DNA of 64,000 nucleotides, taken from NCBI GenBank assembly GCA_012439925.1, contig GCA_012439925.1_4519.1, one strand, 5' to 3'. The notes beneath the pieces were generated by a model, which saw only the letters and a list, made by a program, of their open reading frames with translations, did no database searches and was not told where the DNA came from. The position numbers were made by a program, and so were the translations under genes. Positions 1 through 64,000 of this stretch are shown here, one piece after another (position 1 is the stretch's first letter; every line of letters starts with the position of its first letter). This DNA comes from a phage.

Positions 1-2
1 AG

Positions 3-347
3 ATGTGGTGCCGTGGTATGAGCTTTGACTTCCCGATCTTGGTCGATTTGATTCGTGACCTCTATCGTGATGAAGGTGTTCTTGAACCAGATATTGATAC
101 TGATAAATTAGAACCGGTTAAATTCTGGGCTCAACGCGATATTCGTACGGCAATCGAAGCTTACTCGTTGACACGAGGATTAAGTATGTGTCCATTACCG
201 ATGGGTACGCTGAAAGGATTCGTTGCCCATGATAGTATTCACGATTGTGCTAAAGATATTTTGATGTTAAAATATGCTCAGCGTTATGCGCTTGGCCTTG
301 AAGATGTCCCTGAGAATCCTGACCCGATAAGTGTAAAACAGCGATAA
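3..347 (+). CDS. C-terminal part of a DEDDh-type exonuclease-like protein (dexA-like), partial at window edge
   Basis: ORF open to the window edge; AHDSIHD fits the H-x4-D exo III motif of DnaQ-family exonucleases; position upstream of the gene 39 region as for T4 dexA. Confidence 0.3.
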   Translation: MWCRGMSFDFPILVDLIRDLYRDEGVLEPDIDTDKLEPVKFWAQRDIRTAIEAYSLTRGLSMCPLPMGTLKGFVAHDSIHDCAKDILMLKYAQRYALGLEDVPENPDPISVKQR

Positions 348-352
348 AATCA

Positions 353-382
353 GTTTACAACCAAGGATGGTTGGAGTATAAT
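353..382 (+). promoter_or_regulatory. T4-type early promoter
   Basis: GTTTAC at 353-358, 18-bp spacer, TATAAT at 377-382; about 30 bp upstream of ORF 414. Confidence 0.55.
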
Positions 383-413
383 CTTTCTATCTTAACCAAA
401 CAGGAAAAACATT

Positions 414-908
414 ATGAATATCAATACTACGGCTACTTACATCCTGAAAGACGAAAAACAAATCAACTGGTACAGTGCTTCAGTGCGAGCTTACGAAAAG
501 TTTTGTGAAATTTTAGGTGCCACTCAAGGCAATAGTTTCACTATTGTTAACTTCATCAAACAAGCTGAAGGCCCTTGGTTATTCTTAGAAATTAAAAATT
601 CATATGGTACAATTTCTACTACCGCCCTTCCAAGCACAGACTTTGAACTGTTGATTGAAGAAGTAGAACCCGTTAAAGACATCTGTATTGATATGGATAT
701 CGCTTGTATGTACGGTACTCTGATTAAGCCTATTGAGCCTACTGATTTGTTGTGTAAATATGTTTCAATTCGACGTCCGTTCGCAGGTCCAGTAAATGGA
801 TGGGTAACTGACCAGTGGATTGAAGACGGTGTTGAACTTCTGAACGTTGTTCATGCAGGTGATTTTAGTGTAGTTCCACGTAGTGCTGTGGTTAATATCC
901 TTAATTAA
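414..908 (+). CDS. hypothetical protein, member A of a tandem paralogue family
   Basis: 164-aa ORF with RBS; C-terminal module WxxDQWIEDGxxLxNVVxxGDFxVV shared with the next two ORFs. Confidence 0.6.
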   Translation: MNINTTATYILKDEKQINWYSASVRAYEKFCEILGATQGNSFTIVNFIKQAEGPWLFLEIKNSYGTISTTALPSTDFELLIEEVEPVKDICIDMDIACMYGTLIKPIEPTDLLCKYVSIRRPFAGPVNGWVTDQWIEDGVELLNVVHAGDFSVVPRSAVVNILN

Positions 909-970
909 TGTTGTATATCCAAGGATGGATGGAGTATAATGAATTCAATTTAAACAAAGAGAGAGAAATT

Positions 971-1456
971 ATGAATCTTGGTATTATTGGTGAAATCGTT
1001 CGCGTATCTAACAAATCTCGTTCTAAAGCCGCAGGAAAATTGGTCGAAGTTGTAAGTATTCAACTTAAAGAAGGCGTTAAAGATGAAGATTCTGAGGTAA
1101 AAGTTCGTATTATTCCTAGTTTTGGGACACAGGAAACCAAATTTGCTTATGTTCGTGCAAAGTTCTTGGAAACGCCTGTGAGTAGTGCTTTTGCTTCAAG
1201 AGAAAAAGTTGAATCCACAGAGCATAATGTACAGTTCAAATGGGCCCTTTGCAAAGGCGTTGAATTCCAGACTGATAAAGAATTTGACTTCATCGATGAA
1301 TACGGTTATCCAAGCAAAACTGATACTATGTGTGGCTTCATTAGTGACCAATGGGTTGAAGATGGTGAAAAGTTATACAATATCGTATTCTTAGGTGACT
1401 TCAGAGTTGTTAAAGAATCCGAAATCACTCGTTATGTGTCTCCTCGTAAAGCTTAA
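971..1456 (+). CDS. hypothetical protein, paralogue B
   Basis: Start trimmed to MNLGIIGEI (RBS AAGAGAGAGA); shares SRSKxAGKLVEV, FKWxLC and GFISDxWVEDGxKLYNIVF motifs with ORF 1466-1885. Confidence 0.6.
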   Translation: MNLGIIGEIVRVSNKSRSKAAGKLVEVVSIQLKEGVKDEDSEVKVRIIPSFGTQETKFAYVRAKFLETPVSSAFASREKVESTEHNVQFKWALCKGVEFQTDKEFDFIDEYGYPSKTDTMCGFISDQWVEDGEKLYNIVFLGDFRVVKESEITRYVSPRKA

Positions 1457-1465
1457 GGAATTATT

Positions 1466-1885
1466 ATGAATATTGCAAATCTCTCTATTGGTGATTATGT
1501 ACACGTATCAGATGCTTCTCGCTCTAAAGTTGCTGGTAAGTTGGTTGAAGTTCTTTATGTAAGTGATCCGGTTTTTGGTCGCAATGAAGTTAAAGTTCGT
1601 GATGCTGATGGCAACATTGGTTATGTTAAAAGCCAATTCATTGAACCGGAAGAAAAATCGTTCAAATGGGGACTATGCAGATCAGTTTCTGTTGAAAAAG
1701 ACCATGAATTCACTATTGCTGCGGCAACTGATGGAACACCATGGAAAACTAAGCAAATCGCTGGATTTATTAGCGACCGTTGGGTAGAAGATGGTGTTAA
1801 GCTTTATAACATCGTTTTCGCTGGACAGTTCATGGTAGTTCCTGAATTCCAAATTAAAAAATATAGCCCGGCTGCTTTCGCATAA
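1466..1885 (+). CDS. hypothetical protein, paralogue C
   Basis: 139-aa ORF, RBS AAGGA; clear paralogue of 971-1456. Confidence 0.6.
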   Translation: MNIANLSIGDYVHVSDASRSKVAGKLVEVLYVSDPVFGRNEVKVRDADGNIGYVKSQFIEPEEKSFKWGLCRSVSVEKDHEFTIAAATDGTPWKTKQIAGFISDRWVEDGVKLYNIVFAGQFMVVPEFQIKKYSPAAFA

Positions 1886-1889
1886 AGTT

Positions 1890-1918
1890 GTTTACTTCTC
1901 CTCTGGTTTTGATATTAT
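1890..1918 (+). promoter_or_regulatory. T4-type early promoter with embedded inverted repeat
   Basis: GTTTAC 1890-1895, TATTAT 1913-1918; inverted repeat TCCTCTGGTT / AACCAGAGGA flanks the -10 and overlaps the RBS. Confidence 0.5.
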
Positions 1919-1944
1919 AACCATATCAACCAGAGGAGAATAAT

Positions 1945-2469
1945 ATGTTAGTTTACCGCGTAGAACGTAGTTTTTGTACTCAACGTGAATCATTACCAGG
2001 AATTGCCATCGAAGACGGTAAAGCCGTCAGAATTTGGGAAACCTCTTGGAATAAAGAACCTCGCTCACCTTACGGTTGGTCTGGCACTGACAACTCTGAA
2101 GAAACATGGGAGTTCCTTGATAAACATGGAATACTCTCAGGTAACTTCTACCATCACGGCGACAACTATAATGTCCCTAATCGTCCTACAGTAAATGAAG
2201 ACAAACTCCTTGAACAAAATATCTTAAGATACCATAGAATTGAGCACACATTTGAATTGAACAAAGATTGGGCTCAAGAGTTCTATTTTGGATTTGAAAG
2301 TGTTGACGCGGTTTATGCATGGTTTGATGACCAGGTGGATGTTGAACTCTTGAAAGCTAAAGGATACTACATCGCGGTCTATGAAGCACCTGATTTCATA
2401 CTCGGAAGTTGTCAATTAATGTTTAGACGTTCATTGGCAGAACAAGTTGATTTTATTTTGCTAAAATGA
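1945..2469 (+). CDS. hypothetical protein
   Basis: 174-aa ORF with strong RBS GAGGAG; no recognisable motif. Confidence 0.55.
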   Translation: MLVYRVERSFCTQRESLPGIAIEDGKAVRIWETSWNKEPRSPYGWSGTDNSEETWEFLDKHGILSGNFYHHGDNYNVPNRPTVNEDKLLEQNILRYHRIEHTFELNKDWAQEFYFGFESVDAVYAWFDDQVDVELLKAKGYYIAVYEAPDFILGSCQLMFRRSLAEQVDFILLK

Positions 2470-2526
2470 TGTACAACAACTATGGTCTATGATACTATAG
2501 ACCTATCAAAACAAGAGGAGAATATT

Positions 2527-2754
2527 ATGAAACGTCAAATCATTAAAAACGTAACTACTGATTCAAACATCGATGAGTTTGAAGATGTTCTGTTTAATCC
2601 TGATTTAGTTGTTGTACAGAAAAACTGGACCGAATTTTTATGCTACACCGAAGTGGTTTACGTTTACGAAAAACTTGGCGATGAAATGCCTATCTACGGT
2701 ATCTTCCGTGAAATCACTGAAAACGGTACAACTTATTGGAAGGAAACTTACTAA
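2527..2754 (+). CDS. hypothetical small protein
   Basis: Start trimmed to MKRQIIKN (RBS AAGAGGAG); the ORF-track start at 2482 lies inside a promoter-like hairpin. Confidence 0.5.
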
Positions 2755-3164
2755 TGGCTAATAAATTCCGCGTTAACTCATGGTACCAATTTAAAGATAA
2801 ACGTGCCCAAGAAGAGTTTATTAAGGACCACACCGATAATGGGATTTATGCACGACGTCTTGGCATGGAACCATTTAAAGTATTAGATGTTGACCATCTT
2901 GGTCGTCCTACTAAAATTGTGACATCTACTGGCATGGTTGGATACGCAACAGGCGGTGATATTCTTGATGAAAACTTTATCTGGCTCTCCACGAATGAAG
3001 CAGAGTTCTTTGACGAAGTTGGAAATCCATATCAAGCGTCTGAAGAGCAAGACTCTGGAGAACTTGATGAATTGTCTGAATTTCCGGTGATGACGATTAC
3101 TATCAAAAATAACGACCAGGCATGGTCGTTGTATCAAATGTTGAAAGCACATTTTAAGGAATAA
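2754..3164 (+). CDS. hypothetical protein
   Basis: Start at MANKFRV with GGAAGGA RBS, overlapping the previous stop (TAATG). Confidence 0.5.
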
Positions 3165-3166
3165 TA

Positions 3167-3346
3167 ATGCCGTTATACGACTATAAATGCCAATCTGAAG
3201 ATTGTGGTCATGAATATGAAAAAATTAAAAGGATTTCTGAACGAGAAAACGATGTTTGCCCTGAATGTCATTGTCTGTCTACTCGTCGGGTTTCTGCTCC
3301 TAAACATGTGAACGGTGGTTTTTACGACTTACTTAAAAAGGGTTAA
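3167..3346 (+). CDS. FmdB-like zinc-ribbon small protein (59 aa)
   Basis: Not in ORF track (<60 aa); MPLYDYKCxxxxCGH ... CPECH two-CxxC pattern typical of FmdB-type zinc ribbons; tightly packed between flanking ORFs. Confidence 0.5.
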   Translation: MPLYDYKCQSEDCGHEYEKIKRISERENDVCPECHCLSTRRVSAPKHVNGGFYDLLKKG

Positions 3347-3348
3347 TT

Positions 3349-3774
3349 ATGGCTTTTAAAGGTTTTGAAGTTGGTAAGAAATATCATATTATCAAAGGTC
3401 AAGAAGATAATTTCTTGAGAATTCTTAATACGACTGGTAAACGTCTTAATACTAATCTGCATACTACTTTATTGTCCAAAGATTTTATTGTGGAAGAGAT
3501 GATTGGTTACGGTGTTTCGGTTATTGCTGTAGAAGCCGTAGGCGATTATGGCCGAACTATTCATAGTATGCAAGGTGATATTCTGCTTTATGGTGCAGAA
3601 TTTAAATTCTTTGAAGAAGTTCAGGAACCAGATACAGCTGTCGATTTCAAAAAAGGCTCTATAGAATTTGTTGATGGTTCGGTGATCGTATCAGGCGATG
3701 TGGTCATTACAGTTAAAAGTGAACAAGGGCGTTTGGCTGCAATTGATGCACTTCAGAAAATTAAATTTAAATAA
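3349..3774 (+). CDS. hypothetical protein (occupies the goF-like position upstream of gene 39)
   Basis: 141-aa ORF; assignment is by position and size only. Confidence 0.45.
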   Translation: MAFKGFEVGKKYHIIKGQEDNFLRILNTTGKRLNTNLHTTLLSKDFIVEEMIGYGVSVIAVEAVGDYGRTIHSMQGDILLYGAEFKFFEEVQEPDTAVDFKKGSIEFVDGSVIVSGDVVITVKSEQGRLAAIDALQKIKFK

Positions 3775-3795
3775 GGGCTTCGGCCCTTTTTGCTT
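3775..3795 (+). terminator. intrinsic terminator
   Basis: GGGCttcgGCCC hairpin followed by TTTTT. Confidence 0.65.
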
Positions 3796-3837
3796 TAGAT
3801 TTCGGATGATAGAATACCTTCATAACGAGGAGACAAC

Positions 3838-5655
3838 ATGATTAAAAATGAAATTAAGGTATTGTCAGATGTAGAACATATTAAGAAACGTAGTGGTATG
3901 TATATTGGTTCTTCTGCTAAAGAAGCCCACGAGCGTTTTTTGTTTGGTAAATATCAACAAGTTGAATATGTTCCTGGTCTGGTTAAATTAATCGATGAGA
4001 TTATTGACAACTCGGTTGATGAAGCTATTCGTACATCATTTAAGTTTGCAAATAAAATTGATGTGCAAATTAAAAATAATCAAGTTTCGGTGGAAGATAA
4101 CGGACGTGGTATTCCTCAAGGTTTAGTTACCGACCAAACAGGTGAACAAATTCCTGGGCCTGTAGCAGCCTGGACTATTCCAAAGGCCGGTGGTAACTTT
4201 GGCGATGACTCTGAACGCAAGACTGGTGGTATGAACGGCGTCGGGAGTAGTTTAACTAATATCTTCTCCACGTTGTTTACAGGCATCACGTCAGATGGTG
4301 AAAATGAAATCACTGTTAACTGTTCAAACGGAATGGAAAACAAATCATGGTCTTCTAAGAAATCTAAAGGTAAAGGCACTAAAGTAATCTTCACTCCTGA
4401 TTTCACTTCATTTGAAGAGCATAATTTATCTCAAATTTATTTAGATATTACTTTAGACCGACTTCAAACATTGGCAGTCGTTTATCCTGATATCAAGTTC
4501 ACATTTAATGGTAAAAAGGTTGATGGTAATTTTAAACGATTTGCTAAACAATTTGGTGAAGATAACATCATTCAAGAAAATGATAAAGTCTCTATAGCAT
4601 TCACAACATCACCAGATGGCTTCCGTCATTTAACTTATGTGAATAACATCCATACTAAAAATGGTGGTCATCATGTTGAATGTGTAATGGATGATATCTG
4701 CGAACATCTTTTGCCCGGTATTAAAAAGAAATATAAGGGTATTGAAGTCACTAAAGCTCGTGTTAAAGAATGTCTCACAATGTTGATGTTTATTAGAGAC
4801 ATGAGCAACATGCGTTTTGATTCTCAGACTAAAGAACGTTTAACGTCAACGTATGGTGATATTCGTAATCATATCCAATTAGATGCTAAGAAAATTGCTC
4901 AGGCGCTTCTTAAAAACGAAGCCTTGATTATGCCTATTGTTGAAGCAGCATTAGCTCGTAAATTGGCGGCAGAAAAGGCTGCAGAAACTAAAGCAGCTAA
5001 AAAGGCAACTAAAGCTAAGGTTCATAAGCATATTAAAGCTAACCAATGTGGTAAAGATGCAGATACGACATTGTTCTTAACAGAAGGTGATTCGGCAATT
5101 GGATATCTCATTGATGTTCGTGACCGTGAACTACACGGTGGATTCCCATTACGTGGTAAGGTGATGAATAGCTGGGGTATGTCATATGCTGATATGATGA
5201 AGAACAAAGAGCTCTTTGATATCTGTGCTATCACAGGTCTTATTCTTGGTGAAAAGGCAGAGAATACGAACTATCGTAATATTGCAATTATGACTGATGC
5301 CGATCATGACGGCCTTGGAAGTATTTATCCTGCTTTGCTTGCTTTCTTTAGTAATTGGCCTGAATTGTTTGAACAAGGACGTATTCGCTTTGTTAAAACA
5401 CCTGTAATTATTGCACAAATTGGCAAAACTCAAAAATGGTTTTATACTGTAGCTGAGTATGAAGAAGTTAAAGATACGCTGCCTAAGCATAGTATTCGAT
5501 ACATCAAGGGATTAGGCTCCCTTGAAAAGTCAGAGTATCGTGAAATGATTCAGAACCCTGTGTACGACGTAGTTAAACTTCCTGAAAATTGGAAAGAACT
5601 CTTTGAAATGTTGTTGGGTGATGATTCAGAACTTCGTAAAGAATGGATGTCCTAA
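3838..5655 (+). CDS. 39: DNA topoisomerase II large subunit (GyrB-like ATPase plus Toprim), single fused ORF
   Basis: 605 aa; GHKL ATPase motifs (DNSVDEAI, VEDNGRGIP) and Toprim (TEGDSA, MTDADHDG); T4 gp39 plus gp60 equivalent in one ORF. Confidence 0.9.
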   Translation: MIKNEIKVLSDVEHIKKRSGMYIGSSAKEAHERFLFGKYQQVEYVPGLVKLIDEIIDNSVDEAIRTSFKFANKIDVQIKNNQVSVEDNGRGIPQGLVTDQTGEQIPGPVAAWTIPKAGGNFGDDSERKTGGMNGVGSSLTNIFSTLFTGITSDGENEITVNCSNGMENKSWSSKKSKGKGTKVIFTPDFTSFEEHNLSQIYLDITLDRLQTLAVVYPDIKFTFNGKKVDGNFKRFAKQFGEDNIIQENDKVSIAFTTSPDGFRHLTYVNNIHTKNGGHHVECVMDDICEHLLPGIKKKYKGIEVTKARVKECLTMLMFIRDMSNMRFDSQTKERLTSTYGDIRNHIQLDAKKIAQALLKNEALIMPIVEAALARKLAAEKAAETKAAKKATKAKVHKHIKANQCGKDADTTLFLTEGDSAIGYLIDVRDRELHGGFPLRGKVMNSWGMSYADMMKNKELFDICAITGLILGEKAENTNYRNIAIMTDADHDGLGSIYPALLAFFSNWPELFEQGRIRFVKTPVIIAQIGKTQKWFYTVAEYEEVKDTLPKHSIRYIKGLGSLEKSEYREMIQNPVYDVVKLPENWKELFEMLLGDDSELRKEWMS

Positions 5656-5683
5656 GCTCCTTAGGGAGCTTCATTTTAATTTT
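5654..5683 (+). terminator. stem-loop / weak terminator after gene 39
   Basis: AAGCTCC-ttag-GGAGCTT hairpin followed by T-rich tract. Confidence 0.4.
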
Positions 5684-5697
5684 AATAAGGCTTAATT

Positions 5698-6798
5698 ATG
5701 AAAGTTATGTTTATCCCATCTCGCGCAGTCCCATTTAACCCAGAACGTGTACAAGGTGGTCTTGAAGCAGTACATTTAAATGTGTTGAAATATCTTGTGT
5801 CCATCGGTGCTGATATTGATTATATCGGCTTTGATAATGACACATTTGGTGATTGGAAGGTTAATCATCATCCTGTTGGTCATCTGACTAAATTCAGTCT
5901 AGGTATGAGTTATACTATGGCTCGTAAGATTGTTGAACTAGCCGGCATTAATGAGTACGATTTCGTTGTTACAATGGAACCGACCAAACTAACCGTTCAG
6001 GCAATTAAAGACGCAGGTCTTTCTAAAGTTCATAAGAATTTTATGGCAACACCATTTGAACCAGTATCTCGTGGCATTGTTCAAATTTGGGACCAGACTA
6101 TTCAAATTCATAAGAACGGTGGTAAGAGTTATGCTCCTACTAAAGCCTTCCGTGAATTTGAACGTAAATATTGTTATATGACTTCAGGTCTGACTGACAA
6201 AATTGATTATGATTATTGGCGAGCAAATCCGTTGTTTGAAGCCGAAGATTATCCGGTTATTTGTTTGAATGAGAAACCTGAAGTTCTTCCGGCGACTGAT
6301 CTGATTATTAGTGCACAACGTTATGACACTAAAATGCGTCGTACTGATGTTGCTCTTGAAGCGATTAAAGCACTAGGCGAAAATGGTATTGGTTATTGTC
6401 CTAGTAAATGGGCACCACCGGCTAAGTATCCTGTTATTATTGATGCTCCACACGGTGAAATCATGGAACGTCTTAAAACAGCTAAAGCACTTATCAATAC
6501 GTGTCCTGACACGGGTACGGTAGAGAATAGTTCTATTGAAGCCATCTCTAAAGGTGTCCCTGTAATTCAGTTAGTTTTTAAGGATTATCCTCATGCGACA
6601 TTCGAATACGACCCAGATACTGTGCGTGTAGAAATTGATTCCTCTACTCCTAAGAAAGAAGTAGTTGCGCTTTACACAAAAGCTGTATTAGAATTCACTG
6701 ACACATACGAAGCTCGAGTTAAACGTGCTGAAGCAGTATGGAAGAAGTATAACCGAGATGCAGTTGTTGCGATGTGGGATAAAATCTTCACAGCGTAA
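5698..6798 (+). CDS. putative GT-B fold glycosyltransferase (candidate DNA hydroxymethylcytosine sugar transferase)
   Basis: 366 aa; N-terminal Rossmann-like MKVMFIP...GGLEAVHLNVLKYL and C-terminal E-x7-E-like ENSSIEAISKGVPVI resemble GT4-type glycosyltransferases; located between gene 39 and rIIA, where T4 has no glycosyltransferase. Confidence 0.5.
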   Translation: MKVMFIPSRAVPFNPERVQGGLEAVHLNVLKYLVSIGADIDYIGFDNDTFGDWKVNHHPVGHLTKFSLGMSYTMARKIVELAGINEYDFVVTMEPTKLTVQAIKDAGLSKVHKNFMATPFEPVSRGIVQIWDQTIQIHKNGGKSYAPTKAFREFERKYCYMTSGLTDKIDYDYWRANPLFEAEDYPVICLNEKPEVLPATDLIISAQRYDTKMRRTDVALEAIKALGENGIGYCPSKWAPPAKYPVIIDAPHGEIMERLKTAKALINTCPDTGTVENSSIEAISKGVPVIQLVFKDYPHATFEYDPDTVRVEIDSSTPKKEVVALYTKAVLEFTDTYEARVKRAEAVWKKYNRDAVVAMWDKIFTA

Positions 6799-6890
6799 AT
6801 CCTGAATAGCCTGAGGCACTATTACACATAAGATGATAGATTATATGGTCTTTAGTAATAGTGCCCTAGGAATCTACTGAAGAGAATATT

Positions 6891-7091
6891 ATGAGAACAT
6901 ATAACGTGGACTTGGAACTTTTTGATAAAGCAGTGCTCCGGGAATTCCGGCTTATCCAAAGATTTTTTGATATCGAGTCAGCAGAGTCCTTTAAAGAACG
7001 CTTTAAAGAAATTCGATATAAAATACAAACCGATACAGCTACTAAAGAAGAACTTCTTGAAGTAGCAGAAATTTTTAAACGTAACTTGTGA
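6891..7091 (+). CDS. hypothetical small protein (rIIA.1-like position)
   Basis: 66-aa ORF with RBS GAAGAGAA; the overlapping minus-strand ORF 6866-7165 is judged spurious. Confidence 0.45.
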   Translation: MRTYNVDLELFDKAVLREFRLIQRFFDIESAESFKERFKEIRYKIQTDTATKEELLEVAEIFKRNL

Positions 7092-7103
7092 TGAGAGAAA
7101 AAT

Positions 7104-9317
7104 ATGATTATTGAAACGGCTAAAGAAACGATTATTGGTTCAGGCGGTAAGAGCACAGCATTCACTATTCAAGGCAATAGCAAAGTTTATAAGATTTTGT
7201 CTAATGACCTTTATACAAACAAAGAATTGGCTTGTGTACGTGAATTAATTACAAACTGTATCGATGGGCAAATTCTTAATGGTTGCACTGATAAGTTTAT
7301 TGTTCAGGCTCCAGGTCGTTTAGACCCACGCTTTGTAGTTCGAGACTTTGGTCCTGGTATGAGCGATTTCACCATTAGAGGTAATGACGAAGAGCCAGGA
7401 ATCTATAACTCATATTTTGCTTCAACTAAAACATCGAGTAACGATTTCATCGGTGGATTCGGACTCGGCTCTAAAGCTCCGCTAGCATATACCGATACGT
7501 TTAACCTTACGTCTTATCACAACGGCGAAGTTCGTGGTTACGTAATCTACCAAGATGACACGGGTCCACAAATTAAGCCGACCTTTGTAGATAAGATGGG
7601 TCCTGATGACCGTACTGGTGTAGAAGTAGTTGTACCGGTTAACCCGGAAGATTTTGAAAAGTTCGCATCCGAAATTGCATATGTTATGCGTCCTCTAGGT
7701 GATATTGCAGAAGTTCGTGGTGTTAAAGATATTAAATACTTCCCTGAATTTGACGATGTATATTTGGCCAAGGAAGCTCCATGGGGTGAACGTGGTAATA
7801 TCATGGCTGTTTATGGCGGTATTGTATATCCAATCGGAAGTGTTATTAAAGAACAAACATGGATGATGACACGATGCACTACAGCTTATATTAAATTCCC
7901 TATGGGTGAACTAGATGTAGCCCCGTCTCGTGAAGCATTGTCATTTGACAAACGTACAGTAGCAAATATCCATAAACGCGTTGCAGAAATCGATGCTAAA
8001 TTGTTCGCTGAAGATTCTAAGAAATGGATTGATTGTAAATACCCACGTCATGTGTTCCGTGAAATTGATTCTCTTGGCTATACCGCTCGTAAATACATGG
8101 AAAAGGCCGGGTCTAATATTGAATCACTGAAATACTCTAAAGAACAACTAACTTATTCTGAGTTGTACAAACGTTTTAAAATGGGGCCTGAGTGGTGTAA
8201 TCTTGGCGTCGTATACGATATCGTTGAATCCCCTCGTCTTCGTCGTATTCGTGAAAGTGGTAGCTCATCATCAACTATTTCAATTAACAGCCTGATTGGC
8301 ATTAACATTAAAAACGTTGAAATTGTTATTGACGACGTTAAGGGACGCGTTCCATTAATGCGAGCTCTTAATTCAATTGAAATGTCTAAAGACGAGGTTA
8401 AATTAACCGGTAAAGTTCCACGCGGTTTTGGTAAAAGTGTACTATTCGTTGACCCTACAGACGAAGATGCAATGAAACTTCTGGAACGCCTTAAAGTTAT
8501 CTTTGATGGCGACAACATTAACATGTACAAGACTTCAGAGCTTTTACAAATCGTTAAGCCATGGATTGAAGTCAGGAAACGGACTAATGAGCCTCGTCCT
8601 AAATCGCCAAGTGCTCATCGATTCTTTAAGAATGAAAACGATGTTTGGGTATCAGAAGACCTCTTTATTCCGGCAAGTGAAGCAGATGAAATCCAAGGTT
8701 ATGCTATAGTTCGTAATCGTTCTAATGCTGAATGTCTTGACGCAGATAAAGGTTGGTTGAACTATGACTCCAATTTCTTGACCCGTATTGCTGATTTGTC
8801 AGGTATTAAAGAGTTCACTGTAGTTCGTCCACAGATTGCTAAGAAAGTTCGTAAACTTGGTGAAGTAGAATGCTTGTTCGAAAAATCAATTAATGACTAT
8901 ATTACGCTAATCGATAAAGTGGATTATGATGAGTATGTATCACCAAGTCGTAGAGCACAGCCTTATTTGAATCATATTACTCGTAATGAAGAGCTTAACT
9001 TCCTTAGTAAGTATTTTAGCTCTAAAAACAAAGAAATCAGTAAAGATTTTGCAAAACTCTCAACAGTAAATAATCGTTGGGGATGGAATCGATTCTCAGG
9101 TGCTACTAACAGAGAACTGAATAAAAAGTTAGAATTGTGTGCTAAAATTTTCGATAAGCTTAAAGATAATGCTTACGATAATGATGATAAAATGGTTATT
9201 GAATTCGAAACCAATTATCATATTGTGTCAGACTACATGGGACGACGTGGTACTCTTTCTAAAGAACAGGTCGCTCAAATTGTTAAATTCATGAAGGCCG
9301 TGGAAGCGGCCAAATAA
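7104..9317 (+). CDS. rIIA: rIIA membrane-associated protein
   Basis: 737 aa (T4 rIIA 725 aa); synteny gene 39 - rIIA - rIIB; N-terminal sequence closely matches T4 rIIA as recalled. Confidence 0.85.
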   Translation: MIIETAKETIIGSGGKSTAFTIQGNSKVYKILSNDLYTNKELACVRELITNCIDGQILNGCTDKFIVQAPGRLDPRFVVRDFGPGMSDFTIRGNDEEPGIYNSYFASTKTSSNDFIGGFGLGSKAPLAYTDTFNLTSYHNGEVRGYVIYQDDTGPQIKPTFVDKMGPDDRTGVEVVVPVNPEDFEKFASEIAYVMRPLGDIAEVRGVKDIKYFPEFDDVYLAKEAPWGERGNIMAVYGGIVYPIGSVIKEQTWMMTRCTTAYIKFPMGELDVAPSREALSFDKRTVANIHKRVAEIDAKLFAEDSKKWIDCKYPRHVFREIDSLGYTARKYMEKAGSNIESLKYSKEQLTYSELYKRFKMGPEWCNLGVVYDIVESPRLRRIRESGSSSSTISINSLIGINIKNVEIVIDDVKGRVPLMRALNSIEMSKDEVKLTGKVPRGFGKSVLFVDPTDEDAMKLLERLKVIFDGDNINMYKTSELLQIVKPWIEVRKRTNEPRPKSPSAHRFFKNENDVWVSEDLFIPASEADEIQGYAIVRNRSNAECLDADKGWLNYDSNFLTRIADLSGIKEFTVVRPQIAKKVRKLGEVECLFEKSINDYITLIDKVDYDEYVSPSRRAQPYLNHITRNEELNFLSKYFSSKNKEISKDFAKLSTVNNRWGWNRFSGATNRELNKKLELCAKIFDKLKDNAYDNDDKMVIEFETNYHIVSDYMGRRGTLSKEQVAQIVKFMKAVEAAK

Positions 9318-9326
9318 GGAAACATT

Positions 9327-10262
9327 ATGTACAATATCAAATGCTTGTCCCAAGAAGAACAGTTAGAAGCTTACGGACTGGTTAAATCAGGCCAATGGAC
9401 TCGTCAGGAAATTGCTGATTACTTCAATATTTCCACCGACACTCTTCGTAAGATTGTTAAGAATTTTAAAGCTGAAGAGAAAGCCGCTGAATTTGAAGAC
9501 GAAGAACAGGTCCCAGAAAATAATGAACCTATTATTACAGGTCATCGTCCAGAAATCGTATGGAACGCGTCATCTAAATTTATTTCAATCATTGAAGGAC
9601 GCGTAGCATACAATGCGACCCCATCAAGTCATGCAAATTTTGAAGAAATTAAAGCTAATCTGGTCGCAGGAAACCTTAGTAAAGCTGTCGAACTTATTAA
9701 CATCAAGAAAGCTATTACTAAGTTTGTTGACGGTAATGTTACTATTGAAGGTGGTAGTTTATTTTATCAAGGTATAGAAATTCGTTCAGGACTGGTTAAT
9801 CGTATTATTGATTCCATGGAAAAAGGCGAAGACTTTAAATTCTATCTGCCGTTCCTTGAAAACCTGTTAGAAAACCCAAGCGAAAAAGCTGTACAACGTT
9901 TATTCGACTTCTTGGTTGCAAACGATATTGAAATCACTGAAGATGGGTATTTCTATGCGTGGAAAGTAGTTCGTAAAGACTATTTAGACTGCTATAGTGG
10001 TACATTTGATAACTCCCCAGGTAAAGTTGTTTCAATGCCTCGCACTCGAGTTAACGACGATGATACTCAAACCTGTTCTCGCGGTCTCCACGTTTGTGCT
10101 AAATCTTATATTCGCCACTTTGGTTCAAGCTCAGATAAAGTTGTTAAGGTTAAAGTTCATCCACGTGATGTTGTATCCATCCCAGTTGACTATGGTGATG
10201 CTAAGATGCGTACTTGTCGTTATGAAGTAATTTCAGACGTTACTGAATTATTTGCAGAATAA
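9327..10262 (+). CDS. rIIB: rIIB protein
   Basis: 311 aa (T4 rIIB 312 aa) immediately downstream of rIIA. Confidence 0.85.
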   Translation: MYNIKCLSQEEQLEAYGLVKSGQWTRQEIADYFNISTDTLRKIVKNFKAEEKAAEFEDEEQVPENNEPIITGHRPEIVWNASSKFISIIEGRVAYNATPSSHANFEEIKANLVAGNLSKAVELINIKKAITKFVDGNVTIEGGSLFYQGIEIRSGLVNRIIDSMEKGEDFKFYLPFLENLLENPSEKAVQRLFDFLVANDIEITEDGYFYAWKVVRKDYLDCYSGTFDNSPGKVVSMPRTRVNDDDTQTCSRGLHVCAKSYIRHFGSSSDKVVKVKVHPRDVVSIPVDYGDAKMRTCRYEVISDVTELFAE

Positions 10263-10267
10263 TAATT

Positions 10268-10290
10268 GGGGACTTCGGTCCCCTTTTTCT
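10268..10290 (+). terminator. intrinsic terminator after rIIB
   Basis: GGGGACttcgGTCCCC hairpin followed by TTTTTCTTT. Confidence 0.7.
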
Positions 10291-10302
10291 TTAGGGGTAA
10301 TT

Positions 10303-10590
10303 ATGATTCATCCATTTGACGTATCAGAATCCAAAATTGCTAATCTTCGTGGTCATCATAAGTGTAAATCAGTTTATTGTGCTAAATTGGTAAAACATCC
10401 TGGTGATGCACACTACGGCTGGTTAGAATGCGACGAAGTTGTTATTGAAATCCCACCGGTAGATGCTAACTATCTTGAAGAAGGAGACCGCATTTATTTT
10501 GGCGAACTACACATCAGAGGTATCTATGGTAAAGACGAACTTGGGACTGTTGAGACTGAAGAATCTTCCGACATTTATCCTGTCGAATGA
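10303..10590 (+). CDS. hypothetical protein
   Basis: Start trimmed to MIHPFDV with RBS AGGGGTAA just after the terminator; 96 aa. Confidence 0.5.
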   Translation: MIHPFDVSESKIANLRGHHKCKSVYCAKLVKHPGDAHYGWLECDEVVIEIPPVDANYLEEGDRIYFGELHIRGIYGKDELGTVETEESSDIYPVE

Positions 10591-10606
10591 GTTTTTGACT
10601 AGTGAA

Positions 10607-11083
10607 ATGAAAGTGAAGATTGCTGACACCGCTCGGTATTCCCTGAGCCAAAATCCAGACCAAAACAAAGAAGATGTAGTTCGACGTTGTAAGGTTGCAG
10701 TCTTTGCAGAGTATGTAGTAGCAAATTGGCTAGACGGATATGTTAATAAAGGTATTGAAGATGTAGAAGACCCGTACACGTATGCATGGGACGTGTTAGC
10801 CCATCCCAAATATTGTGGAATTCGTGTAGAAGTCAAGACACATCAGATGGATTCTAAATGGATTTCTGTTACCACAGGATACAGTGGTGATTATCCGGGT
10901 GGCAACGGAATCAACATAGGGCCCTTCCTTAATCATCGAGTCGCTGACTGTATTATTATATTGAATGTCAAAGAAACCTCACCTGACGTCTTCTCTTATT
11001 CTATAAAGTTCGTGGGAGACCATGAAGACCTAAAGAAAATCGTCCGCAAGAGCAACTACAACGGGTGGTATCTTCATCTTTAA
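10607..11083 (+). CDS. hypothetical protein, possible denB-like (endonuclease IV) by position
   Basis: 158 aa from ATG 10607 (upstream part of the track ORF overlaps the previous gene); lies between rIIB and ndd as T4 denB does; no motif verified. Confidence 0.3.
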   Translation: MKVKIADTARYSLSQNPDQNKEDVVRRCKVAVFAEYVVANWLDGYVNKGIEDVEDPYTYAWDVLAHPKYCGIRVEVKTHQMDSKWISVTTGYSGDYPGGNGINIGPFLNHRVADCIIILNVKETSPDVFSYSIKFVGDHEDLKKIVRKSNYNGWYLHL

Positions 11084-11095
11084 TTTCATAAAAGT

Positions 11096-11125
11096 GTTTA
11101 CAACTAAGTAGGACTATGATATAGT
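11096..11125 (+). promoter_or_regulatory. T4-type early promoter with embedded inverted repeat
   Basis: GTTTAC 11096-11101; -10-like TATAGT near 11120; inverted repeat AGGACTA / TAGTCCT spans the -10. Confidence 0.5.
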
Positions 11126-11151
11126 AGTCCTATCTAAAAGAGGATAACATC

Positions 11152-11415
11152 ATGAAATTTAAATTTTTCTACGCAAAACATAAAGTAACAGGCGAATTTG
11201 TTTCAATGTACAACACCGCAGATGACGAAGGGATGATTTATACTCATTTAGGTCTATCTCATTGGGACTCAGACGTGCCTTATATGTCATCCGAAGCCGA
11301 AATAACTCGTTTAGTTAATGGACATATGAATGACCATTTTGGTGTTATTCTTTCTAAAGACCTTAAAGAGGTTATCAACAAAGGATATATGGAACTCACG
11401 GAAGTTGAGATATGA
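11152..11415 (+). CDS. hypothetical small protein
   Basis: 87-aa ORF with RBS AAGAGGA. Confidence 0.5.
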   Translation: MKFKFFYAKHKVTGEFVSMYNTADDEGMIYTHLGLSHWDSDVPYMSSEAEITRLVNGHMNDHFGVILSKDLKEVINKGYMELTEVEI

Positions 11416-11607
11416 GCTCTAAAATGTGGATAGGAATATGGTTGCTTAGTATCCCAATGATTTGTATAATATTTTCAATTGTGTTGAGGTACTTATGAAA
11501 AATGCACTTCTTATTGTACTAAGAACATTTTGTGATACGGTTTTTTACATTGCATGTTCGTTCACTGGAACATGGTTGGCTTTAACATATTTTAATGTAA
11601 TTTAATT

Positions 11608-11638
11608 GTTTACAACACAATAGGATTATGGTATAGTA
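11608..11638 (+). promoter_or_regulatory. T4-type early promoter-like element
   Basis: GTTTAC 11608-11613 followed by AGGATTATGGTATAGTAGTCCT, a variant of the cassette at 11096. Confidence 0.4.
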
Positions 11639-11666
11639 GTCCTACTTAAACATGAGGAATACAAAA

Positions 11667-11867
11667 ATGGCTAAGCTTTTTAAAGATGTTGAAATTGGTG
11701 AAAAATTTGTCCTGAATAATGGACAGCAGCTTATTCGTGTAGCTTCTATAGCTGGACAAACTCATAACTGCATCGCCCCAACGTGTTGGACCCGATTCTT
11801 TATCGAGGATGACACTGAATGTTTAACTGTCGAAGAGCTTTTTGAACGTTCTGATATGGCCGAATAA
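11667..11867 (+). CDS. hypothetical small protein
   Basis: Start MAKLFKD with RBS GAGGAA; 66 aa. Confidence 0.45.
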   Translation: MAKLFKDVEIGEKFVLNNGQQLIRVASIAGQTHNCIAPTCWTRFFIEDDTECLTVEELFERSDMAE

Positions 11868-11869
11868 AA

Positions 11870-11899
11870 TTGTACAAACTCTTGAGAGCAGAGTATAAT
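11870..11899 (+). promoter_or_regulatory. early promoter-like cassette with inverted repeat around TATAAT
   Basis: TTGTAC -35-like, TATAAT 11894-11899, flanked by GAGAGCA / TGCTCTC; near-identical cassette at 40193-40228. Confidence 0.45.
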
Positions 11900-11944
11900 G
11901 CTCTCATGGATTACAAAAAACATTAATCAATTGAGGAAATTAGC

Positions 11945-12391
11945 ATGTCCAAATATTTAACTCGTAAAGACCTTCTGGCAGTTGGCGGTGAAGTTGTTGC
12001 AGTAGTTCGTAATGGCGAATACGGTTCTGAAGTTTCTAAAGAGTTTCGTTCTCGTGAAGGTTTTTACTTCTTTGTTAAAGGTTCATCTGATTGGCGACAA
12101 GTGGCAGCACGATTCTTTGTAGGACGTCAACGTTCTAAACAAGGGTTGGATGCAATTCTTTCTCACATTCGTCAAGGCCGTTCGCAACTAGCCCGTACCA
12201 TGGGTACTAATAATATTGAATATGACGTAATCTTTGTTTCAGCCAAGAACATGAAACCCCTGACTACTGGTTATGGTAAAGGACAATTGGCTCTAGCGTT
12301 CACTCGCAACCATACATCAGAATATCAAACACTCACTGAAATGAACCGTCTTCTGGCCGATAATTTCAAATTTATTCTGCAGAGTTACTAA
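11945..12391 (+). CDS. ndd: nucleoid disruption protein
   Basis: 148 aa; strong similarity to T4 Ndd as recalled (FYVGxQRSKQG, SHIRQxRSQLART, [21 protein letters not shown], MNRxLADNFKF). Confidence 0.8.
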
Positions 12392-12397
12392 TTTATA

Positions 12398-12427
12398 CAG
12401 GCCTAACTTAATAGGCCTTTAATTTAT
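12398..12427 (+). terminator. stem-loop / terminator after ndd
   Basis: AGGCCT-aacttaat-AGGCCT hairpin followed by TTAATTT. Confidence 0.45.
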
Positions 12428-12443
12428 TTGTGAGGTAATTAAA

Positions 12444-12590
12444 ATGGTATCATGGATTATTGCATTGTTGTGTTGGTCGTTTTTATTCGTTAACACTTTA
12501 GTTACAGGCGAAACAACAGTATTTCAACAGGCCGTATCACAAGGCACCTTAGCGGTCTTAGCTCTTTTTAACGTGTTAAAAGGCGAGTAA
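12444..12590 (+). CDS. small hydrophobic membrane peptide (48 aa), ac/52.1-like position
   Basis: Not in ORF track; RBS GAGGTAA; predicted single transmembrane helix (WIIALLCWSFLFVNTLV). Confidence 0.4.
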   Translation: MVSWIIALLCWSFLFVNTLVTGETTVFQQAVSQGTLAVLALFNVLKGE

Positions 12591-12730
12591 TGATTAAGAA
12601 AATCTTAGCAGGAGCCTTCGGGCTCTTGTTGTTGCTTACGGTTCTGTACTATGGTGTGTTGTTTGGACTAATCCAAGTAGTGCTTTTCATTTCAGATGTT
12701 ATAATGGATATTCGTTCATTAATATGGTGA
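12590..12730 (+). CDS. small hydrophobic membrane peptide (46 aa)
   Basis: Not in ORF track; start overlaps previous stop (TAATG); hydrophobic core AGAFGLLLLLTVLYYGVLFGLIQVVLF. Confidence 0.4.
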   Translation: MIKKILAGAFGLLLLLTVLYYGVLFGLIQVVLFISDVIMDIRSLIW

Positions 12731-12734
12731 AAAT

Positions 12735-14060
12735 ATGCAATTGAATTCTCGTAATCTAAAAAGTATTATTGATAACGAAGCCTTAGCATATGCGATGTAC
12801 ACCGTTGAAAACCGTGCAATCCCAAACATGATTGATGGATTTAAGCCGGTTCAACGTTTTGTGGTTCATCGTGCATTAGATTTGGCTCGTGGTAATAAAG
12901 AAAAATTTCATAAACTTGCGTCAATTGCAGGCGGTGTTGCAGATTTAGGTTATCACCATGGTGAATCTTCTGCACAAGATGCAGGTGCATTGATGGCTAA
13001 CACATGGAACAACAACTATCCACTGTTAGATGGCCAAGGCAACTTTGGTTCTAGAACAGTCCAAAAAGCTGCAGCATCTCGTTATATTTTTGCTCGTGTA
13101 AGTAAAAATTTCTATAACGTATATAAAGATACTGAATATGCTCCAGCTCATGAAGATAAAGAACACGTTCCACCAAAATTCTATCTTCCTATTATTCCGA
13201 CAGTTCTTTTGAATGGTGTATCTGGTATTGCAACCGGTTACGCAACAAATATTCTGCCTCATAGTTTTAAATCGGTAAAAAAGGCTGTATTACAAGCTCT
13301 TCAAGGTAAAAATGTCACTAAGCCAAAAGTTGAATTCCCGGAATTCCATGGTGAAGTACATGAAGTTGATGGGCGTTATGAGATTCACGGAACATATAAG
13401 TTCACATCTCGCACTCAAATGCAGATAACTGAAATCCCATATAAATTCGACCGTGAAACGTATGTGAGTAAGGTTCTTGACCCGTTGGAAGACAAAGGTC
13501 TAATCTCATGGGAAGATGATTGTGGTGAACACGGCTTTGGGTTTAAGGTGAAGTTCCGTAAAGAGTACTCGCTTCCTGATGATGAAGAGCTACGTCATGA
13601 AAAAATCATGAAAGATTTTAGTCTCATCGAACGTCGTTCACAAAACATCACAGTGATTAATGAAAAGGGTAAATTAGCAGTCTACGATAACGTAGTGGAC
13701 TTAATCAAAGATTTTGTTGAAGTCCGTAAGACTTACGTTCAGAAACGTATTGACAACAAAATCCTTGAATCTGAAAAAGCATTTAAACTGGCTTTTGCTA
13801 AGGCACACTTCATCAAAAAAGTTATCAACGGTGAAATCGTGATTCAGGGCAAGACTCGTAAAGCTTTGACTGAAGAGCTAGCACAAATCGAAATGTACAA
13901 AGAACATGTCGATAAACTGGTGGGTCTTAACATCTTCCATATCACTTCCGACGAAGCACGTAAACTAGCAGAAGAAGCTAAAGCTAAGAAAGAAGAAAAT
14001 GAGTATTGGAAGTCTACTGATGTTGTGACAGAGTACACTAAAGACTTGGGGGCACTTTGA
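12735..14060 (+). CDS. 52: DNA topoisomerase II medium subunit (GyrA-like breakage-reunion domain)
   Basis: 441 aa (T4 gp52 441 aa); GyrA-like N-terminal motifs; synteny ndd - 52 - motA. Confidence 0.9.
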   Translation: MQLNSRNLKSIIDNEALAYAMYTVENRAIPNMIDGFKPVQRFVVHRALDLARGNKEKFHKLASIAGGVADLGYHHGESSAQDAGALMANTWNNNYPLLDGQGNFGSRTVQKAAASRYIFARVSKNFYNVYKDTEYAPAHEDKEHVPPKFYLPIIPTVLLNGVSGIATGYATNILPHSFKSVKKAVLQALQGKNVTKPKVEFPEFHGEVHEVDGRYEIHGTYKFTSRTQMQITEIPYKFDRETYVSKVLDPLEDKGLISWEDDCGEHGFGFKVKFRKEYSLPDDEELRHEKIMKDFSLIERRSQNITVINEKGKLAVYDNVVDLIKDFVEVRKTYVQKRIDNKILESEKAFKLAFAKAHFIKKVINGEIVIQGKTRKALTEELAQIEMYKEHVDKLVGLNIFHITSDEARKLAEEAKAKKEENEYWKSTDVVTEYTKDLGAL

Positions 14061-14136
14061 GTGCCCTAGCCTTAGGATTTCTCGGTGCAATAGCTGCACT
14101 AGTGATTTGGCTGTATTGGTTGGACAAACATGATTA

Positions 14137-14158
14137 GGGAGCTTCGGCTCCCTTTTGT
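14137..14158 (+). terminator. intrinsic terminator after gene 52
   Basis: GGGAGCttcgGCTCCC followed by TTTT. Confidence 0.7.
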
Positions 14159-14179
14159 GCATTTTTTTCTCACAAAACA

Positions 14180-14208
14180 GTTTACATGTGCTTCAAACAT
14201 GATATTAT
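14180..14208 (+). promoter_or_regulatory. T4-type early promoter
   Basis: GTTTAC 14180-14185, 17-bp spacer, TATTAT 14203-14208; downstream TATAGACCTATCAAAACAA also occurs at 2495-2515. Confidence 0.55.
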
Positions 14209-14247
14209 AGACCTATCAAAACAAAACAGCCAAATTGGAGAAATAAA

Positions 14248-14880
14248 ATGTCTAAAGTTACTTACATCATCAAAGCTTCTGAAAACGCTCTGAATGAAAA
14301 AACTGCTGCAATAATGGTTTATATCATTAAGAACAACTTCACCACTGCTGCCAATGTCCGTGAAGCTCTGGAAGCAGAATACAGTGCATCAGTTGTTAAC
14401 TCTAACATTGGTGTATTGATTAAGAAAGGTTTAGTCGAAAAATCCGGTGATGGACTTGTAGCAACAGGCGAAGCAATGGATATTATCCAAAAAGCTGCAG
14501 ACCTCTTTGCCCAAGAAAATGCTCCAGAACTTCTTCAGAAACGTAACACCAGAAAAGCACGTGGAGTTACTCCTGAAATGCATGAATTAGCAAACTTTGT
14601 TTTTGAAAATATTAAAGATAAAGTTGAAGTTAAAGAAATTGGTGAAAACCGTAGTAACTTAGAAGTTCGATTCGCTAAACGAGTTCTAGGCATTCGCCAA
14701 ATTGAAATTCGACGAGATGGCGCTCTTAGAATCTTTGCATACAACATGTCAGAAACTGAATCAAAGCTGTTTACTTCTCTTGAAAATGATGTTAAGATTA
14801 AGATCGGTGGTAAATATACTTACATTGACTTCCCTAATGTGTCTAAAGAAATCATTACCCTTGTAACTAACGTACTGTGA
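14248..14880 (+). CDS. motA: middle transcription activator MotA
   Basis: 210 aa (T4 MotA 211 aa); N-terminal MSKVTYIIKAS...VVNSNIGVLIKKGLVEKSGDGL matches T4 MotA as recalled. Confidence 0.85.
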   Translation: MSKVTYIIKASENALNEKTAAIMVYIIKNNFTTAANVREALEAEYSASVVNSNIGVLIKKGLVEKSGDGLVATGEAMDIIQKAADLFAQENAPELLQKRNTRKARGVTPEMHELANFVFENIKDKVEVKEIGENRSNLEVRFAKRVLGIRQIEIRRDGALRIFAYNMSETESKLFTSLENDVKIKIGGKYTYIDFPNVSKEIITLVTNVL

Positions 14881-14890
14881 GGAATACATA

Positions 14891-15220
14891 ATGAATAAGC
14901 TGAATATTATTAACGAACTTCGTAAATGTGCAGAACCTACTCAGGAAGGATGGGATATTTGGTACCACGGGGCTTATTTAGGGACAATTGTAAAGATTAA
15001 AGCAGGCCAATATACGGTTATTCGTGAAAATAATGACGCGCCATTTGGCCTTCGTAAAAACTACATGGCAGCGATCAGTTCATTTGTTGATGCAGCTTAC
15101 GAAATCTATAAAGAAGATTATAAAGAATATCAGCAGTCACAACCGGTTATTCGTTCGATTGGTGTAAATAAACAAGCACAAAAATCTATTTGGCAACGTA
15201 TTAAGGAATGGTTTAAATGA
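14891..15220 (+). CDS. hypothetical protein
   Basis: 109-aa ORF, RBS GAGGAA. Confidence 0.5.
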
Positions 15221-15678
15221 AAACTTTTAAAGAACGTTTAGCTCTGTTAGATAAAGCTTTGTCGCGTGAGACTCCGGAAAGTCTGGCTGCTAAATTAGCT
15301 TCTTACGGTGGTGAATATACAGAACAAAATGTTTTAGACGAAGTTCCTGAAATCTGTTGGCAGACTCTGTATTGGGATGAAAACCAAAAGTATCAACGAC
15401 GAATTGTCTGCGCAGCCAACCGTTTTAAATTAAAAGATGGACGAACTCTTATTATTCCAGGTGCTCGTCATTATTCTAAAGATATGGCAGAAGTTTTAGA
15501 TGTAGTTAAACCTCAATTAGTTACTCAACAAGTTTGTGATGATGACCAAGGGTTTATTGACCAATATAGTAATTATTGGACACGTGAAGAAGCAATGATT
15601 ATTGCAACTTACGCTGGACAAGTACGTATTGAACGTGGTGGTAATGAAAAAGAACTTTACTCTGAGGACCTTTACTAA
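15217..15678 (+). CDS. hypothetical protein
   Basis: 153-aa ORF, start overlaps previous stop; no recognised motif. Confidence 0.5.
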
Positions 15679-15959
15679 TGAATCTTAAACAACTCCAGAT
15701 TGATGCTATTGAAGCCCACATTAATCATATCAAACGCCTGAATGTTATGATGGAAGAAAATTATGGTATGTATGCTAATCAGCCTGGTTGGGATGCTTTA
15801 GATCATCCTTATTTGGTTAATTTATGTAAAGGTGATACGTTAGCAATTATTCGTGATGGGTTAAAACCTTTCTTGCGCGACATGTATATTAAAATGAACG
15901 AAGAAATTATTAGCTCGTTGCAATATCAATTAAGGAAATTAGATGATGAGAATAATTGA
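15678..15959 (+). CDS. hypothetical protein
   Basis: 93-aa ORF, start overlaps previous stop (TAATG). Confidence 0.45.
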   Translation: MNLKQLQIDAIEAHINHIKRLNVMMEENYGMYANQPGWDALDHPYLVNLCKGDTLAIIRDGLKPFLRDMYIKMNEEIISSLQYQLRKLDDENN

Positions 15960-16170
15960 TTCTAAAGCAGATTATTTTAATTCTGTTAATGATAAGAATA
16001 AAGCTTTAATTCGCCACTTTATTACTGAGATGGGTTATACTGACTCTAAAGATTTGAAAGAACACATCATCGAATGTTCTGTGGCTAAAAAGTTTTCTTT
16101 TACCGATAAATGTTTAAATGAGGTTATAAATCATTATGAACAATCTTGTAGCAAAACACGATTTCAATAA
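15943..16170 (+). CDS. hypothetical small protein
   Basis: 75-aa ORF overlapping the previous stop. Confidence 0.4.
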   Translation: MMRIIDSKADYFNSVNDKNKALIRHFITEMGYTDSKDLKEHIIECSVAKKFSFTDKCLNEVINHYEQSCSKTRFQ

Positions 16171-16244
16171 GGCTTCTGTCCATAAGGACAAGAAGAAAGT
16201 AGAACTCCAATCTAAACGTAAACAAAAACACAAGGGTAAAGACT

Positions 16245-16532
16245 ATGTTTACTAAAATCAAAGAGAATCCTGCTACTGAACTGGTTATTCGCTGCGAAGA
16301 ACTTGTAGAGCTCTATCACGTCAACAAGAACGTATATCGTAGTGTTGTTGCAGATATGGCAGATGAAGTTTGTTCTCGAATTCCATTTAGTGTTGATTTT
16401 GATCGTACAGCACCGGGAGAAATCACTATCGTCTTTGGTTCTGACTATACTGAAGAACGGGCTCTTAATGCCCTAGAATATGAAATGTCATTCTTTGACA
16501 TACAGGACTACATTGATAGTTATAAGGAATGA
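16245..16532 (+). CDS. small acidic protein, possible Arn-like anti-restriction protein
   Basis: 95 aa with about 20 acidic versus 9 basic residues; lies between motA and asiA where T4 arn lies; sequence identity not verified. Confidence 0.3.
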   Translation: MFTKIKENPATELVIRCEELVELYHVNKNVYRSVVADMADEVCSRIPFSVDFDRTAPGEITIVFGSDYTEERALNALEYEMSFFDIQDYIDSYKE

Positions 16533-16533
16533 T

Positions 16534-16695
16534 ATGAGCCATAATCTGCAGAACGTAGTAGAGGCAGAACGTGAGCGTGAGGCTTTAGTCTATAATGAAC
16601 TATTAGCCACGTTCTTGGCCTTACACTCGTATGAACAGGAAGACTACACTGATTACGTTAAAAGTGTAGAAAAAGCTGTTTACAATCAACACTGA
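16534..16695 (+). CDS. hypothetical small protein (53 aa)
   Basis: Start MSHNLQ chosen downstream of the previous stop. Confidence 0.35.
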   Translation: MSHNLQNVVEAEREREALVYNELLATFLALHSYEQEDYTDYVKSVEKAVYNQH

Positions 16696-16741
16696 TAATG
16701 GTACTATACTCATATCAACAAAATGGAATGAATAAAACGTT

Positions 16742-17014
16742 ATGAATAAAGATATTGAAATTGTACGTGAAATTATTACGGTTGCTTCTATTTTGATTAA
16801 ATTCTCTAGGGAAGATATTGTTGAAGACCGAGCAAATTTCATCGGATTCTTGAATGAGATTGGAATTAAAAAAGATGGTCGGCAGCTAAATCAGAATTCG
16901 TTCAGAAAACTAATTACAAATTTAACTGCCGAAGAAAAGAAAACACTGATTAGTGAATTCAATGAAGGTTTTGAAAATATTTATCGCCATTTGACGATGT
17001 ATTCTAACAACTAA
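16742..17014 (+). CDS. asiA: anti-sigma-70 factor AsiA
   Basis: 90 aa, identical in length to T4 AsiA; REIITVASILIKFSREDIVE and EFNEGFE motifs match T4 AsiA as recalled. Confidence 0.85.
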   Translation: MNKDIEIVREIITVASILIKFSREDIVEDRANFIGFLNEIGIKKDGRQLNQNSFRKLITNLTAEEKKTLISEFNEGFENIYRHLTMYSNN

Positions 17015-17674
17015 TTATTTAGCCCGCCCTAATATCCTTGCTGCTTGGTTGCATATTGCAGCCAAGCGTTCTTCATTTAATACATCCGACCCCTTATACC
17101 AATACATAGAAACAGTTCCCGCATATATGTTATCCAAATTGAAGTAAGGACAACTATACATATACGCCAGTTCAGGAGTTTTTGATTTGGTAGGTAAGAA
17201 AGCAAAATCTGTTTTAGAAGTAAAGTGAAGTCCACTTAAATGGACCGAATATTCTGCTGTCGTTTTATCGACAGGAAATCCTCCCATAGATTTTTCAGTT
17301 ACTGTGCTAGGTAACTTACCTTCATACGCAATAAGGTCGACGAAATAATTTAGATTTTTAGGTCTGAAAGAATACACCGAACTAAAATCCGCCCTTGATG
17401 TGACGTGGACTATTTGTAGTTGTTCTAAAGCCGCAGATTCAAATCGTGTATTTCTTTCTTTTTGAATTACTTCTGTGTAAGTATCATATTTCGACCTCAC
17501 GTAATAATCCATAAAAATATTCCCTTTGTACCATATTAGTGCCATTAGGAACAAAAGAACTACAACAGCAACTCTTGAAATAAGAATATTTCCAGAGGCG
17601 TTATCTTTGAAAATGCGGTCTAGCAACCCAAATAAAATATCACTAGGCGAAAATGATACTTTTGGTGCTGCCAT
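17015..17674 (-). CDS. t: holin
   Basis: Start trimmed to MAAPKVSFSPSDILFG (T4 T begins MAAPRISF); 219 aa; single N-terminal transmembrane segment and large periplasmic domain; SD GGGAGG. Confidence 0.9.
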   Translation of the reverse strand: MAAPKVSFSPSDILFGLLDRIFKDNASGNILISRVAVVVLLFLMALIWYKGNIFMDYYVRSKYDTYTEVIQKERNTRFESAALEQLQIVHVTSRADFSSVYSFRPKNLNYFVDLIAYEGKLPSTVTEKSMGGFPVDKTTAEYSVHLSGLHFTSKTDFAFLPTKSKTPELAYMYSCPYFNLDNIYAGTVSMYWYKGSDVLNEERLAAICNQAARILGRAK

Positions 17675-17693
17675 ATTACCTCCCATTTATCAA

Positions 17694-17701
17694 TATTTAT
17701 A
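17694..17701 (-). promoter_or_regulatory. late promoter TATAAATA for gene t
   Basis: TATAAATA on minus strand, about 20 bp upstream of the trimmed t start codon. Confidence 0.55.
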
Positions 17702-17719
17702 ATTGAGAGGTATTATCGT

Positions 17720-18493
17720 TTAAATCCAGGAGCCGTAGATTGTGCCTGTAGCACCCCATGACGGTGAACTTCCGAATACTGCTCTGCCAGGAGCACCACC
17801 GCCAGATCTAGATAAGTGATTACCCCATCCATCTCCGCCCCGACCCCCAGCATCGCCACCATTACCACCGCCGAATTGGGAAGTGTAACCGGCACCACCA
17901 GGCGCGTCATAACTAGCATTACCACCCGGCCAATTAACGCCACCTCCGCCGATGCCAAATGGTCTACCACCACCGCCACCTGCTGTAGCATTTGGCGCCC
18001 AGCTATTCTGTAATGACACTGCACCACCTCCGCCACCGCCTGATGCAATAACACCATAGTTCCAAATACGAAGTCTTCCGCCGATATCATTTTGGATTAC
18101 ATCGCCACCATTAGTGCCTGGGTTTCCGTTTACAGTACCGTTACCACCTCGTCCCCACATATGAACTCCACCATGAATATTCAAAGTAACATATTCATTT
18201 GGCGTATCGCCATACATAAAGAATAATGGAACATCTTTACTATATGATACCAAATTTCCGGTGATATTAAACACTATAGGTGCACTACCCGCCTCAAAAC
18301 ATCTATCTCGGAACCATTGACCGTTGAAGTTATGGTCTGCTCCAAGTGTGTGAATTATTTCAACAGATCGACCTATCATATTACTCATCCAAAACGGAAT
18401 TCCCATTCTCAATCTCTGCGCGGCACCACCCATCCAATTTTGTCCTGTATTAACTACTGCAGACGATCCTACCCACGGTCCTGTTACTGCCAT
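17720..18493 (-). CDS. 38: T2-type gp38 tail fibre adhesin with glycine-rich motifs
   Basis: Start [13 protein letters not shown]; 257 aa (T2-type gp38 about 260 aa, T4 chaperone-type gp38 183 aa); multiple poly-Gly motifs separated by variable segments. Confidence 0.85.
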
Positions 18494-18505
18494 ATAAACC
18501 TCCAA

Positions 18506-18519
18506 GGGGCCGAAGCCCC
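18506..18519 (-). other. TTCG-loop hairpin immediately upstream of the gene 38 Shine-Dalgarno
   Basis: Minus-strand GGGGCttcgGCCCC followed by TTGGAGG-N7-ATG; no U-tract, so not a classical terminator. Confidence 0.5.
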
Positions 18520-18524
18520 TCTTA

Positions 18525-21500
18525 TTATTTTAACAATGATTTAACTAATGCTTTAAGTTCTTCAATTTCTGATTTAAGTTCCGCAATTTCTGCAGTATGC
18601 TCATTGATTGCAGCTGTATTTAAACCAATTACACCGTTATAGTTCAAACGAAGTAAAGCTTCACCATCCGGGTCGCCTTCAACTAATTCTGGTAAAATAG
18701 CTTGAACTTCTTGAGCAATTAAACCGGCGTTAGGTTCCCATTTCTGATTGCCTTCTTCGTCCGTTCCACGTTTCTGCATATAAGTGTAACCGTTAATTTT
18801 AGAAAGCTTCTGAGAAGCATTTTCAAATTTAACGAGGTCTTTTTTAACACGAATATCAGAGCGGACATAAACATCACGGACAAACGTTGAATAGCTGTCA
18901 TTCGCCTGAACGAGATGCCCATGAGAAACGATAGCTCTTCCAACTTCTGTCCAAAAAGCACCGGTTGAATCCCAAAGCCCAGGATGAGATTGATAGCCTG
19001 CTCCCCAGTTTGCAATATGTATACCATTGGCAACCATATTGATTCGGCCGTCACCACCATGAACTAATCCAGTATCATTATCGCCAATAACAAGACATGG
19101 TCCAGTCCACACCGGGTCACCACCGCCAGCCGATAATCTTGCTCCAGTTTGTACCATGTTAGGAGCATACATAACTCCATTGTGGTGGAATTCATAGATA
19201 GCTTGTGGATCGCTAGCATTTTCCTGGTTACCAACACGAATAATAGCCTGAGCCCATTGGTTAGTGGTACGGCGCATACCAAAATCAACACCAGATACGT
19301 ATCCTTCATTCGTAATAACAGATTTTCCTTTGATAATTGGATAATAACTATCATTACCGACATAGCCAAAATCCACAAATACGGGGGCTTCTAAGCCCCA
19401 TTGGTCGCCCCAAGCGCCAGATTTATGTGCAACCCATTGACTAGCATTTATATAAAGGCGGTCTCTATTAAAATTAAATGTTCCTTGTCCTTGAGGAGAA
19501 AGCGATATTTCACCGGTATTTGTTATGTATACACCGCCTTGTGTAATGTAACTGTAAAAACCTAGACCATTGTCGGCACCGCCTTTACCAATATACCAAT
19601 TATTGGCCCCGGCCGTATCAGAACGAATAAATGATGAATCACTGGTCAAAGGAGGATTAAGAACTATTCCAGCGGCATCTTTATTAATCCAAAGAGTGCC
19701 GGTCATCGTGTCGCCTTCTTTCGAAACACGAGTCGCAATAGCATCGCGAATATTTGTAGTATCACCGGCAGAAGTAAACGTTTTCCAGATATCAGACCAG
19801 ATATTACCATTGCGAGCAATAGTAGCTTCACCGCCGCCAACAGCAACGTTATCTGGGAAGTTAACAGTACCGTCTTGATTAAAACGAGACGTATGGCCTT
19901 GTGAACCATCTTCTTTCAGATGATGAATAACGAATGTACCCGAATTAATTTCAGTACCTAAAGACCAAACGGCTTTACCATTTAAAAACTTCTGTTTAAC
20001 AATAGGATAATATTTGCTTACAGCATCATCATCAATTTCCTGGAAAATAGGAGCCGCTTGGGCATATTGAATATCATATCCACCTGCGCCAGCGCCATGA
20101 CCAACAAATTTAATATAGCCGTTCGCTGCGAACGTATTGTAACTTGATTGTAAATCTGGAATAGTAACTTTACCGGTATCTAAAGCCATACTAAACGGGC
20201 GAAGTGGACCGATATCACCATTTTTGCCTTCACCGTAAGCAGTTGGAATAATATGAAGACTACCTTCTGAACGTCTAAAAATGGCTCCATAATCTGCATT
20301 CCAAATGCGAAGTGCATTCACTGCTCCAGATGAAATTTCACCTGTTGTGTGAACTCCTCTATCTCCAGCAGTAACACCAGATGATTCAAATGAACCATTA
20401 ACGTTCATTTCTACTTCGCCAGTAGTAAGTCTTTGAATATAGCTCATCCAGCTAGTTGCATCAGAAATTTCCATAATGTTTTTACGGATACCTCCGCTTG
20501 GATCAACAAACGTATTACCCCAAACTTTAATATCCATATTATCAACCGAGCTGTATCCTGTTGTGTTGCCTCTAAACATTAGTGTAGAAGAATTATTTCT
20601 ACCATCTATATTTACAGAACCGCCAATAACGTCAATATTACCAGGAGTAACTAACAAACCGCCGTGAGTATTAATGTTTGTAGTACCCTTGCCGCGGAAA
20701 TAATGATGATAGTTACCGCCTTGATAATATCCCAAAAGAGTCTGACCATCTCCAAACGCGTTATTATCGTGATATGTCACAACAGTAGCAAGAGCATAGT
20801 TTTCAGTTGGAGGAGTAGTTAAATCGGTTCCATTAGTAGAATATCCAGCTACAAATTTTCTTAGGCTAGTTGTTTCGCTAGGATTAAATAAAAACGTTTT
20901 TGTTCCATTATTAACGCTGAAATAATATCCGTCTTGATGCCATTTAAATCCAGTATCATTATCTCCTAAAGCAATGCTAGATGGTCCTAATATTGAATAA
21001 TCTTTATTACCTGGTGTTAAACCGATAGAAATTGAGTGACTTGATTTAATTCCGCCGCTCCAGGTAAATGACCAAAGATAAGCATCTAATCCATCTCCAC
21101 TATACCAAGTTATTCCATCATTATCTTTAACTTCATGGAAAATACCAGAACCAACGGCATTACGCATGACACGAAGATGATTAATAGCAGTAGTGCTTTC
21201 AGACAATGGAACATTGTCTGCCATCGAATAGATGTCATAATCACCCGTAGATTTATTATTAGTAATGACTTTGTTGGTTAGAATTTGTGGAGACGAAATA
21301 GATTTCCATGCTGATACTTCAGGTGAAGTAAATAGTCCACTGCCTGAAAATGCATAAGTGCTTTCGCTACCAGCGGCATAGTCTTGAACCCTGATATTAA
21401 GTACTTGTGTAGTTAAACCATCATTAGCCGGGGCATAAATGATTCCGCGTTCGCGACTATTGTTATCGAAAAAACGAACATGTGCTGTGCCTGAACTTTT

Positions 21501-21839
21501 TGTAATAAGTTCACCGCCTTCAGTCATAATCTGCCCGGCGGCAAAAATATCGCGAGTTACTCGAGCAATACCAGTTAAATTAAAATTACCCGTCTGTGTG
21601 AAGACGCCATTTAAAGTATAATCACCAGTTTGGTTGTAATTGCCAGTATGAATAACATTCCCGTCAATACTACCACCTTTAGCAAAACCTAGATCAATAA
21701 TATTTCCTTGGTCATCTTTAGTAAAAAGTACACGGTCTTTTAAGTTTATAGCCAATTCACCTTCGGCTAATACTGAAGCGGCAGGACGTGCTCCTGCAGT
21801 TTTGCTTCTTTTAAATTGTATTTGTTTTAAAGTAGCCAT
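18525..21839 (-). CDS. 37: long tail fibre distal subunit with C-terminal intramolecular chaperone domain
   Basis: 1104 aa; N-terminus [13 protein letters not shown]...[18 protein letters not shown] matches T4 gp37 as recalled; C-terminal about 100 aa resemble the self-cleaving chaperone domain of tail fibre and endosialidase proteins. Confidence 0.9.
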
Positions 21840-21847
21840 AAGTCCTC

Positions 21848-22504
21848 TTAATAATAGCCGAAATCTTGAACAGAATCCTTAATAACAATTTGGTCAAATC
21901 GTGGAACATGCGATGGTTGAGATGCAGGATTCTGTGAGAAAAAGTTTGGGGCGGTTAGCGCGCCGGTCATCGTATCTCCTGAACGGAGTACACGACTGTT
22001 TGCATTAGCATTAACTGTATTTATTTGACTATCAACATAATCTTTGCGAGTAAGGTCGTAATTATTTAAAGGTGCTAACGTTGTGGCTCTGAATTGAGAT
22101 GCTTCAATAACGCCTTTAGAACTTATATTACCGGTGCGAGTATCAATTACAGCAGTTCTTTCACCTGTACCTTGAGATGATTTAAACCCAATACCATACC
22201 ACGAAACAATATCCATGTTTGTTTGGTCGAATGTCGCGGCGTCACCACCACCAGAAAAAATACCATTCGTTTGGTCATCTGCTGTTTTGACTGCAACACC
22301 TTCGTTAAAGATTACCTTTTTGAGATATGTCCCACCGTTTGCTTTAGATACGAAATCGTTATCAGCCGCTTTTGGCTTGTTATATTCGGTGTATAATTTA
22401 AATGTTTTATATAGGATGTCATCGCCAGCTGGCATTAAAGGAAAATTGCCTTGATGCCATATGACGGAACCACCAACTGTACTTCCGGCTTTTAAATCGG
22501 CCAT
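21848..22504 (-). CDS. 36: long tail fibre hinge/distal connector
   Basis: 218 aa (T4 gp36 221 aa); N-terminus MADLKAGSTVGGSVIWHQGNFPL matches T4 gp36. Confidence 0.9.
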   Translation of the reverse strand: MADLKAGSTVGGSVIWHQGNFPLMPAGDDILYKTFKLYTEYNKPKAADNDFVSKANGGTYLKKVIFNEGVAVKTADDQTNGIFSGGGDAATFDQTNMDIVSWYGIGFKSSQGTGERTAVIDTRTGNISSKGVIEASQFRATTLAPLNNYDLTRKDYVDSQINTVNANANSRVLRSGDTMTGALTAPNFFSQNPASQPSHVPRFDQIVIKDSVQDFGYY

Positions 22505-22530
22505 TTCGTGTCTCCTTATTAATATTAAAG

Positions 22531-22538
22531 TATTTATA
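22531..22538 (-). promoter_or_regulatory. late promoter TATAAATA for gene 36
   Basis: TATAAATA on minus strand between genes 35 and 36. Confidence 0.55.
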
Positions 22539-22540
22539 CG

Positions 22541-22562
22541 CGAAAAGGAGACCGAAGTCTCC
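22541..22562 (-). terminator. intrinsic terminator after gene 35
   Basis: Minus-strand GGAGACttcgGTCTCC followed by TTTTCG. Confidence 0.6.
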
Positions 22563-22563
22563 T

Positions 22564-23688
22564 TTATTCTGTGTACTCTTTAAATTCCTGCCCAAATACC
22601 TTACCTGTGTCGTTAGATAACTGAGTAGGCAAGTCCATTATATCATTACCGATTAATGATTCATCGATGTAATTAGCACGAATACCGTTTAGGCCAAACT
22701 CGGCGGGTTTTGCTATACTTCCGTTACATGATACTTCAGTGAAAATAACATTTCTTAGTCCACCTTGACCGACTGGGGCCGTACGGTAACAATATACTGT
22801 AAAGCCATCGGCTTCAGCTGGTATTTCAACATATTCTTCATATAGCTTCCACACCCCGGCAGTTCCGTCAAAGTTTATATCTTTAGATGATATAGGAGAG
22901 CTAGATGGAGACTTAAAGAAACGAATTGAAAGTCTTGTGGTTCCTTCCTCTAGTAATGCTTCATCAGCCATTAATTGAAATTTCAAATAAAGAAAATCTG
23001 TAGGCTTTAATCCATAGTTTGCGATAGGAGTAACAAGGGATGATGTAGGCACCCTTTTTATTTCATTGTTAGTTCCTCCAACAGGAGATAAAAACGTTTC
23101 TAGAGCTTCATATGTACGTCTAGGATAGCCGGTAGCACCTATATCAGCAATAGAGTCATATACAATATCTAATGGAGTTGAGTAATCAGAAATTGTTTTC
23201 TTATTACTGTATTTTATGTGTTCTAATGCAATAGTATTTTTACCTGAAACATAAAACGCTGAATATGAAATATCAACAAGACTAGCAACTTCAATTGACG
23301 GTATAACTGAACTCCCAGCAGCTTTAAACCATTCAATTATTTCTGGCGGCAAATTAAATTTGTTATTAGAAATAAATGCGAAAATGAAATTATCTGCGTA
23401 TGTATTAACAAACGAAATAAATGCAGCTGAAGTTGCATTATTTGTAGGCGCAAAATTGTATAATTTACTATCAACTATAGTTCCATTTTCCGGATTTATT
23501 ACCCTAACATTTAGTCCAATACCAAAAGACTGCAACCCTAAAGGCTCATTTTGGAACAAAATATACGGATTAGTTGTTGAAAGCGGGCATGAACCCGCTA
23601 TACTTAGCTTAAATCTAACTGAATTGCTTTCCGATAAAAACGGCGTTTGGACGTATCCTTGTCCAAACCTTGCCATAAATTTTTCCAT
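22564..23688 (-). CDS. 35: long tail fibre proximal connector (hinge)
   Basis: 374 aa (T4 gp35 372 aa), position between 34 and 36. Confidence 0.85.
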   Translation of the reverse strand: MEKFMARFGQGYVQTPFLSESNSVRFKLSIAGSCPLSTTNPYILFQNEPLGLQSFGIGLNVRVINPENGTIVDSKLYNFAPTNNATSAAFISFVNTYADNFIFAFISNNKFNLPPEIIEWFKAAGSSVIPSIEVASLVDISYSAFYVSGKNTIALEHIKYSNKKTISDYSTPLDIVYDSIADIGATGYPRRTYEALETFLSPVGGTNNEIKRVPTSSLVTPIANYGLKPTDFLYLKFQLMADEALLEEGTTRLSIRFFKSPSSSPISSKDINFDGTAGVWKLYEEYVEIPAEADGFTVYCYRTAPVGQGGLRNVIFTEVSCNGSIAKPAEFGLNGIRANYIDESLIGNDIMDLPTQLSNDTGKVFGQEFKEYTE

Positions 23689-23696
23689 ATAACCTC

Positions 23697-26600
23697 TTAT
23701 TCAACCCATATAAATTTAACTGTTTTGTTAACCGGGTCTGGAACAATTCTCACATTTCCTAATTGTAAGAAGTCTCGAACAGTAAGGTTTCCAATCACAG
23801 CATTATCGGACGGGATAGCACCGACATCGCTAGGTGAAGGTGGGTTGCCACTATCAAATACCATTGCAAATGAGGTCCAAGCATCTTTATTTTTCTGCCA
23901 GGTACGAGTATAACGAATACTACCACCATTTGCACCTGTAGGATAACAAATCCAATCCTGATAAAGCGAATCTAAGCTATTACCAAATTGAGTCAAAGTA
24001 CCAGGATATTTAATTTCTTGGTCACGGTTACCTTTGTTATCACGCGTCCAGTATCCAGGGAATTGGCTATATACAGCAGAATCGTTAATGTCAATAGACC
24101 AAAAACCTACAGTAGAAGCTGTTGGTTTATCGGTATAAACCGTGGCAGTTTTAACGCCGTTAGAAATAATCCTGTTATTTACAGTTAACCCACCGGTAGT
24201 TATTGTTGCACCACTTGTGATTTGAACACCGTTGTCAAGACGAACTAGGCCTGTGGCATTGTTAATCGTGATCGGGCGTAAGTTATTAAACGTCCCTGTC
24301 TGGTCACCTGAGTTAGTTAATGCAATATAAGAACTGTTACCAGCATTATAAAGCATAACACCATAGTTACCGTTAATAGCTCTGAATGCAATAGGAGAAC
24401 TAGAAACAATTTCGCCTGTAGCACTAATAGGCCCGGTAAAGGTAGAAACACCTGTAACGTTTAATCCATTTGTAGAAACAATGCCTGTTGAATAAAGTGT
24501 TCCATTAATATTAAATGATACTTTATTATCAGAAGCGCGCTGAGAATAGAAATGGTATCCAGTTTCGTCACCCGCTTCAAATACTGTATCACGGGCACCA
24601 TCTGTAGCGCTATTACCCCATGCTCTAACAACGAAATTCTCTTTATTACTAAGAGATTGAGTTCCTTTAGTGAAAACTATTTCGGAACCGCTAGAGTCAT
24701 TAAGAGTTAATCTACGAGTAACAGATGCTTCGGAACCAAAAGAAGCAGTGCTTGTAGATACTAAAGGAGCACTCAGGTTGGTCTGTTTAGTAAGACTTAA
24801 AGAACCATTAACAGTCTGGTCGATGTCTCTACGGATGAACTGAAGAGAATCTAGACCATCTAACAGATTACTATCTACGGCTTTAGCTTTCAATGGCAAA
24901 TAGTTAGCAAGTACACGGTTTAATTCATATGGAGAAATAGCATAACTATTTTTCTCGTAAAGATTCAGGTCCTGGGTACTACCTTGAGTATCGTCACCAA
25001 CGAATGTAATAGAACCAGATGAAGTTTTAACGAATCCACGAATTGCCGTAGTAGCAGCCCATGTTGGTTCATCCTGGACAATCCATTTTAAATTCTTAGG
25101 CGATACAGCAGTATTAGCAGAAGTTCCTGTTACAGTTTCAGCCTGAGTAGCAACCTTAATCACGCCTTCAGACGTTTCAGTGGACTTAGTCCCTAAAAGT
25201 TTTTTAGGAGTAATAAGAACATCATCTAAAGTTCCGGCATTAGATTCTGCCTGAGTCGCTACGCGAAGTGTACCACGTTGTGTTTCATTTGCTTTAGAAA
25301 TATCAAGAGTATAATGGTTCCACAAGGTTCCTTCTTCAATAAGTCCGGAATCAGAATTAACACTGGTACGGTCAGAAGAATCAAAATGAGTTTTAATTTT
25401 CAGTGGAGACGAGATACGAGTATCGTCAGTTCCAGTATCAAATTCAACTTGCGTAGCAATTTCGGCTATGCCGGATAATCCTTCCGTAGCTTTCCTATCA
25501 TTTAACGTCTTAGGCGTTACTGCTCTAGTATAATCAGTTCCAGTGTTAGTTTCTGCTTGCGTAGCAATTTCAATTAAACCAATACGTCCATCAGTAGAAG
25601 TTTTCTTATGTAGTGTTTCAGGGGTCACTACAGCATTAGCCCAACCGGCTTGTGATTCACCAGCGATAACTTCACTTTCAATAGCAAGAATTACTGCGCC
25701 CTGTTGAGTAGGGGTAGCTTTATACTGGTCAAGAGCCTTTGGAGAAATAGTTAAATTATCTACGGCTTTGTTATAAACGTTAGTCCCAGCATTACCACGA
25801 ACAGTAGCCGCTGTAGTACCAGTCGTAGATGTGTATTTTACAATACCAGATAAAACTTCAGAACCTTGACGGGCATCCAATTTCTTAGGAGTAATAATAG
25901 TGGTATCATCTATGCCAGCATTAGTTTCATCCTGAGTTGCAACTTCAGCAACACCTCTACGGGTTTCAGTTGCTGTACGTTCGTTCAATTTCTTAGGAGA
26001 AATAATCAAGTCGTCTTGGAATGCAAAATCGGTATTCTGGTTAACTTGTGCAGTTGTTGCAATACGAGCAATACCACGACGAGTTTCAGTTGCTGTACGA
26101 TTTGCTAATGTTTCCGGAGTAATAGCAAGTTCTTTACCAGGAGCATTTTCTAAATCGACATTTGCTTGCGCTTGAGAAGCAAGAGCAATAACACCTAAAC
26201 GAGCTCGAGTTGTATTGCTCGATGCATCGACTCGTTCGACGGTTACAGTGTTTTGTTGAACTACCCAATATTTTGTTTCAGATGAATAATCTTCTATATA
26301 AGCTAACTCAAGTACAGGTACATACGAAGTATCGCCATTAAATTCCAGCTCACTAACAGAAACCCATTGTGCATCAGGTGGATACTCTGAACGTTTTGGG
26401 AACTGTAATAAAGAAATACTGCTAGCAATTGTATCGCCTTCAGCAGCTTTAATTTTTACAGTTTGCCCTTTACGCATATAATTCAACGATATTTTAACAG
26501 TATCACCAGACAAAATATCTGTAGGCAAAGTAAGATTTACCGTCGAGATTGTATCATTATTAGTTCCAAAAACAAGAACTTCTTCATTAGGGCGTAAATC

Positions 26601-27530
26601 AGTATCATTACGAACTATACGTAAACGAGATTTCTGGTCACCTTCCCAAACACGCCATAAGCTATTAGCAGAATCATAAACAAAGAATGCTTCCGCAGTA
26701 TTACGTCCTTCTGCTACATGAACACCGGCTTCTCGTATAGAAGTTGTATCATCGTAAGTTTTGACAATTGTGTGATATAACGGGTTTAATTTGTCTAAAT
26801 CAACTAAATTAATAATATCACCATTATTAGCATTACGAGGCAATGTAATATTAATAGGAGCGGCTGATGTAAAACGTCGAATGATAAAATCATTAGGTTG
26901 CGCCTGATACGGCTTAGCAGGAGTTACTGTGACTGCATTACGTTCGTAATCAGAAACATACATTTGCCATAGGCGGTTGCTAAAAATGAAGACCATTTTA
27001 GATTTTGGGTGCGTCATTAAAACTGAACGAACCTGTTGTCCTCTAAAGTTTACAATACTTTGAGCCTCTGCAGTAATTTGAACTTTTACATAGCCTACTC
27101 TACCGCCAATATCAGACAAAATAACTGTATCGCCATTTAAAGGATTTTTAGGCAAAGTGAAATTAATATCAGTGCCAGCTGAAGTATCAACCACAATAGA
27201 GTTACCTACTGATAATTGGAAATCTCCGCCTTGAACTGTAATCCATTCTGCATCTGTACGAGTTGCCTTCCATTTAGCCAAAGAGAAAGGGCCTGCCGGA
27301 GCTGGAATATCGCTTAAAGCTTGATAAAAACGATTATCATAAAGAACAATAAAATCTTTTGTATACGCGCGCGTATCGTCATAATTCTGTACGGTGTTTT
27401 CTTGCACCAAAAAGTCAACGTTCACGCCATCGGTGCCAACTGTGCGGTCAGCAAGCGCAACGTTAACTATCTTATCACCGCCTGCGTCAAGACCATCTTC
27501 GGCCCTGAACTTACGTTTGATGTCAACCAT
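23697..27530 (-). CDS. 34: long tail fibre proximal subunit
   Basis: 1277 aa (T4 gp34 1289 aa); internal repeats of about 40 aa of the phage-fibre type; synteny. Confidence 0.9.
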   Translation of the reverse strand: MVDIKRKFRAEDGLDAGGDKIVNVALADRTVGTDGVNVDFLVQENTVQNYDDTRAYTKDFIVLYDNRFYQALSDIPAPAGPFSLAKWKATRTDAEWITVQGGDFQLSVGNSIVVDTSAGTDINFTLPKNPLNGDTVILSDIGGRVGYVKVQITAEAQSIVNFRGQQVRSVLMTHPKSKMVFIFSNRLWQMYVSDYERNAVTVTPAKPYQAQPNDFIIRRFTSAAPINITLPRNANNGDIINLVDLDKLNPLYHTIVKTYDDTTSIREAGVHVAEGRNTAEAFFVYDSANSLWRVWEGDQKSRLRIVRNDTDLRPNEEVLVFGTNNDTISTVNLTLPTDILSGDTVKISLNYMRKGQTVKIKAAEGDTIASSISLLQFPKRSEYPPDAQWVSVSELEFNGDTSYVPVLELAYIEDYSSETKYWVVQQNTVTVERVDASSNTTRARLGVIALASQAQANVDLENAPGKELAITPETLANRTATETRRGIARIATTAQVNQNTDFAFQDDLIISPKKLNERTATETRRGVAEVATQDETNAGIDDTTIITPKKLDARQGSEVLSGIVKYTSTTGTTAATVRGNAGTNVYNKAVDNLTISPKALDQYKATPTQQGAVILAIESEVIAGESQAGWANAVVTPETLHKKTSTDGRIGLIEIATQAETNTGTDYTRAVTPKTLNDRKATEGLSGIAEIATQVEFDTGTDDTRISSPLKIKTHFDSSDRTSVNSDSGLIEEGTLWNHYTLDISKANETQRGTLRVATQAESNAGTLDDVLITPKKLLGTKSTETSEGVIKVATQAETVTGTSANTAVSPKNLKWIVQDEPTWAATTAIRGFVKTSSGSITFVGDDTQGSTQDLNLYEKNSYAISPYELNRVLANYLPLKAKAVDSNLLDGLDSLQFIRRDIDQTVNGSLSLTKQTNLSAPLVSTSTASFGSEASVTRRLTLNDSSGSEIVFTKGTQSLSNKENFVVRAWGNSATDGARDTVFEAGDETGYHFYSQRASDNKVSFNINGTLYSTGIVSTNGLNVTGVSTFTGPISATGEIVSSSPIAFRAINGNYGVMLYNAGNSSYIALTNSGDQTGTFNNLRPITINNATGLVRLDNGVQITSGATITTGGLTVNNRIISNGVKTATVYTDKPTASTVGFWSIDINDSAVYSQFPGYWTRDNKGNRDQEIKYPGTLTQFGNSLDSLYQDWICYPTGANGGSIRYTRTWQKNKDAWTSFAMVFDSGNPPSPSDVGAIPSDNAVIGNLTVRDFLQLGNVRIVPDPVNKTVKFIWVE

Positions 27531-27564
27531 GGTAGTCCTCTTATCATTATGTGTTCTATTTTAC

Positions 27565-27572
27565 TATTTATA
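27565..27572 (-). promoter_or_regulatory. late promoter TATAAATA for gene 34
   Basis: TATAAATA on minus strand about 35 bp upstream of the gene 34 start. Confidence 0.55.
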
Positions 27573-27587
27573 AATGAGTAAAAGACT

Positions 27588-27617
27588 ATTTACGCTTTCG
27601 AACTAGTATGTTACTAT
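27588..27617 (+). promoter_or_regulatory. early promoter-like element upstream of rnh
   Basis: ATTTAC 27588-27593, 18-bp spacer, TACTAT 27612-27617. Confidence 0.35.
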
Positions 27618-27650
27618 AGTCCAAGTTGACTAACTGAACAAGAGGTTCAT

Positions 27651-28568
27651 ATGGATTTAGAAATGATGTTGAATGAAGATTACAAAGAAGGTATTGCACT
27701 TGCCGACTTTAGTAACATTGCATTGGCAGCTGCATTAAACAACTTTGAAGACGGTGATAAAATTACTGTTCCGATGGTTCGCCATGTAGTCTTGAATTCA
27801 ATTCGTAAAAACGTAGTGATGTTCCGTAAGCAAGGTTATACAAAATTTGTATTGTGCATGGATAACGCTACTTCTGGATATTGGCGTCGTGACTTTGCTT
27901 ACTATTATAAGAAAAATCGTAAAACCGATCGTGAAGCTTCAAAGTGGGATTGGGAAGGATATTTTACTGCACTTCATCAAGTTGTTGATGAGATTAAGAA
28001 ATATATGCCATACGTTGTAATGGATATTGACAAATACGAAGCGGATGACCATATCGGTGTATTAACTAAATATTTGTCATTAGCTGGTCATAAGGTATGT
28101 ATTGTTGCATCAGATGGTGACTTTACACAATTACACAAATATCCTAACGTTAAACAGTGGTCGCCACCACAGAAAAAATGGGTTAAAATTAAGAATGGTT
28201 CTGCTGAAATTGATTGCATGACTAAAATTCTTAAAGGCGACCGTAAGGATGGTGTTGCATCTGTTCGAGTTCGTGGTGACTTCTGGTTTACTCGAGTTGA
28301 AGGTGAACGAACTCCAAGCATGAAAACATCAATTATTGAAGCAATTGCTAACGACCGTTCTCAAGCTGAAGTATTATTAAGTGCAGAAGAATATAAACGG
28401 TATCAAGAAAATTTGGTTCTCATTGATTTTGATTATATCCCTGATAATATTGCTTCAACCATTATAGAGTATTATAACTCGTATAAACAACAACCTAAAG
28501 GCAAGATTTATTCATACTTTGTAAAATCTGGTCTTTCTAAATTAACAAGTGTAATTAATGAATTCTGA
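27651..28568 (+). CDS. rnh: RNase H (5'-3' exonuclease, FEN family)
   Basis: 305 aa, same length as T4 RNase H; conserved acidic FEN motifs (DGDF, YEADD). Confidence 0.9.
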   Translation: MDLEMMLNEDYKEGIALADFSNIALAAALNNFEDGDKITVPMVRHVVLNSIRKNVVMFRKQGYTKFVLCMDNATSGYWRRDFAYYYKKNRKTDREASKWDWEGYFTALHQVVDEIKKYMPYVVMDIDKYEADDHIGVLTKYLSLAGHKVCIVASDGDFTQLHKYPNVKQWSPPQKKWVKIKNGSAEIDCMTKILKGDRKDGVASVRVRGDFWFTRVEGERTPSMKTSIIEAIANDRSQAEVLLSAEEYKRYQENLVLIDFDYIPDNIASTIIEYYNSYKQQPKGKIYSYFVKSGLSKLTSVINEF

Positions 28569-28575
28569 GGTAAAC

Positions 28576-28845
28576 ATGGCTAAGAAAGAAGCAGTTGAAT
28601 TTAATCAAGATGTGCATGGTGAAGAACTGGCTAAACTAGTCAAGGAAGCTTCCGATAACAAACTTAAAATTTCTGGTTATAATGAACTGATTAAAGACAT
28701 TCGTACTCGTGCTAAAGAAGAGCTTGGTGTCGATGGAAAAATGTTTAATCGTTTGTTAGCTCTTTATCATAAAGATGCTCGTGACCAATTTGAAGCTGAA
28801 AACGAAGAGGTAGTCGAGCTTTATGACACAGTTTTCACTAAGTGA
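28576..28845 (+). CDS. dsbA: dsDNA-binding protein DsbA (late transcription enhancer)
   Basis: Start MAKKEAVEF with RBS GAGGT; 89 aa as in T4; synteny rnh - dsbA - 33. Confidence 0.8.
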   Translation: MAKKEAVEFNQDVHGEELAKLVKEASDNKLKISGYNELIKDIRTRAKEELGVDGKMFNRLLALYHKDARDQFEAENEEVVELYDTVFTK

Positions 28846-29161
28846 TATTAAACCGGTTGATGAGGCCGGTTTATCTGAACAAGAATTAGCAGTAAAACAT
28901 GATAAAGATGATATCGCTAAATTGCTTGACCGCCAAGAAAACGGATTCATTATCGAATCTATGGTTGAACAATTTGGTATGTCTTATTTAGAAGCAACAA
29001 CTGCTTTCTTAGAAGAAAATTCTATTCCAGAAACACAATTTGCTAAATTTATTCCTACAGGAATTGTTGAAAAAATTACAAGCGAAGCAATTGACGAAAA
29101 CATGCTTCGCCCGTCAGTTGCTCGTGGTGAAAAAACTAATACGTTAGATTTCTTATTATGA
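28823..29161 (+). CDS. 33: late transcription co-activator gp33
   Basis: 112 aa as in T4; synteny. Confidence 0.8.
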   Translation: MTQFSLSDIKPVDEAGLSEQELAVKHDKDDIAKLLDRQENGFIIESMVEQFGMSYLEATTAFLEENSIPETQFAKFIPTGIVEKITSEAIDENMLRPSVARGEKTNTLDFLL

Positions 29162-29811
29162 TTAAAATACGCATGCCTCCTGATGGAGAACGTTATATTA
29201 ACGGAAAATCGGTATACAAACTATACTTGATGTGCAAAAACCATTTTGGTGGTCGGTATGACGTAATCAAATATAACTGGTGCATGCGTGTTTCGGATAA
29301 TGCGTATCAAAAACGTCGAGATAAATATTTCTTTGAAAAACTAGCAGAGAAATATAAGTTAAAGGAACTCACTTTGATATTCATCAGTAACTTAGTTGCT
29401 AACCAAGATGCATGGATTGGTGAGATATCAGACGCTGATGCATTAGTTTTCTATAGGGAATATATTGGACGTCTCAAACAAGCCAAGGAGACGTTTGCTG
29501 AAGATGTACGTAACATCTACTATTTCAGTAAGAAAGTGGAAGTTAGTGCGCTTCAAGAGATATTTGATTATAATAATAAAGTTCAGTCGAGCTACATATT
29601 TAAATTGCTACAAAGCAATATAATTTCGTTTGAAACCTTCTTGTTGTTGGATTCATTCTTGAATATTATAGATAAGCACGACGAACTCACCGACAATTTA
29701 GTCTGGCAAAATTATTCTACCAAATTAAAGGCATATCGAAAAATACTTCAAATCGATGGAAATGCTGCTAAGAAATTGTTCATAGAAACAATCAAATCAT
29801 GTAAGTATTAA
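29158..29811 (+). CDS. 59: helicase loader gp59
   Basis: 217 aa as in T4; directly upstream of gene 32. Confidence 0.85.
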   Translation: MIKIRMPPDGERYINGKSVYKLYLMCKNHFGGRYDVIKYNWCMRVSDNAYQKRRDKYFFEKLAEKYKLKELTLIFISNLVANQDAWIGEISDADALVFYREYIGRLKQAKETFAEDVRNIYYFSKKVEVSALQEIFDYNNKVQSSYIFKLLQSNIISFETFLLLDSFLNIIDKHDELTDNLVWQNYSTKLKAYRKILQIDGNAAKKLFIETIKSCKY

Positions 29812-29840
29812 GCTTTATTTCTTGTGTGTTAAAATTACTT

Positions 29841-29848
29841 TATAAATA
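29841..29848 (+). promoter_or_regulatory. late promoter TATAAATA upstream of gene 32
   Basis: TATAAATA about 80 bp upstream of the gene 32 ATG. Confidence 0.45.
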
Positions 29849-29858
29849 AATCATACCA

Positions 29859-29927
29859 GCTACGAGGTATAAGTGTCGTAGCAACCAACTGTAAATAAAT
29901 TAAATAATCTAAATAAAGGTAAATATA
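29859..29927 (+). promoter_or_regulatory. gene 32 translational operator (hairpin/pseudoknot candidate plus A/U-rich tract)
   Basis: GCTACG-N12-CGTAGC hairpin followed by an unstructured A/T-rich leader, consistent with the T4 gene 32 autoregulatory leader. Confidence 0.5.
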
Positions 29928-30827
29928 ATGTTTAAACGTAAATCTACTGCTGACCTCGCTGCTCAAATGGCTAAACTGAATGGTAACAAAGGTTTCTCTT
30001 CAGAAGATAAAGGCGAATGGAAGCTGAAGCTAGATGCATCAGGTAATGGTCAAGCGGTAATTCGTTTCTTGCCAGCAAAAACTGATGATGCACTACCATT
30101 TGCAATTCTTGTTAACCACGGTTTCAAGAAAAATGGTAAATGGTATATTGAAAATTGCTCTTCTACACATGGTGATTACGACTCTTGTCCTGTATGTCAG
30201 TACATTAGTAAAAATGACCTGTACAATACCAACAAAACTGAATATTCTCAACTGAAACGTAAAACTTCTTATTGGGCTAATATTCTGGTTGTTAAAGACC
30301 CTCAAGCTCCAGATAATGAAGGTAAAGTATTTAAATATCGTTTCGGTAAAAAGATTTGGGACAAAATCAATGCAATGATTGCAGTTGATACCGAAATGGG
30401 TGAAACTCCAGTTGATGTTACTTGTCCGTTTGAAGGTGCTAACTTCGTTCTGAAAGCTAAGCAGGTTTCCGGTTTTAGCAACTATGACGAATCTAAATTC
30501 TTGGGTCAATCTGAAATTCCTCGTATTAATGACGAAGCATTCCAGAAAGAACTATACGACCAGATGGTAGACCTTACTACTTTGACGGCTAAAGACCAGT
30601 TCAAATCCTTTGAAAAATTAAATGAATCTTTCGCTAAGGTTCTTGGTACTGCCGCTCTTGGCGGTGCAGCAGCTGCCGCAGCTTCTGTCGCAGATAAAGT
30701 TGCTTCCGACCTTGACGATTTTGATAAAGACATGGAAGCCTTTAGTTCTGCAAAAACTGAAGATGACTTCATGAGTTCCTCGTCTTCTGACGATGGCGAC
30801 CTCGATGACCTGTTAGCTGGTCTATAA
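29928..30827 (+). CDS. 32: single-stranded DNA-binding protein gp32
   Basis: 299 aa; near-identical to T4 gp32 as recalled, including zinc-binding Cys/His cluster and acidic C-terminal tail. Confidence 0.95.
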
Positions 30828-30833
30828 TAAATT

Positions 30834-30857
30834 GGGAGACTTCGGTCTCCCTTTTGA
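30834..30857 (+). terminator. intrinsic terminator after gene 32
   Basis: GGGAGACttcgGTCTCCC followed by TTTT; identical hairpin at 45849. Confidence 0.7.
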
Positions 30858-30883
30858 GTATCTGTAAATTGCCGAAAAAAGTT

Positions 30884-30912
30884 GTTTACTTCTTCCCTGG
30901 ATGTGTTAGTAT
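30884..30912 (+). promoter_or_regulatory. T4-type early promoter
   Basis: GTTTAC 30884-30889, 17-bp spacer, TAGTAT 30907-30912. Confidence 0.55.
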
Positions 30913-30941
30913 AGACTTATCAACAACATGAGGAAATCAAA

Positions 30942-31334
30942 ATGGAAATCGGAAAATCTTATATCATTAACCCTTTATTTAAAGATGACTTTGTTCAAGA
31001 AGCACCACACAATAATGCTAAGATGTTAAAATTGATTGAACTCCACGGGCCTAGTTTTGTTGTAAACGGAATGGAACCTGATTATGATAGCGATACGTCA
31101 AACGTAGTAAGTGTAACTATGGAAGATGGTACGGTATGTTCTGCCGGTGGTGAAATTGAAACTTATTTTGAGATTTATCCTGACGAGTTCAAATACTTTA
31201 CTGAGGTAGATTTAGTAAAGCCTCAACCTACTAACGAAGGTATAACTTTAGGTGTAACAAAAATCCATTGTATCGTAGATGAAACCAACGTCGACGAAAT
31301 CATCAAACTTTTGCAAAAAACTTTTAAAAAGTAG
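30942..31334 (+). CDS. hypothetical protein (frd.x-like position)
   Basis: 130-aa ORF with RBS GAGGAAA. Confidence 0.5.
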   Translation: MEIGKSYIINPLFKDDFVQEAPHNNAKMLKLIELHGPSFVVNGMEPDYDSDTSNVVSVTMEDGTVCSAGGEIETYFEIYPDEFKYFTEVDLVKPQPTNEGITLGVTKIHCIVDETNVDEIIKLLQKTFKK

Positions 31335-31364
31335 TTTATAACAAGATAGGGCTATGTTATAGTA
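31334..31364 (+). promoter_or_regulatory. early promoter-like cassette with inverted repeat
   Basis: GTTTAT 31334-31339 followed by TAGGGCTATGTTATAGTAGTCCTA. Confidence 0.45.
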
Positions 31365-31386
31365 GTCCTATCAAATCAAAAGTGAA

Positions 31387-31641
31387 ATGGAGAATAAAAT
31401 GAGATTGCAACGTCAGAGCATCAAAGATTCGGAAGTTAGAGGTAAATGGTACTTCAACATCGTTGGTAAAGATGCTGAACTCCTTGAACAAGCTGAAGAA
31501 GCTTTACGTGAAATGGGTTGGAACGAAGAATGTGATGGATGTCCACTCTACGAAGATGGTATATCATCCGGATTCTGGATTTATCACTCGGATGTCGACC
31601 AATTTAAAGCTGATTGGAAAATTGTGAAAAAGTCTGTTTGA
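31387..31641 (+). CDS. hypothetical small protein
   Basis: 84-aa ORF. Confidence 0.45.
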   Translation: MENKMRLQRQSIKDSEVRGKWYFNIVGKDAELLEQAEEALREMGWNEECDGCPLYEDGISSGFWIYHSDVDQFKADWKIVKKSV

Positions 31642-31650
31642 GGAAATACA

Positions 31651-31902
31651 ATGAAAACACTAAATTTACTTAAGGTTGGGGAAGACATAGATATTGCTGA
31701 TATCTACAAAAATCTAACTTATTATGATAATTTATTTGTCGTTCAAACCTTAAATGGCGATTATTACACGGTTTCTTTAGTGCGAAATAAATTTAAAAAC
31801 AAATTTTACTTTTGTATTTATAATTATCATGGCCAACGCTCTAGCAATTATATTGAACCGTCTGACATATTTTATATTGAGGAATTAAAATGCTTAAATT
31901 AG
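31651..31902 (+). CDS. hypothetical small protein
   Basis: 83-aa ORF, RBS GAGGAAA. Confidence 0.45.
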   Translation: MKTLNLLKVGEDIDIADIYKNLTYYDNLFVVQTLNGDYYTVSLVRNKFKNKFYFCIYNYHGQRSSNYIEPSDIFYIEELKCLN

Positions 31903-32477
31903 TATTCGCATGCGCACCATCTAAAACAGTTGATGATAAACTGGAATATGCTTTTGGATTAGGTGATGGACTTCCATGGAAGCATATCAAACAAGATATG
32001 AGTAACTTTGTTGCTCGCACTAAAAACACTGTAATGGTTATGGGTGCTAAGACTTTTGCATCATTACCTCGTCTACTCCCAGATCGTACTCATGTAGTTG
32101 TCACCGATATGTCTAGAAAACTGCCTAGGACTAAAAGCGACGAACTTGCACGGTTCTATATCACCCAAGCAGAATTTATTACCCTGGTGACTGGTAGTGA
32201 AATTAACTTGTTCGGCCCTTCAACAGACGTACCATTTAAACTTTCTACTGAACATGTTGATGTATCTGTTATCGGTGGCCCGGCTCTATTAAAACAAGCA
32301 CTGCCTTATGCTGATGAAATTGTGATGACTAAAATCATTAAGAAATGTCGTGTTAATTCAGACGTTCAACTTGATAAAGATTTCATCCAAGATATTATGC
32401 TTCAACGTTCTATGGTAGAATCTCATTACTACAGAATCGATGAACTCACCGAAATTACTGAGAGCGTATATAAATGA
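31890..32477 (+). CDS. frd: dihydrofolate reductase
   Basis: 195 aa (T4 Frd 193 aa); AFGLGDGLPW, VMGAKTF and VIGGPALL motifs. Confidence 0.9.
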   Translation: MLKLVFACAPSKTVDDKLEYAFGLGDGLPWKHIKQDMSNFVARTKNTVMVMGAKTFASLPRLLPDRTHVVVTDMSRKLPRTKSDELARFYITQAEFITLVTGSEINLFGPSTDVPFKLSTEHVDVSVIGGPALLKQALPYADEIVMTKIIKKCRVNSDVQLDKDFIQDIMLQRSMVESHYYRIDELTEITESVYK

Positions 32478-33334
32478 AACAATACCAATACCTGATTAAT
32501 GATATCCTAGAAAATGGCTACGAAACAGACGACCGTACAGGCACAGGAACAATTGCCCTGTTCGGAACTAAATTACGTTGGGACCTGACTAAAGGATTCC
32601 CTGCAGTAACAACTAAGAAATTAGCATGGAAAGCTTGTATTGCCGAGTTACTGTGGTTCATGTCTGGTTCTACCAATGTTAATGATTTACGTATTCGTAC
32701 TCACGGTAGTCTTATTCAAGGTAAAACTATTTGGGACGACAACTATGAAAATCAGGCAAAAGACCTTGGATATCATAGCGGCGAACTTGGTCCTATTTAT
32801 GGTAAGCAATGGCGTGATTTTGGCGGTGTAGACCAATTGGTCAAAACTATCGACCGCATTAAAGCTCTTCCTAATGATCGTCGTCAAATAGTTTCTGCAT
32901 GGAATCCGGCCGAAATAAATCAAATGGCTCTTCCTCCTTGCCATATGTTCTATCAGTTCAATGTGCGTAATGGTCATCTTGATTTACAATGGTACCAGAG
33001 AAGTGTTGATGTTTTCTTGGGTTTGCCATTCAACATTGCCTCGTACGCTGCCTTGACTCATATTGTAGCTAAGATGTGTAATCTTATCCCGGGCGATTTA
33101 GTGTTCTCAGGCGGCAACACGCATATCTACAGCAATCATGTAGAACAATGCAAAGAAGTTCTTCGTCGTGAGCCTAAAGAACTGTGTGAACTTAAAATTG
33201 ATTGGCCTGAAGGATTCTCTGATTGGAGCACGACACTACAGCTTCATTGGGTAACAGAGCATATGAATCCGAGTGATTTCATTCTTAAAAATTACGAATC
33301 ACATCCAGCTATCAAAGCTAAAATGGCGGTATAA
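32474..33334 (+). CDS. td: thymidylate synthase, uninterrupted (no intron)
   Basis: 286 aa as in T4; active-site region LPPCHMFYQF; continuous ORF. Confidence 0.95.
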   Translation: MKQYQYLINDILENGYETDDRTGTGTIALFGTKLRWDLTKGFPAVTTKKLAWKACIAELLWFMSGSTNVNDLRIRTHGSLIQGKTIWDDNYENQAKDLGYHSGELGPIYGKQWRDFGGVDQLVKTIDRIKALPNDRRQIVSAWNPAEINQMALPPCHMFYQFNVRNGHLDLQWYQRSVDVFLGLPFNIASYAALTHIVAKMCNLIPGDLVFSGGNTHIYSNHVEQCKEVLRREPKELCELKIDWPEGFSDWSTTLQLHWVTEHMNPSDFILKNYESHPAIKAKMAV

Positions 33335-33335
33335 A

Positions 33336-33590
33336 ATGATTTTACGTTTTATTAATTCATATGGCACCACAATTTTTGAAATGAAAAATCCAAGTGAACT
33401 GGATATCCCTTCACCGAATAGTGAAATCACAGTTAAAGGTGAACGATTCATTTGTCATTCACACGAACGAATTTATGAATATCGTGAATTTTGTGGTGGT
33501 TACGGTATGGAAAAAGAACCGTTGGTTTATTTCAATATCACAGTCTTAACACCTAAAGAATACAAAGAAATTATTGCTAAGAATAATTAA
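33336..33590 (+). CDS. hypothetical small protein (nrdA.x-like position)
   Basis: 84 aa from ATG overlapping the td stop (TAAAATG). Confidence 0.4.
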   Translation: MILRFINSYGTTIFEMKNPSELDIPSPNSEITVKGERFICHSHERIYEYREFCGGYGMEKEPLVYFNITVLTPKEYKEIIAKNN

Positions 33591-33614
33591 CGCTTCAGTT
33601 TAAAAGTGTATAAT
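33589..33614 (+). promoter_or_regulatory. promoter-like element upstream of nrdA (MotA-box-like plus TATAAT)
   Basis: AACGCTTCA (imperfect MotA box) 11 bp upstream of TATAAT 33609-33614; followed by inverted repeat AACGGGATA / TATCCCGTT. Confidence 0.3.
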
Positions 33615-33677
33615 AAATTAACGGGATAAATACTATCCCGTTTGGAGTAATGTCTATCAACCTATACTGAGGAATAT

Positions 33678-35933
33678 ATGCAAGTAACTAAGAGCAGTGG
33701 GGTATCCCAAAATTTTGATGCACAGAAAATTATTCAAGTCTTAACTTGGCAGTGTGAAGGAACACAAATCGACCCATACGAATTGTATGAAGAAATTAAG
33801 ACTCATCTGGTTGATGGGATGAGCACCAAAGATATCCAGAAGATTTGTATTAAAGTTGCAGCTAACTCGATTTCTGTCGAAGAACCTGATTATCAATATG
33901 TTGCCGCTAAAGGATTAATGTTTGCACTTCGTAAAGATGTGTATGGACAGTTTGAACCTCCTGCTTTTATCGACCATATCTCGTATTGTGTTAATGAAGG
34001 CAAATATGATCCTGAGTTGTTGTCTAGATATTCTGCAGAAGAAATCATTTATCTTGATTCTCGGATTAAACATGAGCGAGATTTTGATCTGACTTATGCT
34101 GGTGCTATGCAGCTTAAAGAAAAATACCTGGTTAAAGATAAAACAACTGGGAAGATTTATGAAACTCCACAGTTTGCTATCATGGCCATTGGTATGGCCT
34201 TACATCAAGACGAAACTCATGACCGTTTGAAACATATTATTCGTTTTTATGATGCCGTTTCTACTCATCAAGTTTCGTTGCCTACTCCAATTATGGCAGG
34301 TGCTCGTACTCCAACTCGCCAGTTCTCTAGTTGTGTAGTTATTGAAGCTGGTGATTCGTTAAAATCTATTAACAAAACTTCAGCATCAATTATTGAATAT
34401 ATTTCTAAACGAGCTGGTATCGGTATCAACGTTGGTATGCTTCGTGCAGAAGGTTCTAAGATCGGTATGGGTGAAGTTCGACATACGGGTGTTATTCCAT
34501 TCTGGAAACATTTCCAAACTGCAGTAAAATCTTGTTCTCAAGGTGGTATTCGTGGTGGTGCTGCTACAGCGTATTATCCGATGTGGCACTTAGAAGTAGA
34601 GAACCTATTAGTTCTGAAAAATAACAAAGGCGTGGATGAAAACCGTATTCGACATATGGACTATGGAATTCAGATTAATGACCTCATGATGGAACGCCTT
34701 GGTAAAAATGATTATATTACTTTATTTAGCCCTCACGAAATGTCAGGCGAACTATACTACTCGTTCTTTGAAGATCAAGATAAATTCCGTGAGCTTTATG
34801 AGAAAGCTGAAAAAGACCCAACAATCAGAAAGAAAAGAATCAAAGCACTAGAACTCTTTGAATTGTTCATGACTGAACGTTCTGGCACTGCTCGAATTTA
34901 TCCACAGTTTGTTGATAACACGAATAACTACACTCCATTTATTCGTGAAAAAGCTCCAATTCGTCAGAGTAACTTATGTTGTGAAATCGCTATTCCAACT
35001 AATGATGTGAATGGCCCTGATGCTGAAATTGGTTTATGCACGTTATCTGCTTTTGTATTAGATAAATTTGATTGGCAAGACCAAGATAAAATTAATGAAC
35101 TTGCTGAAGTACAAGTACGTGCACTTGATAACCTGTTAGACTATCAAGACTATCCGGTTCCAGAAGCTTTAAAAGCCAAAAAGCGTCGAAACCTAGGTGT
35201 CGGTGTGACGAACTATGCTGCATGGTTAGCTTCTAACTTTGCTTCATATGAAGACGCTAACGATTTGACTCATGAATTGTTTGAGAGATTGCAATATGGC
35301 CTTATCAAAGCTTCAATCAAACTCGCCAAAGAAAAAGGATGTTGCGAGTATTATTCAGACACTAAATGGTCTAGAGGCGAATTACCTATCGACTGGTACA
35401 ATAAAAAGATTGACCAAATCGCAGCCCCGAACTACGTCTGCGACTGGGAAGAACTTCGAGCTGAACTCAAAGAACACGGAATTCGTAACTCAACGTTGTC
35501 TGCACTCATGCCATGCGAATCAAGCAGCCAGGTCTCAAATAGCACAAACGGTATTGAACCACCTCGTGGCCCAGTAAGTATTAAAGAATCTAAAGAAGGT
35601 AATTTCCGTCAAGTAGTTCCTAATATTGAACACAACATGGGTCTTTATGACTATGCGTGGAAACTTGCTAAGAAAGGTAATAAACCTTATTTGACCCAAG
35701 TTGCTATCATGTTGAAATGGGTGTGCCAATCTGCTTCTGCTAATACTTACTATGACCCTGCAGTATTTGAGAAAGGTAAAGTGCCAATGTCAGTAATGCT
35801 TGACGATCTGCTTTACTTCTGGTACTTTGGCGGAAAAAACCTCTACTATCATAACACTCGTGATGGGTCAGGTACAGATGACTATGAATTAGAAACGCCT
35901 AAAGCTGAAGATTGTTCTGCTTGTAAGCTTTAA
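33678..35933 (+). CDS. nrdA: aerobic ribonucleotide reductase large subunit
   Basis: 751 aa (T4 NrdA 754 aa); class I RNR motifs including catalytic region NLCCEIA and C-terminal Cys pair. Confidence 0.95.
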   Translation: MQVTKSSGVSQNFDAQKIIQVLTWQCEGTQIDPYELYEEIKTHLVDGMSTKDIQKICIKVAANSISVEEPDYQYVAAKGLMFALRKDVYGQFEPPAFIDHISYCVNEGKYDPELLSRYSAEEIIYLDSRIKHERDFDLTYAGAMQLKEKYLVKDKTTGKIYETPQFAIMAIGMALHQDETHDRLKHIIRFYDAVSTHQVSLPTPIMAGARTPTRQFSSCVVIEAGDSLKSINKTSASIIEYISKRAGIGINVGMLRAEGSKIGMGEVRHTGVIPFWKHFQTAVKSCSQGGIRGGAATAYYPMWHLEVENLLVLKNNKGVDENRIRHMDYGIQINDLMMERLGKNDYITLFSPHEMSGELYYSFFEDQDKFRELYEKAEKDPTIRKKRIKALELFELFMTERSGTARIYPQFVDNTNNYTPFIREKAPIRQSNLCCEIAIPTNDVNGPDAEIGLCTLSAFVLDKFDWQDQDKINELAEVQVRALDNLLDYQDYPVPEALKAKKRRNLGVGVTNYAAWLASNFASYEDANDLTHELFERLQYGLIKASIKLAKEKGCCEYYSDTKWSRGELPIDWYNKKIDQIAAPNYVCDWEELRAELKEHGIRNSTLSALMPCESSSQVSNSTNGIEPPRGPVSIKESKEGNFRQVVPNIEHNMGLYDYAWKLAKKGNKPYLTQVAIMLKWVCQSASANTYYDPAVFEKGKVPMSVMLDDLLYFWYFGGKNLYYHNTRDGSGTDDYELETPKAEDCSACKL

Positions 35934-35988
35934 GACTTTTGATTATAATTTACTCATGGATGAGTTAATAACTAAGTGAGAAAATATA

Positions 35989-37167
35989 ATGAGTACAGTT
36001 TTTAACACGCAACAAGTCGATGTTTTGAATGAACCGATGTTCTTTGGTTCTGGTCTTGGCCTCGCACGGTATGATATTCAGCGTCATAAAGTTTTCGAAG
36101 AACTTATAGAAAAATCCTTGTCATTTTTCTGGCGTCCAGAAGAGGTAAACTTGATGTTGGACTCTGCGCAGTTCAATAAGCTTCCTCAGTTCCAACAGGA
36201 CATCTTTACAAACAATCTTAAGTATCAATCATTATTAGATTCTATCCAAGGCAGGGCCCCATCTGCGGTACTTATGGCACTGATTTCTGACCCTTCATTA
36301 GATACATGGGTCGCAACATGGACATTCAGTGAAACTATTCACTCTCGTTCGTATACTCATATTATGCGAAATCTTTATACCGATCCATCGAAGGTATTTG
36401 ATGAAATTGTATTAGATGAAGCTATTATGAAACGCGCTGAATCCATTGGACGTTATTATGATGACGTTCTGATTAAAACCCGTGAATGGGAAAATGCTAA
36501 AGAAATTTTTAAGTGTTTTTCCGAAAATGAATATGATTTAGATGCATATTCAAATAGTCTTATGCACATGGAAGAATGTAAACATGACCTAATGAAGTCT
36601 CTTTATCTCTGTTTGCATGTTATCAACGCCTTAGAAGCTATTCGTTTTTACGTATCATTTGCATGTACTTTCAACTTCCATAAAAATATGGAAATTATGG
36701 AAGGCAATGCAAAGATTATGAAGTTCATTGCTCGTGACGAACAACTCCATCTCAAGGGTACTCAGTACATTATCCGTCAACTTCAATCTGGTACTGACGG
36801 TGATGAGTGGGTTCAAATTGCTAAAGAATGTGAACAAGAAGCAGTTGACATTTTTATGGAAGTAAATAGTCAAGAGAAGGAATGGGCTGCACACCTTTTT
36901 AAAGATGGTACATGTCCAGGTATCAATACGCAGAGTATGTGTGCTTTTGTTGATTACTTGACCGTGTCTCGTATGAAACAGTGTGGTTTGCCATGCCCAA
37001 TCACTGATGCTCCGACCAAGCATCCGTATCCTTGGATTCGTGAATATCTGAACTCTGATTTAGTTCAAGCAGCTCCTCAGGAAGTTGAAATCAGTTCTTA
37101 TCTTGTTGCACAAGTTGATAATGACGTAGACCAAAATGTAATCAATTCATACAAAAAATATTTCTAA
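35989..37167 (+). CDS. nrdB: aerobic ribonucleotide reductase small subunit, uninterrupted (no intron)
   Basis: 392 aa; di-iron ligand helices typical of R2; continuous ORF. Confidence 0.9.
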   Translation: MSTVFNTQQVDVLNEPMFFGSGLGLARYDIQRHKVFEELIEKSLSFFWRPEEVNLMLDSAQFNKLPQFQQDIFTNNLKYQSLLDSIQGRAPSAVLMALISDPSLDTWVATWTFSETIHSRSYTHIMRNLYTDPSKVFDEIVLDEAIMKRAESIGRYYDDVLIKTREWENAKEIFKCFSENEYDLDAYSNSLMHMEECKHDLMKSLYLCLHVINALEAIRFYVSFACTFNFHKNMEIMEGNAKIMKFIARDEQLHLKGTQYIIRQLQSGTDGDEWVQIAKECEQEAVDIFMEVNSQEKEWAAHLFKDGTCPGINTQSMCAFVDYLTVSRMKQCGLPCPITDAPTKHPYPWIREYLNSDLVQAAPQEVEISSYLVAQVDNDVDQNVINSYKKYF

Positions 37168-37171
37168 GGAC

Positions 37172-37192
37172 GGGACTTCGGTCCCACTTTAT
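37172..37192 (+). terminator. stem-loop / terminator after nrdB
   Basis: GGGACttcgGTCCC followed by ACTTTATT. Confidence 0.5.
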
Positions 37193-37193
37193 T

Positions 37194-37604
37194 ATGAAAG
37201 ATATTGCCGCCGAATATTCCTTTATTAAATATATAGAATTGGAGCTATTAGAAGATGCAACAATTAAAACCATTGATGCCCCTAATAAGAAAAATGTCAT
37301 ATACGCTATTGCTATAGATGACGAACTTGTGTATATTGGTAAAACCAAGAATTTAAAGAAACGCATTAACTATTATCGAACAGCCATAAATCGAAAAGAC
37401 CAGACTTCAGATTCAAGAAAATCACTTATGATTTTGGATGCCTTAATGCAAGGCAAAAAGGTTGAATTCTGGGCCCGCCAATGTTTTGACCTTTCAGTCA
37501 CTAACGAACTTGGTTCAATGACCATTGCAACAATGGACCTTGAAGAACCACTTTTTATCAAAAAGTTCAACCCGCCTTGGAATATCCAACATAAGAAAAA
37601 GTAG
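37194..37604 (+). CDS. denA: endonuclease II (GIY-YIG family)
   Basis: 136 aa as in T4; GIY-YIG motif VIYAIAIDDELVYIGKT...R. Confidence 0.85.
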   Translation: MKDIAAEYSFIKYIELELLEDATIKTIDAPNKKNVIYAIAIDDELVYIGKTKNLKKRINYYRTAINRKDQTSDSRKSLMILDALMQGKKVEFWARQCFDLSVTNELGSMTIATMDLEEPLFIKKFNPPWNIQHKKK

Positions 37605-37633
37605 TTTACATACCACAAGGATTGTGGTACAAT
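37604..37633 (+). promoter_or_regulatory. T4-type early promoter with embedded inverted repeat
   Basis: GTTTAC 37604-37609, TACAAT 37628-37633; inverted repeat CCACAA / TTGTGG. Confidence 0.55.
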
Positions 37634-37650
37634 TTAAAAAAACTAACTGA

Positions 37651-38784
<1,134 letters not shown>

Positions 38785-38786
38785 TG

Positions 38787-38816
38787 GTTTACAAACACCA
38801 AGGATGGTGTTACTAT
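38787..38816 (+). promoter_or_regulatory. T4-type early promoter
   Basis: GTTTAC 38787-38792, 18-bp spacer, TACTAT 38811-38816. Confidence 0.55.
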
Positions 38817-38846
38817 GGCTTTTATCAACAACACGAGGAGAAAATT

Positions 38847-39347
38847 ATGAATATGCAATTGATTACTAACGATATGGTTGTGGCAGCATTTGGTGATTCT
38901 ACAGATGGAATCCGAGTCTTTAAGAAAGGCCGTGCAGTCGGTTATCTTACAGACCTTCGTACTACTCTAGCGAAAAATGCTAAAAAGAAGTTAAAGCAAA
39001 AGGAATATTCAACACGTTACACCGAAGAGAAACGTGAAGCAATGCCGGAAGCAGTTAATGCTATGGTAGAATTTCTTCAAAACAATTTGACTAAATATGA
39101 CGCTAATGTGTTCATTAATATTAGTCAACCAAACGTACATATCGCAGGTATAAAATTCTACATTATTTGCGACCCTCTTACCGACAAATTCAACCGCCTC
39201 GGAATCTCAAGCCCGTATCATACAGCAGAAGAGTTGTGTGTATTGTTTGAATCGTACAAAATCCAGTGTGATGGTTTGAAAACCGTTCTTATCAATGGAT
39301 TATCCCGAGATGAAATCATTGAGATTATTAAAACATGCTTAAAGTAA
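38847..39347 (+). CDS. alc: Alc-like transcription termination factor (host transcription shutoff)
   Basis: Start trimmed to MNMQLITNDMVV with RBS GAGGAG; 166 aa (T4 Alc 167 aa); position between rnlA and pseT. Confidence 0.6.
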   Translation: MNMQLITNDMVVAAFGDSTDGIRVFKKGRAVGYLTDLRTTLAKNAKKKLKQKEYSTRYTEEKREAMPEAVNAMVEFLQNNLTKYDANVFINISQPNVHIAGIKFYIICDPLTDKFNRLGISSPYHTAEELCVLFESYKIQCDGLKTVLINGLSRDEIIEIIKTCLK

Positions 39348-39691
39348 ATCCGATTTATGCTATAGTAGCAGCTTTTGCTCTAGTTTCTACGGTAACAATA
39401 GTTGTCTTAAACAACAAAGTTGATTCGTTGAATACTGAATTAGCTTCTGTTAAAAAGACCGCTAAAAACAATGCTAAAGTATTAGACGACTTCAAAGCTC
39501 AATATCAGTCAATCGAAGAAATGACTTACAAGAATCGTGTTTTAGTTGACCAACTTAAGGCCGAAAATGAAAAGCTCCGTAAGGATTCGAAGAAGAAGAA
39601 CGTGGTGGCAAGTAAACCAGGATTGGTCGAAAAACAAATCAACAAGTCCTTCGATTCCTTTGCAGAAGACCTCAGGAAGCTCTCAGAATGA
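39335..39691 (+). CDS. i-spanin (inner-membrane spanin, pseT.3-like)
   Basis: N-terminal transmembrane helix followed by coiled-coil periplasmic domain; immediately precedes a lipoprotein ORF. Confidence 0.7.
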   Translation: MLKVNPIYAIVAAFALVSTVTIVVLNNKVDSLNTELASVKKTAKNNAKVLDDFKAQYQSIEEMTYKNRVLVDQLKAENEKLRKDSKKKNVVASKPGLVEKQINKSFDSFAEDLRKLSE

Positions 39692-39978
39692 TTAAATTAA
39701 CCGCAGTTGTATTATCTATTGGTATTTTGGCTGGATGTGCCCAGGATGTGCCCTTAAGCCCTAAAGAAACTTTACATCCGCCATGGCCTGAATCTATTGT
39801 TGAATATAACCAGAAATGGCAAGTAAAGGTTATTGATGGTAATCCATGGGTTGGAATGCCATTTGAAGACTCTCAAGAATTTCGTATCTGGTTAAACGAC
39901 GTAAAAAGATATGTACATGACCAGAAGACTATGATATGTTATTATCGTAGTGGTTTAAAAGAGGAAAAATGCCAATGA
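39688..39978 (+). CDS. o-spanin (outer-membrane lipoprotein, pseT.2-like)
   Basis: Signal peptide with lipobox LAGC; small proline-containing periplasmic domain; overlaps the i-spanin stop. Confidence 0.7.
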   Translation: MIKLTAVVLSIGILAGCAQDVPLSPKETLHPPWPESIVEYNQKWQVKVIDGNPWVGMPFEDSQEFRIWLNDVKRYVHDQKTMICYYRSGLKEEKCQ

Positions 39979-40193
39979 CTAAAGAACAGCATGAATACAT
40001 TAAAGGGCTTATCTATGAATCTGAAATGGCGGCTATGATTTATGGGCGCCAGATTCAACGATTAGAATCTTTGCCTCCGACTAATGACCGCTTGTTAGTT
40101 CAGTCTCGTGCTAATCTGAAAAATGAATATCAGAATAAGTGGGCAGTAGCGACTAAAGCTCTTCACGAGTATATTGAATCTTTAGTAAAATAG
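39969..40193 (+). CDS. hypothetical small protein
   Basis: 74-aa ORF overlapping the o-spanin stop. Confidence 0.45.
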   Translation: MPMTKEQHEYIKGLIYESEMAAMIYGRQIQRLESLPPTNDRLLVQSRANLKNEYQNKWAVATKALHEYIESLVK

Positions 40194-40228
40194 TTTACAA
40201 ACTCTCAGGAGCAGAGTATAATGCTCCT
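40193..40228 (+). promoter_or_regulatory. T4-type early promoter with inverted repeat around TATAAT
   Basis: GTTTAC 40193-40198, TATAAT 40217-40222, inverted repeat AGGAGCA / TGCTCCT; near-copy of 11870-11906. Confidence 0.55.
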
Positions 40229-40250
40229 ATGGATAATTGAGGAAATCTAA

Positions 40251-40549
40251 ATGAAAACATTACTAGAGAATTACATCAAACGGTCTGATGAGTATATTGA
40301 TATCTGCCGTGGAATGTCACTTGGCAATTATGACAAAGATGCAGCAAAGGCACTAGATGAAGCAGGTAAAGCTCTTCGTAAAGCTGCTAAAGAAAAAGGG
40401 TTGGATTTGCAACAACTCAAAAGTCATATGATTAAATTTATTTCTTCAAACGTTAGAAGTACGTCAATTAATAAAAACGTTGCTGAAATTAATAAAGACC
40501 GGCGCGAGCATAACATTCGTATTCTTGAAATTTTCTTAGGAATAAAATA

Positions 40550-40550
<1 letters not shown>
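40251..40550 (+). CDS. hypothetical protein
   Basis: 99-aa ORF, RBS GAGGAAA. Confidence 0.45.
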
Positions 40551-41636
<1,086 letters not shown>

Positions 41637-41637
<1 letters not shown>

Positions 41638-41828
41638 TGAAACGATTATATGAAGTGATTGAGGCCATAGAACAGCATAAAGAATATTTGTTTGTAGCCT
41701 GGCCTTTAGTAAATGGACAGTTCGGTATTGATGTGCTGGACTATGAGCATGAAGAACGTTTGGACGGTGGTATATTTGATAACGTCGACCAGGCAATTGA
41801 ATGGTTAAATGAAAACTATGTACGATAA
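41637..41828 (+). CDS. hypothetical small acidic protein
   Basis: 63-aa ORF, net charge about -9. Confidence 0.4.
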
Positions 41829-42033
41829 ACATCATGAAATCGAAGATGAAGCATACAAAATGCTTCGTAAACTAGTGGGACTTAATATGAGTCCTACATT
41901 AATCAACAAACTCGCAGGAATTCGTAATGATCTGAATACTCGTTACAAAGGCGAATATCATGTAGAGTTTGTTCCTGTAGGTGAACCGACCGAGCGATTT
42001 GTTGTTCGAGTTAAAGTAAATACTGTACACTGA
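41809..42033 (+). CDS. hypothetical small protein
   Basis: 74-aa ORF. Confidence 0.4.
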   Translation: MKTMYDKHHEIEDEAYKMLRKLVGLNMSPTLINKLAGIRNDLNTRYKGEYHVEFVPVGEPTERFVVRVKVNTVH

Positions 42034-42040
42034 GGTAATT

Positions 42041-42316
42041 ATGTTCCCAACTTATTCTGAAATTGTAAAGGTAGTCTTCAGTCAGATTATTGCTAATAAT
42101 ATGTTTGAAGTGCTTGATAATGCAGCCGAACTCAGAGTTCATGCTCAACTAACTCATGTACTCAATGCTTTGCTCCCAGACCAAGTAGATTCTATTGCTA
42201 TTACTCTTCTCCCTGGGTCTGCACACGTCATAGTGGTATTTGATCTTGACGGCGATTTAGTTATCCAATGTGATATCAATTTCGGTACACAAAAAATTGA
42301 ATGCAAAGCAATTTAA
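42041..42316 (+). CDS. hypothetical small acidic protein
   Basis: 91-aa ORF with RBS GAGGTAA. Confidence 0.45.
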   Translation: MFPTYSEIVKVVFSQIIANNMFEVLDNAAELRVHAQLTHVLNALLPDQVDSIAITLLPGSAHVIVVFDLDGDLVIQCDINFGTQKIECKAI

Positions 42317-42318
42317 TG

Positions 42319-42348
42319 GTTTACAACATGGTGGAGTTGTGATACTAT
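42319..42348 (+). promoter_or_regulatory. T4-type early promoter
   Basis: GTTTAC 42319-42324, 18-bp spacer, TACTAT 42343-42348. Confidence 0.55.
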
Positions 42349-42376
42349 AACTCTACCAACAAATGAGGAAATAGAA

Positions 42377-42613
42377 ATGCTAAGTGAAAACCCAATTACA
42401 GTACACGAATTTCAGATTAAAGTAAAAGAATTTGCTCAAGCACTCATCAATAAAGTGTCTGAACGTTTCCAAGATGCAACATTACGAGTTATTCAAGAAT
42501 CTCCACGTTCTTTTCTCATAATCGTTAATCCTAAAGATGGTGACCAAATTACTAATCTTAAATTAGGCAGTGATGGTCTTGTTGAAGCAACTCGAGTATA
42601 TGGAACACTATAA
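42377..42613 (+). CDS. hypothetical small protein
   Basis: 78-aa ORF, RBS GAGGAAA. Confidence 0.45.
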   Translation: MLSENPITVHEFQIKVKEFAQALINKVSERFQDATLRVIQESPRSFLIIVNPKDGDQITNLKLGSDGLVEATRVYGTL

Positions 42614-42733
42614 TGAGAGCTATCTCATTACTATCGAGAATGGTCATAAATCTGAGCACTACCAACTTAGCCTATCTAATCCGGTTAAAGGTATTGTTGA
42701 ATCAGAATCTGTTTATATCTCCTAAGGATTGTT

Positions 42734-43726
42734 ATGTTACCTGTCATCAGAAAACTTATTTCTCCAAAAGAACTGGCTGAGATTATTCCTTTGTCGGAAG
42801 CTTACGCATCACAAGTGGCTTCTCATCGCGAACAAGTTAATTCGATTATGAACGGTGAAGACCCACGCAAACTTATTGTTGTAGGTCCTTGTTCAATTCA
42901 TGACCCTATTGCTGCTGTTGAATACGGCAAACGTCTGGCTGAACTTCAAACTCGTCTTCCTAATGTTCTGTTAGTGATGCGCGTTTATTTTGAAAAGCCT
43001 CGAACTACCGTAGGTTGGAAAGGTCTTGTAAATGATCCATATCTTGACGGAAGTTTTGATATGAACCACGGTCTTATAGTTGCACGAACATTGTGTCGTA
43101 AACTTCTACGTATGGGACTTCCATTAGCAACTGAAGTATTAGACCCATTCACGATTAAGTATCTTTCTGGTATTTTCTCATGGGTTGCTATTGGCGCCCG
43201 TACGACTGAAAGTCAGACACATCGTGAAATTGCTTCAGGTCTACCGATGTGCGTAGGCTTCAAGAACGCAACCAATGGTTCTATTAAAGTAGCTACAGAC
43301 GCGATGTATAGTGCCGCCTGGCCTCATCGGTATATGGGTATGGACGTCGATGGTACTGTAGGCATTGTTGAAGCTGAAGGTAATCAGAATACGCATATCG
43401 TATTGCGTGGCGGGACCAACGGCCCGAACTATCATTCTTCTGATATTCAAGAAGCTTCTAACAAAGCAAGGGCAGTAGGTCTGAATCATTATGTAATGGT
43501 TGACTGTAGCCATGCAAACGCTGATGGGCATTATAGCAATCAAATTGGTATTGGTAAAAATTTAGCAGCTAATGATTTGGTCAAAGGAATTATGATAGAA
43601 TCATTCCTACATGAAGGAAATCAAAAAATTTCCGATAATATGTCCTATGGCGTTTCCGTTACCGATGCGTGCATCAGTTGGGAACAAACTAAAGAGCTGT
43701 TAACTTATATTAATAAGGTTCAATAA
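42734..43726 (+). CDS. class I 3-deoxy-D-arabino-heptulosonate-7-phosphate (DAHP) synthase, AroG/AroF/AroH-like
   Basis: 330 aa; signature motifs GPCSIHD, RVYFEKPRTTVGWKGL, GARTTESQ, DCSHAN, ESFLHEGNQ and DACISWE, with metal ligands (Cys, His, Glu, Asp) in place; shorter than E. coli AroG (350 aa), including at the N-terminus. Confidence 0.8.
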   Translation: MLPVIRKLISPKELAEIIPLSEAYASQVASHREQVNSIMNGEDPRKLIVVGPCSIHDPIAAVEYGKRLAELQTRLPNVLLVMRVYFEKPRTTVGWKGLVNDPYLDGSFDMNHGLIVARTLCRKLLRMGLPLATEVLDPFTIKYLSGIFSWVAIGARTTESQTHREIASGLPMCVGFKNATNGSIKVATDAMYSAAWPHRYMGMDVDGTVGIVEAEGNQNTHIVLRGGTNGPNYHSSDIQEASNKARAVGLNHYVMVDCSHANADGHYSNQIGIGKNLAANDLVKGIMIESFLHEGNQKISDNMSYGVSVTDACISWEQTKELLTYINKVQ

Positions 43727-44307
43727 TGAAAGCTAGCACATACCTTCAGATTGCATATCTGATTTCTCAAGAATCAAAATGTTGTTCATGGAAAGTTGGC
43801 GCAGTCATTGAAAAAGATGGGCGCATTATTTCTACTGGGTATAACGGTTCACCTGCAGGTGGCGTTAACTGTTGCGAACATGCATCTGAAAATGGTTGGT
43901 TGAAGAATAAACCAATCCCAGTCATCGTTGCTGGGCATAAAGAAGGCACTACAGCATTTGGACGGGCCGATAATTTTGTTTTGGCTAAAGAACATCGGGC
44001 TGCTCATAGTGCATGGTCTGCCAATAACGAAATCCATGCGGAACTGAATGCAATTTTGTTTGCAGCTCGTAAAGGTAATTCTATTGAAGGTGCTACGTTG
44101 TATACGACACTTTCTCCATGTCCTGATTGCACTAAAGCTATTACACAGTCAGGTATTAAAAAGGTTGTATATGCAGAATTATATGACCGATCTCCTGAAA
44201 ATTGGGCAGACATTCTTAAACAAGCTGGTATTGAAGTAATTCAGTACTCTCGTAATAATCTTCGTTCTCTGAATTGGGAACAAATCCGAAACTTTTGTGG
44301 TGAATAA
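43726..44307 (+). CDS. cd: dCMP deaminase
   Basis: 193 aa as in T4; zinc-binding HAE and SPCPDC motifs. Confidence 0.95.
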   Translation: MKASTYLQIAYLISQESKCCSWKVGAVIEKDGRIISTGYNGSPAGGVNCCEHASENGWLKNKPIPVIVAGHKEGTTAFGRADNFVLAKEHRAAHSAWSANNEIHAELNAILFAARKGNSIEGATLYTTLSPCPDCTKAITQSGIKKVVYAELYDRSPENWADILKQAGIEVIQYSRNNLRSLNWEQIRNFCGE

Positions 44308-44308
44308 T

Positions 44309-44605
44309 ATGATTTTAACTGAACAAGAAACTATGGTTCTTCGTGAACGTATTAAAACTATTCTGTCTGTAGGCGTTCATTGTGTTGTATTTGAAAAGGC
44401 TAACGGTGATGTTCGTACGATGTTTGCCTCCCGTGATGAACTTGAAGTCAAATACGAAAATAACAATCCGGCAACAGAAGTTCGTTCTGAACCTCGTGAA
44501 TCAGTTCGAGCATTCGATACCAAGTTAGGTCAGTGGCGTTCTTTCCGCCTTGATAAAGTAATTTCGGTTGATGGTACTCCGGTAGAACGTTTGCTTCTTA
44601 TGTAA
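44309..44605 (+). CDS. hypothetical protein
   Basis: 98 aa from ATG just after the cd stop. Confidence 0.45.
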   Translation: MILTEQETMVLRERIKTILSVGVHCVVFEKANGDVRTMFASRDELEVKYENNNPATEVRSEPRESVRAFDTKLGQWRSFRLDKVISVDGTPVERLLLM

Positions 44606-44662
44606 TATGCTTTACGAATAGTATGGTATTATTAATCTATCGTCAAACAACAAGGAAATAAG

Positions 44663-44995
44663 ATGTCTGAAGTACAACTCCCAATTCGTGCTGTTGGTGA
44701 ATATGTCATTCTGGTTTCTGAACCCGCTCAAGCAGGTGATGAAGAAGTTACCGAATCAGGACTTGTGATTGGTAAACGTGTTCAAGGTGAAGTTCCTGAA
44801 CTATGTATAGTTCATTCTGTAGGTCCTGATGTTCCTGAAGGTTTTGTTGAAGTCGGTGATTTGACTCCACTACCAGTTGGACAAATTCGAAATGTTCCAC
44901 ATCCATTTGTGGCTTTAGGACTTAAACAACCTAAAGAAATTAAACAGAAATTCGTAACATGCCACTATAAAGCTATTCCGTGTCTTTATAAGTGA
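44663..44995 (+). CDS. 31: co-chaperonin gp31 (GroES analogue for capsid folding)
   Basis: 110 aa; near-identical to T4 gp31 as recalled. Confidence 0.9.
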
Positions 44996-45119
44996 TATAA
45001 ATAACTATATGAAGAGAACACTCTTCTAAGCGGTAGCCTACAACTGAGAGACTTGTCGAAAGAAGGTGAAATTCAGACGAACGTGGCTACTAAATATTAT
45101 CTCGAATTGAGAATTTAAA

Positions 45120-45368
45120 ATGATTAAACAATTACAACACGCTCTTGAACTGCAACGAAACGCATGGAATAACGGTCACGAAAACTACGGCGCGTCAATT
45201 GATGTTGAAGCCGAAGCACTGGAAATCCTGCATTATTTCAAACATCTGAACCCGGTACAGGCAGCTTTGGCCTCTGAACTGGAAGCAAAAGATGAACTGA
45301 AATATGCTAAGCCTTTGGCTTCTGCAGCTCGTAAAGCAGTACGTCATTTTGTTATTACCCTTAAATAA
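45120..45368 (+). CDS. rIII: lysis inhibition accessory protein rIII
   Basis: 82 aa as in T4; MIKQLQxALELQRNAWNNGHENYGASIDVEAEALEIL matches T4 rIII as recalled. Confidence 0.85.
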   Translation: MIKQLQHALELQRNAWNNGHENYGASIDVEAEALEILHYFKHLNPVQAALASELEAKDELKYAKPLASAARKAVRHFVITLK

Positions 45369-45663
45369 GTTTTAGGTGATTCGCTACCTTAAGTGCGGCT
45401 AGAAAATCGAGGAGCCGTCGAACTGTCTGATTAATGATTTGCGAATCATTATAGTTTTAAGGCCCCGGCAGTTTTACGGTGTACCTCTTGAATGTATTTT
45501 GTACTATCACGCGTCAGAAAAAGGTTATCTGTCTAAGTCGTGGTTGGTATGATGACGGGTTTATGGTTATCCTGTCGTTAAATATCCAAAACCTATGTTC
45601 CCCTTGAGGGCTTGCGCAGGCAATGTCAATAAGTCCTGCATTTTCATTTAAAGAGAATTTATA

Positions 45664-45843
45664 ATGGCAAAACAAGCTAAAGCAAAGAAAGCAGTTGAAA
45701 AGAAAGTTGATGGTACCTCTAAACGCGCTGGATACAAGCGTGGGTCGAACTCTCGTATTAATCAAACAGTTGAGAAGATCATGCGCAGAGCACGTGCAGT
45801 TCTTCGAGATGATGCTTCTCGTTTTGGAAAGGTTGTTGCATAA
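45664..45843 (+). CDS. small highly basic protein (59 aa)
   Basis: Not in ORF track; Lys/Arg-rich (MAKQAKAKKAVEKKVDGTSKRAGYKRGSNSR...); ends 5 bp before a strong terminator. Confidence 0.45.
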   Translation: MAKQAKAKKAVEKKVDGTSKRAGYKRGSNSRINQTVEKIMRRARAVLRDDASRFGKVVA

Positions 45844-45848
45844 TTTTA

Positions 45849-45872
45849 GGGAGACTTCGGTCTCCCTTTTGT
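45849..45872 (+). terminator. intrinsic terminator
   Basis: GGGAGACttcgGTCTCCC followed by TTTT; identical to the hairpin at 30834. Confidence 0.7.
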
Positions 45873-45903
45873 GCGTTTAGGGCAGAAAAAGTTTAAAAAA
45901 GAT

Positions 45904-45932
45904 GTTTACTCTCCTGTAGGATGTGTTACTAT
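45904..45932 (+). promoter_or_regulatory. T4-type early promoter
   Basis: GTTTAC 45904-45909, 17-bp spacer, TACTAT 45927-45932; shares GGATGTGTTA-TATAGACTT with the cassette at 30884. Confidence 0.55.
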
Positions 45933-45974
45933 AGACTTGTACCACCTAATCAATAAAACAACCTGGAGAACAAA

Positions 45975-46343
45975 ATGAAAATCAATCTGAACTCATACAT
46001 CAAATGTAAAGACCACGATGGTTATAAAGCTATCGAAATTAAAGAATTCCAGTGGATGTTATACAAAGAGCAATTTGAGTTCGTAGGTTGTATGACCCCT
46101 GAAGGTCCTTCTGATGATTTCTCTTGGAAAATTGTGTTAGCAAACTTTTTCACAGGTGACACATACGAATTAAAAACTATTATTACAGGTAAAATTCGCT
46201 CAGAAACATATGTTGACGAAGAAACTGGTTACTCTGAAGATGTCACATGGTATCAAAATGGACGCATTACAGCAGATAACCTGATCGAAAAAATGAAAGC
46301 CAAAGGTGTTTTAAATTTAGACAATTGGATTAAAGTTGCATAA
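45975..46343 (+). CDS. hypothetical protein
   Basis: 122-aa ORF with RBS GGAGAA. Confidence 0.5.
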   Translation: MKINLNSYIKCKDHDGYKAIEIKEFQWMLYKEQFEFVGCMTPEGPSDDFSWKIVLANFFTGDTYELKTIITGKIRSETYVDEETGYSEDVTWYQNGRITADNLIEKMKAKGVLNLDNWIKVA

Positions 46344-46347
46344 AACA

Positions 46348-46376
46348 GTTTACTTTGGTACAGGTTATGTTATTAT
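46348..46376 (+). promoter_or_regulatory. T4-type early promoter with embedded inverted repeat
   Basis: GTTTAC 46348-46353, TATTAT 46371-46376; inverted repeat GGTACAGG / CCTGTACC flanks the -10. Confidence 0.55.
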
Positions 46377-46417
46377 AGACCTGTACCAACAAACAACTTA
46401 AACATCTGGAGAATAAA

Positions 46418-46783
46418 ATGAACTACATCAACTTCGAACGTAAATATGTTTCTAACGGTATCGCTGGTTCTTCTGAAGTTATTTGCTTATGGAAACATAA
46501 AAATGGTTCAGTATGTGAAATTGAGCAGTATATGACTCCTAATTACGTTTATATGCGATTTGAAAATGGCATCACGGTTTCAATCACGATGGAAGGTTCC
46601 AACTTCAAAATTGCATTAGATGACGATTTCCGTCAACGTGATTTAGGTACTCATCCTTGCTGGAACGGTGTTAATCGTAAACTTCTGGTTAAAACTTGGA
46701 TTCGTCATATCCTGAGTAACCGAGCTAAACCTGAACACCTGGAAGCAATCTTTGATGTAGTTCTGAACGAATTCGATATCTAA
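46418..46783 (+). CDS. hypothetical protein
   Basis: 121-aa ORF with RBS GGAGAA. Confidence 0.5.
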   Translation: MNYINFERKYVSNGIAGSSEVICLWKHKNGSVCEIEQYMTPNYVYMRFENGITVSITMEGSNFKIALDDDFRQRDLGTHPCWNGVNRKLLVKTWIRHILSNRAKPEHLEAIFDVVLNEFDI

Positions 46784-46790
46784 TTTAATT

Positions 46791-46806
46791 GGGAGCTTCG
46801 GCTCCC
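46791..46806 (+). other. TTCG-loop hairpin directly upstream of an RBS (no U-tract)
   Basis: GGGAGCttcgGCTCCC followed by ACTGAGGAAATT-ATG. Confidence 0.5.
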
Positions 46807-46818
46807 ACTGAGGAAATT

Positions 46819-47433
46819 ATGTTTAAAGTTAATACTTTTTATAAAATGAATTTTAAAAATGGGGATATTACTCCACGCCTTAAAAACATGTTCTCATATG
46901 ACCTTATCGAGCCTTTTGAAGTTTTAGAAGTTACTGATGCTGGCTCAGTTTGTGAAATTAGAACTTCTGAAGGTAAAATTTATCAGGCTGGTGTTGGTAA
47001 ATTCAGTAATTGTTTTACTTTAATATTCTCGACTGATTTAGATGAGCATTTTATTGAATGTCCTAACCCTAAGGTCCATGAAGTTCCACAACAAGAAACT
47101 AAGAAAAATGGCCCGCATGAATATACGAAGGTTGAAACTCCTCACGGCGATATGTGGCGTCATAACTCTCCTTTCGGAAGTAAAGGAACATTTGCTCAAC
47201 TGCCTAAACCGTATGACGATGAAAAATACATCGTCGCCTTTTTATCTGAACAGGGTACTCAAGACCGTGGATGTCAACGAAGTGGTTTACTAAGTGAACT
47301 TGAAGCTCATAACCAAGCACGTGAATTCGTTGAGAAAAATCCTGGTTCTGAAGCTCTAGTCATGAAAGCAATTACTCAATATATCACTGCTCAACCTGTT
47401 GTTCATCCGGTAGAAATTAATTTCATTAAGTAG
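46819..47433 (+). CDS. hypothetical protein
   Basis: Start trimmed to MFKVNTFYK (RBS GAGGAAA); 204 aa. Confidence 0.5.
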   Translation: MFKVNTFYKMNFKNGDITPRLKNMFSYDLIEPFEVLEVTDAGSVCEIRTSEGKIYQAGVGKFSNCFTLIFSTDLDEHFIECPNPKVHEVPQQETKKNGPHEYTKVETPHGDMWRHNSPFGSKGTFAQLPKPYDDEKYIVAFLSEQGTQDRGCQRSGLLSELEAHNQAREFVEKNPGSEALVMKAITQYITAQPVVHPVEINFIK

Positions 47434-47463
47434 TTTACATCCAAGGACGGATTAGAGTATAAT
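47434..47463 (+). promoter_or_regulatory. T4-type early promoter
   Basis: GTTTAC 47434-47439, 18-bp spacer, TATAAT 47458-47463; similar to the cassette at 353. Confidence 0.55.
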
Positions 47464-47487
47464 GATTTCTTTAGTAAGTGGAAAAAT

Positions 47488-47685
47488 ATGAAATTTTTAA
47501 TAGCACAAACAGTCCAATTAAAAGGTGTTGGAATTCCTGGGGTGATTTTTAAAGTTCTCCCTGAATTTAAAACCGCCGCTGGAATTATCAATGAAGCGTA
47601 TGCTGTTCAATGGGTTGATTGGACTTCTGACATACGTATGGGTAAAGAGTTATCTCCTATTAAAGGGTTGAAACATGTTGAATAA
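47488..47685 (+). CDS. hypothetical small protein
   Basis: 65-aa ORF. Confidence 0.4.
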   Translation: MKFLIAQTVQLKGVGIPGVIFKVLPEFKTAAGIINEAYAVQWVDWTSDIRMGKELSPIKGLKHVE

Positions 47686-47887
47686 ATTAATCCAGAAATT
47701 GTTAGGTATAGAAATGGTTGAAGTTACGTATCGTGTGACTGATGTAAGCCCATGGGCCCGAAAAGTTGAACCATATACTAAAACAATTAAAATGCTGAAA
47801 TATGACGGTGGATTATCTATCAAAGACCGTCTACCGGCTTATGGTCATTGGGCTGATGTTGAAATTATAAGTGTTAAAGATGTCTGA
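47675..47887 (+). CDS. hypothetical small protein
   Basis: 70-aa ORF overlapping its neighbours. Confidence 0.4.
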   Translation: MLNKLIQKLLGIEMVEVTYRVTDVSPWARKVEPYTKTIKMLKYDGGLSIKDRLPAYGHWADVEIISVKDV

Positions 47888-48338
47888 GTTAGAGATTAGA
47901 AGCAATTTTAGATGGCCGTCATGTGCATTAAGTAATTTTGCCCAGTGGCCTTTCGTTATGGATGGTATTCAATTCGGAGGTCTTGAAGGATTTCTCCAAG
48001 GATGTAAGGTGAAAAATGTTGAACAACAAAGACGTATATTTAGGCTGTCAGGACTGGCCGCACAGCAAGCTGGAAGGTCTTATGCAAGAGCTCAGGACCA
48101 TGGGACTCTCTTCTGGTTAGGAGTTCCATTTTCAAGATACTCTGAAGCATGGAAAGAATTATATACAAATGCATATTTTGAAGCAGCGATCCAAAACAAG
48201 GGGTTTCGCGATGCCTTACAAGCCTCTAAAGGAAAAATTTTGAAGCACAGCATGGCCAGCCACCTAACAAAAGATGATACAATATTAACTGAAGCTGAAT
48301 TTATTGATGTGTTAAACCTATTAAGAGACTCTTTATGA
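47871..48338 (+). CDS. NADAR (YbiA/DUF1768-like) domain protein
   Basis: 155 aa; LSNFAQWPFVMDG...GLEGFLQ resembles the E. coli YbiA core FSNFAAWPIKVDG...SEHYFQ. Confidence 0.5.
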   Translation: MLKMSELEIRSNFRWPSCALSNFAQWPFVMDGIQFGGLEGFLQGCKVKNVEQQRRIFRLSGLAAQQAGRSYARAQDHGTLFWLGVPFSRYSEAWKELYTNAYFEAAIQNKGFRDALQASKGKILKHSMASHLTKDDTILTEAEFIDVLNLLRDSL

Positions 48339-49159
48339 AGCCTACTATTTTGACTGATATTGATGGTGTATGTTTAAGCTGGCAATCTGGACTTCCTTAT
48401 TTTGCCCAAAAATATAATCTTCCATTAGAACATATTTTAAAAATGATTCAGGACGAAAAATTTATTTCTCCTGGTAAACTATTCAATACCGATGATAACC
48501 TCGGTAAACAATTAATAGAAAAATATAATCGCTCTGATTTTATTCGTTACTTAGCGCCTTATTCGGATGCTCTTCGAGTTATCAATAAACTAAAAGAAGA
48601 CTATAATTTTGTAGCCGTGACGGCGCTAGGTGATTCAATTGATGCTCGATTGAATAGACAATTTAATTTGAATGCTTTGTTCCCAGGCGCTTTCTCTGAA
48701 GTAATGATGTGTGGTCATGATTCTTCAAAGGAACAATTATTCGAACTAGCTAAAACAAAATACAACGTGATTTGTTACGTTGACGATTTAGCTCATCACT
48801 GTGACCATGCGGCAGAAATTCTTAATGTACCGATTTATTGGTTGGCTCGTGGTGAACGTGATGCTATTCCTCGTACTGCACAACGTGTACACACGTGGGA
48901 TGATATTGAATCTCGTTTGGTTCTGCCTAAGAATAATTCAGATTCAGATCGTGAAGACCTTTTAAAACGATTGGCGGATTTGCTTAAAGAATCTGGTGCA
49001 ACAAGTCCAGGTGCATGGCCTAATCAAATTGGTGGCCCCTCGACAACACGTACTCCATATACCTGGCGAACCCCAGGACCAACTGATATGCAGCCGTGGT
49101 GGACGATTCAAAACTTTCCTTTAGATTCGTCTAAATGGACTTGGTCTATAAATTGTTAA
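48335..49159 (+). CDS. HAD-superfamily hydrolase, possible 5'(3')-deoxyribonucleotidase, with unusual C-terminal extension
   Basis: 274 aa; HAD motif I ILTDIDGV and motif IV-like CYVDDL; C-terminal 80 aa are low-complexity and W/P-rich. Confidence 0.5.
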   Translation: MKPTILTDIDGVCLSWQSGLPYFAQKYNLPLEHILKMIQDEKFISPGKLFNTDDNLGKQLIEKYNRSDFIRYLAPYSDALRVINKLKEDYNFVAVTALGDSIDARLNRQFNLNALFPGAFSEVMMCGHDSSKEQLFELAKTKYNVICYVDDLAHHCDHAAEILNVPIYWLARGERDAIPRTAQRVHTWDDIESRLVLPKNNSDSDREDLLKRLADLLKESGATSPGAWPNQIGGPSTTRTPYTWRTPGPTDMQPWWTIQNFPLDSSKWTWSINC

Positions 49160-49168
49160 GGGTTAATT

Positions 49169-49438
49169 ATGTTTGTAGTTCATGATATTACAGATGGCAA
49201 AAATACCACACGTGACTACGGTCACGTTAACATGTTCTTTCGAGACTGGCCGGTGTTTCGTTCAGTAAAAGACGCAGAAATATTTAAAGAGTGTGTTGAA
49301 CAAGGGTTCATCTACATTTCAGAATATTATGTTGAAGGACTCGGTAAATGGATTACCACTTATCAGAAAACGCTGAAATCGCTTCTAGATGAAGTGGCTT
49401 ATAATAGAACCGTAACCAAAATCGAGGATATCAAATGA
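49169..49438 (+). CDS. hypothetical protein (30.x-like)
   Basis: 89-aa ORF whose stop overlaps the ligase start. Confidence 0.45.
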   Translation: MFVVHDITDGKNTTRDYGHVNMFFRDWPVFRSVKDAEIFKECVEQGFIYISEYYVEGLGKWITTYQKTLKSLLDEVAYNRTVTKIEDIK

Positions 49439-50928
49439 TTTTAGATATTTTAAACCAAATAGCTGCGATCGGTTCTACTAAAACAAAACAAGAAATCCTT
49501 AAGAAAAATAAGGACAACAAATTACTTGAACGTGTGTATCGTTTAACATATGCACGTGGTATCCAGTATTATATTAAGAAATGGCCAGGACCAGGTGAAA
49601 GGTCCCAAGCGTATGGTCTTCTTGAATTAGATGACATGTTGGATTTTATTGAGTTCACATTGGCCACTCGTAAACTCACCGGTAATGCTGCAATTAAAGA
49701 GCTCATGGGTTATATCGCTGATGGTAAACCTGATGATGTAGAAGTCCTTCGTCGTGTAATGATGCGCGACCTTGAAGTAGGTGCTTCAGTGTCTATCGCG
49801 AATAAGGTGTGGCCTGGACTTATTCAATTGCAACCACAGATGTTAGCATCTGCATATGACGAGAAATTGATTACTAAAAATATTAAATGGCCTGCATTTG
49901 CTCAATTAAAAGCAGATGGTGCTCGTTGTTTCGCTGAAGTTCGCGATGATGGTGTTCAATTCTTTTCTCGTGCCGGTAACGAATATCATGGTCTTACTCT
50001 ATTAGCGGATGAACTAATGGAAATGACTAAAGAAGCTCGTGAAAGACACCCTAATGGGGTTTTAATCGATGGTGAATTAGTTTATCATTCATTTGATATT
50101 AAAAAGGCTGTGAGCTCAGGAAATGACCTGTCGTTCTTATTTGGTGATAATGAAGAATCCGAAGAAGTACAAGTTGCAGACCGTAGCACTTCAAATGGTT
50201 TAGCAAATAAATCTCTTCAAGGGACTATTTCTCCTAAAGAAGCGGAAGGTATGGTTCTTCAAGCCTGGGACTATGTTCCTTTAGATGAAGTCTATTCTGA
50301 TGGCAAAATTAAAGGTCAGAAATACGATGTTCGTTTTGCTGCTCTTGAAAATATGGCTGAAGGCTTTAAGCGAATTGAACCAATTGAAAATCAGTTAGTT
50401 CGTAATCTTGACGAAGCTAAAGTGGTTTATAAAAAATATGTTGACCAAGGTCTTGAAGGTATTATCCTTAAAAACCGTGATTCATATTGGGAAAACAAAC
50501 GCTCTAAGAACCTAATTAAATTTAAAGAAGTTATTGATATCGCTTTAGAAGTTGTAGGATACTATGAACACTCTAAAGACCCTAACAAATTAGGTGGTGT
50601 CGAACTCGTATCACGTTGTCGTCGTATTACAACCGATTGTGGTTCAGGGTTTAAAGATACAACTCATAAAACAGTTGACGGTGTAAAGGTTCTTATTCCT
50701 TTAGACGAGCGTCATGATTTAGACCGTGAACGATTAATGACCGAAGCTCGTGAAGGTAAATTAATTGGACGTATCGCTGATTGTGAATGTAATGGTTGGG
50801 TTCATTCTAAAGGCCGTGAAGGTACTGTAGGTATTTTCCTTCCAATTATTAAAGGGTTCCGTTTTGATAAAACAGAAGCGGATTCATTTGAAGACGTATT
50901 TGGACCGTGGTCCCAGACAGGTTTATAA
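49435..50928 (+). CDS. 30: ATP-dependent DNA ligase
   Basis: 497 aa (T4 ligase 487 aa); adenylation motif region KADGARC; N-terminus matches T4 gp30 as recalled. Confidence 0.95.
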   Translation: MILDILNQIAAIGSTKTKQEILKKNKDNKLLERVYRLTYARGIQYYIKKWPGPGERSQAYGLLELDDMLDFIEFTLATRKLTGNAAIKELMGYIADGKPDDVEVLRRVMMRDLEVGASVSIANKVWPGLIQLQPQMLASAYDEKLITKNIKWPAFAQLKADGARCFAEVRDDGVQFFSRAGNEYHGLTLLADELMEMTKEARERHPNGVLIDGELVYHSFDIKKAVSSGNDLSFLFGDNEESEEVQVADRSTSNGLANKSLQGTISPKEAEGMVLQAWDYVPLDEVYSDGKIKGQKYDVRFAALENMAEGFKRIEPIENQLVRNLDEAKVVYKKYVDQGLEGIILKNRDSYWENKRSKNLIKFKEVIDIALEVVGYYEHSKDPNKLGGVELVSRCRRITTDCGSGFKDTTHKTVDGVKVLIPLDERHDLDRERLMTEAREGKLIGRIADCECNGWVHSKGREGTVGIFLPIIKGFRFDKTEADSFEDVFGPWSQTGL

Positions 50929-51116
50929 TGAAAGCTTATTTAGAAACAGTTATTGTAGCTAAGAAGGATGGTGGAGATGTTTCCACCTCTTGCTCTCAGA
51001 TTATATTAGATTTTCCTAATAACGATTCCTATAATATTTTTATGGACAATTTTGATAAGTACGAAAAAGGCCCTAATTTTGAAGTTTATCGTACTTTGCT
51101 TCCGATTGTGGATTAA
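50928..51116 (+). CDS. hypothetical small protein
   Basis: 62 aa from ATG overlapping the ligase stop (TAATG); followed by a terminator. Confidence 0.4.
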   Translation: MKAYLETVIVAKKDGGDVSTSCSQIILDFPNNDSYNIFMDNFDKYEKGPNFEVYRTLLPIVD

Positions 51117-51137
51117 GAGCCTTCGGGCTCTTTTTGG
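51116..51137 (+). terminator. intrinsic terminator
   Basis: GAGCCttcgGGCTC followed by TTTTT. Confidence 0.65.
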
Positions 51138-51151
51138 CATAAATATAAATT
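51138..51151 (+). promoter_or_regulatory. late promoter-like element upstream of alt
   Basis: CATAAATATAAATT contains near-consensus TATAAATA variants about 20-30 bp upstream of the alt ATG. Confidence 0.35.
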
Positions 51152-51171
51152 ATTACTAAAAGGAAAACACT

Positions 51172-53259
51172 ATGTCTGAACAAATAAACGAAGTGTTTGA
51201 ATCTGAAGGCAGTCTTCCTGTCGTCAATTTGAACCCTAAAGCTAAAGTTCCACAAGTCTGGAAAATTGGTGATATCGATACAAATATTGTAGTTCGTTTA
51301 TTCTCTTACCTTTCCGAAGGCGATGCTGTAAAACAAGTTAAACTCGGCGACAAATACGCTCATGTTGTTATTATGAGTCTGTCTGAAAAGGGTAATCTCG
51401 CTGAATTGAAAAATGGCCTTGGTCCTGCTCCTATTGATGCAATCAACACCATTTTCAATACAGTATATGAACAGGTTAAAGCTCTTCGTATGGATGCAGT
51501 TTTGTTCCGATTCCCTACCAAGAAATTGAAAGGACGTGGACAACAACTTCAAACTCTTCTTGCTCGTTTAGTTTCTACTAAAACTGGTGGTCGTTTTAAA
51601 GTATTGTCTGCAATGTATCAATTCACAGGTAAACACACATATGTGATGATGGTTCGTAAAAATGCCAACATTGAAGATATTAAAGGCATCCCTAACATTA
51701 ACACAGAGTTGTACACGAAAGTAGATTCTGATGTTGGTGAAGTTTATGTGAGTAAAAAGACTGGCGAAAAGGTCACCAAAGAAACGGCTATCGCTGGTTC
51801 TATTGCTGCTGTAGAAGAAAAACGTAAAGATAAGCCTGTTATTGCTCGTACTAAAATTTCTCGTCGCGCTATTGCCGCAAGTCAATCTTTAGAAGCTGAC
51901 CGCCAAGAAGGTGAGCTATTCCAGAAATACGAAAATTCTGCTAAAGAAGTTAGTGGCCCAGCTACAGCTGAATTACTTCCTGAAGCATATGAAATCGTAC
52001 TAGCCCAAGCATCGTCTACAGCAAAAGGCACTTTAGTTGCTGATATCGAAAATAAGATTTATAATCGTATTGATGAATCCTTTAGATTTGCTGATGAAGT
52101 TTCTTATGGTAGTGTTATTAAGCCGACTTTAGAAAAGTTTGCTAAGAAAATTAAAACCGAAAAAACAACATCTGTTAAAGCATTAGCTGCTTTTGTTGAA
52201 GCTGCAAACGAAATTGCAGACTCTATTAGAGACGAATGGTTTGAAGATTTTAGACGAGATAATTTCCAACTGGCTGATGACGTTTTAGCTGAAGTATCTG
52301 AAAAAACTTGGAAACAACGTAAATCAGCGTTCTTGACTAATGTGATGTATACTTATGCACGAGAATCGGCCAGAGGCACCTTTAATATAACAATGAATCG
52401 GGACCCTAAACAATACTCTATTGCCGAAAAACGAGCTATTCGTGAATATGCCTCTTCTGCATATACTGATATCAATAATATGTTGTTAGGACGTTATAAA
52501 CCGGATTTTTATGATGTTGCAGATGAAGATGAAGTTAAACGCGCTATTGATGGTCTTGATTCGGCGTTTTTAAATGGAGACCGTTTACCTGAAGGACTAA
52601 CGTTGTATAGAGCTCAGTCTATCAGAATGCCTATTTACGAAGCAATGGTTAAAAATAAGGTATTCTACTTCAGAAACTATGTTTCTACTTCACTAGCTCC
52701 TATTATTTTCGGCGGGTTTAAAGAGAACGTTGCCCTTGGACTTGCTCCTGAAGAAGTTCGCAAAGAGCTTAACATTGACAATAATGACGAAGGTGTTACT
52801 ATTTCTCCTAGTCAAGTAAGAACAGCTATGTATGCACCAGAACAAATCCGTGTTAACGTTGGATGGGCTATTGACGGCGCCCATAAAGTTAACGTGATTT
52901 ATCCAGGACAGTTGAGTAATCACCCTAATGAGCAAGAAATTATTTTGCCTAGAGGCATTCTCTTGCAGATAAATAAAATTACAGATGCGTCATCTGACAC
53001 TGGTGCAGGTTTAGAATCCAACCTTAAATTTATTCAAGCTGAAGTCATGTCCTCAGACCAGTTGGATGAAGCTGTCATTTACGATGGTGATGTTCTCATG
53101 GAAACAGGCGAGGTGGTTGCTATGACTGGTGAAATCGAATCGGATGAGCCGGTATCGTTCTCCTCATTTGTAGAAAAAACTAGTGCTCCTAAAGGATTGA
53201 AACTGTTAGCATCTTTAATGGATTTAGAATCGGTTCCGTTTAAATTTGTTCAAGGATAG
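51172..53259 (+). CDS. alt: Alt ADP-ribosyltransferase (virion-packaged)
   Basis: 695 aa (T4 Alt 682 aa); similarity to T4 Alt over the N-terminal half as recalled; ART-like C-terminal region. Confidence 0.85.
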   Translation: MSEQINEVFESEGSLPVVNLNPKAKVPQVWKIGDIDTNIVVRLFSYLSEGDAVKQVKLGDKYAHVVIMSLSEKGNLAELKNGLGPAPIDAINTIFNTVYEQVKALRMDAVLFRFPTKKLKGRGQQLQTLLARLVSTKTGGRFKVLSAMYQFTGKHTYVMMVRKNANIEDIKGIPNINTELYTKVDSDVGEVYVSKKTGEKVTKETAIAGSIAAVEEKRKDKPVIARTKISRRAIAASQSLEADRQEGELFQKYENSAKEVSGPATAELLPEAYEIVLAQASSTAKGTLVADIENKIYNRIDESFRFADEVSYGSVIKPTLEKFAKKIKTEKTTSVKALAAFVEAANEIADSIRDEWFEDFRRDNFQLADDVLAEVSEKTWKQRKSAFLTNVMYTYARESARGTFNITMNRDPKQYSIAEKRAIREYASSAYTDINNMLLGRYKPDFYDVADEDEVKRAIDGLDSAFLNGDRLPEGLTLYRAQSIRMPIYEAMVKNKVFYFRNYVSTSLAPIIFGGFKENVALGLAPEEVRKELNIDNNDEGVTISPSQVRTAMYAPEQIRVNVGWAIDGAHKVNVIYPGQLSNHPNEQEIILPRGILLQINKITDASSDTGAGLESNLKFIQAEVMSSDQLDEAVIYDGDVLMETGEVVAMTGEIESDEPVSFSSFVEKTSAPKGLKLLASLMDLESVPFKFVQG

Positions 53260-53288
53260 TTTACAAGCACATGGATGTGTGATACTAT
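53259..53288 (+). promoter_or_regulatory. T4-type early promoter
   Basis: GTTTAC 53259-53264, 18-bp spacer, TACTAT 53283-53288. Confidence 0.55.
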
Positions 53289-53317
53289 CATCCTATCAAC
53301 AACATGAGGAAAACGTT

Positions 53318-53611
53318 ATGAAATCTATGCTTCGCTTTAATGGTCAAGAACTAGTAGTTGAAGATGCTATCCCAGCGGATGATGTTTTTAACGAAGCTGT
53401 GATTGACGAATTGAATCGAGTATTCCCAGGTGCATTCCATATTGCTATGGAACCTCTTAAAAACTTTCGTGACCCTGAACACACTGATCAAATTTTTATC
53501 GGTGTACTGACAGGTCATTTAGAAACAGAGGTACCAATGGTCGTATTAGTTAAATACTCTAAAGATGATACTCCATTCCGAGCACCAGCATTTCTTTCAT
53601 TCCGTAAATAA
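53318..53611 (+). CDS. hypothetical protein
   Basis: Start trimmed to MKSMLRFNG (RBS GAGGAAA); 97 aa; followed by a terminator. Confidence 0.5.
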   Translation: MKSMLRFNGQELVVEDAIPADDVFNEAVIDELNRVFPGAFHIAMEPLKNFRDPEHTDQIFIGVLTGHLETEVPMVVLVKYSKDDTPFRAPAFLSFRK

Positions 53612-53620
53612 ACCCCTAAA

Positions 53621-53645
53621 GGGAGACGTTGTCTCCCTTTTTCTT
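53621..53645. terminator. bidirectional stem-loop terminator between convergent genes
   Basis: GGGAGACgttGTCTCCC followed by TTTTT on plus strand; lies between plus-strand ORF 53318-53611 and the minus-strand gene 54 end. Confidence 0.6.
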
Positions 53646-54606
53646 ATAGACCTAAAACTCTTGATGTAGAATTCACCATACCTGTCATTGTGTTTATATT
53701 AGACACACCTCCAGCAGTCCCACCTAATCTAGAAAGTCTTGATACTGCACTTCCTAGCCCAGAATCATTTTGATTATTCCCAAACATTCCTGAAACACTA
53801 CTAATAAGTCCTGATTCCAGCCATTCTAAAGCGGCCTGTCTATTTACAGCACCTGATTGCATAACGCGATAAGCAAATGTTACGTCAAAAACTGTTATCT
53901 GATTATCACCATCATACGTTAACTCAGGAGAAGAGACACTAACAGGAATACATCCAGTGAACATGACGGCGGTATGTGGTAAACCATTTCGTGCATGTAA
54001 ATTAACCTGAATATCTGCTTCGACGTCTTGTGGTAAAGCACGAAGACCTGTTACAGGGTCTTGGACAGAGTTTACCCAGTCTTGCATTGCTCTAAAGTTA
54101 GATGCTTCGGAATCCATTCTAAAGCTTATTACTAACGGGTCCATTTCACGACCGGTAATTCGGATGTTCGGTGAGTTATAGTTGAAATCTGTTTCATAAG
54201 ATAATCGGTTCTCAGGCATTTTTACAGAATAAATCATTAAACCTGTATTATTATATGCCATATTGAAGAAGTCTATCAGATAAGCTCCTACTGTGAACTC
54301 ACCTAACAAGCTTTGTACCGTACGTTGACTCATTGCTCCAATCAGATATTTACTTACACCTGATTTTCGAATTAATTTTTGTGTTCCTGCTGTAATCAGG
54401 GTTGTTACGCCCTGATTGATATCACCTTGAGTCAAGCCTAGCCAATCGGAATCCAACCCTAAGTTATTATAAGCAAAACTACCAATTGACGAAATTAGTG
54501 AAGACGATTTGGTCGACGGTGTAGTAGCAAATACACAACTAAACATATTGTTTCGTTGGAAATCTGCATTTATAGCTTGGTTATTAAATTCTTCTAAAGA
54601 GTACAT
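53644..54606 (-). CDS. 54: baseplate tail-tube initiator
   Basis: 320 aa as in T4 gp54; synteny 29-48-54. Confidence 0.85.
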   Translation of the reverse strand: MYSLEEFNNQAINADFQRNNMFSCVFATTPSTKSSSLISSIGSFAYNNLGLDSDWLGLTQGDINQGVTTLITAGTQKLIRKSGVSKYLIGAMSQRTVQSLLGEFTVGAYLIDFFNMAYNNTGLMIYSVKMPENRLSYETDFNYNSPNIRITGREMDPLVISFRMDSEASNFRAMQDWVNSVQDPVTGLRALPQDVEADIQVNLHARNGLPHTAVMFTGCIPVSVSSPELTYDGDNQITVFDVTFAYRVMQSGAVNRQAALEWLESGLISSVSGMFGNNQNDSGLGSAVSRLSRLGGTAGGVSNINTMTGMVNSTSRVLGL

Positions 54607-55715
54607 TAGAAAGTCCCCGCATAAAGTGAAGAACGGTTTAATGTAATAATTTCTCGCATTGTTATCTCTAACGTAAATGTTGATGGTAAGTTAGGAGCAA
54701 CGGCGAGACCATTAAATTGTCCATTTGGAGTTTTATCAAAACGTACGCTTTGAATTTGACATGGGCCAAATACATCAGTTAACCCGTCAAATTTAGATGT
54801 GTGTCCAAAGTTTTTAACCATCCAAATCGTAGGGTTGCTTACAACTAATACATTTGTTAATGACGCAGTAATCTTTTCAAATAATGTCTTATTTTTTACA
54901 GCATCGTCTGGTGTCATAGGCTCAATAAACGTTGAACGGTACCATTCGTCTAAATAACTTTTAATCTCTTGGGCGTATTGTGATTTACCAGTCTCACCAT
55001 AAGAGAAATAGTTAAAATACTGGTAAATGTTTATAATAGCCATAAGGTCTTCAGTTGAACGTGGAGTTAAATCCCATGTAAAGACTTTAGTACGGTTCTC
55101 AGCCCCGCCATACATACTACGAGAAGTCGTATAAATCTGTTCGTTATTATCGGCCATAAGCCCTTGAGTAATAGAATCTAATGCACCAAAAACTGCAGTA
55201 GAAGCAATGTTACTTAAAACACCTGTAGCAGTACCTCCACCTTTAGTAATAAGGCTATCACCGATATCATTAAAACGATGTGAAGTTGTATCAACGTCAG
55301 ATTTGGAACGTGGCAAAAGGATATTGGCAACAGGAGTTTTATTTATAGTAGATTTATTAGCTCCAGCAGGAAGCAATCCATTTGAGAATTTAGTCACTGC
55401 ATCTTTCACATTATCAGTTAAATCTGATATGATACCATTAGATGAAGTCCCGGCGTATGCCGGACGTAAATTTCTTAGGGATCCTGAATCGCGTGCAGAC
55501 ATATTGTACGCGGTAAATAATAATCCGTTCTTATAAAGGTCTGTTACCTGGAAGTCTCCTGTGGAGTCATTTCCGGCTGCTCTTCCTGTAGGAAATTGAG
55601 CAACATAAGTTTTAGTAGTTGTTTCGGTTTTAGTGCTTTGCCCAGCACTTTCTGAGACTGGGATTGCTTTATTTAAATCCTTTGCATCTACTACTATTTC
55701 TTTTACACTAATCAT
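54606..55715 (-). CDS. 48: baseplate tail-tube junction protein
   Basis: 369 aa (T4 gp48 364 aa); synteny. Confidence 0.85.
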   Translation of the reverse strand: MISVKEIVVDAKDLNKAIPVSESAGQSTKTETTTKTYVAQFPTGRAAGNDSTGDFQVTDLYKNGLLFTAYNMSARDSGSLRNLRPAYAGTSSNGIISDLTDNVKDAVTKFSNGLLPAGANKSTINKTPVANILLPRSKSDVDTTSHRFNDIGDSLITKGGGTATGVLSNIASTAVFGALDSITQGLMADNNEQIYTTSRSMYGGAENRTKVFTWDLTPRSTEDLMAIINIYQYFNYFSYGETGKSQYAQEIKSYLDEWYRSTFIEPMTPDDAVKNKTLFEKITASLTNVLVVSNPTIWMVKNFGHTSKFDGLTDVFGPCQIQSVRFDKTPNGQFNGLAVAPNLPSTFTLEITMREIITLNRSSLYAGTF

Positions 55716-55723
55716 AATAATCC

Positions 55724-57496
55724 TTAATTAACACCGGTGGCATGGAAAATTCCAGGAGCCGTTGTACTTGTTACAGGGGTCATATTCTGGACTACGGTAT
55801 TCTTTTTGACGACATTATTTGTGTTACTAATCGCCGCTACCGGTTGCTGTTGTTTAGATTCAGAAGCACGTCCTTTCTCTATTGACTGAACTTGTTTTGC
55901 TTCTGGAGATTTAGTCGAAGATTCAGGCTTAACTGTTGTCTGAGCTTTTTTGGCTTCAGCCATTTTATTATTTAGCTTTTCAAATCTAGCATCTAATTCC
56001 TTTTTAACAACAGGAGTTTTATTAAGTTCAGGGTCTTTAATAAGTTTACTTAAATCGGCATAAGACTTCTCAACGTTTTTAGCATTTTCCGGATTAGTCA
56101 TATCGATTTTATCGATATAATCCTCAAATCTAACTAAGGCTGCCCGAGTTTCATTAGCTTTTATATATGCCTCTTTACGTTCCTCTTCAGGTAACTCTTT
56201 TAATTTTGCCGATTCTGCAGCACGCTCATCGCTTGTACTAAACTCTTCTTTATTGTCATTACCACGAACCCAGTTAGTAACGAATGTTTTGCCGCGTTGT
56301 AACATATCAAGACCTTTAGAAACGGTTCCTAATTCCCCATCGTCACGCTTCATTTGATATTTAGCGACTTTCTCTTGGTCTTCTTTCTTTAATTTGTTCC
56401 CAGTAGTTTCTTGGAATCCTTCTAAAGCACGTCCTTCTATTTCGTCCGCGGTATCACCAAAACCTATAGCACGCAATATAGACGCGGAGAGTTTAGCCAT
56501 TCCTAATTGAATTAGTTCACCTAAGTTCATTAATGCTGTTCCTACACCTTTGACAATAGCAACGGTTAAACCACCCCAGTCTCCAGCTTCCCACAATTGT
56601 TTTATCGAGTCAATAGAAGTGAATATATCGCTTAAGAATTTACCCCACTCTTTAGCTTCATCGGAGAATTTAGTAAAGTTTTCATCAAATAAATCCCAGG
56701 CAGAAGTGAACTTGTCTGTCCAATATTTGAAATGGACTATCAATAAATCAATACCGATAACAATACCAAGAATAAGTGCGGCCATTTTTGCTGCTTCAAT
56801 AGCAGCCGTTATAGTGTATTTGAAAAGCATTCCAGCAATTCTGTCTGAAATTGATATTGATTTATTAAACCCGGTTTGAACTGTTTTAGTGAGCATTGCA
56901 ATTTTATCGCTCAATTTAAAGCTAATACCGCCTTTAGAATCGGAAGTAGAATTAGCACTTTCTTGAACCGGGACCGGGAAGAAATCTTCGTCTGGCTTAT
57001 TATCAATCTTTTCAGGTGTAGGTAATGCTTTAAACAACTCATCAGAAGTTTCGTTCTCAACCACTTTAACAGGTATCGCGTTCTCAATTACTTCAAGAGA
57101 GGTGCCTCCTGTATTTTGAATAGCGGTAGATGTTTGTAATTTTTGCTCTAATAATGTAGCTAATCGGTCTAACTTAGAGCTTATTGCACTAGAAACTTCG
57201 TTTATACTTTTAGTGACTTCAGTTTGTTTTTCAATAACTTCTGCGATAAGCTCTGTGCCTTCAGCAGTGTTATCTGTCGAATTCTTTAAGTCTCCAATTG
57301 ATTCAATAATTCCATTGCCTTTATCTTCTACACTTTGCGATGTGAGTTCAGACGCGGCTTGGACATCGTCTAGTTTTGATGAAATATCATTCAATGCTTC
57401 TAATGAATCGGTAGCTGCATCAGCAGCTACTTTTTGTGGTTTATTATCGGCAATGACCTTATTTCTACGCATGGATTTCATTTCTTCAGGTTTCAT
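55724..57496 (-). CDS. 29: tail length tape-measure / baseplate hub protein
   Basis: 590 aa as in T4 gp29; synteny. Confidence 0.85.
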   Translation of the reverse strand: MKPEEMKSMRRNKVIADNKPQKVAADAATDSLEALNDISSKLDDVQAASELTSQSVEDKGNGIIESIGDLKNSTDNTAEGTELIAEVIEKQTEVTKSINEVSSAISSKLDRLATLLEQKLQTSTAIQNTGGTSLEVIENAIPVKVVENETSDELFKALPTPEKIDNKPDEDFFPVPVQESANSTSDSKGGISFKLSDKIAMLTKTVQTGFNKSISISDRIAGMLFKYTITAAIEAAKMAALILGIVIGIDLLIVHFKYWTDKFTSAWDLFDENFTKFSDEAKEWGKFLSDIFTSIDSIKQLWEAGDWGGLTVAIVKGVGTALMNLGELIQLGMAKLSASILRAIGFGDTADEIEGRALEGFQETTGNKLKKEDQEKVAKYQMKRDDGELGTVSKGLDMLQRGKTFVTNWVRGNDNKEEFSTSDERAAESAKLKELPEEERKEAYIKANETRAALVRFEDYIDKIDMTNPENAKNVEKSYADLSKLIKDPELNKTPVVKKELDARFEKLNNKMAEAKKAQTTVKPESSTKSPEAKQVQSIEKGRASESKQQQPVAAISNTNNVVKKNTVVQNMTPVTSTTAPGIFHATGVN

Positions 57497-58026
57497 TCAA
57501 GCAATCCAATAATTTCTGCTATACCCTTAATAGGACCATTAGGGCCTGGAATAGCAATAGTTGTCGAAAGGTCTTCTGCCCATTTGATTACAAAAGCAGG
57601 CATCTCAAGGAAAGAAATTTCTTTCTCTTCGTCATTAACTTTTATTAAGCAATTTGATAACATTTCACTGATTGTAGCGAATTGTTCAAATTTGCCTGGA
57701 GGTCTAAAATAAAAAGTATTGCCTTGGAATTGGAATTCTGTTCGTTGGCATACATAGACGTCATCTAGTTTATATGTGAATCCGTCTTTTTCAACTTCAG
57801 ACTTAAGTTTGTTATTAAATTCCAATATATGTAGACATGCAAAATCAAAATCAGCAGGACTCATATTTTTACAAATAGAATCAGCTAAGATTTTCATGTT
57901 TTCATCAGGACCTTTAACATCCTTTAAAAGATTATAATGTTTGAGCCCTAATTTGGGAATCATTACCTTTTTATTAGACTGTGGTAGAATTATTTTCTTT
58001 AGAGGTAGAATCAGATTTAAGTTCAT
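57493..58026 (-). CDS. 28: baseplate hub distal subunit
   Basis: 177 aa as in T4 gp28; start may lie at a downstream Met because of overlap with gene 27. Confidence 0.75.
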
Positions 58027-59146
58027 TTTTAACCTTAACTGGGTTAACAGGTTCTAACACCATTGAGTTGGTAAACATGTACAGATGAGTTTGTGAGTTG
58101 TTATTTGATAACTCATGAATAACTTCATCCACGTAAAATTCGGATTTGAATTGGTTCTTTTGGTCAACAAATATAATTTTAGTAGCAGGCGTTATGTTAA
58201 AATTACCTGTAGTAGTGCATTTAGCATAACCGTCGTATTGAGCCATTGTCTGAAGACGACTTGCTTCTTCAAATCCGTTACGATAGGTCATTTCGGAATA
58301 TCCGCCGGATCTTGACACAAGAATAGCATTATCGCCGTCGCCAGTAACAATAACTGGAATAGATGTATCTAAAAATGAATGGGCGAATATTGTGGCGTTT
58401 TTAATAGGGTCTCTTGTAAATTGGTTGGCTTTAGTCATCCAGGTAAAATCCCATACTAATGGATACTCAAGCTCTTGAATATACTGACCTACAGTATTTG
58501 GCTCACCTACAATCATCTTAATGCCTTCTTGACCAATAAGAGTATCGTAGTCAATCATGTTTACGCCTAAAATATCTTGCCATACGAATACGAACTTATC
58601 ACTCGCTGTAGCAAGTCCTAATTCTCTGACATATGCCAAATAATCATCAAATGTGCTTGTCCAAGGAATATCAGGAACATAAGCATTAATAGTGTTTATT
58701 GGCGGAGTAATTAACGTACGGTCTTTATATATGACACCTAACATTTCACGTATAGATTCGCCTGCGTCCGGGAAGAACGGACGCCCAAATTTAAGGTTCT
58801 CTATAGAATGTATTGTTCCAAGCTCAATTGCAATAATATTGTCACCTTTTGAGTCCACAGACACAGAATAATGTCTACATCCGTAAATTCGAGTTCTAAC
58901 TTGGAGAGGTGTGTTTGAATTTGAAACAGAGATTTGGACTATCTGCCTACCATCCATTTTAGTGTGGATGTTTTTAGTGTCATAAAATTGAAGAATCCCT
59001 TCATTTCTTCCATATAGCGAATCTCGCATGGTTAAAGTTGTTATTGTTGCAGCGAGTTCAACGTATCTATTTTCTTGCCAAGCCGAATAATCTTGATATA
59101 ATTTAACGCTTAAGTTAGGATATCCTGGACGTTGGAATACTGTCAT
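57974..59146 (-). CDS. 27: baseplate hub subunit
   Basis: 390 aa (T4 gp27 391 aa); synteny 51-27-28. Confidence 0.85.
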
Positions 59147-59895
59147 TTTTTATGGTCCTTTTCTACTAATGTTAAAGCAATACCACGTTCAACAGGAATC
59201 ATTTGCATAATAGAATCCAACGTGTATTGACTCTTTACTAGTGAATGGTTTATCTGATAGAATGTAAAAATCTCATCAGGGTTAACTAACAATTTAAAAA
59301 CCTCTAAGATATCAGTATATGTTTTAACATGGCGTTCACAACAACCTAATCTAAGGGTCAAATTAATAGGGTTCATAGAAGCAATAACCTTCTCGAGAGA
59401 GTCAATGTCTATTGCTTCTATTACTTGGATTTGGTTCTCTTCAGTCAAATCATTCCATGGGTACCATTCATCATTATAATATATTTCTTTTATGTTTTCA
59501 CTTATCATTAATGCTTTATTGTCATAAAACTTTTCAGGGAAAGAAAAACGTATTTTTATACCAGCAACATCAAGTTCAGGTTCGACTAGTTCTTTTTGAT
59601 ATATCTCAAATGGTGCAGTTTTTTCTTTAGAGCATTTAGGGCAAGTGAAAATAACGGGAACTTTTGTTTTGCCTATAGAGCCTGCAAAAACTTGCAGGAA
59701 TATAAATGGTTGCCATGTTTTAGGGTACTCGCCAAAATAATCATCAATCAGATCGGCAATTATTTCTTTTTGTTCTTGTGGCGAACGATGTTCGATATCA
59801 TTTCTAACTAGTAAAAAGTCTCTATAATCCGCCACGGTGAACGGCTTGAAACGATGAACACCATCCGGTAATTTACAACGAATTATATTAGCCAT
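59143..59895 (-). CDS. 51: baseplate hub assembly catalyst
   Basis: 250 aa (T4 gp51 249 aa); synteny. Confidence 0.8.
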
Positions 59896-59912
59896 AATTA
59901 CTCCTTTTCTAT

Positions 59913-59920
59913 TATTTATA
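59913..59920 (-). promoter_or_regulatory. late promoter TATAAATA for gene 51 operon
   Basis: Minus-strand TATAAATA about 18 bp upstream of the gene 51 ATG. Confidence 0.55.
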
Positions 59921-59924
59921 AATA
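59917..59924 (+). promoter_or_regulatory. late promoter TATAAATA for genes 26-25
   Basis: Plus-strand TATAAATA about 19 bp upstream of the gene 26 ATG; overlaps the divergent minus-strand promoter. Confidence 0.55.
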
Positions 59925-59942
59925 CACAATAAAGGAGTTAAC

Positions 59943-60569
59943 ATGTACAAATATACGTTTACCGTACGTTTAGGCGATAAAGAAGTGAATTGTAGAGCCT
60001 TTACTTTAAAAGAATATTTAGGACTCATAGGTGCGCGGGCTACCGGTACTATTGAATCAGCAGTGAACAATATTATCACTAATTGCTCTAATGCTAAAAA
60101 CTTGACTAAACAAGAAGCCGAGCTATTGTTGGTAAATCTGTGGGCACATTCATTAGGTGAAGTGAATCAAGAACACACCTGGAATTGTTCCTGTGGGCAT
60201 TCATTTCAAGTCTATATGAATTTATTGCACACTCAATTAGATGAACAGGCGGATCCCTGGTATTCGTTCAGTGGTATTAAAATTAAGTTCCGTCAACCTA
60301 AATTATTTGATGATAAAAATATCGCATTAATGATTGCTTCATGTATTGAGGCTGTTTTTGTCAATGGAGAGTCCATCCCTGTTGAAGATTTAACTGAAGC
60401 AGAAATAAACGACCTTTACGGCCTTATAACAGAAGATGACATGATTAATATTAAAAATCTTTTGGTATCACCGTCAATTTATCTGGCAACCCCTATTAAA
60501 TGTCCCAAATGTGGGGCGTCACACGTTCACACAATACGAGGCCTCAAAGAATTCTTTGAGTTACTATAA
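59943..60569 (+). CDS. 26: baseplate hub subunit
   Basis: 208 aa as in T4 gp26; divergent from gene 51. Confidence 0.8.
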   Translation: MYKYTFTVRLGDKEVNCRAFTLKEYLGLIGARATGTIESAVNNIITNCSNAKNLTKQEAELLLVNLWAHSLGEVNQEHTWNCSCGHSFQVYMNLLHTQLDEQADPWYSFSGIKIKFRQPKLFDDKNIALMIASCIEAVFVNGESIPVEDLTEAEINDLYGLITEDDMINIKNLLVSPSIYLATPIKCPKCGASHVHTIRGLKEFFELL

Positions 60570-60967
60570 TGTCTAATATCAATAAACTTTATTCAGATAT
60601 CGACCCAGAAATGCGTATGGATTGGAACAAGGACGTTGCTCGTTCTGTAGGACTTCGTTCTATTAAAAATAGTCTTCTTGGTATAGTGACAACTAGAAAA
60701 GGCTCACGCCCCTTCGACCCTGAATTTGGATGCGATTTGGTTGATGAACTTTTCGAGAACATGACACCACTTACAGCCGATACGATTGAGCGTAATATCC
60801 AGGCAGCTGTTCGTAACTATGAGCCACGCATCGACAAACTTTCTGTAAGTGTAACGCCAGTATATGATGACTATACAGTTATAGTAGAGATTAGATTTTC
60901 GGTCGTAGACAACCCTGATGATATCGAACAAATCAAACTTCAGTTAGCGTCAAGCAATAGAGTGTAA
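60569..60967 (+). CDS. 25: baseplate wedge subunit (sheath-binding)
   Basis: 132 aa; near-identical to T4 gp25 as recalled. Confidence 0.95.
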   Translation: MSNINKLYSDIDPEMRMDWNKDVARSVGLRSIKNSLLGIVTTRKGSRPFDPEFGCDLVDELFENMTPLTADTIERNIQAAVRNYEPRIDKLSVSVTPVYDDYTVIVEIRFSVVDNPDDIEQIKLQLASSNRV

Positions 60968-60992
60968 TGCTTCAAGGCAACCTATGTATAAT
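60966..60992 (+). promoter_or_regulatory. MotA-dependent middle promoter for uvsY
   Basis: MotA box AATGCTTCA 60966-60974, 12-bp spacer, TATAAT 60987-60992. Confidence 0.6.
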
Positions 60993-61047
60993 GGTTTTAG
61001 GTCCTTCCGATACAGCCGGGAGATTATTAGTTAAAAGAGAGAACATT

Positions 61048-61461
61048 ATGAAGCTGGAAGATTTACAGGAAGAGTTAGACGCAGACTTAGCTATTGATAC
61101 GACAAAGTTGCAATATGAGACGGCGAATAATGTTAAGTTATACAGCAAATGGCTACGTAAGCACTCATTTATTCGTAAAGAAATGTTGCGTATAGAGACT
61201 CAGAAGAAAACTGCTCTAAAAGCAAGATTAGACTACTACTCGGGACGAGGTGATGGTGATGAATTCAGTATGGACCGATATGAGAAATCTGAAATGAAAA
61301 CTGTCCTGGCTGCAGATAAAGATGTGCTTAAAATAGAGACTACTTTACAATACTGGGGAATTTTACTTGAGTTCTGTAGTGGTGCACTTGATGCAGTCAA
61401 GTCTCGTAGTTTTGCACTTAAACATATTCAAGATATGCGAGAATTTGAAGCGGGGCAATAA
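61048..61461 (+). CDS. uvsY: recombination mediator UvsY
   Basis: Start trimmed to MKLEDLQEEL; 137 aa as in T4 UvsY; near-identical as recalled. Confidence 0.9.
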   Translation: MKLEDLQEELDADLAIDTTKLQYETANNVKLYSKWLRKHSFIRKEMLRIETQKKTALKARLDYYSGRGDGDEFSMDRYEKSEMKTVLAADKDVLKIETTLQYWGILLEFCSGALDAVKSRSFALKHIQDMREFEAGQ

Positions 61462-61685
61462 TGCGTTATTCAATTGAAGATGCCTTTAATAATGATGAAG
61501 AATTTGAAACTGAAATTAAATTCTTAATGGAAAAGTATCGTCTACGACGTCAGGATATTCGTATCCTGACAGACCATCCTTGTGGCGAAGACGTCCTTTA
61601 TATTAAAGGGAAGTTTGCTGGGTATATCGACGAGTATTTTTATACAAAAGATATGGGTATCGATATGTGCATGCGAGTGGTATAA
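61461..61685 (+). CDS. hypothetical small protein (uvsY.-1-like)
   Basis: 74-aa ORF overlapping the uvsY stop. Confidence 0.5.
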   Translation: MRYSIEDAFNNDEEFETEIKFLMEKYRLRRQDIRILTDHPCGEDVLYIKGKFAGYIDEYFYTKDMGIDMCMRVV

Positions 61686-61688
61686 ATA
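61681..61688 (+). promoter_or_regulatory. late promoter TATAAATA
   Basis: TATAAATA about 30 bp upstream of small ORF 61718. Confidence 0.45.
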
Positions 61689-61717
61689 GATATGTAATTT
61701 CAACTTAGGAGGCAATC

Positions 61718-61885
61718 ATGTCAGATAAGATTTGTGTTGTCTGTAAAACTCCAATCGATTCTGCATTGGTTGTTGAAACAGACAAAGGTCCAGCACATCC
61801 TGGTCCTTGTTATAATTATGTACAACAATTGCCGGTTTCAGAAAGTTCAGAAGAGCAATTGAACGAAACCCAACTTTTACTATAG
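61718..61885 (+). CDS. small Cys-containing protein (55 aa, uvsY.-2-like)
   Basis: Not in ORF track; strong RBS AGGAGG; CVVC ... PGPC pattern suggests a metal-binding knuckle. Confidence 0.45.
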   Translation: MSDKICVVCKTPIDSALVVETDKGPAHPGPCYNYVQQLPVSESSEEQLNETQLLL

Positions 61886-61904
61886 TGTTACCTTTTTTGC
61901 CTAT

Positions 61905-61942
61905 GGTTTTTGGCCCTTCCAAAAAGGTCGGGCCTTTTTTTT
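61905..61942 (+). terminator. intrinsic terminator at convergent junction
   Basis: GGCCC-N13-GGGCC hairpin followed by TTTTTTTT. Confidence 0.6.
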
Positions 61943-61944
61943 AA

Positions 61945-62178
61945 TTAGAAGTCTTCTTCCACATCCTCATCATCGTCGCCTTCAAGTTCGGCACGCTTAC
62001 CTGCTAAGGCATCCCTGACAGAAATATCATCTGTATCTTTTAATTCCGTTTCTTTTATACGTTTCTTATAATAAGCTTCCAATTCTTCAAGCCCTTCTAG
62101 GGTATGACAACTAGCAATTTTACCCATGAATTCGTCAATAGATGCTTCGTATAAAAATTGTTTAAATTCAAGTACCAT
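61945..62178 (-). CDS. uvsW.1: UvsW.1 small acidic protein
   Basis: 77 aa, acidic; immediately downstream of uvsW as in T4. Confidence 0.7.
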   Translation of the reverse strand: MVLEFKQFLYEASIDEFMGKIASCHTLEGLEELEAYYKKRIKETELKDTDDISVRDALAGKRAELEGDDDEDVEEDF

Positions 62179-62191
62179 TTTTATCTCCTAA

Positions 62192-62203
62192 GGGCCGAAG
62201 CCC
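62192..62203 (-). other. TTCG-loop hairpin immediately upstream of the uvsW.1 Shine-Dalgarno
   Basis: Minus-strand GGGCttcgGCCC followed by TTAGGAGAT-N5-ATG. Confidence 0.45.
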
Positions 62204-63718
62204 TTATAAATTAATTGTTTTCATTACATAGTTAAATTTCTCATCAGCGTAACGCTGGATACGATCAATACCGTGTTTTAACAAGTAATTAAGATGAGTA
62301 TACTTCTTTTTAGTATTTAATGATTTAGGTTTTACACCTGCGTCATCGATGAGATCCCAAACTGTAGCAACAGCTTTAGAACCATGCTTACGAAGCACAC
62401 GACCTACTGTTTGAAGTACGATAATTTTTGATTTAACACCATGGGCAAAAATAACATGATGAAGATTCTTGACTGAAATACCGGTAGAGAATACTCCATA
62501 TGATGCGACAATAATAATGCCTTTACCATTTTCTGCCATGACTTTAAGTGCGTTACGTGTTTCAGTATCAACTTCACCTGATACGTAATAAACTTTTTCG
62601 TATCCAAGCTCTTTAATAGCTTCAAATATTTCTTTACCGTGTGTAACATGTTTAAACATTACAAAGGCGTTCTCGTCTTTCTTAGCCAATTTGACCGAAA
62701 GTTGAGCAATCCACTTTGTACGACGTTTTAGTCCGGTAATAATTTTAACTTCTTCTTGGTATGTTTTACCTTTTAATTTGGTGGCGAATTCGTCTGGATA
62801 ACGAAGGAAAATACTATTAATCTTAAGCTCAGTTACCTGTCCGTCTTCCATTAATTTAGACGTGCTAACAGGACGGAAGATTTCACCGAACATGCCTACG
62901 TACTGCATTACATTGGCTTTTCCGTCTCTTAATGAGCCAGATAAACCGAATTTAAACATGCAATTATTTAATCCTGAGATGATTGAAGAAATACTTTTGC
63001 CTGTTGCTAAGTGGCATTCATCGTTCATCATCATACCGAACTGAGAGAACCATTCTTTAGGCTGCTTAACTACCGTTTGCCATGTGCCAACAATAATCGG
63101 AGCGTCGTTTTTAGATTTGTCTGCTTTATCAGCACCACCGCCAATTTTCTTAATCATCGAATGACTAAACAAGCGATAATCAACAAAATCATTAGCCATT
63201 TGGGTTGTCAATGCTGTTGTAGGGACGATAATGAGAATTTTACCTTCATAGTTCTCTAGATAATACCGAGCTAAAAGTGCTTGGATTAGTGATTTACCTG
63301 CTGATGTCGGAAGGTTTAAAATTCGACGACGATTAACCAGACCTTCATATACTGCATCTTTTTGATACCAATGTGGTTCGATTTTGGCGTTGCCTGAATA
63401 AATTTCTTGTTTAGAAAGCCACGCGTCAAAATCTTCCCTGGTAAGGTCTTCAGTCTCAAAGATTTTAGGGTCAATCCATACAGAATAACTCATATTGTTA
63501 CAGAACTTTTTTATTTGACCTACAAGACCATATGGTAACAAACGATTGTAATCTAAAAGTCGAATTCTACCATCCCAGTTTCCATATTTGTAGCGAGGGT
63601 TAAATTTATACCCGTCAGCTTCAAAGCTAAAAAAGTCACGAAGTTCGTAAAACGTACTTTCGTCGCATTCAATGCGCACGTGACTAAAATCATGAAAATG
63701 TACTTTAATGTCAGTCAT
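62204..63718 (-). CDS. uvsW: UvsW SF2 DNA/RNA helicase
   Basis: 504 aa (T4 UvsW 503 aa); helicase motifs including Walker A SAGKS and DEAH-like NDECH. Confidence 0.9.
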   Translation of the reverse strand: MTDIKVHFHDFSHVRIECDESTFYELRDFFSFEADGYKFNPRYKYGNWDGRIRLLDYNRLLPYGLVGQIKKFCNNMSYSVWIDPKIFETEDLTREDFDAWLSKQEIYSGNAKIEPHWYQKDAVYEGLVNRRRILNLPTSAGKSLIQALLARYYLENYEGKILIIVPTTALTTQMANDFVDYRLFSHSMIKKIGGGADKADKSKNDAPIIVGTWQTVVKQPKEWFSQFGMMMNDECHLATGKSISSIISGLNNCMFKFGLSGSLRDGKANVMQYVGMFGEIFRPVSTSKLMEDGQVTELKINSIFLRYPDEFATKLKGKTYQEEVKIITGLKRRTKWIAQLSVKLAKKDENAFVMFKHVTHGKEIFEAIKELGYEKVYYVSGEVDTETRNALKVMAENGKGIIIVASYGVFSTGISVKNLHHVIFAHGVKSKIIVLQTVGRVLRKHGSKAVATVWDLIDDAGVKPKSLNTKKKYTHLNYLLKHGIDRIQRYADEKFNYVMKTINL

Positions 63719-63747
63719 GTCAAATTACCATGTAATAAATATAGTTA

Positions 63748-63755
63748 TATTTATA
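63748..63755 (-). promoter_or_regulatory. late promoter TATAAATA for uvsW
   Basis: Minus-strand TATAAATA about 30 bp upstream of the uvsW ATG. Confidence 0.5.
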
Positions 63756-63768
63756 ATGAGGAAATACT

Positions 63769-64000
63769 ATGATCGATAAAGACTATATTGAAGAGTTACG
63801 TGCTCTTTCCGATAAAAAGGAAGCCAAAGCTAAACTGTTCGAATATGCGGAACAATTTGGCATTAGTGTTAAGAAAACAAAATCATTCGATAATATTGTT
63901 GTTGATATCGAAGAAGCTCTTAACGCACTGGCTGATGAACCATTACCTGAAACTGATGGATTATCTATAACCGATTTAATTACTGCCGCAGATGATGTGG
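63769..64000 (+). CDS. hypothetical protein, N-terminal fragment running off the window
   Basis: ATG with RBS GAGGAAA; open to the window end; N-terminal region resembles a helix-extended-helix (Rho-N/SAP-like) motif. Confidence 0.4.
   Translation, partial: MIDKDYIEELRALSDKKEAKAKLFEYAEQFGISVKKTKSFDNIVVDIEEALNALADEPLPETDGLSITDLITAADDV

Follow-up and report, generated by a model that had tools for sequence, protein, structure and literature searches.

Promoter units, hairpins and mosaic alleles in the 30.8 to 30.4 gene cluster of a T-even phage

Five small early genes between rIII and DNA ligase

The DNA that we analysed, here called the window, is a stretch of 64,000 nucleotides from a Mosigvirus, an RB69-like T-even phage. 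Five open reading frames on its plus strand were all confirmed where the preliminary description had placed them, each has phage homologues, and comparison with other phages identifies them as the orthologues of T4 genes 30.8, 30.7, 30.5 and 30.4, together with 30.6A. The cluster is already known, being part of the T-even group of small early genes between rIII and DNA ligase that is annotated in relatives. The order rIII-30.9-30.8-30.7-[slot]-30.5-30.4-30.3-30.2-30.1-ligase is kept in Tequatrovirus, Mosigvirus, Dhakavirus and Gaprivervirus, and the anchors rIII, 30.9, 30.7, 30.5, 30.2 and ligase follow one another in the same order in Karamvirus and Jiaodavirus. In T4 itself, 30.8 to 30.4 (T4p211-T4p207, in the rIII-to-gene 30 region) have the same order and strand as in the window, with amino-acid identities of 37% for 30.8, 95% for 30.7, 64% for 30.5 and 46% for 30.4. 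T4 30.4-30.8 are all classed as 'early RNA / early protein' (PMC9697503 supplement), which bears out the view of the block as early accessory genes. The GC content of the five genes, 33.9-37.2% against 37.7% for the window, is that of the genome background. No credible Rfam family was detected in the region, and an NCBIfam search returned nothing.

Gene 30.8 (45975-46343, plus strand, 122 aa) encodes a member of Pfam family PF06019 (Phage_30_8): residues 2-121 align to model positions 3-123 of 124 with 149.2 bits (E 6.7e-44), against a gathering cut-off of 25 bits for the whole-protein score over the full model. A PDB sequence search with gp30.8 found no relatives.

Gene 30.7 (46418-46783, plus strand, 121 aa) is the most conserved member of the block and is present in 997 phage records. 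Its product matches PF06919 (Phage_T4_Gp30_7) over its full length with 176.8 bits (E 1.5e-52; gathering cut-off 27 bits for the whole-protein score over the full model). Comparison with the T4 gene gives dS 0.67 and dN 0.032, a dN/dS of about 0.05 that denotes purifying selection. Recent transfer was considered as a source of the high identity to T4 and was rejected because dS is 0.67. The AF2 model of gp30.7 is confident (pLDDT 91), and an informative structural relative of it was not found.

The slot that holds 30.6 in T4 and RB69 is occupied in the window by 30.6A (46819-47433, plus strand, 204 aa; phrog_17531, E 1e-145). The program-called reading frame begins at TTG 46789; homologues (TuIa; P0001, 204 aa) use the ATG at 46819, behind GAGG. 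In T4, 30.6 (95 aa) and 30.5 are translationally coupled and 30.5 lacks a promoter, whereas in the window a promoter stands between the unrelated 30.6A and 30.5. Homology between 30.6A and 30.6 was rejected: BLASTP of gp30.6A against gp30.6 of T4 and RB69 gave E values above 1 (1.5 and 3.2), and hhalign of the family profiles gave a probability of 0.5%. The closest match is gp30.6A of TuIa (CAF21717), which is 95% identical over 204 aa and has the same flanking genes, 30.7 and 30.5. The TuIa locus AJ621579 ('30.7 gene, 30.6A gene and 30.5 gene') is only 1.4 kb long and is filed under Tequatrovirus; its arrangement is identical to that of the window, with protein identities of 95-97%. Its submitters annotated, in order, a promoter, 30.7, a stem-loop, an RBS, 30.6A, a promoter, an RBS and 30.5, although their -35 and -10 labels appear to be swapped.

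An exhaustive protein search for 30.6A yielded only 6 representative clusters, and the gene is found at full length in 114 records. The protein has two domains, of about residues 1-90 and 95-195; profiles of both found no matches in PDB or Pfam, and an AF2 model from the single sequence (pLDDT 36) was unusable. Homologues of the C-domain occupy other slots in SP18 and CkP1. The family is small and two-domain and has multiplied in the rIII-ligase region of Karamvirus, a pattern that would be consistent with a diversifying factor in host interaction or counter-defence.

Gene 30.5 (47488-47685, plus strand, 65 aa; phrog_1690) is present as a divergent allele. Its product aligns with T4 NP_049819 over 64 of 65 aa (E 3e-28), and the T4 gene also precedes 30.4. 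T4 30.5 is reported to bind host Ppk and to trigger bNACHT11 (bioRxiv 10.1101/2024.12.17.629029); by analogy, gp30.5 of the window phage probably binds host polyphosphate kinase too, with about one third of its residues differing from those of the T4 protein. The description of all five genes as being of unknown function therefore mostly still applies, and is slightly outdated for 30.5. Gene 30.4 (47675-47887, plus strand, 70 aa; phrog_2042, E 6e-34) overlaps 30.5 by 11 nt and 30.3 by 8 nt, and is orthologous to T4 30.4 (E 6e-21). For gp30.5 and gp30.4 (65-70 aa), a PDB sequence search found no relatives and Pfam no family. The adjacent gene 30.3 encodes the anti-DarT NADAR protein AdfN (bioRxiv 10.1101/2024.07.11.602962), which the window phage, unlike RB69, carries at full length.

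Early promoters and the hairpins between units

T4-type early promoters have a -35 GTTTAC(A/T), a sigma-70 spacer of 16-18 nt and a -10 TAnnnT, usually with TGn and an A/T-rich upstream region, and lie on the early strand ahead of a Shine-Dalgarno (SD) sequence and ATG. Three sites in the block, all on the plus strand, conform to this sequence pattern, as the preliminary description had noted. P30.8 (45904-45932) combines GTTTAC at 45904-45909 with TACTAT at 45927-45932 across an N17 spacer; it has TGn and an A-rich upstream region, and an early-type promoter occupies this position in T4 as well. P30.7 (46348-46376) has GTTTAC at 46348-46353, N17 and TATTAT at 46371-46376, again with TGn. It is conserved in all relatives examined, and its -35 and -10 signals are annotated in the TuIa record. 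P30.5 (47433-47463) reads (G)TTTACA-N18-TATAAT; the stretch TTTACA-N18-TATAAT at 47434-47463 matches 11 of the 12 consensus positions, and the -35 overlaps the 30.6A stop codon, whose last base is the G of GTTTAC. P30.5 is restricted to genomes with 30.6A and is missing from RB69 and from T4, whose 30.6 and 30.5 overlap.

Over the whole window the motif GTTTAC-N16-18-TANNNT occurs 18 times, 16 of them on the plus strand, against an expectation of 3.3 +/- 1.7; none of 100 shuffles reached 18. MotA-box (middle) and late-promoter motifs were not found inside the block. Promoter positions are conserved in T4 and six genera. We infer the activity of P30.8, P30.7 and P30.5 from their sequence and from T4.

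The predicted transcription units are 30.8 by itself, 30.7 with 30.6A, and 30.5 through alt.1, the last a run of seven genes, tightly packed or overlapping, headed by P30.5. The preliminary description had spoken of one promoter per gene; this holds for three of the five genes, whereas the other two have none and P30.5 serves a long run. The contrast that it drew with operon-like packing elsewhere proved to be a matter of degree, because tandem single-gene promoter units also occur elsewhere in the window, at 11096 and 11608 for instance.

Three structures separate these units: a conserved terminator, a UUCG hairpin and, on either side of the P30.7 start site, the arms of an inverted repeat. 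At the left boundary of the block, 30.9 is followed by an intrinsic terminator (45848-45871, plus strand) of the form AGGGAGAC-UUCG-GUCUCCCU and then a U-run. Its fold of -14.1 kcal/mol (z = -3.9) was equalled in none of 200 shuffles; the hairpin and T-run are found also in T4, RB69, Dhaka-, Gapriver-, Karam- and Jiaodavirus, and the ATK47 record annotates the hairpin as a terminator. The second structure (46790-46807, plus strand), a UUCG-tetraloop hairpin without a U-run, is the TTCG hairpin of the preliminary description and does precede 30.6A; it is followed by the SD GAGG (46810-46813) and the slot-gene ATG. It folds with -13.1 kcal/mol (z = -3.2) and is the annotated stem_loop of the TuIa record. 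T4 and two Karam/Jiaoda phages, UFV01 and KPV15, have kept the hairpin and the sequence 'ACTGAGGAAA' ahead of the slot gene; neither is seen for dhaeg and SP18, whose compared stretches were truncated by over-extended ORF calls.

The third structure is an inverted repeat at P30.7 (46355-46389, plus strand), with the core GGTACAGG at 46357-46364 and CCTGTACC at 46380-46387. Its 5' arm lies within the promoter spacer and its 3' arm just past the -10, so that the two bracket the expected transcription start. The fold is -19.5 kcal/mol (z = -3.4), and the duplex of the spacer with downstream sequence has z = -4.9. Other lineages share the stem architecture, with unrelated stem sequences. In the window the 3' arm stops 22 nt before the ATG and leaves the SD uncovered, whereas the SD is covered by this arm in Karam-type relatives and by the corresponding arm of the window promoter at 1890. 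Around P30.8 and P30.5 there is no significant excess of structure (z = -0.8 and -0.4; spacer/downstream duplex likewise not significant), so that the support for insulation comes from P30.7 and the two plain hairpins.

Mosaic alleles and the origin of the layout

Pieces of the block have clearly been swapped between phage lineages, to judge by nucleotide and protein comparisons, and the mosaicism is real. In 30.8 the window carries a Dhaka/Gapriver-type allele, its product being 91% identical to that of dhaeg and 86% to that of SP18, but only 57% to that of RB69. The coding sequence is 80-93% identical to a Dhakavirus and 55-75% to RB69, whereas identity to RB69 reaches 97-100% in the promoters on either side and falls only within the coding sequence. 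These comparisons indicate a different allele from that of RB69, with breakpoints at both flanking promoters. The same promoters lie in a 73-nt direct repeat (family D1), whose left copy (45888-45960, plus strand) comprises the promoter and leader of 30.8 and whose right copy (46332-46404, plus strand) contains P30.7; the copies are 71% identical.

The second exchanged piece is a segment that lacks an RB69 counterpart (46826-47671, plus strand, by blastn breakpoints) and holds 30.6A, P30.5 and 30.5. Its two halves occur in record sets of similar size, 114 for 30.6A and 113-116 for P30.5/30.5, and the record counts indicate that the whole, about 850 bp long, is inherited as one unit, which is present in about 114 phage records. 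Among the promoters, only P30.5 travels with a lineage-specific insert. A third piece is a patch in the centre of 30.4 (47719-47803), 61-68% identical to RB69 and 85-93% to L016 and L023. By this evidence alleles are exchanged between lineages with breakpoints at conserved regulatory junctions, namely promoters and SD/ATG; the 30.4 patch has its breakpoints within coding sequence. Some Dhakaviruses have an extra ORF that is bordered by gene-end repeats and not by promoters.

This arrangement agrees with the PeSL (promoter-early stem-loop) model of cassette shuffling in T4-type phages (Arbiol et al. 2010, PMC2839356; Comeau et al. 2014, PMC4122927). A PeSL is an intergenic element in which an AT-rich stretch and SD with ATG are combined with a sigma-70-like early promoter, for which the T4/PST consensus is TTTACW-N17-TAYWAT, and with a stem-loop that either precedes or overlaps the -10 (PMC2839356, PMC4122927); the window has the same elements. 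Promoter and stem-loop coincide at P30.8, with the 30.9 hairpin upstream, and at P30.7, with a stem over the -10 (z = -3.4 to -3.9); neighbouring PeSLs resemble one another, as do the repeat copies that flank 30.8 and bound its allele swap. Both settings are hyperplastic, with adjoining genes that differ between close relatives. Unlike the markers of recent indels in that model, however, P30.8 and P30.7 are ancient conserved fixtures, and P30.5 has no significant stem-loop. PeSL mini-circles have been demonstrated in RB49 and phi1 (PMC2839356).

Overall, we consider it highly probable that the block is the Mosigvirus version of the 30.x cluster in a plastic rIII-ligase region, combining promoter units, insulation by hairpins, recombination patches and takeover proteins. 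The units would be transcribed by host RNA polymerase immediately after infection. On read-through RNA from upstream the hairpins would act by attenuation or 3'-end stabilisation, and would occlude the SD sequence where the 3' arm covers it, so that each unit would be expressed mainly from its own promoter. Promoter and leader sequences of about 70-100 bp would double as homology patches for recombination during co-infection, as in the PeSL model, which would explain both the 30.8 allele swap and the replacement by the 30.6A-P30.5-30.5 segment. The small proteins would be non-essential host-takeover or counter-defence factors. Plain homologous recombination in conserved DNA could also yield a mosaic with no special role for the promoters; the 30.4 patch and the extra ORF of some Dhakaviruses speak for it.

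The junctions might instead be mainly DNA recombination linkers, used in the excision and integration of PeSL mini-circles, with the hairpins as DNA-level signals that have little role in RNA. The coincidence of the 30.8 breakpoints with two promoter regions, the direct repeat around that gene and the mini-circles between PeSLs in RB49 and phi1 (PMC2839356) would all suit such a reading. However, the stems keep pairing through G-U wobbles (L019, L032), which are workable in RNA and not in DNA, the U-run of the 30.9 hairpin is typical of an RNA terminator, and some mosaic breakpoints lie within genes. We therefore regard this reading as possible but doubtful; it is compatible with the preferred explanation rather than exclusive of it.

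The preliminary description had taken the promoter layout as what mosaic insertion of independently acquired cassettes would produce. Mosaicism is borne out by the 30.8 allele and the segment absent in RB69; acquisition of five moron-like cassettes, each bringing its own promoter, appears very unlikely. There are indeed three promoters within 1.5 kb, the slot gene and P30.5 are lineage-specific, and genes of the 30.6A type sit in different slots in SP18 and CkP1. Gene 30.8 resembles a lambdoid moron in being a single-gene unit with its own promoter, bounded by hairpins, and the 30.6A unit in being present in some genomes and absent in others. But morons are marked by distinct base composition and absence from most relatives, whereas here GC does not deviate, the genes share their neighbours' orientation, and four of the five occur across genera, with orthologues at a fixed position. 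Synteny between rIII and gene 30 was the check proposed for separate insertions, and the shared order in T4, RB69 and other relatives largely refutes them. The order was also to be weighed against assigned core functions: it is conserved across genera, and core functions have not been assigned. The layout is old rather than a record of independent insertions, because the 30.8 and 30.7 promoters are also in T4, together with the 30.9 terminator and the hairpin and SD ahead of the slot gene. The saturating dS and very low dN of 30.7 point to long vertical residence, and the two genes without a promoter and the seven-gene unit headed by P30.5 do not suit self-contained cassettes. Because of GC content and synteny we rejected a moron-like origin, the same non-moron conclusion as that of Nolan et al. 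2006 for novel ORFs of T4-likes (PMC1524935). A chance origin of the ORFs and motifs, or a lack of expression of the small ORFs, has next to no likelihood: two ORFs of 65-70 aa lack a Pfam family, but hundreds of phages have conserved homologues of all five, the products of the T4 orthologues have been detected among the early proteins, and the shuffles speak against chance motifs.

A possible filter on transcript origin, and significance

We also suggest, tentatively and as an idea that we hold to be improbable rather than probable, that inverted repeats straddling T-even early start sites may serve as 'transcript-origin filters'. RNA derived from upstream would fold, and would be attenuated or have its SD hidden; RNA initiated at the promoter would be unable to fold and would be translated. 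All lineages examined retain the straddling architecture at P30.7, and among them the stem takes four unrelated sequences. Leader hairpins that sequester the RBS are known from T4 genes e, soc, 49 and I-TevI (reviewed in PMC3014915). There, as at P30.7 in all lineages, the promoter lies in the 5' strand of the hairpin, and only upstream-initiated RNA folds; those promoters, however, are late ones with a split between early and late translation, whereas P30.7 is an early promoter whose SD is uncovered in the window. If true, the filter would let each early unit function autonomously and be exchanged freely, would extend to early promoters a mechanism so far known only from late ones, and would give PeSL stem-loops a role beyond termination.

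Names for the genes already existed, a 2004-era GenBank record carries annotations of the promoters and the hairpin, and cassette shuffling was published in 2010 and 2014; the discovery value is therefore small and the practical value modest. The analysis supplies correct names for five 'hypothetical proteins' and finds in the window phage the 30.6A/P30.5/30.5 unit and an intact AdfN gene, in which it differs from RB69. Within the rIII-ligase interval gp30.7 stands out, being under strong purifying selection yet without an informative structural relative. The interval itself is confirmed as a search ground for host-takeover and counter-defence genes.

The rIII to gene 30 interval and its genes

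The 3.1 kb around the block (45904-47887) matches 772 T-even phage records in all; more than 100 Mosigvirus genomes, among them p000y, moskry, mar005P1 and ATK47, share 95-98% identity with it. Upstream lie dCMP deaminase, 31.1, gene 31 and rIII, and downstream 30.3, 30.2, 30.1 and DNA ligase (gene 30), so the block falls within the "rIII to gene 30" interval of T4. This interval is annotated in T4 and RB69 with 30.9, 30.8, 30.7, 30.6, 30.5, 30.4, 30.3, 30.2, 30.1 and 30, RB69 lacking 30.5. The five ORFs of the preliminary description are all present, each with conserved homologues: 30.8 (45975-46343; Pfam PF06019, E 7e-44; 37% identity to its T4 orthologue), 30.7 (46418-46783; Pfam PF06919, E 1.5e-52; 95%), 30.6A (46819-47433; phrog_17531, E 1e-145), 30.5 (47488-47685; phrog_1690; 64%) and 30.4 (47675-47887; phrog_2042; 46%).

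30.6A has no T4 orthologue, T4 carrying 30.6 there, and shares 95% identity with the protein that the record of phage TuIa (AJ621579) already calls gp30.6A. That it might be a diverged 30.6 was rejected (BLASTP non-significant; hhalign probability 0.5%). The protein has two domains, and homologues of its C-domain occupy other slots of this interval: in SP18 they lie between 30.9 and 30.8, in CkP1 they follow 30.9. In Karamviruses, up to five paralogues of this two-domain family flank 30.7 on either side (3902-6833 in the CkP1 locus, 2908-4373 in that of UFV01), which suggests a family that is amplifying locally and diverging fast.

In T4, 30.5 co-purifies with the polyphosphate kinase of the host, and the defence protein bNACHT11 has three T4 triggers, of which 30.5 is one. 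gp30.7 is an early protein under strong constraint: its 95% identity to T4 is due to purifying selection (dS 0.67, dN 0.032, dN/dS about 0.05), values that rule out recent transfer as the cause. Among Tequatro-, Mosig-, Dhaka- and Gapriverviruses it is 93-98% identical, its neighbours 37-64%; a search with its confident predicted fold returned no informative relatives. Downstream of the block, 30.3 is AdfN, the NADAR DNA ADP-ribosylglycohydrolase that defeats DarTG1. The RB69 gene is frameshift-truncated (137 aa); the window copy (47880-48338) has the full length of 152 aa and shares 96% identity with T4 AdfN, from which DarTG1 resistance is predicted for the window phage.

Promoters, hairpins and transcription units

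The three GTTTAC promoters proposed for the block were borne out: P30.8 (45904-45932), P30.7 (46348-46376) and P30.5 (47433-47463), each named for the gene it precedes. For the pattern GTTTAC-N16-18-TANNNT, 3.3 occurrences are expected in the window and 18 are present, 16 of them on the early strand. Both the proposed TTCG hairpin, after 30.7 (46790-46807; -13.1 kcal/mol, z = -3.2), and the UUCG terminator of 30.9, with its U-run (45848-45871; -14.1 kcal/mol, z = -3.9), are stable and non-random. The block contains neither a MotA-box middle promoter nor a TATAAATA late promoter, and the PMC9697503 supplement places every one of T4 30.4-30.8 in the early class, by RNA and by protein alike. The label "early accessory block" is fair.

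The claim of one promoter per gene held only in part. With about 15 GTTTAC promoters between genes and about 76 ORFs on the early strand across the window, three in 1.5 kb is dense; but 30.6A and 30.4 have none, and seven genes, packed tightly or overlapping, follow P30.5 (30.5 through alt.1). The real transcription units are 30.8, 30.7 with 30.6A, and 30.5 through alt.1. Similar tandem single-gene units also occur at 11096/11608.

The feature is already known. It fits a published model in which the hyperplastic regions of T4-type genomes abound in composite elements, each about 100 bp long, called promoter-early stem-loops (PeSLs) and made up of a stretch rich in AT, a strong early promoter of sigma-70-like type, a stem-loop upstream of the boxes or overlapping them, and a Shine-Dalgarno sequence with ATG; the elements sit beside variable ORFs and recombine with one another (Arbiol et al., 2010; Comeau et al., 2014). 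The three window sites fit the T4/PST consensus TTTACW-N17-TAYWAT, and these very stem-loops, with their -35/-10 signals and RBSs, are annotated in the TuIa record, where they surround 30.7, 30.6A and 30.5. For RB69, 57 early promoters have been predicted, and the novel ORFs of T4-like phages have been argued not to be moron-like (Nolan et al., 2006).

Age and mosaicism of the block

The observation is confirmed. Its interpretation as a mosaic of independently acquired cassettes is partly supported: it partly rediscovers the PeSL model, but the block skeleton is in fact ancient, and as a record of independent insertions the layout mostly fails. T4 has an early promoter before 30.8 and a near-identical one before 30.7; it also shares the UUCG terminator that follows 30.9, and the hairpin and "ACTGAGGAAA" Shine-Dalgarno before the gene in the slot between 30.7 and 30.5. 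The 30.9 terminator and P30.7 are also found in Dhaka-, Gapriver-, Karam- and Jiaodaviruses. Across 40 loci compared, four T-even genera share one fixed order, rIII-30.9-30.8-30.7-[slot]-30.5-30.4-30.3-30.2-30.1-ligase; in more distant genera the anchors rIII, 30.9, 30.7, 30.5, 30.2 and ligase keep their order, with extra ORFs between them. At 33.9-37.2% GC, the five genes do not stand out from the window (37.7%).

Nevertheless, the mosaicism is real, and its boundaries are informative. Compared with RB69, of the same genus, identity is 97-100% from about 45420 up to and including the P30.8 promoter and leader, 55-75% over exactly the 30.8 coding sequence (80-93% to a Dhakavirus), and again 100% from the P30.7 -10 region onward. 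The promoter/leader regions on either side of 30.8 form a 73-nt direct repeat (71% identity). Collinearity with RB69 ends at 46825, 6 nt past the slot-gene ATG, and restarts at 47672, 3 nt before the 30.4 ATG; RB69 has only 30.6 between these points. In its centre, 30.4 again resembles Dhaka/Gapriver phages more than RB69. P30.5 with the window 30.5 allele, at no less than 90% identity, is present in 113-116 records, and full-length 30.6A in 114; in the other 481 the match starts only at the 30.5 ATG (60-80% identity). These equal set sizes imply that 30.6A, P30.5 and 30.5 are inherited together, as a single unit of about 850 bp, and that no promoter other than P30.5 moves with an insert.

Dhakavirus contigs from IMG/VR (L017, 4690-5005, and L036) carry an additional ORF, about 97 aa long, between 30.6 and 30.5, with a direct repeat of about 25 nt, gene end plus Shine-Dalgarno (…TTTCAGATGAGATATTGAGGTTAAT…, …TTCCAAATGAAATACCGAGGCTAAC…), on either side. 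Neither junction has a promoter, and PeSLs are therefore not the sole insertion route.

Possible regulation and the rIII leader

The block combines conserved early-type promoters and hairpins and a kept gene order with recombination breakpoints at regulatory junctions. The three tandem promoters would give immediate-early transcription by host RNA polymerase, and the 30.9 hairpin would end transcription arriving from upstream. Read-through RNA would be acted on by the hairpin that follows 30.7 and has no U-run, and by an inverted repeat at P30.7. The 5' arm of this repeat is in the promoter spacer and the 3' arm past the -10, so RNA begun at P30.7 is unable to form it. This architecture is kept in four lineages with unrelated stems (GGTACAGG/CCTGTACC; GCTGATTGAGTGT/ACACTCAATCAGC; GGGTGGT/ACCACCC; and, in Karam-type phages, CTCCGTTGTAT/ATACAACGGAG with compensated variants, the Shine-Dalgarno itself being the 3' arm). 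The early promoter at 1890 shows the same pairing of spacer and Shine-Dalgarno as the Karam-type phages: within 1890-1947, 13 bp of spacer, TTCTCCTCTGGTT, are perfectly complementary to AACCAGAGGAGAA, the Shine-Dalgarno region of the gene that starts at 1945 (-22.5 kcal/mol, z = -5.6); the predicted RBS-occluding hairpin could be formed only by read-through RNA. These arrangements recall the leaders that sequester the RBS in T4 e, soc, 49 and I-TevI (PMC3014915), although here the promoter is early. P30.8 and P30.5, when folded, gave no significant structure of this kind. We therefore keep as an idea, not a result, that early-promoter repeats may act as RBS-sequestering-type leaders that fold in read-through RNA alone.

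Between rIII and 30.9 lies a 295-nt non-coding spacer (45369-45663) whose blocks are 93-98% identical to T4, above most neighbouring genes. An indel, about 50 nt long, breaks it, and it has local inverted repeats (for example TAATGATT-TGCG-AATCATTA); small ORFs are called there in some relatives.

The most notable observation lies outside the block: a conserved, covarying and unannotated 64-nt structured element between gene 31 and rIII (45030-45093, + strand), in the rIII leader downstream of a late promoter, TATAAATA (44996). It has three nested stems and a GAAA tetraloop, and its internal loops UACAA and GAAGAACGUG are invariant except for one A-to-C change in the window copy, the only one there (86.5 bits). 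Pairing holds in 97.8% of cells across eight distinct sequences that represent six genera (slid controls, at most 46%), with compensatory changes in 8 of 17 pairs. No Rfam family matched it. In Karam- and Jiaodaviruses the motif is placed between rIII and 30.9 instead. It occurs once in each of 906 phage records, mostly unannotated, and could be a protein-binding operator or other regulatory RNA.

Follow-up and report, generated by a model that had tools for sequence, protein, structure and literature searches.

The 64,000-nt stretch of DNA analyzed here (the window) is T4-like coliphage DNA of the Tequatrovirus type. Its genes follow the T4 order 30.5, 30.4, 30.3, 30.2, 30.1, 30 (DNA ligase), alt.1, and alt. 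Around 30.3 and 30.2, a 2.1-kb stretch shares 99.5% identity with Escherichia phage TH12 and has matches in 736 phage records. An earlier note, made from the sequence alone, had described two overlapping open reading frames at 47871-48338 (ORF 1) and 48335-49159 (ORF 2), and had placed them about 3 kb upstream of the Alt ADP-ribosyltransferase. Both frames are present as described, with only the first start codon corrected, and the position of Alt is confirmed. The region contains the following features.

47434..47463, + strand: candidate sigma-70-like promoter (TTTACA-18-TATAAT) in the gap before 30.5; 11 of 12 consensus positions match, the best in the region
47675..47887, + strand: gene 30.4 (70 aa); 8-nt overlap between its stop and the adfN start; PHROG 2042, E 6e-34
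47880..48338, + strand: gene 30.3 (adfN), an intact full-length allele for a 152-aa NADAR-fold DNA ADP-ribosylglycohydrolase (anti-DarTG1 factor)
47931..47966, + strand: NADAR core motif S18-N-F-A-Q-W-P-F-V-M-D-G29 of gene 30.3, with L17 just before it; aligns with SNFAAWP..DG of E. coli YbiA
47985..48008, + strand: catalytic E36 (47985-47987) to K43 (48006-48008), E-G-F-L-Q-G-C-K; the same residues in T4
48246..48248, + strand: His123 of gp30.3 (model strand 120-123, the last beta-strand), the residue that distinguishes the gp30.3 clade of phage NADARs
48291..48332, + strand: C-terminal helix of gp30.3, residues 138-151 of the predicted model; the RB69 frameshift site lies at the start of this helix
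48335..48338, + strand: ATGA overlap of the 30.3 stop and the 30.2 start; the same in T4, and an arrangement that allows translational coupling
48335..48919, + strand: catalytic core of gene 30.2 (aa 1-195), a C1-capped HAD-superfamily phosphatase
48356-48364, + strand: HAD motif I of gene 30.2, D8-x-D10 (D8-I-D10-G-V)
48620-48622, + strand: HAD motif II, T96
48728-48730, + strand: HAD motif III, K132
48782-48787, + strand: HAD motif IV, D150-D151
48920..49159, + strand: tail of gene 30.2 (aa 196-274 and stop), with one predicted helix (203-219) followed by a disordered P/W/T-rich stretch
51172-53259: Alt, with an ADP-ribosyltransferase domain (PF03496, E 3e-28), starting 3.3 kb downstream of 47871

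The promoter candidate may mark the start of a 30.5-30.4-30.3-30.2-30.1-30 transcription unit. No terminator-like sites were found on the + strand from this candidate to 53618, and the total count of sigma-70-like sites in the region is not above the shuffled expectation. Relatedness to reference phages differs between neighboring genes. Specifically, RB69 proteins are 97% (gp30.2), 97% (gp30.1), 99% (ligase), and 92% (Alt) identical to those of the window, whereas the corresponding T4 proteins are 68%, 56%, 65%, and 42% identical, and the window gene 30.4 product shares 46% identity with that of T4. The block from 30.2 to alt is RB69-like by these identities, and the phage looks like one with an RB69-type locus that carries an intact adfN.

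Gene 30.3 and the NADAR fold

The gene 30.3 product (gp30.3) matches the Pfam family PF08010 (Phage_30_3) with an E-value of 2.9e-69 and a score of 231.7 bits against a cut-off of 36, which puts the match of ORF 47871-48338 far beyond chance. The GTG listed as its start, at 47871, lies 9 nt too far upstream, and the true start is almost certainly the ATG at 47880. This ATG yields 152 aa as in T4, places E36 and K43 at their published positions, and gives the same 8-nt overlap with the 30.4 stop as in T4. In an end-to-end alignment, 146 of the 152 residues (96%) are identical to T4 gp30.3, and positions 1-54, which include E36 and K43, are all identical. The six substitutions between the window and T4 AdfN are G55R, R74H, P89E, V120I, I125M, and G128H, none of which falls at a family-invariant position. 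Across 64 members of the gp30.3 family, S18, N19, F20, F25, E36, G37, F38, Q40, and His123 are invariant, and D28, G29, and K43 are nearly invariant.

The assignment of ORF 1 to the NADAR superfamily had been made from an SNFAxWP..DG core like that of YbiA. The core is present, aligns with the YbiA motif, and belongs to a protein with a NADAR fold in the predicted model. The Pfam profile comparison gives a divided answer: PF08010 is matched strongly, but the window protein itself has no match to the Pfam NADAR model PF08719 at E <= 1. Pfam models the phage NADAR clade separately, as PF08010, and 26 of the 64 gp30.3 family members match PF08719, the best with an E-value of 1.5e-7. In a sequence search of PDB chains, YbiA is the sole match to gp30.3, a marginal one over the SNFAxWP..DG motif (E 0.34 with the single sequence, 0.0058 with the family profile). 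No NCBIfam model reached its threshold, and TIGR02464 matched weakly at E 0.13.

Because the PDB sequence matches of both gp30.3 and the gene 30.2 product are only marginal, the two proteins called for fold comparison. The AlphaFold model of window gp30.3, built on 64 relatives, has a pLDDT of 92.4, and a fold search with this model confirms the NADAR fold. The NADAR active-site residues E36, K43, and H123 are all present, and the structural and active-site comparison suggested earlier thus comes out in favor of the assignment. Membership of gp30.3 in the NADAR superfamily rests on this fold, on its relatives, and on published work. The phage NADARs, termed "gp30.3 proteins", are defined by a last-strand His, a position occupied by Glu in YbiA and by Asp in DarT-linked NADARs (PMC11125620).

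Function of AdfN and the allele in the window

Gene 30.3 has been renamed adfN, for anti-DarT factor NADAR (PMC11825919). Experiments from 2024-2025 showed that AdfN reverses the ADP-ribosylation of guanine and that it is both necessary and sufficient for DarTG1 resistance in T-even phages. T4 and T2 without adfN form no plaques on DarTG1 cells, while RB69 is rescued on them by plasmid-borne adfN alone, and the resistant chimeras have in common, as minimal transferred region, the 3' part of 30.3 (PMC11825919). DarT1-modified DNA loses its ADP-ribose with purified AdfN and not with the E36A variant; E36A, K43A, and C-terminal truncation each weaken T4 AdfN, and E36A abolishes its in-vitro activity (PMC11825919). 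AdfN does not bind DarT1 and is ineffective against DarTG2, which modifies thymidine (PMC11825919). In an independent study, T4 gp30.3 hydrolyzed guanosine-ADP-ribose on DNA in vitro (PMC11125620), and the NADARs tested hydrolyze guanine-linked, not thymidine-linked, ADP-ribose on DNA (PMC11125620, PMC11825919). In a published T4 transposon screen, insertions in 30.3 were lost only under DarTG1, with a log2FC of -7.25.

The earlier note had proposed that the NADAR frame counters DNA ADP-ribosylation of the DarT type, and this is right for the 96%-identical T4 gp30.3/AdfN (PMC11825919, PMC11125620). The anti-DarT function of the NADAR protein is already known, having been published in 2024-2025, and current understanding is unchanged by the analysis of this locus. 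The sequence alone was enough for a reader to arrive at a function whose demonstration had required chimeric-phage genetics. ORF 1 of the window is very probably adfN, serving DarTG1 counter-defense of the AdfN type, with the gene 30.2 product a separate HAD phosphatase outside that mechanism. The identity to T4 AdfN, the intact catalytic residues, and the full length of the window allele suggest that it acts as the T4 protein does.

In the mechanism proposed for the window phage, infection of a DarTG1 host would free the DarT1 toxin, and freed DarT1 would ADP-ribosylate guanine bases of the phage DNA and block its replication. AdfN, made early as a small NADAR-fold N-glycosidase, would cut ADP-ribose off the guanines and restore replication. 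Its active center would be formed by Glu36, Lys43, and the clade-specific His123, and the C-terminal helix would be required for full activity. For the 96%-identical T4 protein, every part of this mechanism has been demonstrated.

The C-terminal helix distinguishes the window allele from that of RB69. RB69 gene 30.3 contains one extra T at about nucleotide 411 of the gene, so that the protein ends at 137 aa and the last helix is lost, and RB69 is DarTG1-sensitive (PMC11825919). This sensitivity is attributed to the loss of the last AdfN helix through the frameshift. The RB69 annotation also ends gp30.3 at 137 aa. In a DNA alignment of the two phages, the extra T occurs in RB69 only, and the window gene reads straight through to ...EAEFIDVLNLLRDSL, the segment that forms helix 138-151 of the model. 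Since an intact adfN lies in an RB69-type locus, the window phage is predicted to resist DarTG1. With its RB69-type 30.2-ligase-alt block and intact adfN, it would be expected to form plaques on DarTG1-carrying E. coli, on which RB69 forms none; this prediction is useful for choosing or engineering therapeutic T4-like phages.

T4 AdfN does not neutralize DarT1 in uninfected cells, and it rescues non-T-even phages only weakly (PMC11125620, PMC11825919). From these limits, the authors of PMC11825919 suspect an additional T-even factor. In the T4 screen under DarTG1, gene 30.4 was partly depleted (log2FC -1.79, adjusted p 0.014) and was the only other gene of the neighborhood significantly so. 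Homologs of 30.4 lie upstream of gp30.3 in 13 close T-even loci only, with the 8-nt overlap in each, and when the region upstream of divergent NADAR genes was searched iteratively, no gp30.4 relatives turned up beyond the close T-even phages. Gene 30.4 probably matters for adfN expression. The simplest explanation of its depletion is lower adfN translation through the 8-nt overlap; the authors of the transposon screen, however, argue that polar effects are rare in their data. A role for 30.4 as a T-even-specific helper for full AdfN activity is unlikely.

The gene 30.2 phosphatase and other readings of the locus

In its predicted structure, the gene 30.2 product (gp30.2) combines a Rossmann-like HAD core and a cap domain. 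The HAD motifs DIDGV and YVDDL, which the earlier note had seen in ORF 2, are real, and motifs II and III were also found. D8, D10, K132, D150, and D151 are the same in all of 65 gp30.2 sequences, and T96 is nearly invariant. The model has a core pLDDT above 90 and places the catalytic residues at the ends of strands 4-7, 91-96, and 145-150. A helical insert of residues 16-86 directly follows motif I and constitutes a C1 cap. Gp30.2 matches PHROG 420 with an E-value of 4.6e-78. The four motifs, the modeled core, and the cap support the HAD assignment, but profile searches with the window protein itself do not: it reaches 15.5 bits against Pfam HAD_2, below the cut-off of 23.8, leaving no significant HAD sequence match, and it has no match to Pfam NT5C (PF06941). 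Thirteen of its 65 relatives match NT5C weakly, with a best E-value of 0.002.

A Foldseek search with the gp30.2 model gave a probability of 1.0 for the listed HAD structures. The best target-normalized TM-scores belong to proteins of the 5'(3')-deoxyribonucleotidase type, at 0.69 (3bwv), 0.65 (1mh9), and 0.64 (4yih). The structural match to NT5C-type proteins is good but not unique. At the sequence level, the PDB search returned a marginal deoxyribonucleotidase match (E 0.5). A helical C1 cap usually limits HAD enzymes to small substrates, and capless end-healing phosphatases score lower in structural comparison with gp30.2 than capped small-molecule phosphatases. The substrate of gp30.2 is most likely a small phosphomonoester, with a (deoxy)nucleoside monophosphate as the leading candidate. 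In the proposed mechanism, gp30.2 would be a separate, Mg-dependent phosphatase of the HAD type whose cap is helical. A literature search on gene 30.2 found no study of the gene.

The odd W/P-rich tail that had been described in ORF 2 is also real, with 6 W, 8 P, and 9 T in the final 54 residues. The model pLDDT is below 50 in most of residues 231-258. The tail is absent in 20 of the 65 relatives and exceeds 50 aa in 38 of them. The window and RB69 tails are almost identical, while the DNA of the window tail shares about 45-55% identity with that of the T4 tail. A frameshifted T4 tail was considered and rejected, as the DNA itself is diverged to this extent and no alternative frame matches. 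The tail was found in 150 phage records, always within 30.2, and in no other gene among them. It is an optional, hypervariable extension, present here as an RB69-type allele.

The genomic setting of 30.2 raises the possibility that gp30.2 serves DNA ligase, either as an end-healing phosphatase or by clearing a ligase-related nucleotide. In 69 of the 76 loci anchored on 30.2, the ligase gene follows downstream at a distance below 1.5 kb, and these loci span T4-like phages that have diverged widely. However, gene order is generally conserved in the T4-like family, so this adjacency is weak evidence for a shared function, and the C1 cap, together with the lower scores of capless end-healing phosphatases, argues for small substrates. 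Ligase is essential, yet T4 tolerates insertions in 30.2 fully, at 72 of 72 sites. A role in service of ligase is accordingly improbable. The same transposon data show 30.2 to be non-essential on K-12 and neutral in LB versus M9, a dispensability that holds only for the conditions of the T4 screens. There is a small chance that gp30.2, with its swappable disordered tail, is a counter-defense or nucleotide-pool enzyme with a phenotype only on other hosts.

A joint function of 30.3 and 30.2 had also been put forward, with the two genes as a translationally coupled pair and a counter-defense module. The ATGA overlap is real. T4 has it too, as does every close T-even locus, 30.2 beginning there at the final base of the 30.3 match. 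In such a module, the NADAR protein would free ADP-ribose and the HAD protein would destroy or recycle the product, or would be the missing T-even factor suspected to be needed for full T4 AdfN activity. In other viruses, NADAR and Macro domains occur fused to phosphatase domains, for which a role in processing the breakdown products of ADP-ribose has been suggested. However, in the T4 screen under DarTG1, insertions at 71 sites in 30.2 were neutral (log2FC -0.12, p 0.61), whereas those in 30.3 were lost. Rescue of RB69 by plasmid adfN alone and the mapping of the chimera region to the 3' part of 30.3 also speak against a part for 30.2.

Comparative genomics likewise stands against a conserved pair. 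A 30.2 homolog lies within 10 kb in 22 of 80 viral contigs anchored on a NADAR gene and is absent from that range in the other 58. In the 76 loci anchored on 30.2, a NADAR gene occurs within 10 kb in 36 and directly abuts 30.2 in 21. In a Klebsiella Jiaodavirus, the NADAR gene is found among tRNA genes, 59 kb from 30.2, and in a Rhizobium phage it is found between structural and helicase genes. Across phages, 30.2 stays with ligase, while the NADAR gene moves elsewhere. Together, the T4 genetics and comparative genomics mark the ATGA junction as a feature of the T-even lineage and not as a conserved functional pairing. The two-gene module for DarTG1 is already largely refuted and is very unlikely, and both the T4 screen and synteny led to the rejection of gp30.2 as the T-even factor for AdfN. 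Despite the transcript and ATGA junction that it has in common with adfN in T-even phages, gp30.2 is not part of the anti-DarTG1 mechanism.

It had further been suggested that the NADAR protein buffers by-products of the phage's own ADP-ribosyltransferases, that is, that it protects the phage from Alt, ModA, and ModB by removing stray ADP-ribose adducts or soluble by-products. Alt is encoded only 3.3 kb downstream, and earlier comparative work described the NADARs of T4-like phages as early genes near, and expressed alongside, ADP-ribosyltransferases, so the adjacency is not new. However, T4 with alt, modA, and modB present can do without 30.3 on K-12 (insertions tolerated at 27 of 28 sites), and 30.3 is neutral in the comparison of LB with M9. 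The sole strong phenotype of 30.3 is under DarTG1, where insertions in alt, modA, and modB have none. Tested NADARs act on guanine-linked and not thymidine-linked ADP-ribose on DNA; the T4 annotation describes Alt as modifying proteins. In most phages, moreover, the NADAR gene is not near alt. The suggestion finds no functional support and is highly improbable. It is extremely unlikely that gp30.3 is a YbiA-like metabolic N-glycosidase for riboflavin-pathway intermediates and not a DNA repair enzyme: YbiA is its only sequence-level PDB match and TIGR02464 matches weakly, but both matches are far below curated thresholds, the last-strand residue is His and not the Glu of the YbiA family, and direct genetics and biochemistry tie the T4 ortholog to the removal of ADP-ribose from DNA.

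Comparison with known systems

The reading of the locus as adfN beside a separate HAD phosphatase can be set against four groups of characterized proteins and phages. Gp30.2 resembles HAD-IA phosphatases, especially 5'(3')-deoxyribonucleotidases of the NT5C type (3bwv, 2jao, and 1mh9), in its four HAD motifs, with the DxD typical of phosphatases, and in its helical C1 cap. It differs from them in having no significant sequence match and in carrying a 79-aa hypervariable tail.

The DarG1-type NADAR antitoxins, such as the Geobacter lovleyi NADAR (PDB 8bat), together with PnNADAR (8bau) and E. coli YbiA (2b3w), share 13-21% identity with gp30.3. Unlike these NADARs, window gp30.3 lacks an N-terminal extension of the fold and has a last-strand His where they have Asp or Glu. 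In contrast to the DarG1-type proteins, it is encoded by an orphan gene without a DarT partner, and T4 gp30.3 cannot serve as an antitoxin in uninfected cells.

T4 gp30.3/AdfN is similar in its 96% identity over 152 aa, in E36, K43, and H123, in its C-terminal helix, and in the place of its gene between 30.4 and 30.2 with 8-nt and 4-nt overlaps. The differences from T4 are the six gp30.3 substitutions and flanking genes that are not T4-like, with 30.4 at 46% identity and 30.2 through alt resembling RB69. RB69 itself has nearly the same 30.2-alt block as the window, but its gp30.3 is truncated, whereas that of the window has the full 152 aa.

Relocation of the NADAR gene

3501-3950 of the Klebsiella phage vB_VIPKPNUMC01 genome (L158, a Jiaodavirus): gp30.3-type NADAR gene

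In this Jiaodavirus, the NADAR gene is surrounded by a tRNA gene cluster, and the 30.2-ligase block lies 59 kb away. This placement shows that the NADAR gene has moved between T4-like lineages.

Gene 30.4 and the alternative frame at adfN

47675-47887: gene 30.4, its 3' end overlapping adfN
48016-48243, + strand: ORF 30.3', in an alternative frame within gene 30.3

In the window, the stop of gene 30.4 and the start of adfN lie within an 8-nt overlap. In a published T4 transposon screen, 30.4 was significantly depleted under DarTG1 selection (log2FC -1.79, adjusted p 0.014), ranking second in the adfN neighbourhood behind adfN itself. Homologues of 30.4 are found upstream of the NADAR gene in close T-even phages only, and gp30.4 of the window is 72% identical to its RB69 counterpart but only 46% identical to that of T4. 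The depletion under DarTG1 would reflect either translational coupling of 30.4 to adfN or a genuine helper function for AdfN. The 30.3' frame is annotated in T4 as a 75-aa ORF, whereas in the window phage it meets an in-frame stop at codon 35 and is therefore not conserved; it is probably not a real gene.

Boundaries of the 30.5-alt block

46789-47433, + strand: 214-aa ORF, PHROG 17531 (E 1e-145)
47434-47463: sigma-70-like promoter candidate, TTTACA-18-TATAAT, near-consensus (11/12)
53246-53611, + strand: alt.-3-like ORF, Pfam DUF5498 (E 8.5e-24)
53618-53640: strong terminator-like hairpin, 10-bp stem followed by a T run

The promoter candidate occupies the gap preceding gene 30.5, while the hairpin separates the convergent alt.-3-like ORF and gene 54. 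Between these two elements, the + strand holds no terminator-like sites except weak intragenic ones. The 214-aa ORF, which had no match in a Pfam search, stands where T4 carries the 95-aa gene 30.6. Because its PHROG match starts at residue 11, translation probably begins at the ATG at 46819 rather than at the listed TTG. The alt.-3-like ORF is the only such ORF downstream of alt in the window, in contrast to T4, where the duplicated fragments alt.-1 and alt.-2 are annotated; neither was seen here. Its listed TTG start, which overlaps the alt 3' end, is likely too far upstream, since the DUF5498 match runs from residue 25 on.

Tail motifs and the mosaic locus

In an alignment of gp30.2 relatives (A1, columns about 410-440), most long tails share W-(R/K)-(T/S)-P-G, and many share G-(T/G)-G-I-E-Y-L-x-x-(Q/R)-P-T close to the C-terminus. 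The latter motif is present in the T4 tail but absent from the window tail. These hints suggest that the otherwise variable tail may hold a conserved short linear binding motif.

By sequence comparison with RB69 and T4, window 48335-53611 is a mosaic locus. Identities of the window proteins to RB69 and T4, respectively, are 97% and 68% for gp30.2, 97% and 56% for gp30.1, 99% and 65% for ligase, and 92% and 42% for Alt, the window Alt allele being strongly divergent from that of T4. AdfN is nearly equally close to both phages. RB69 is a Mosigvirus.
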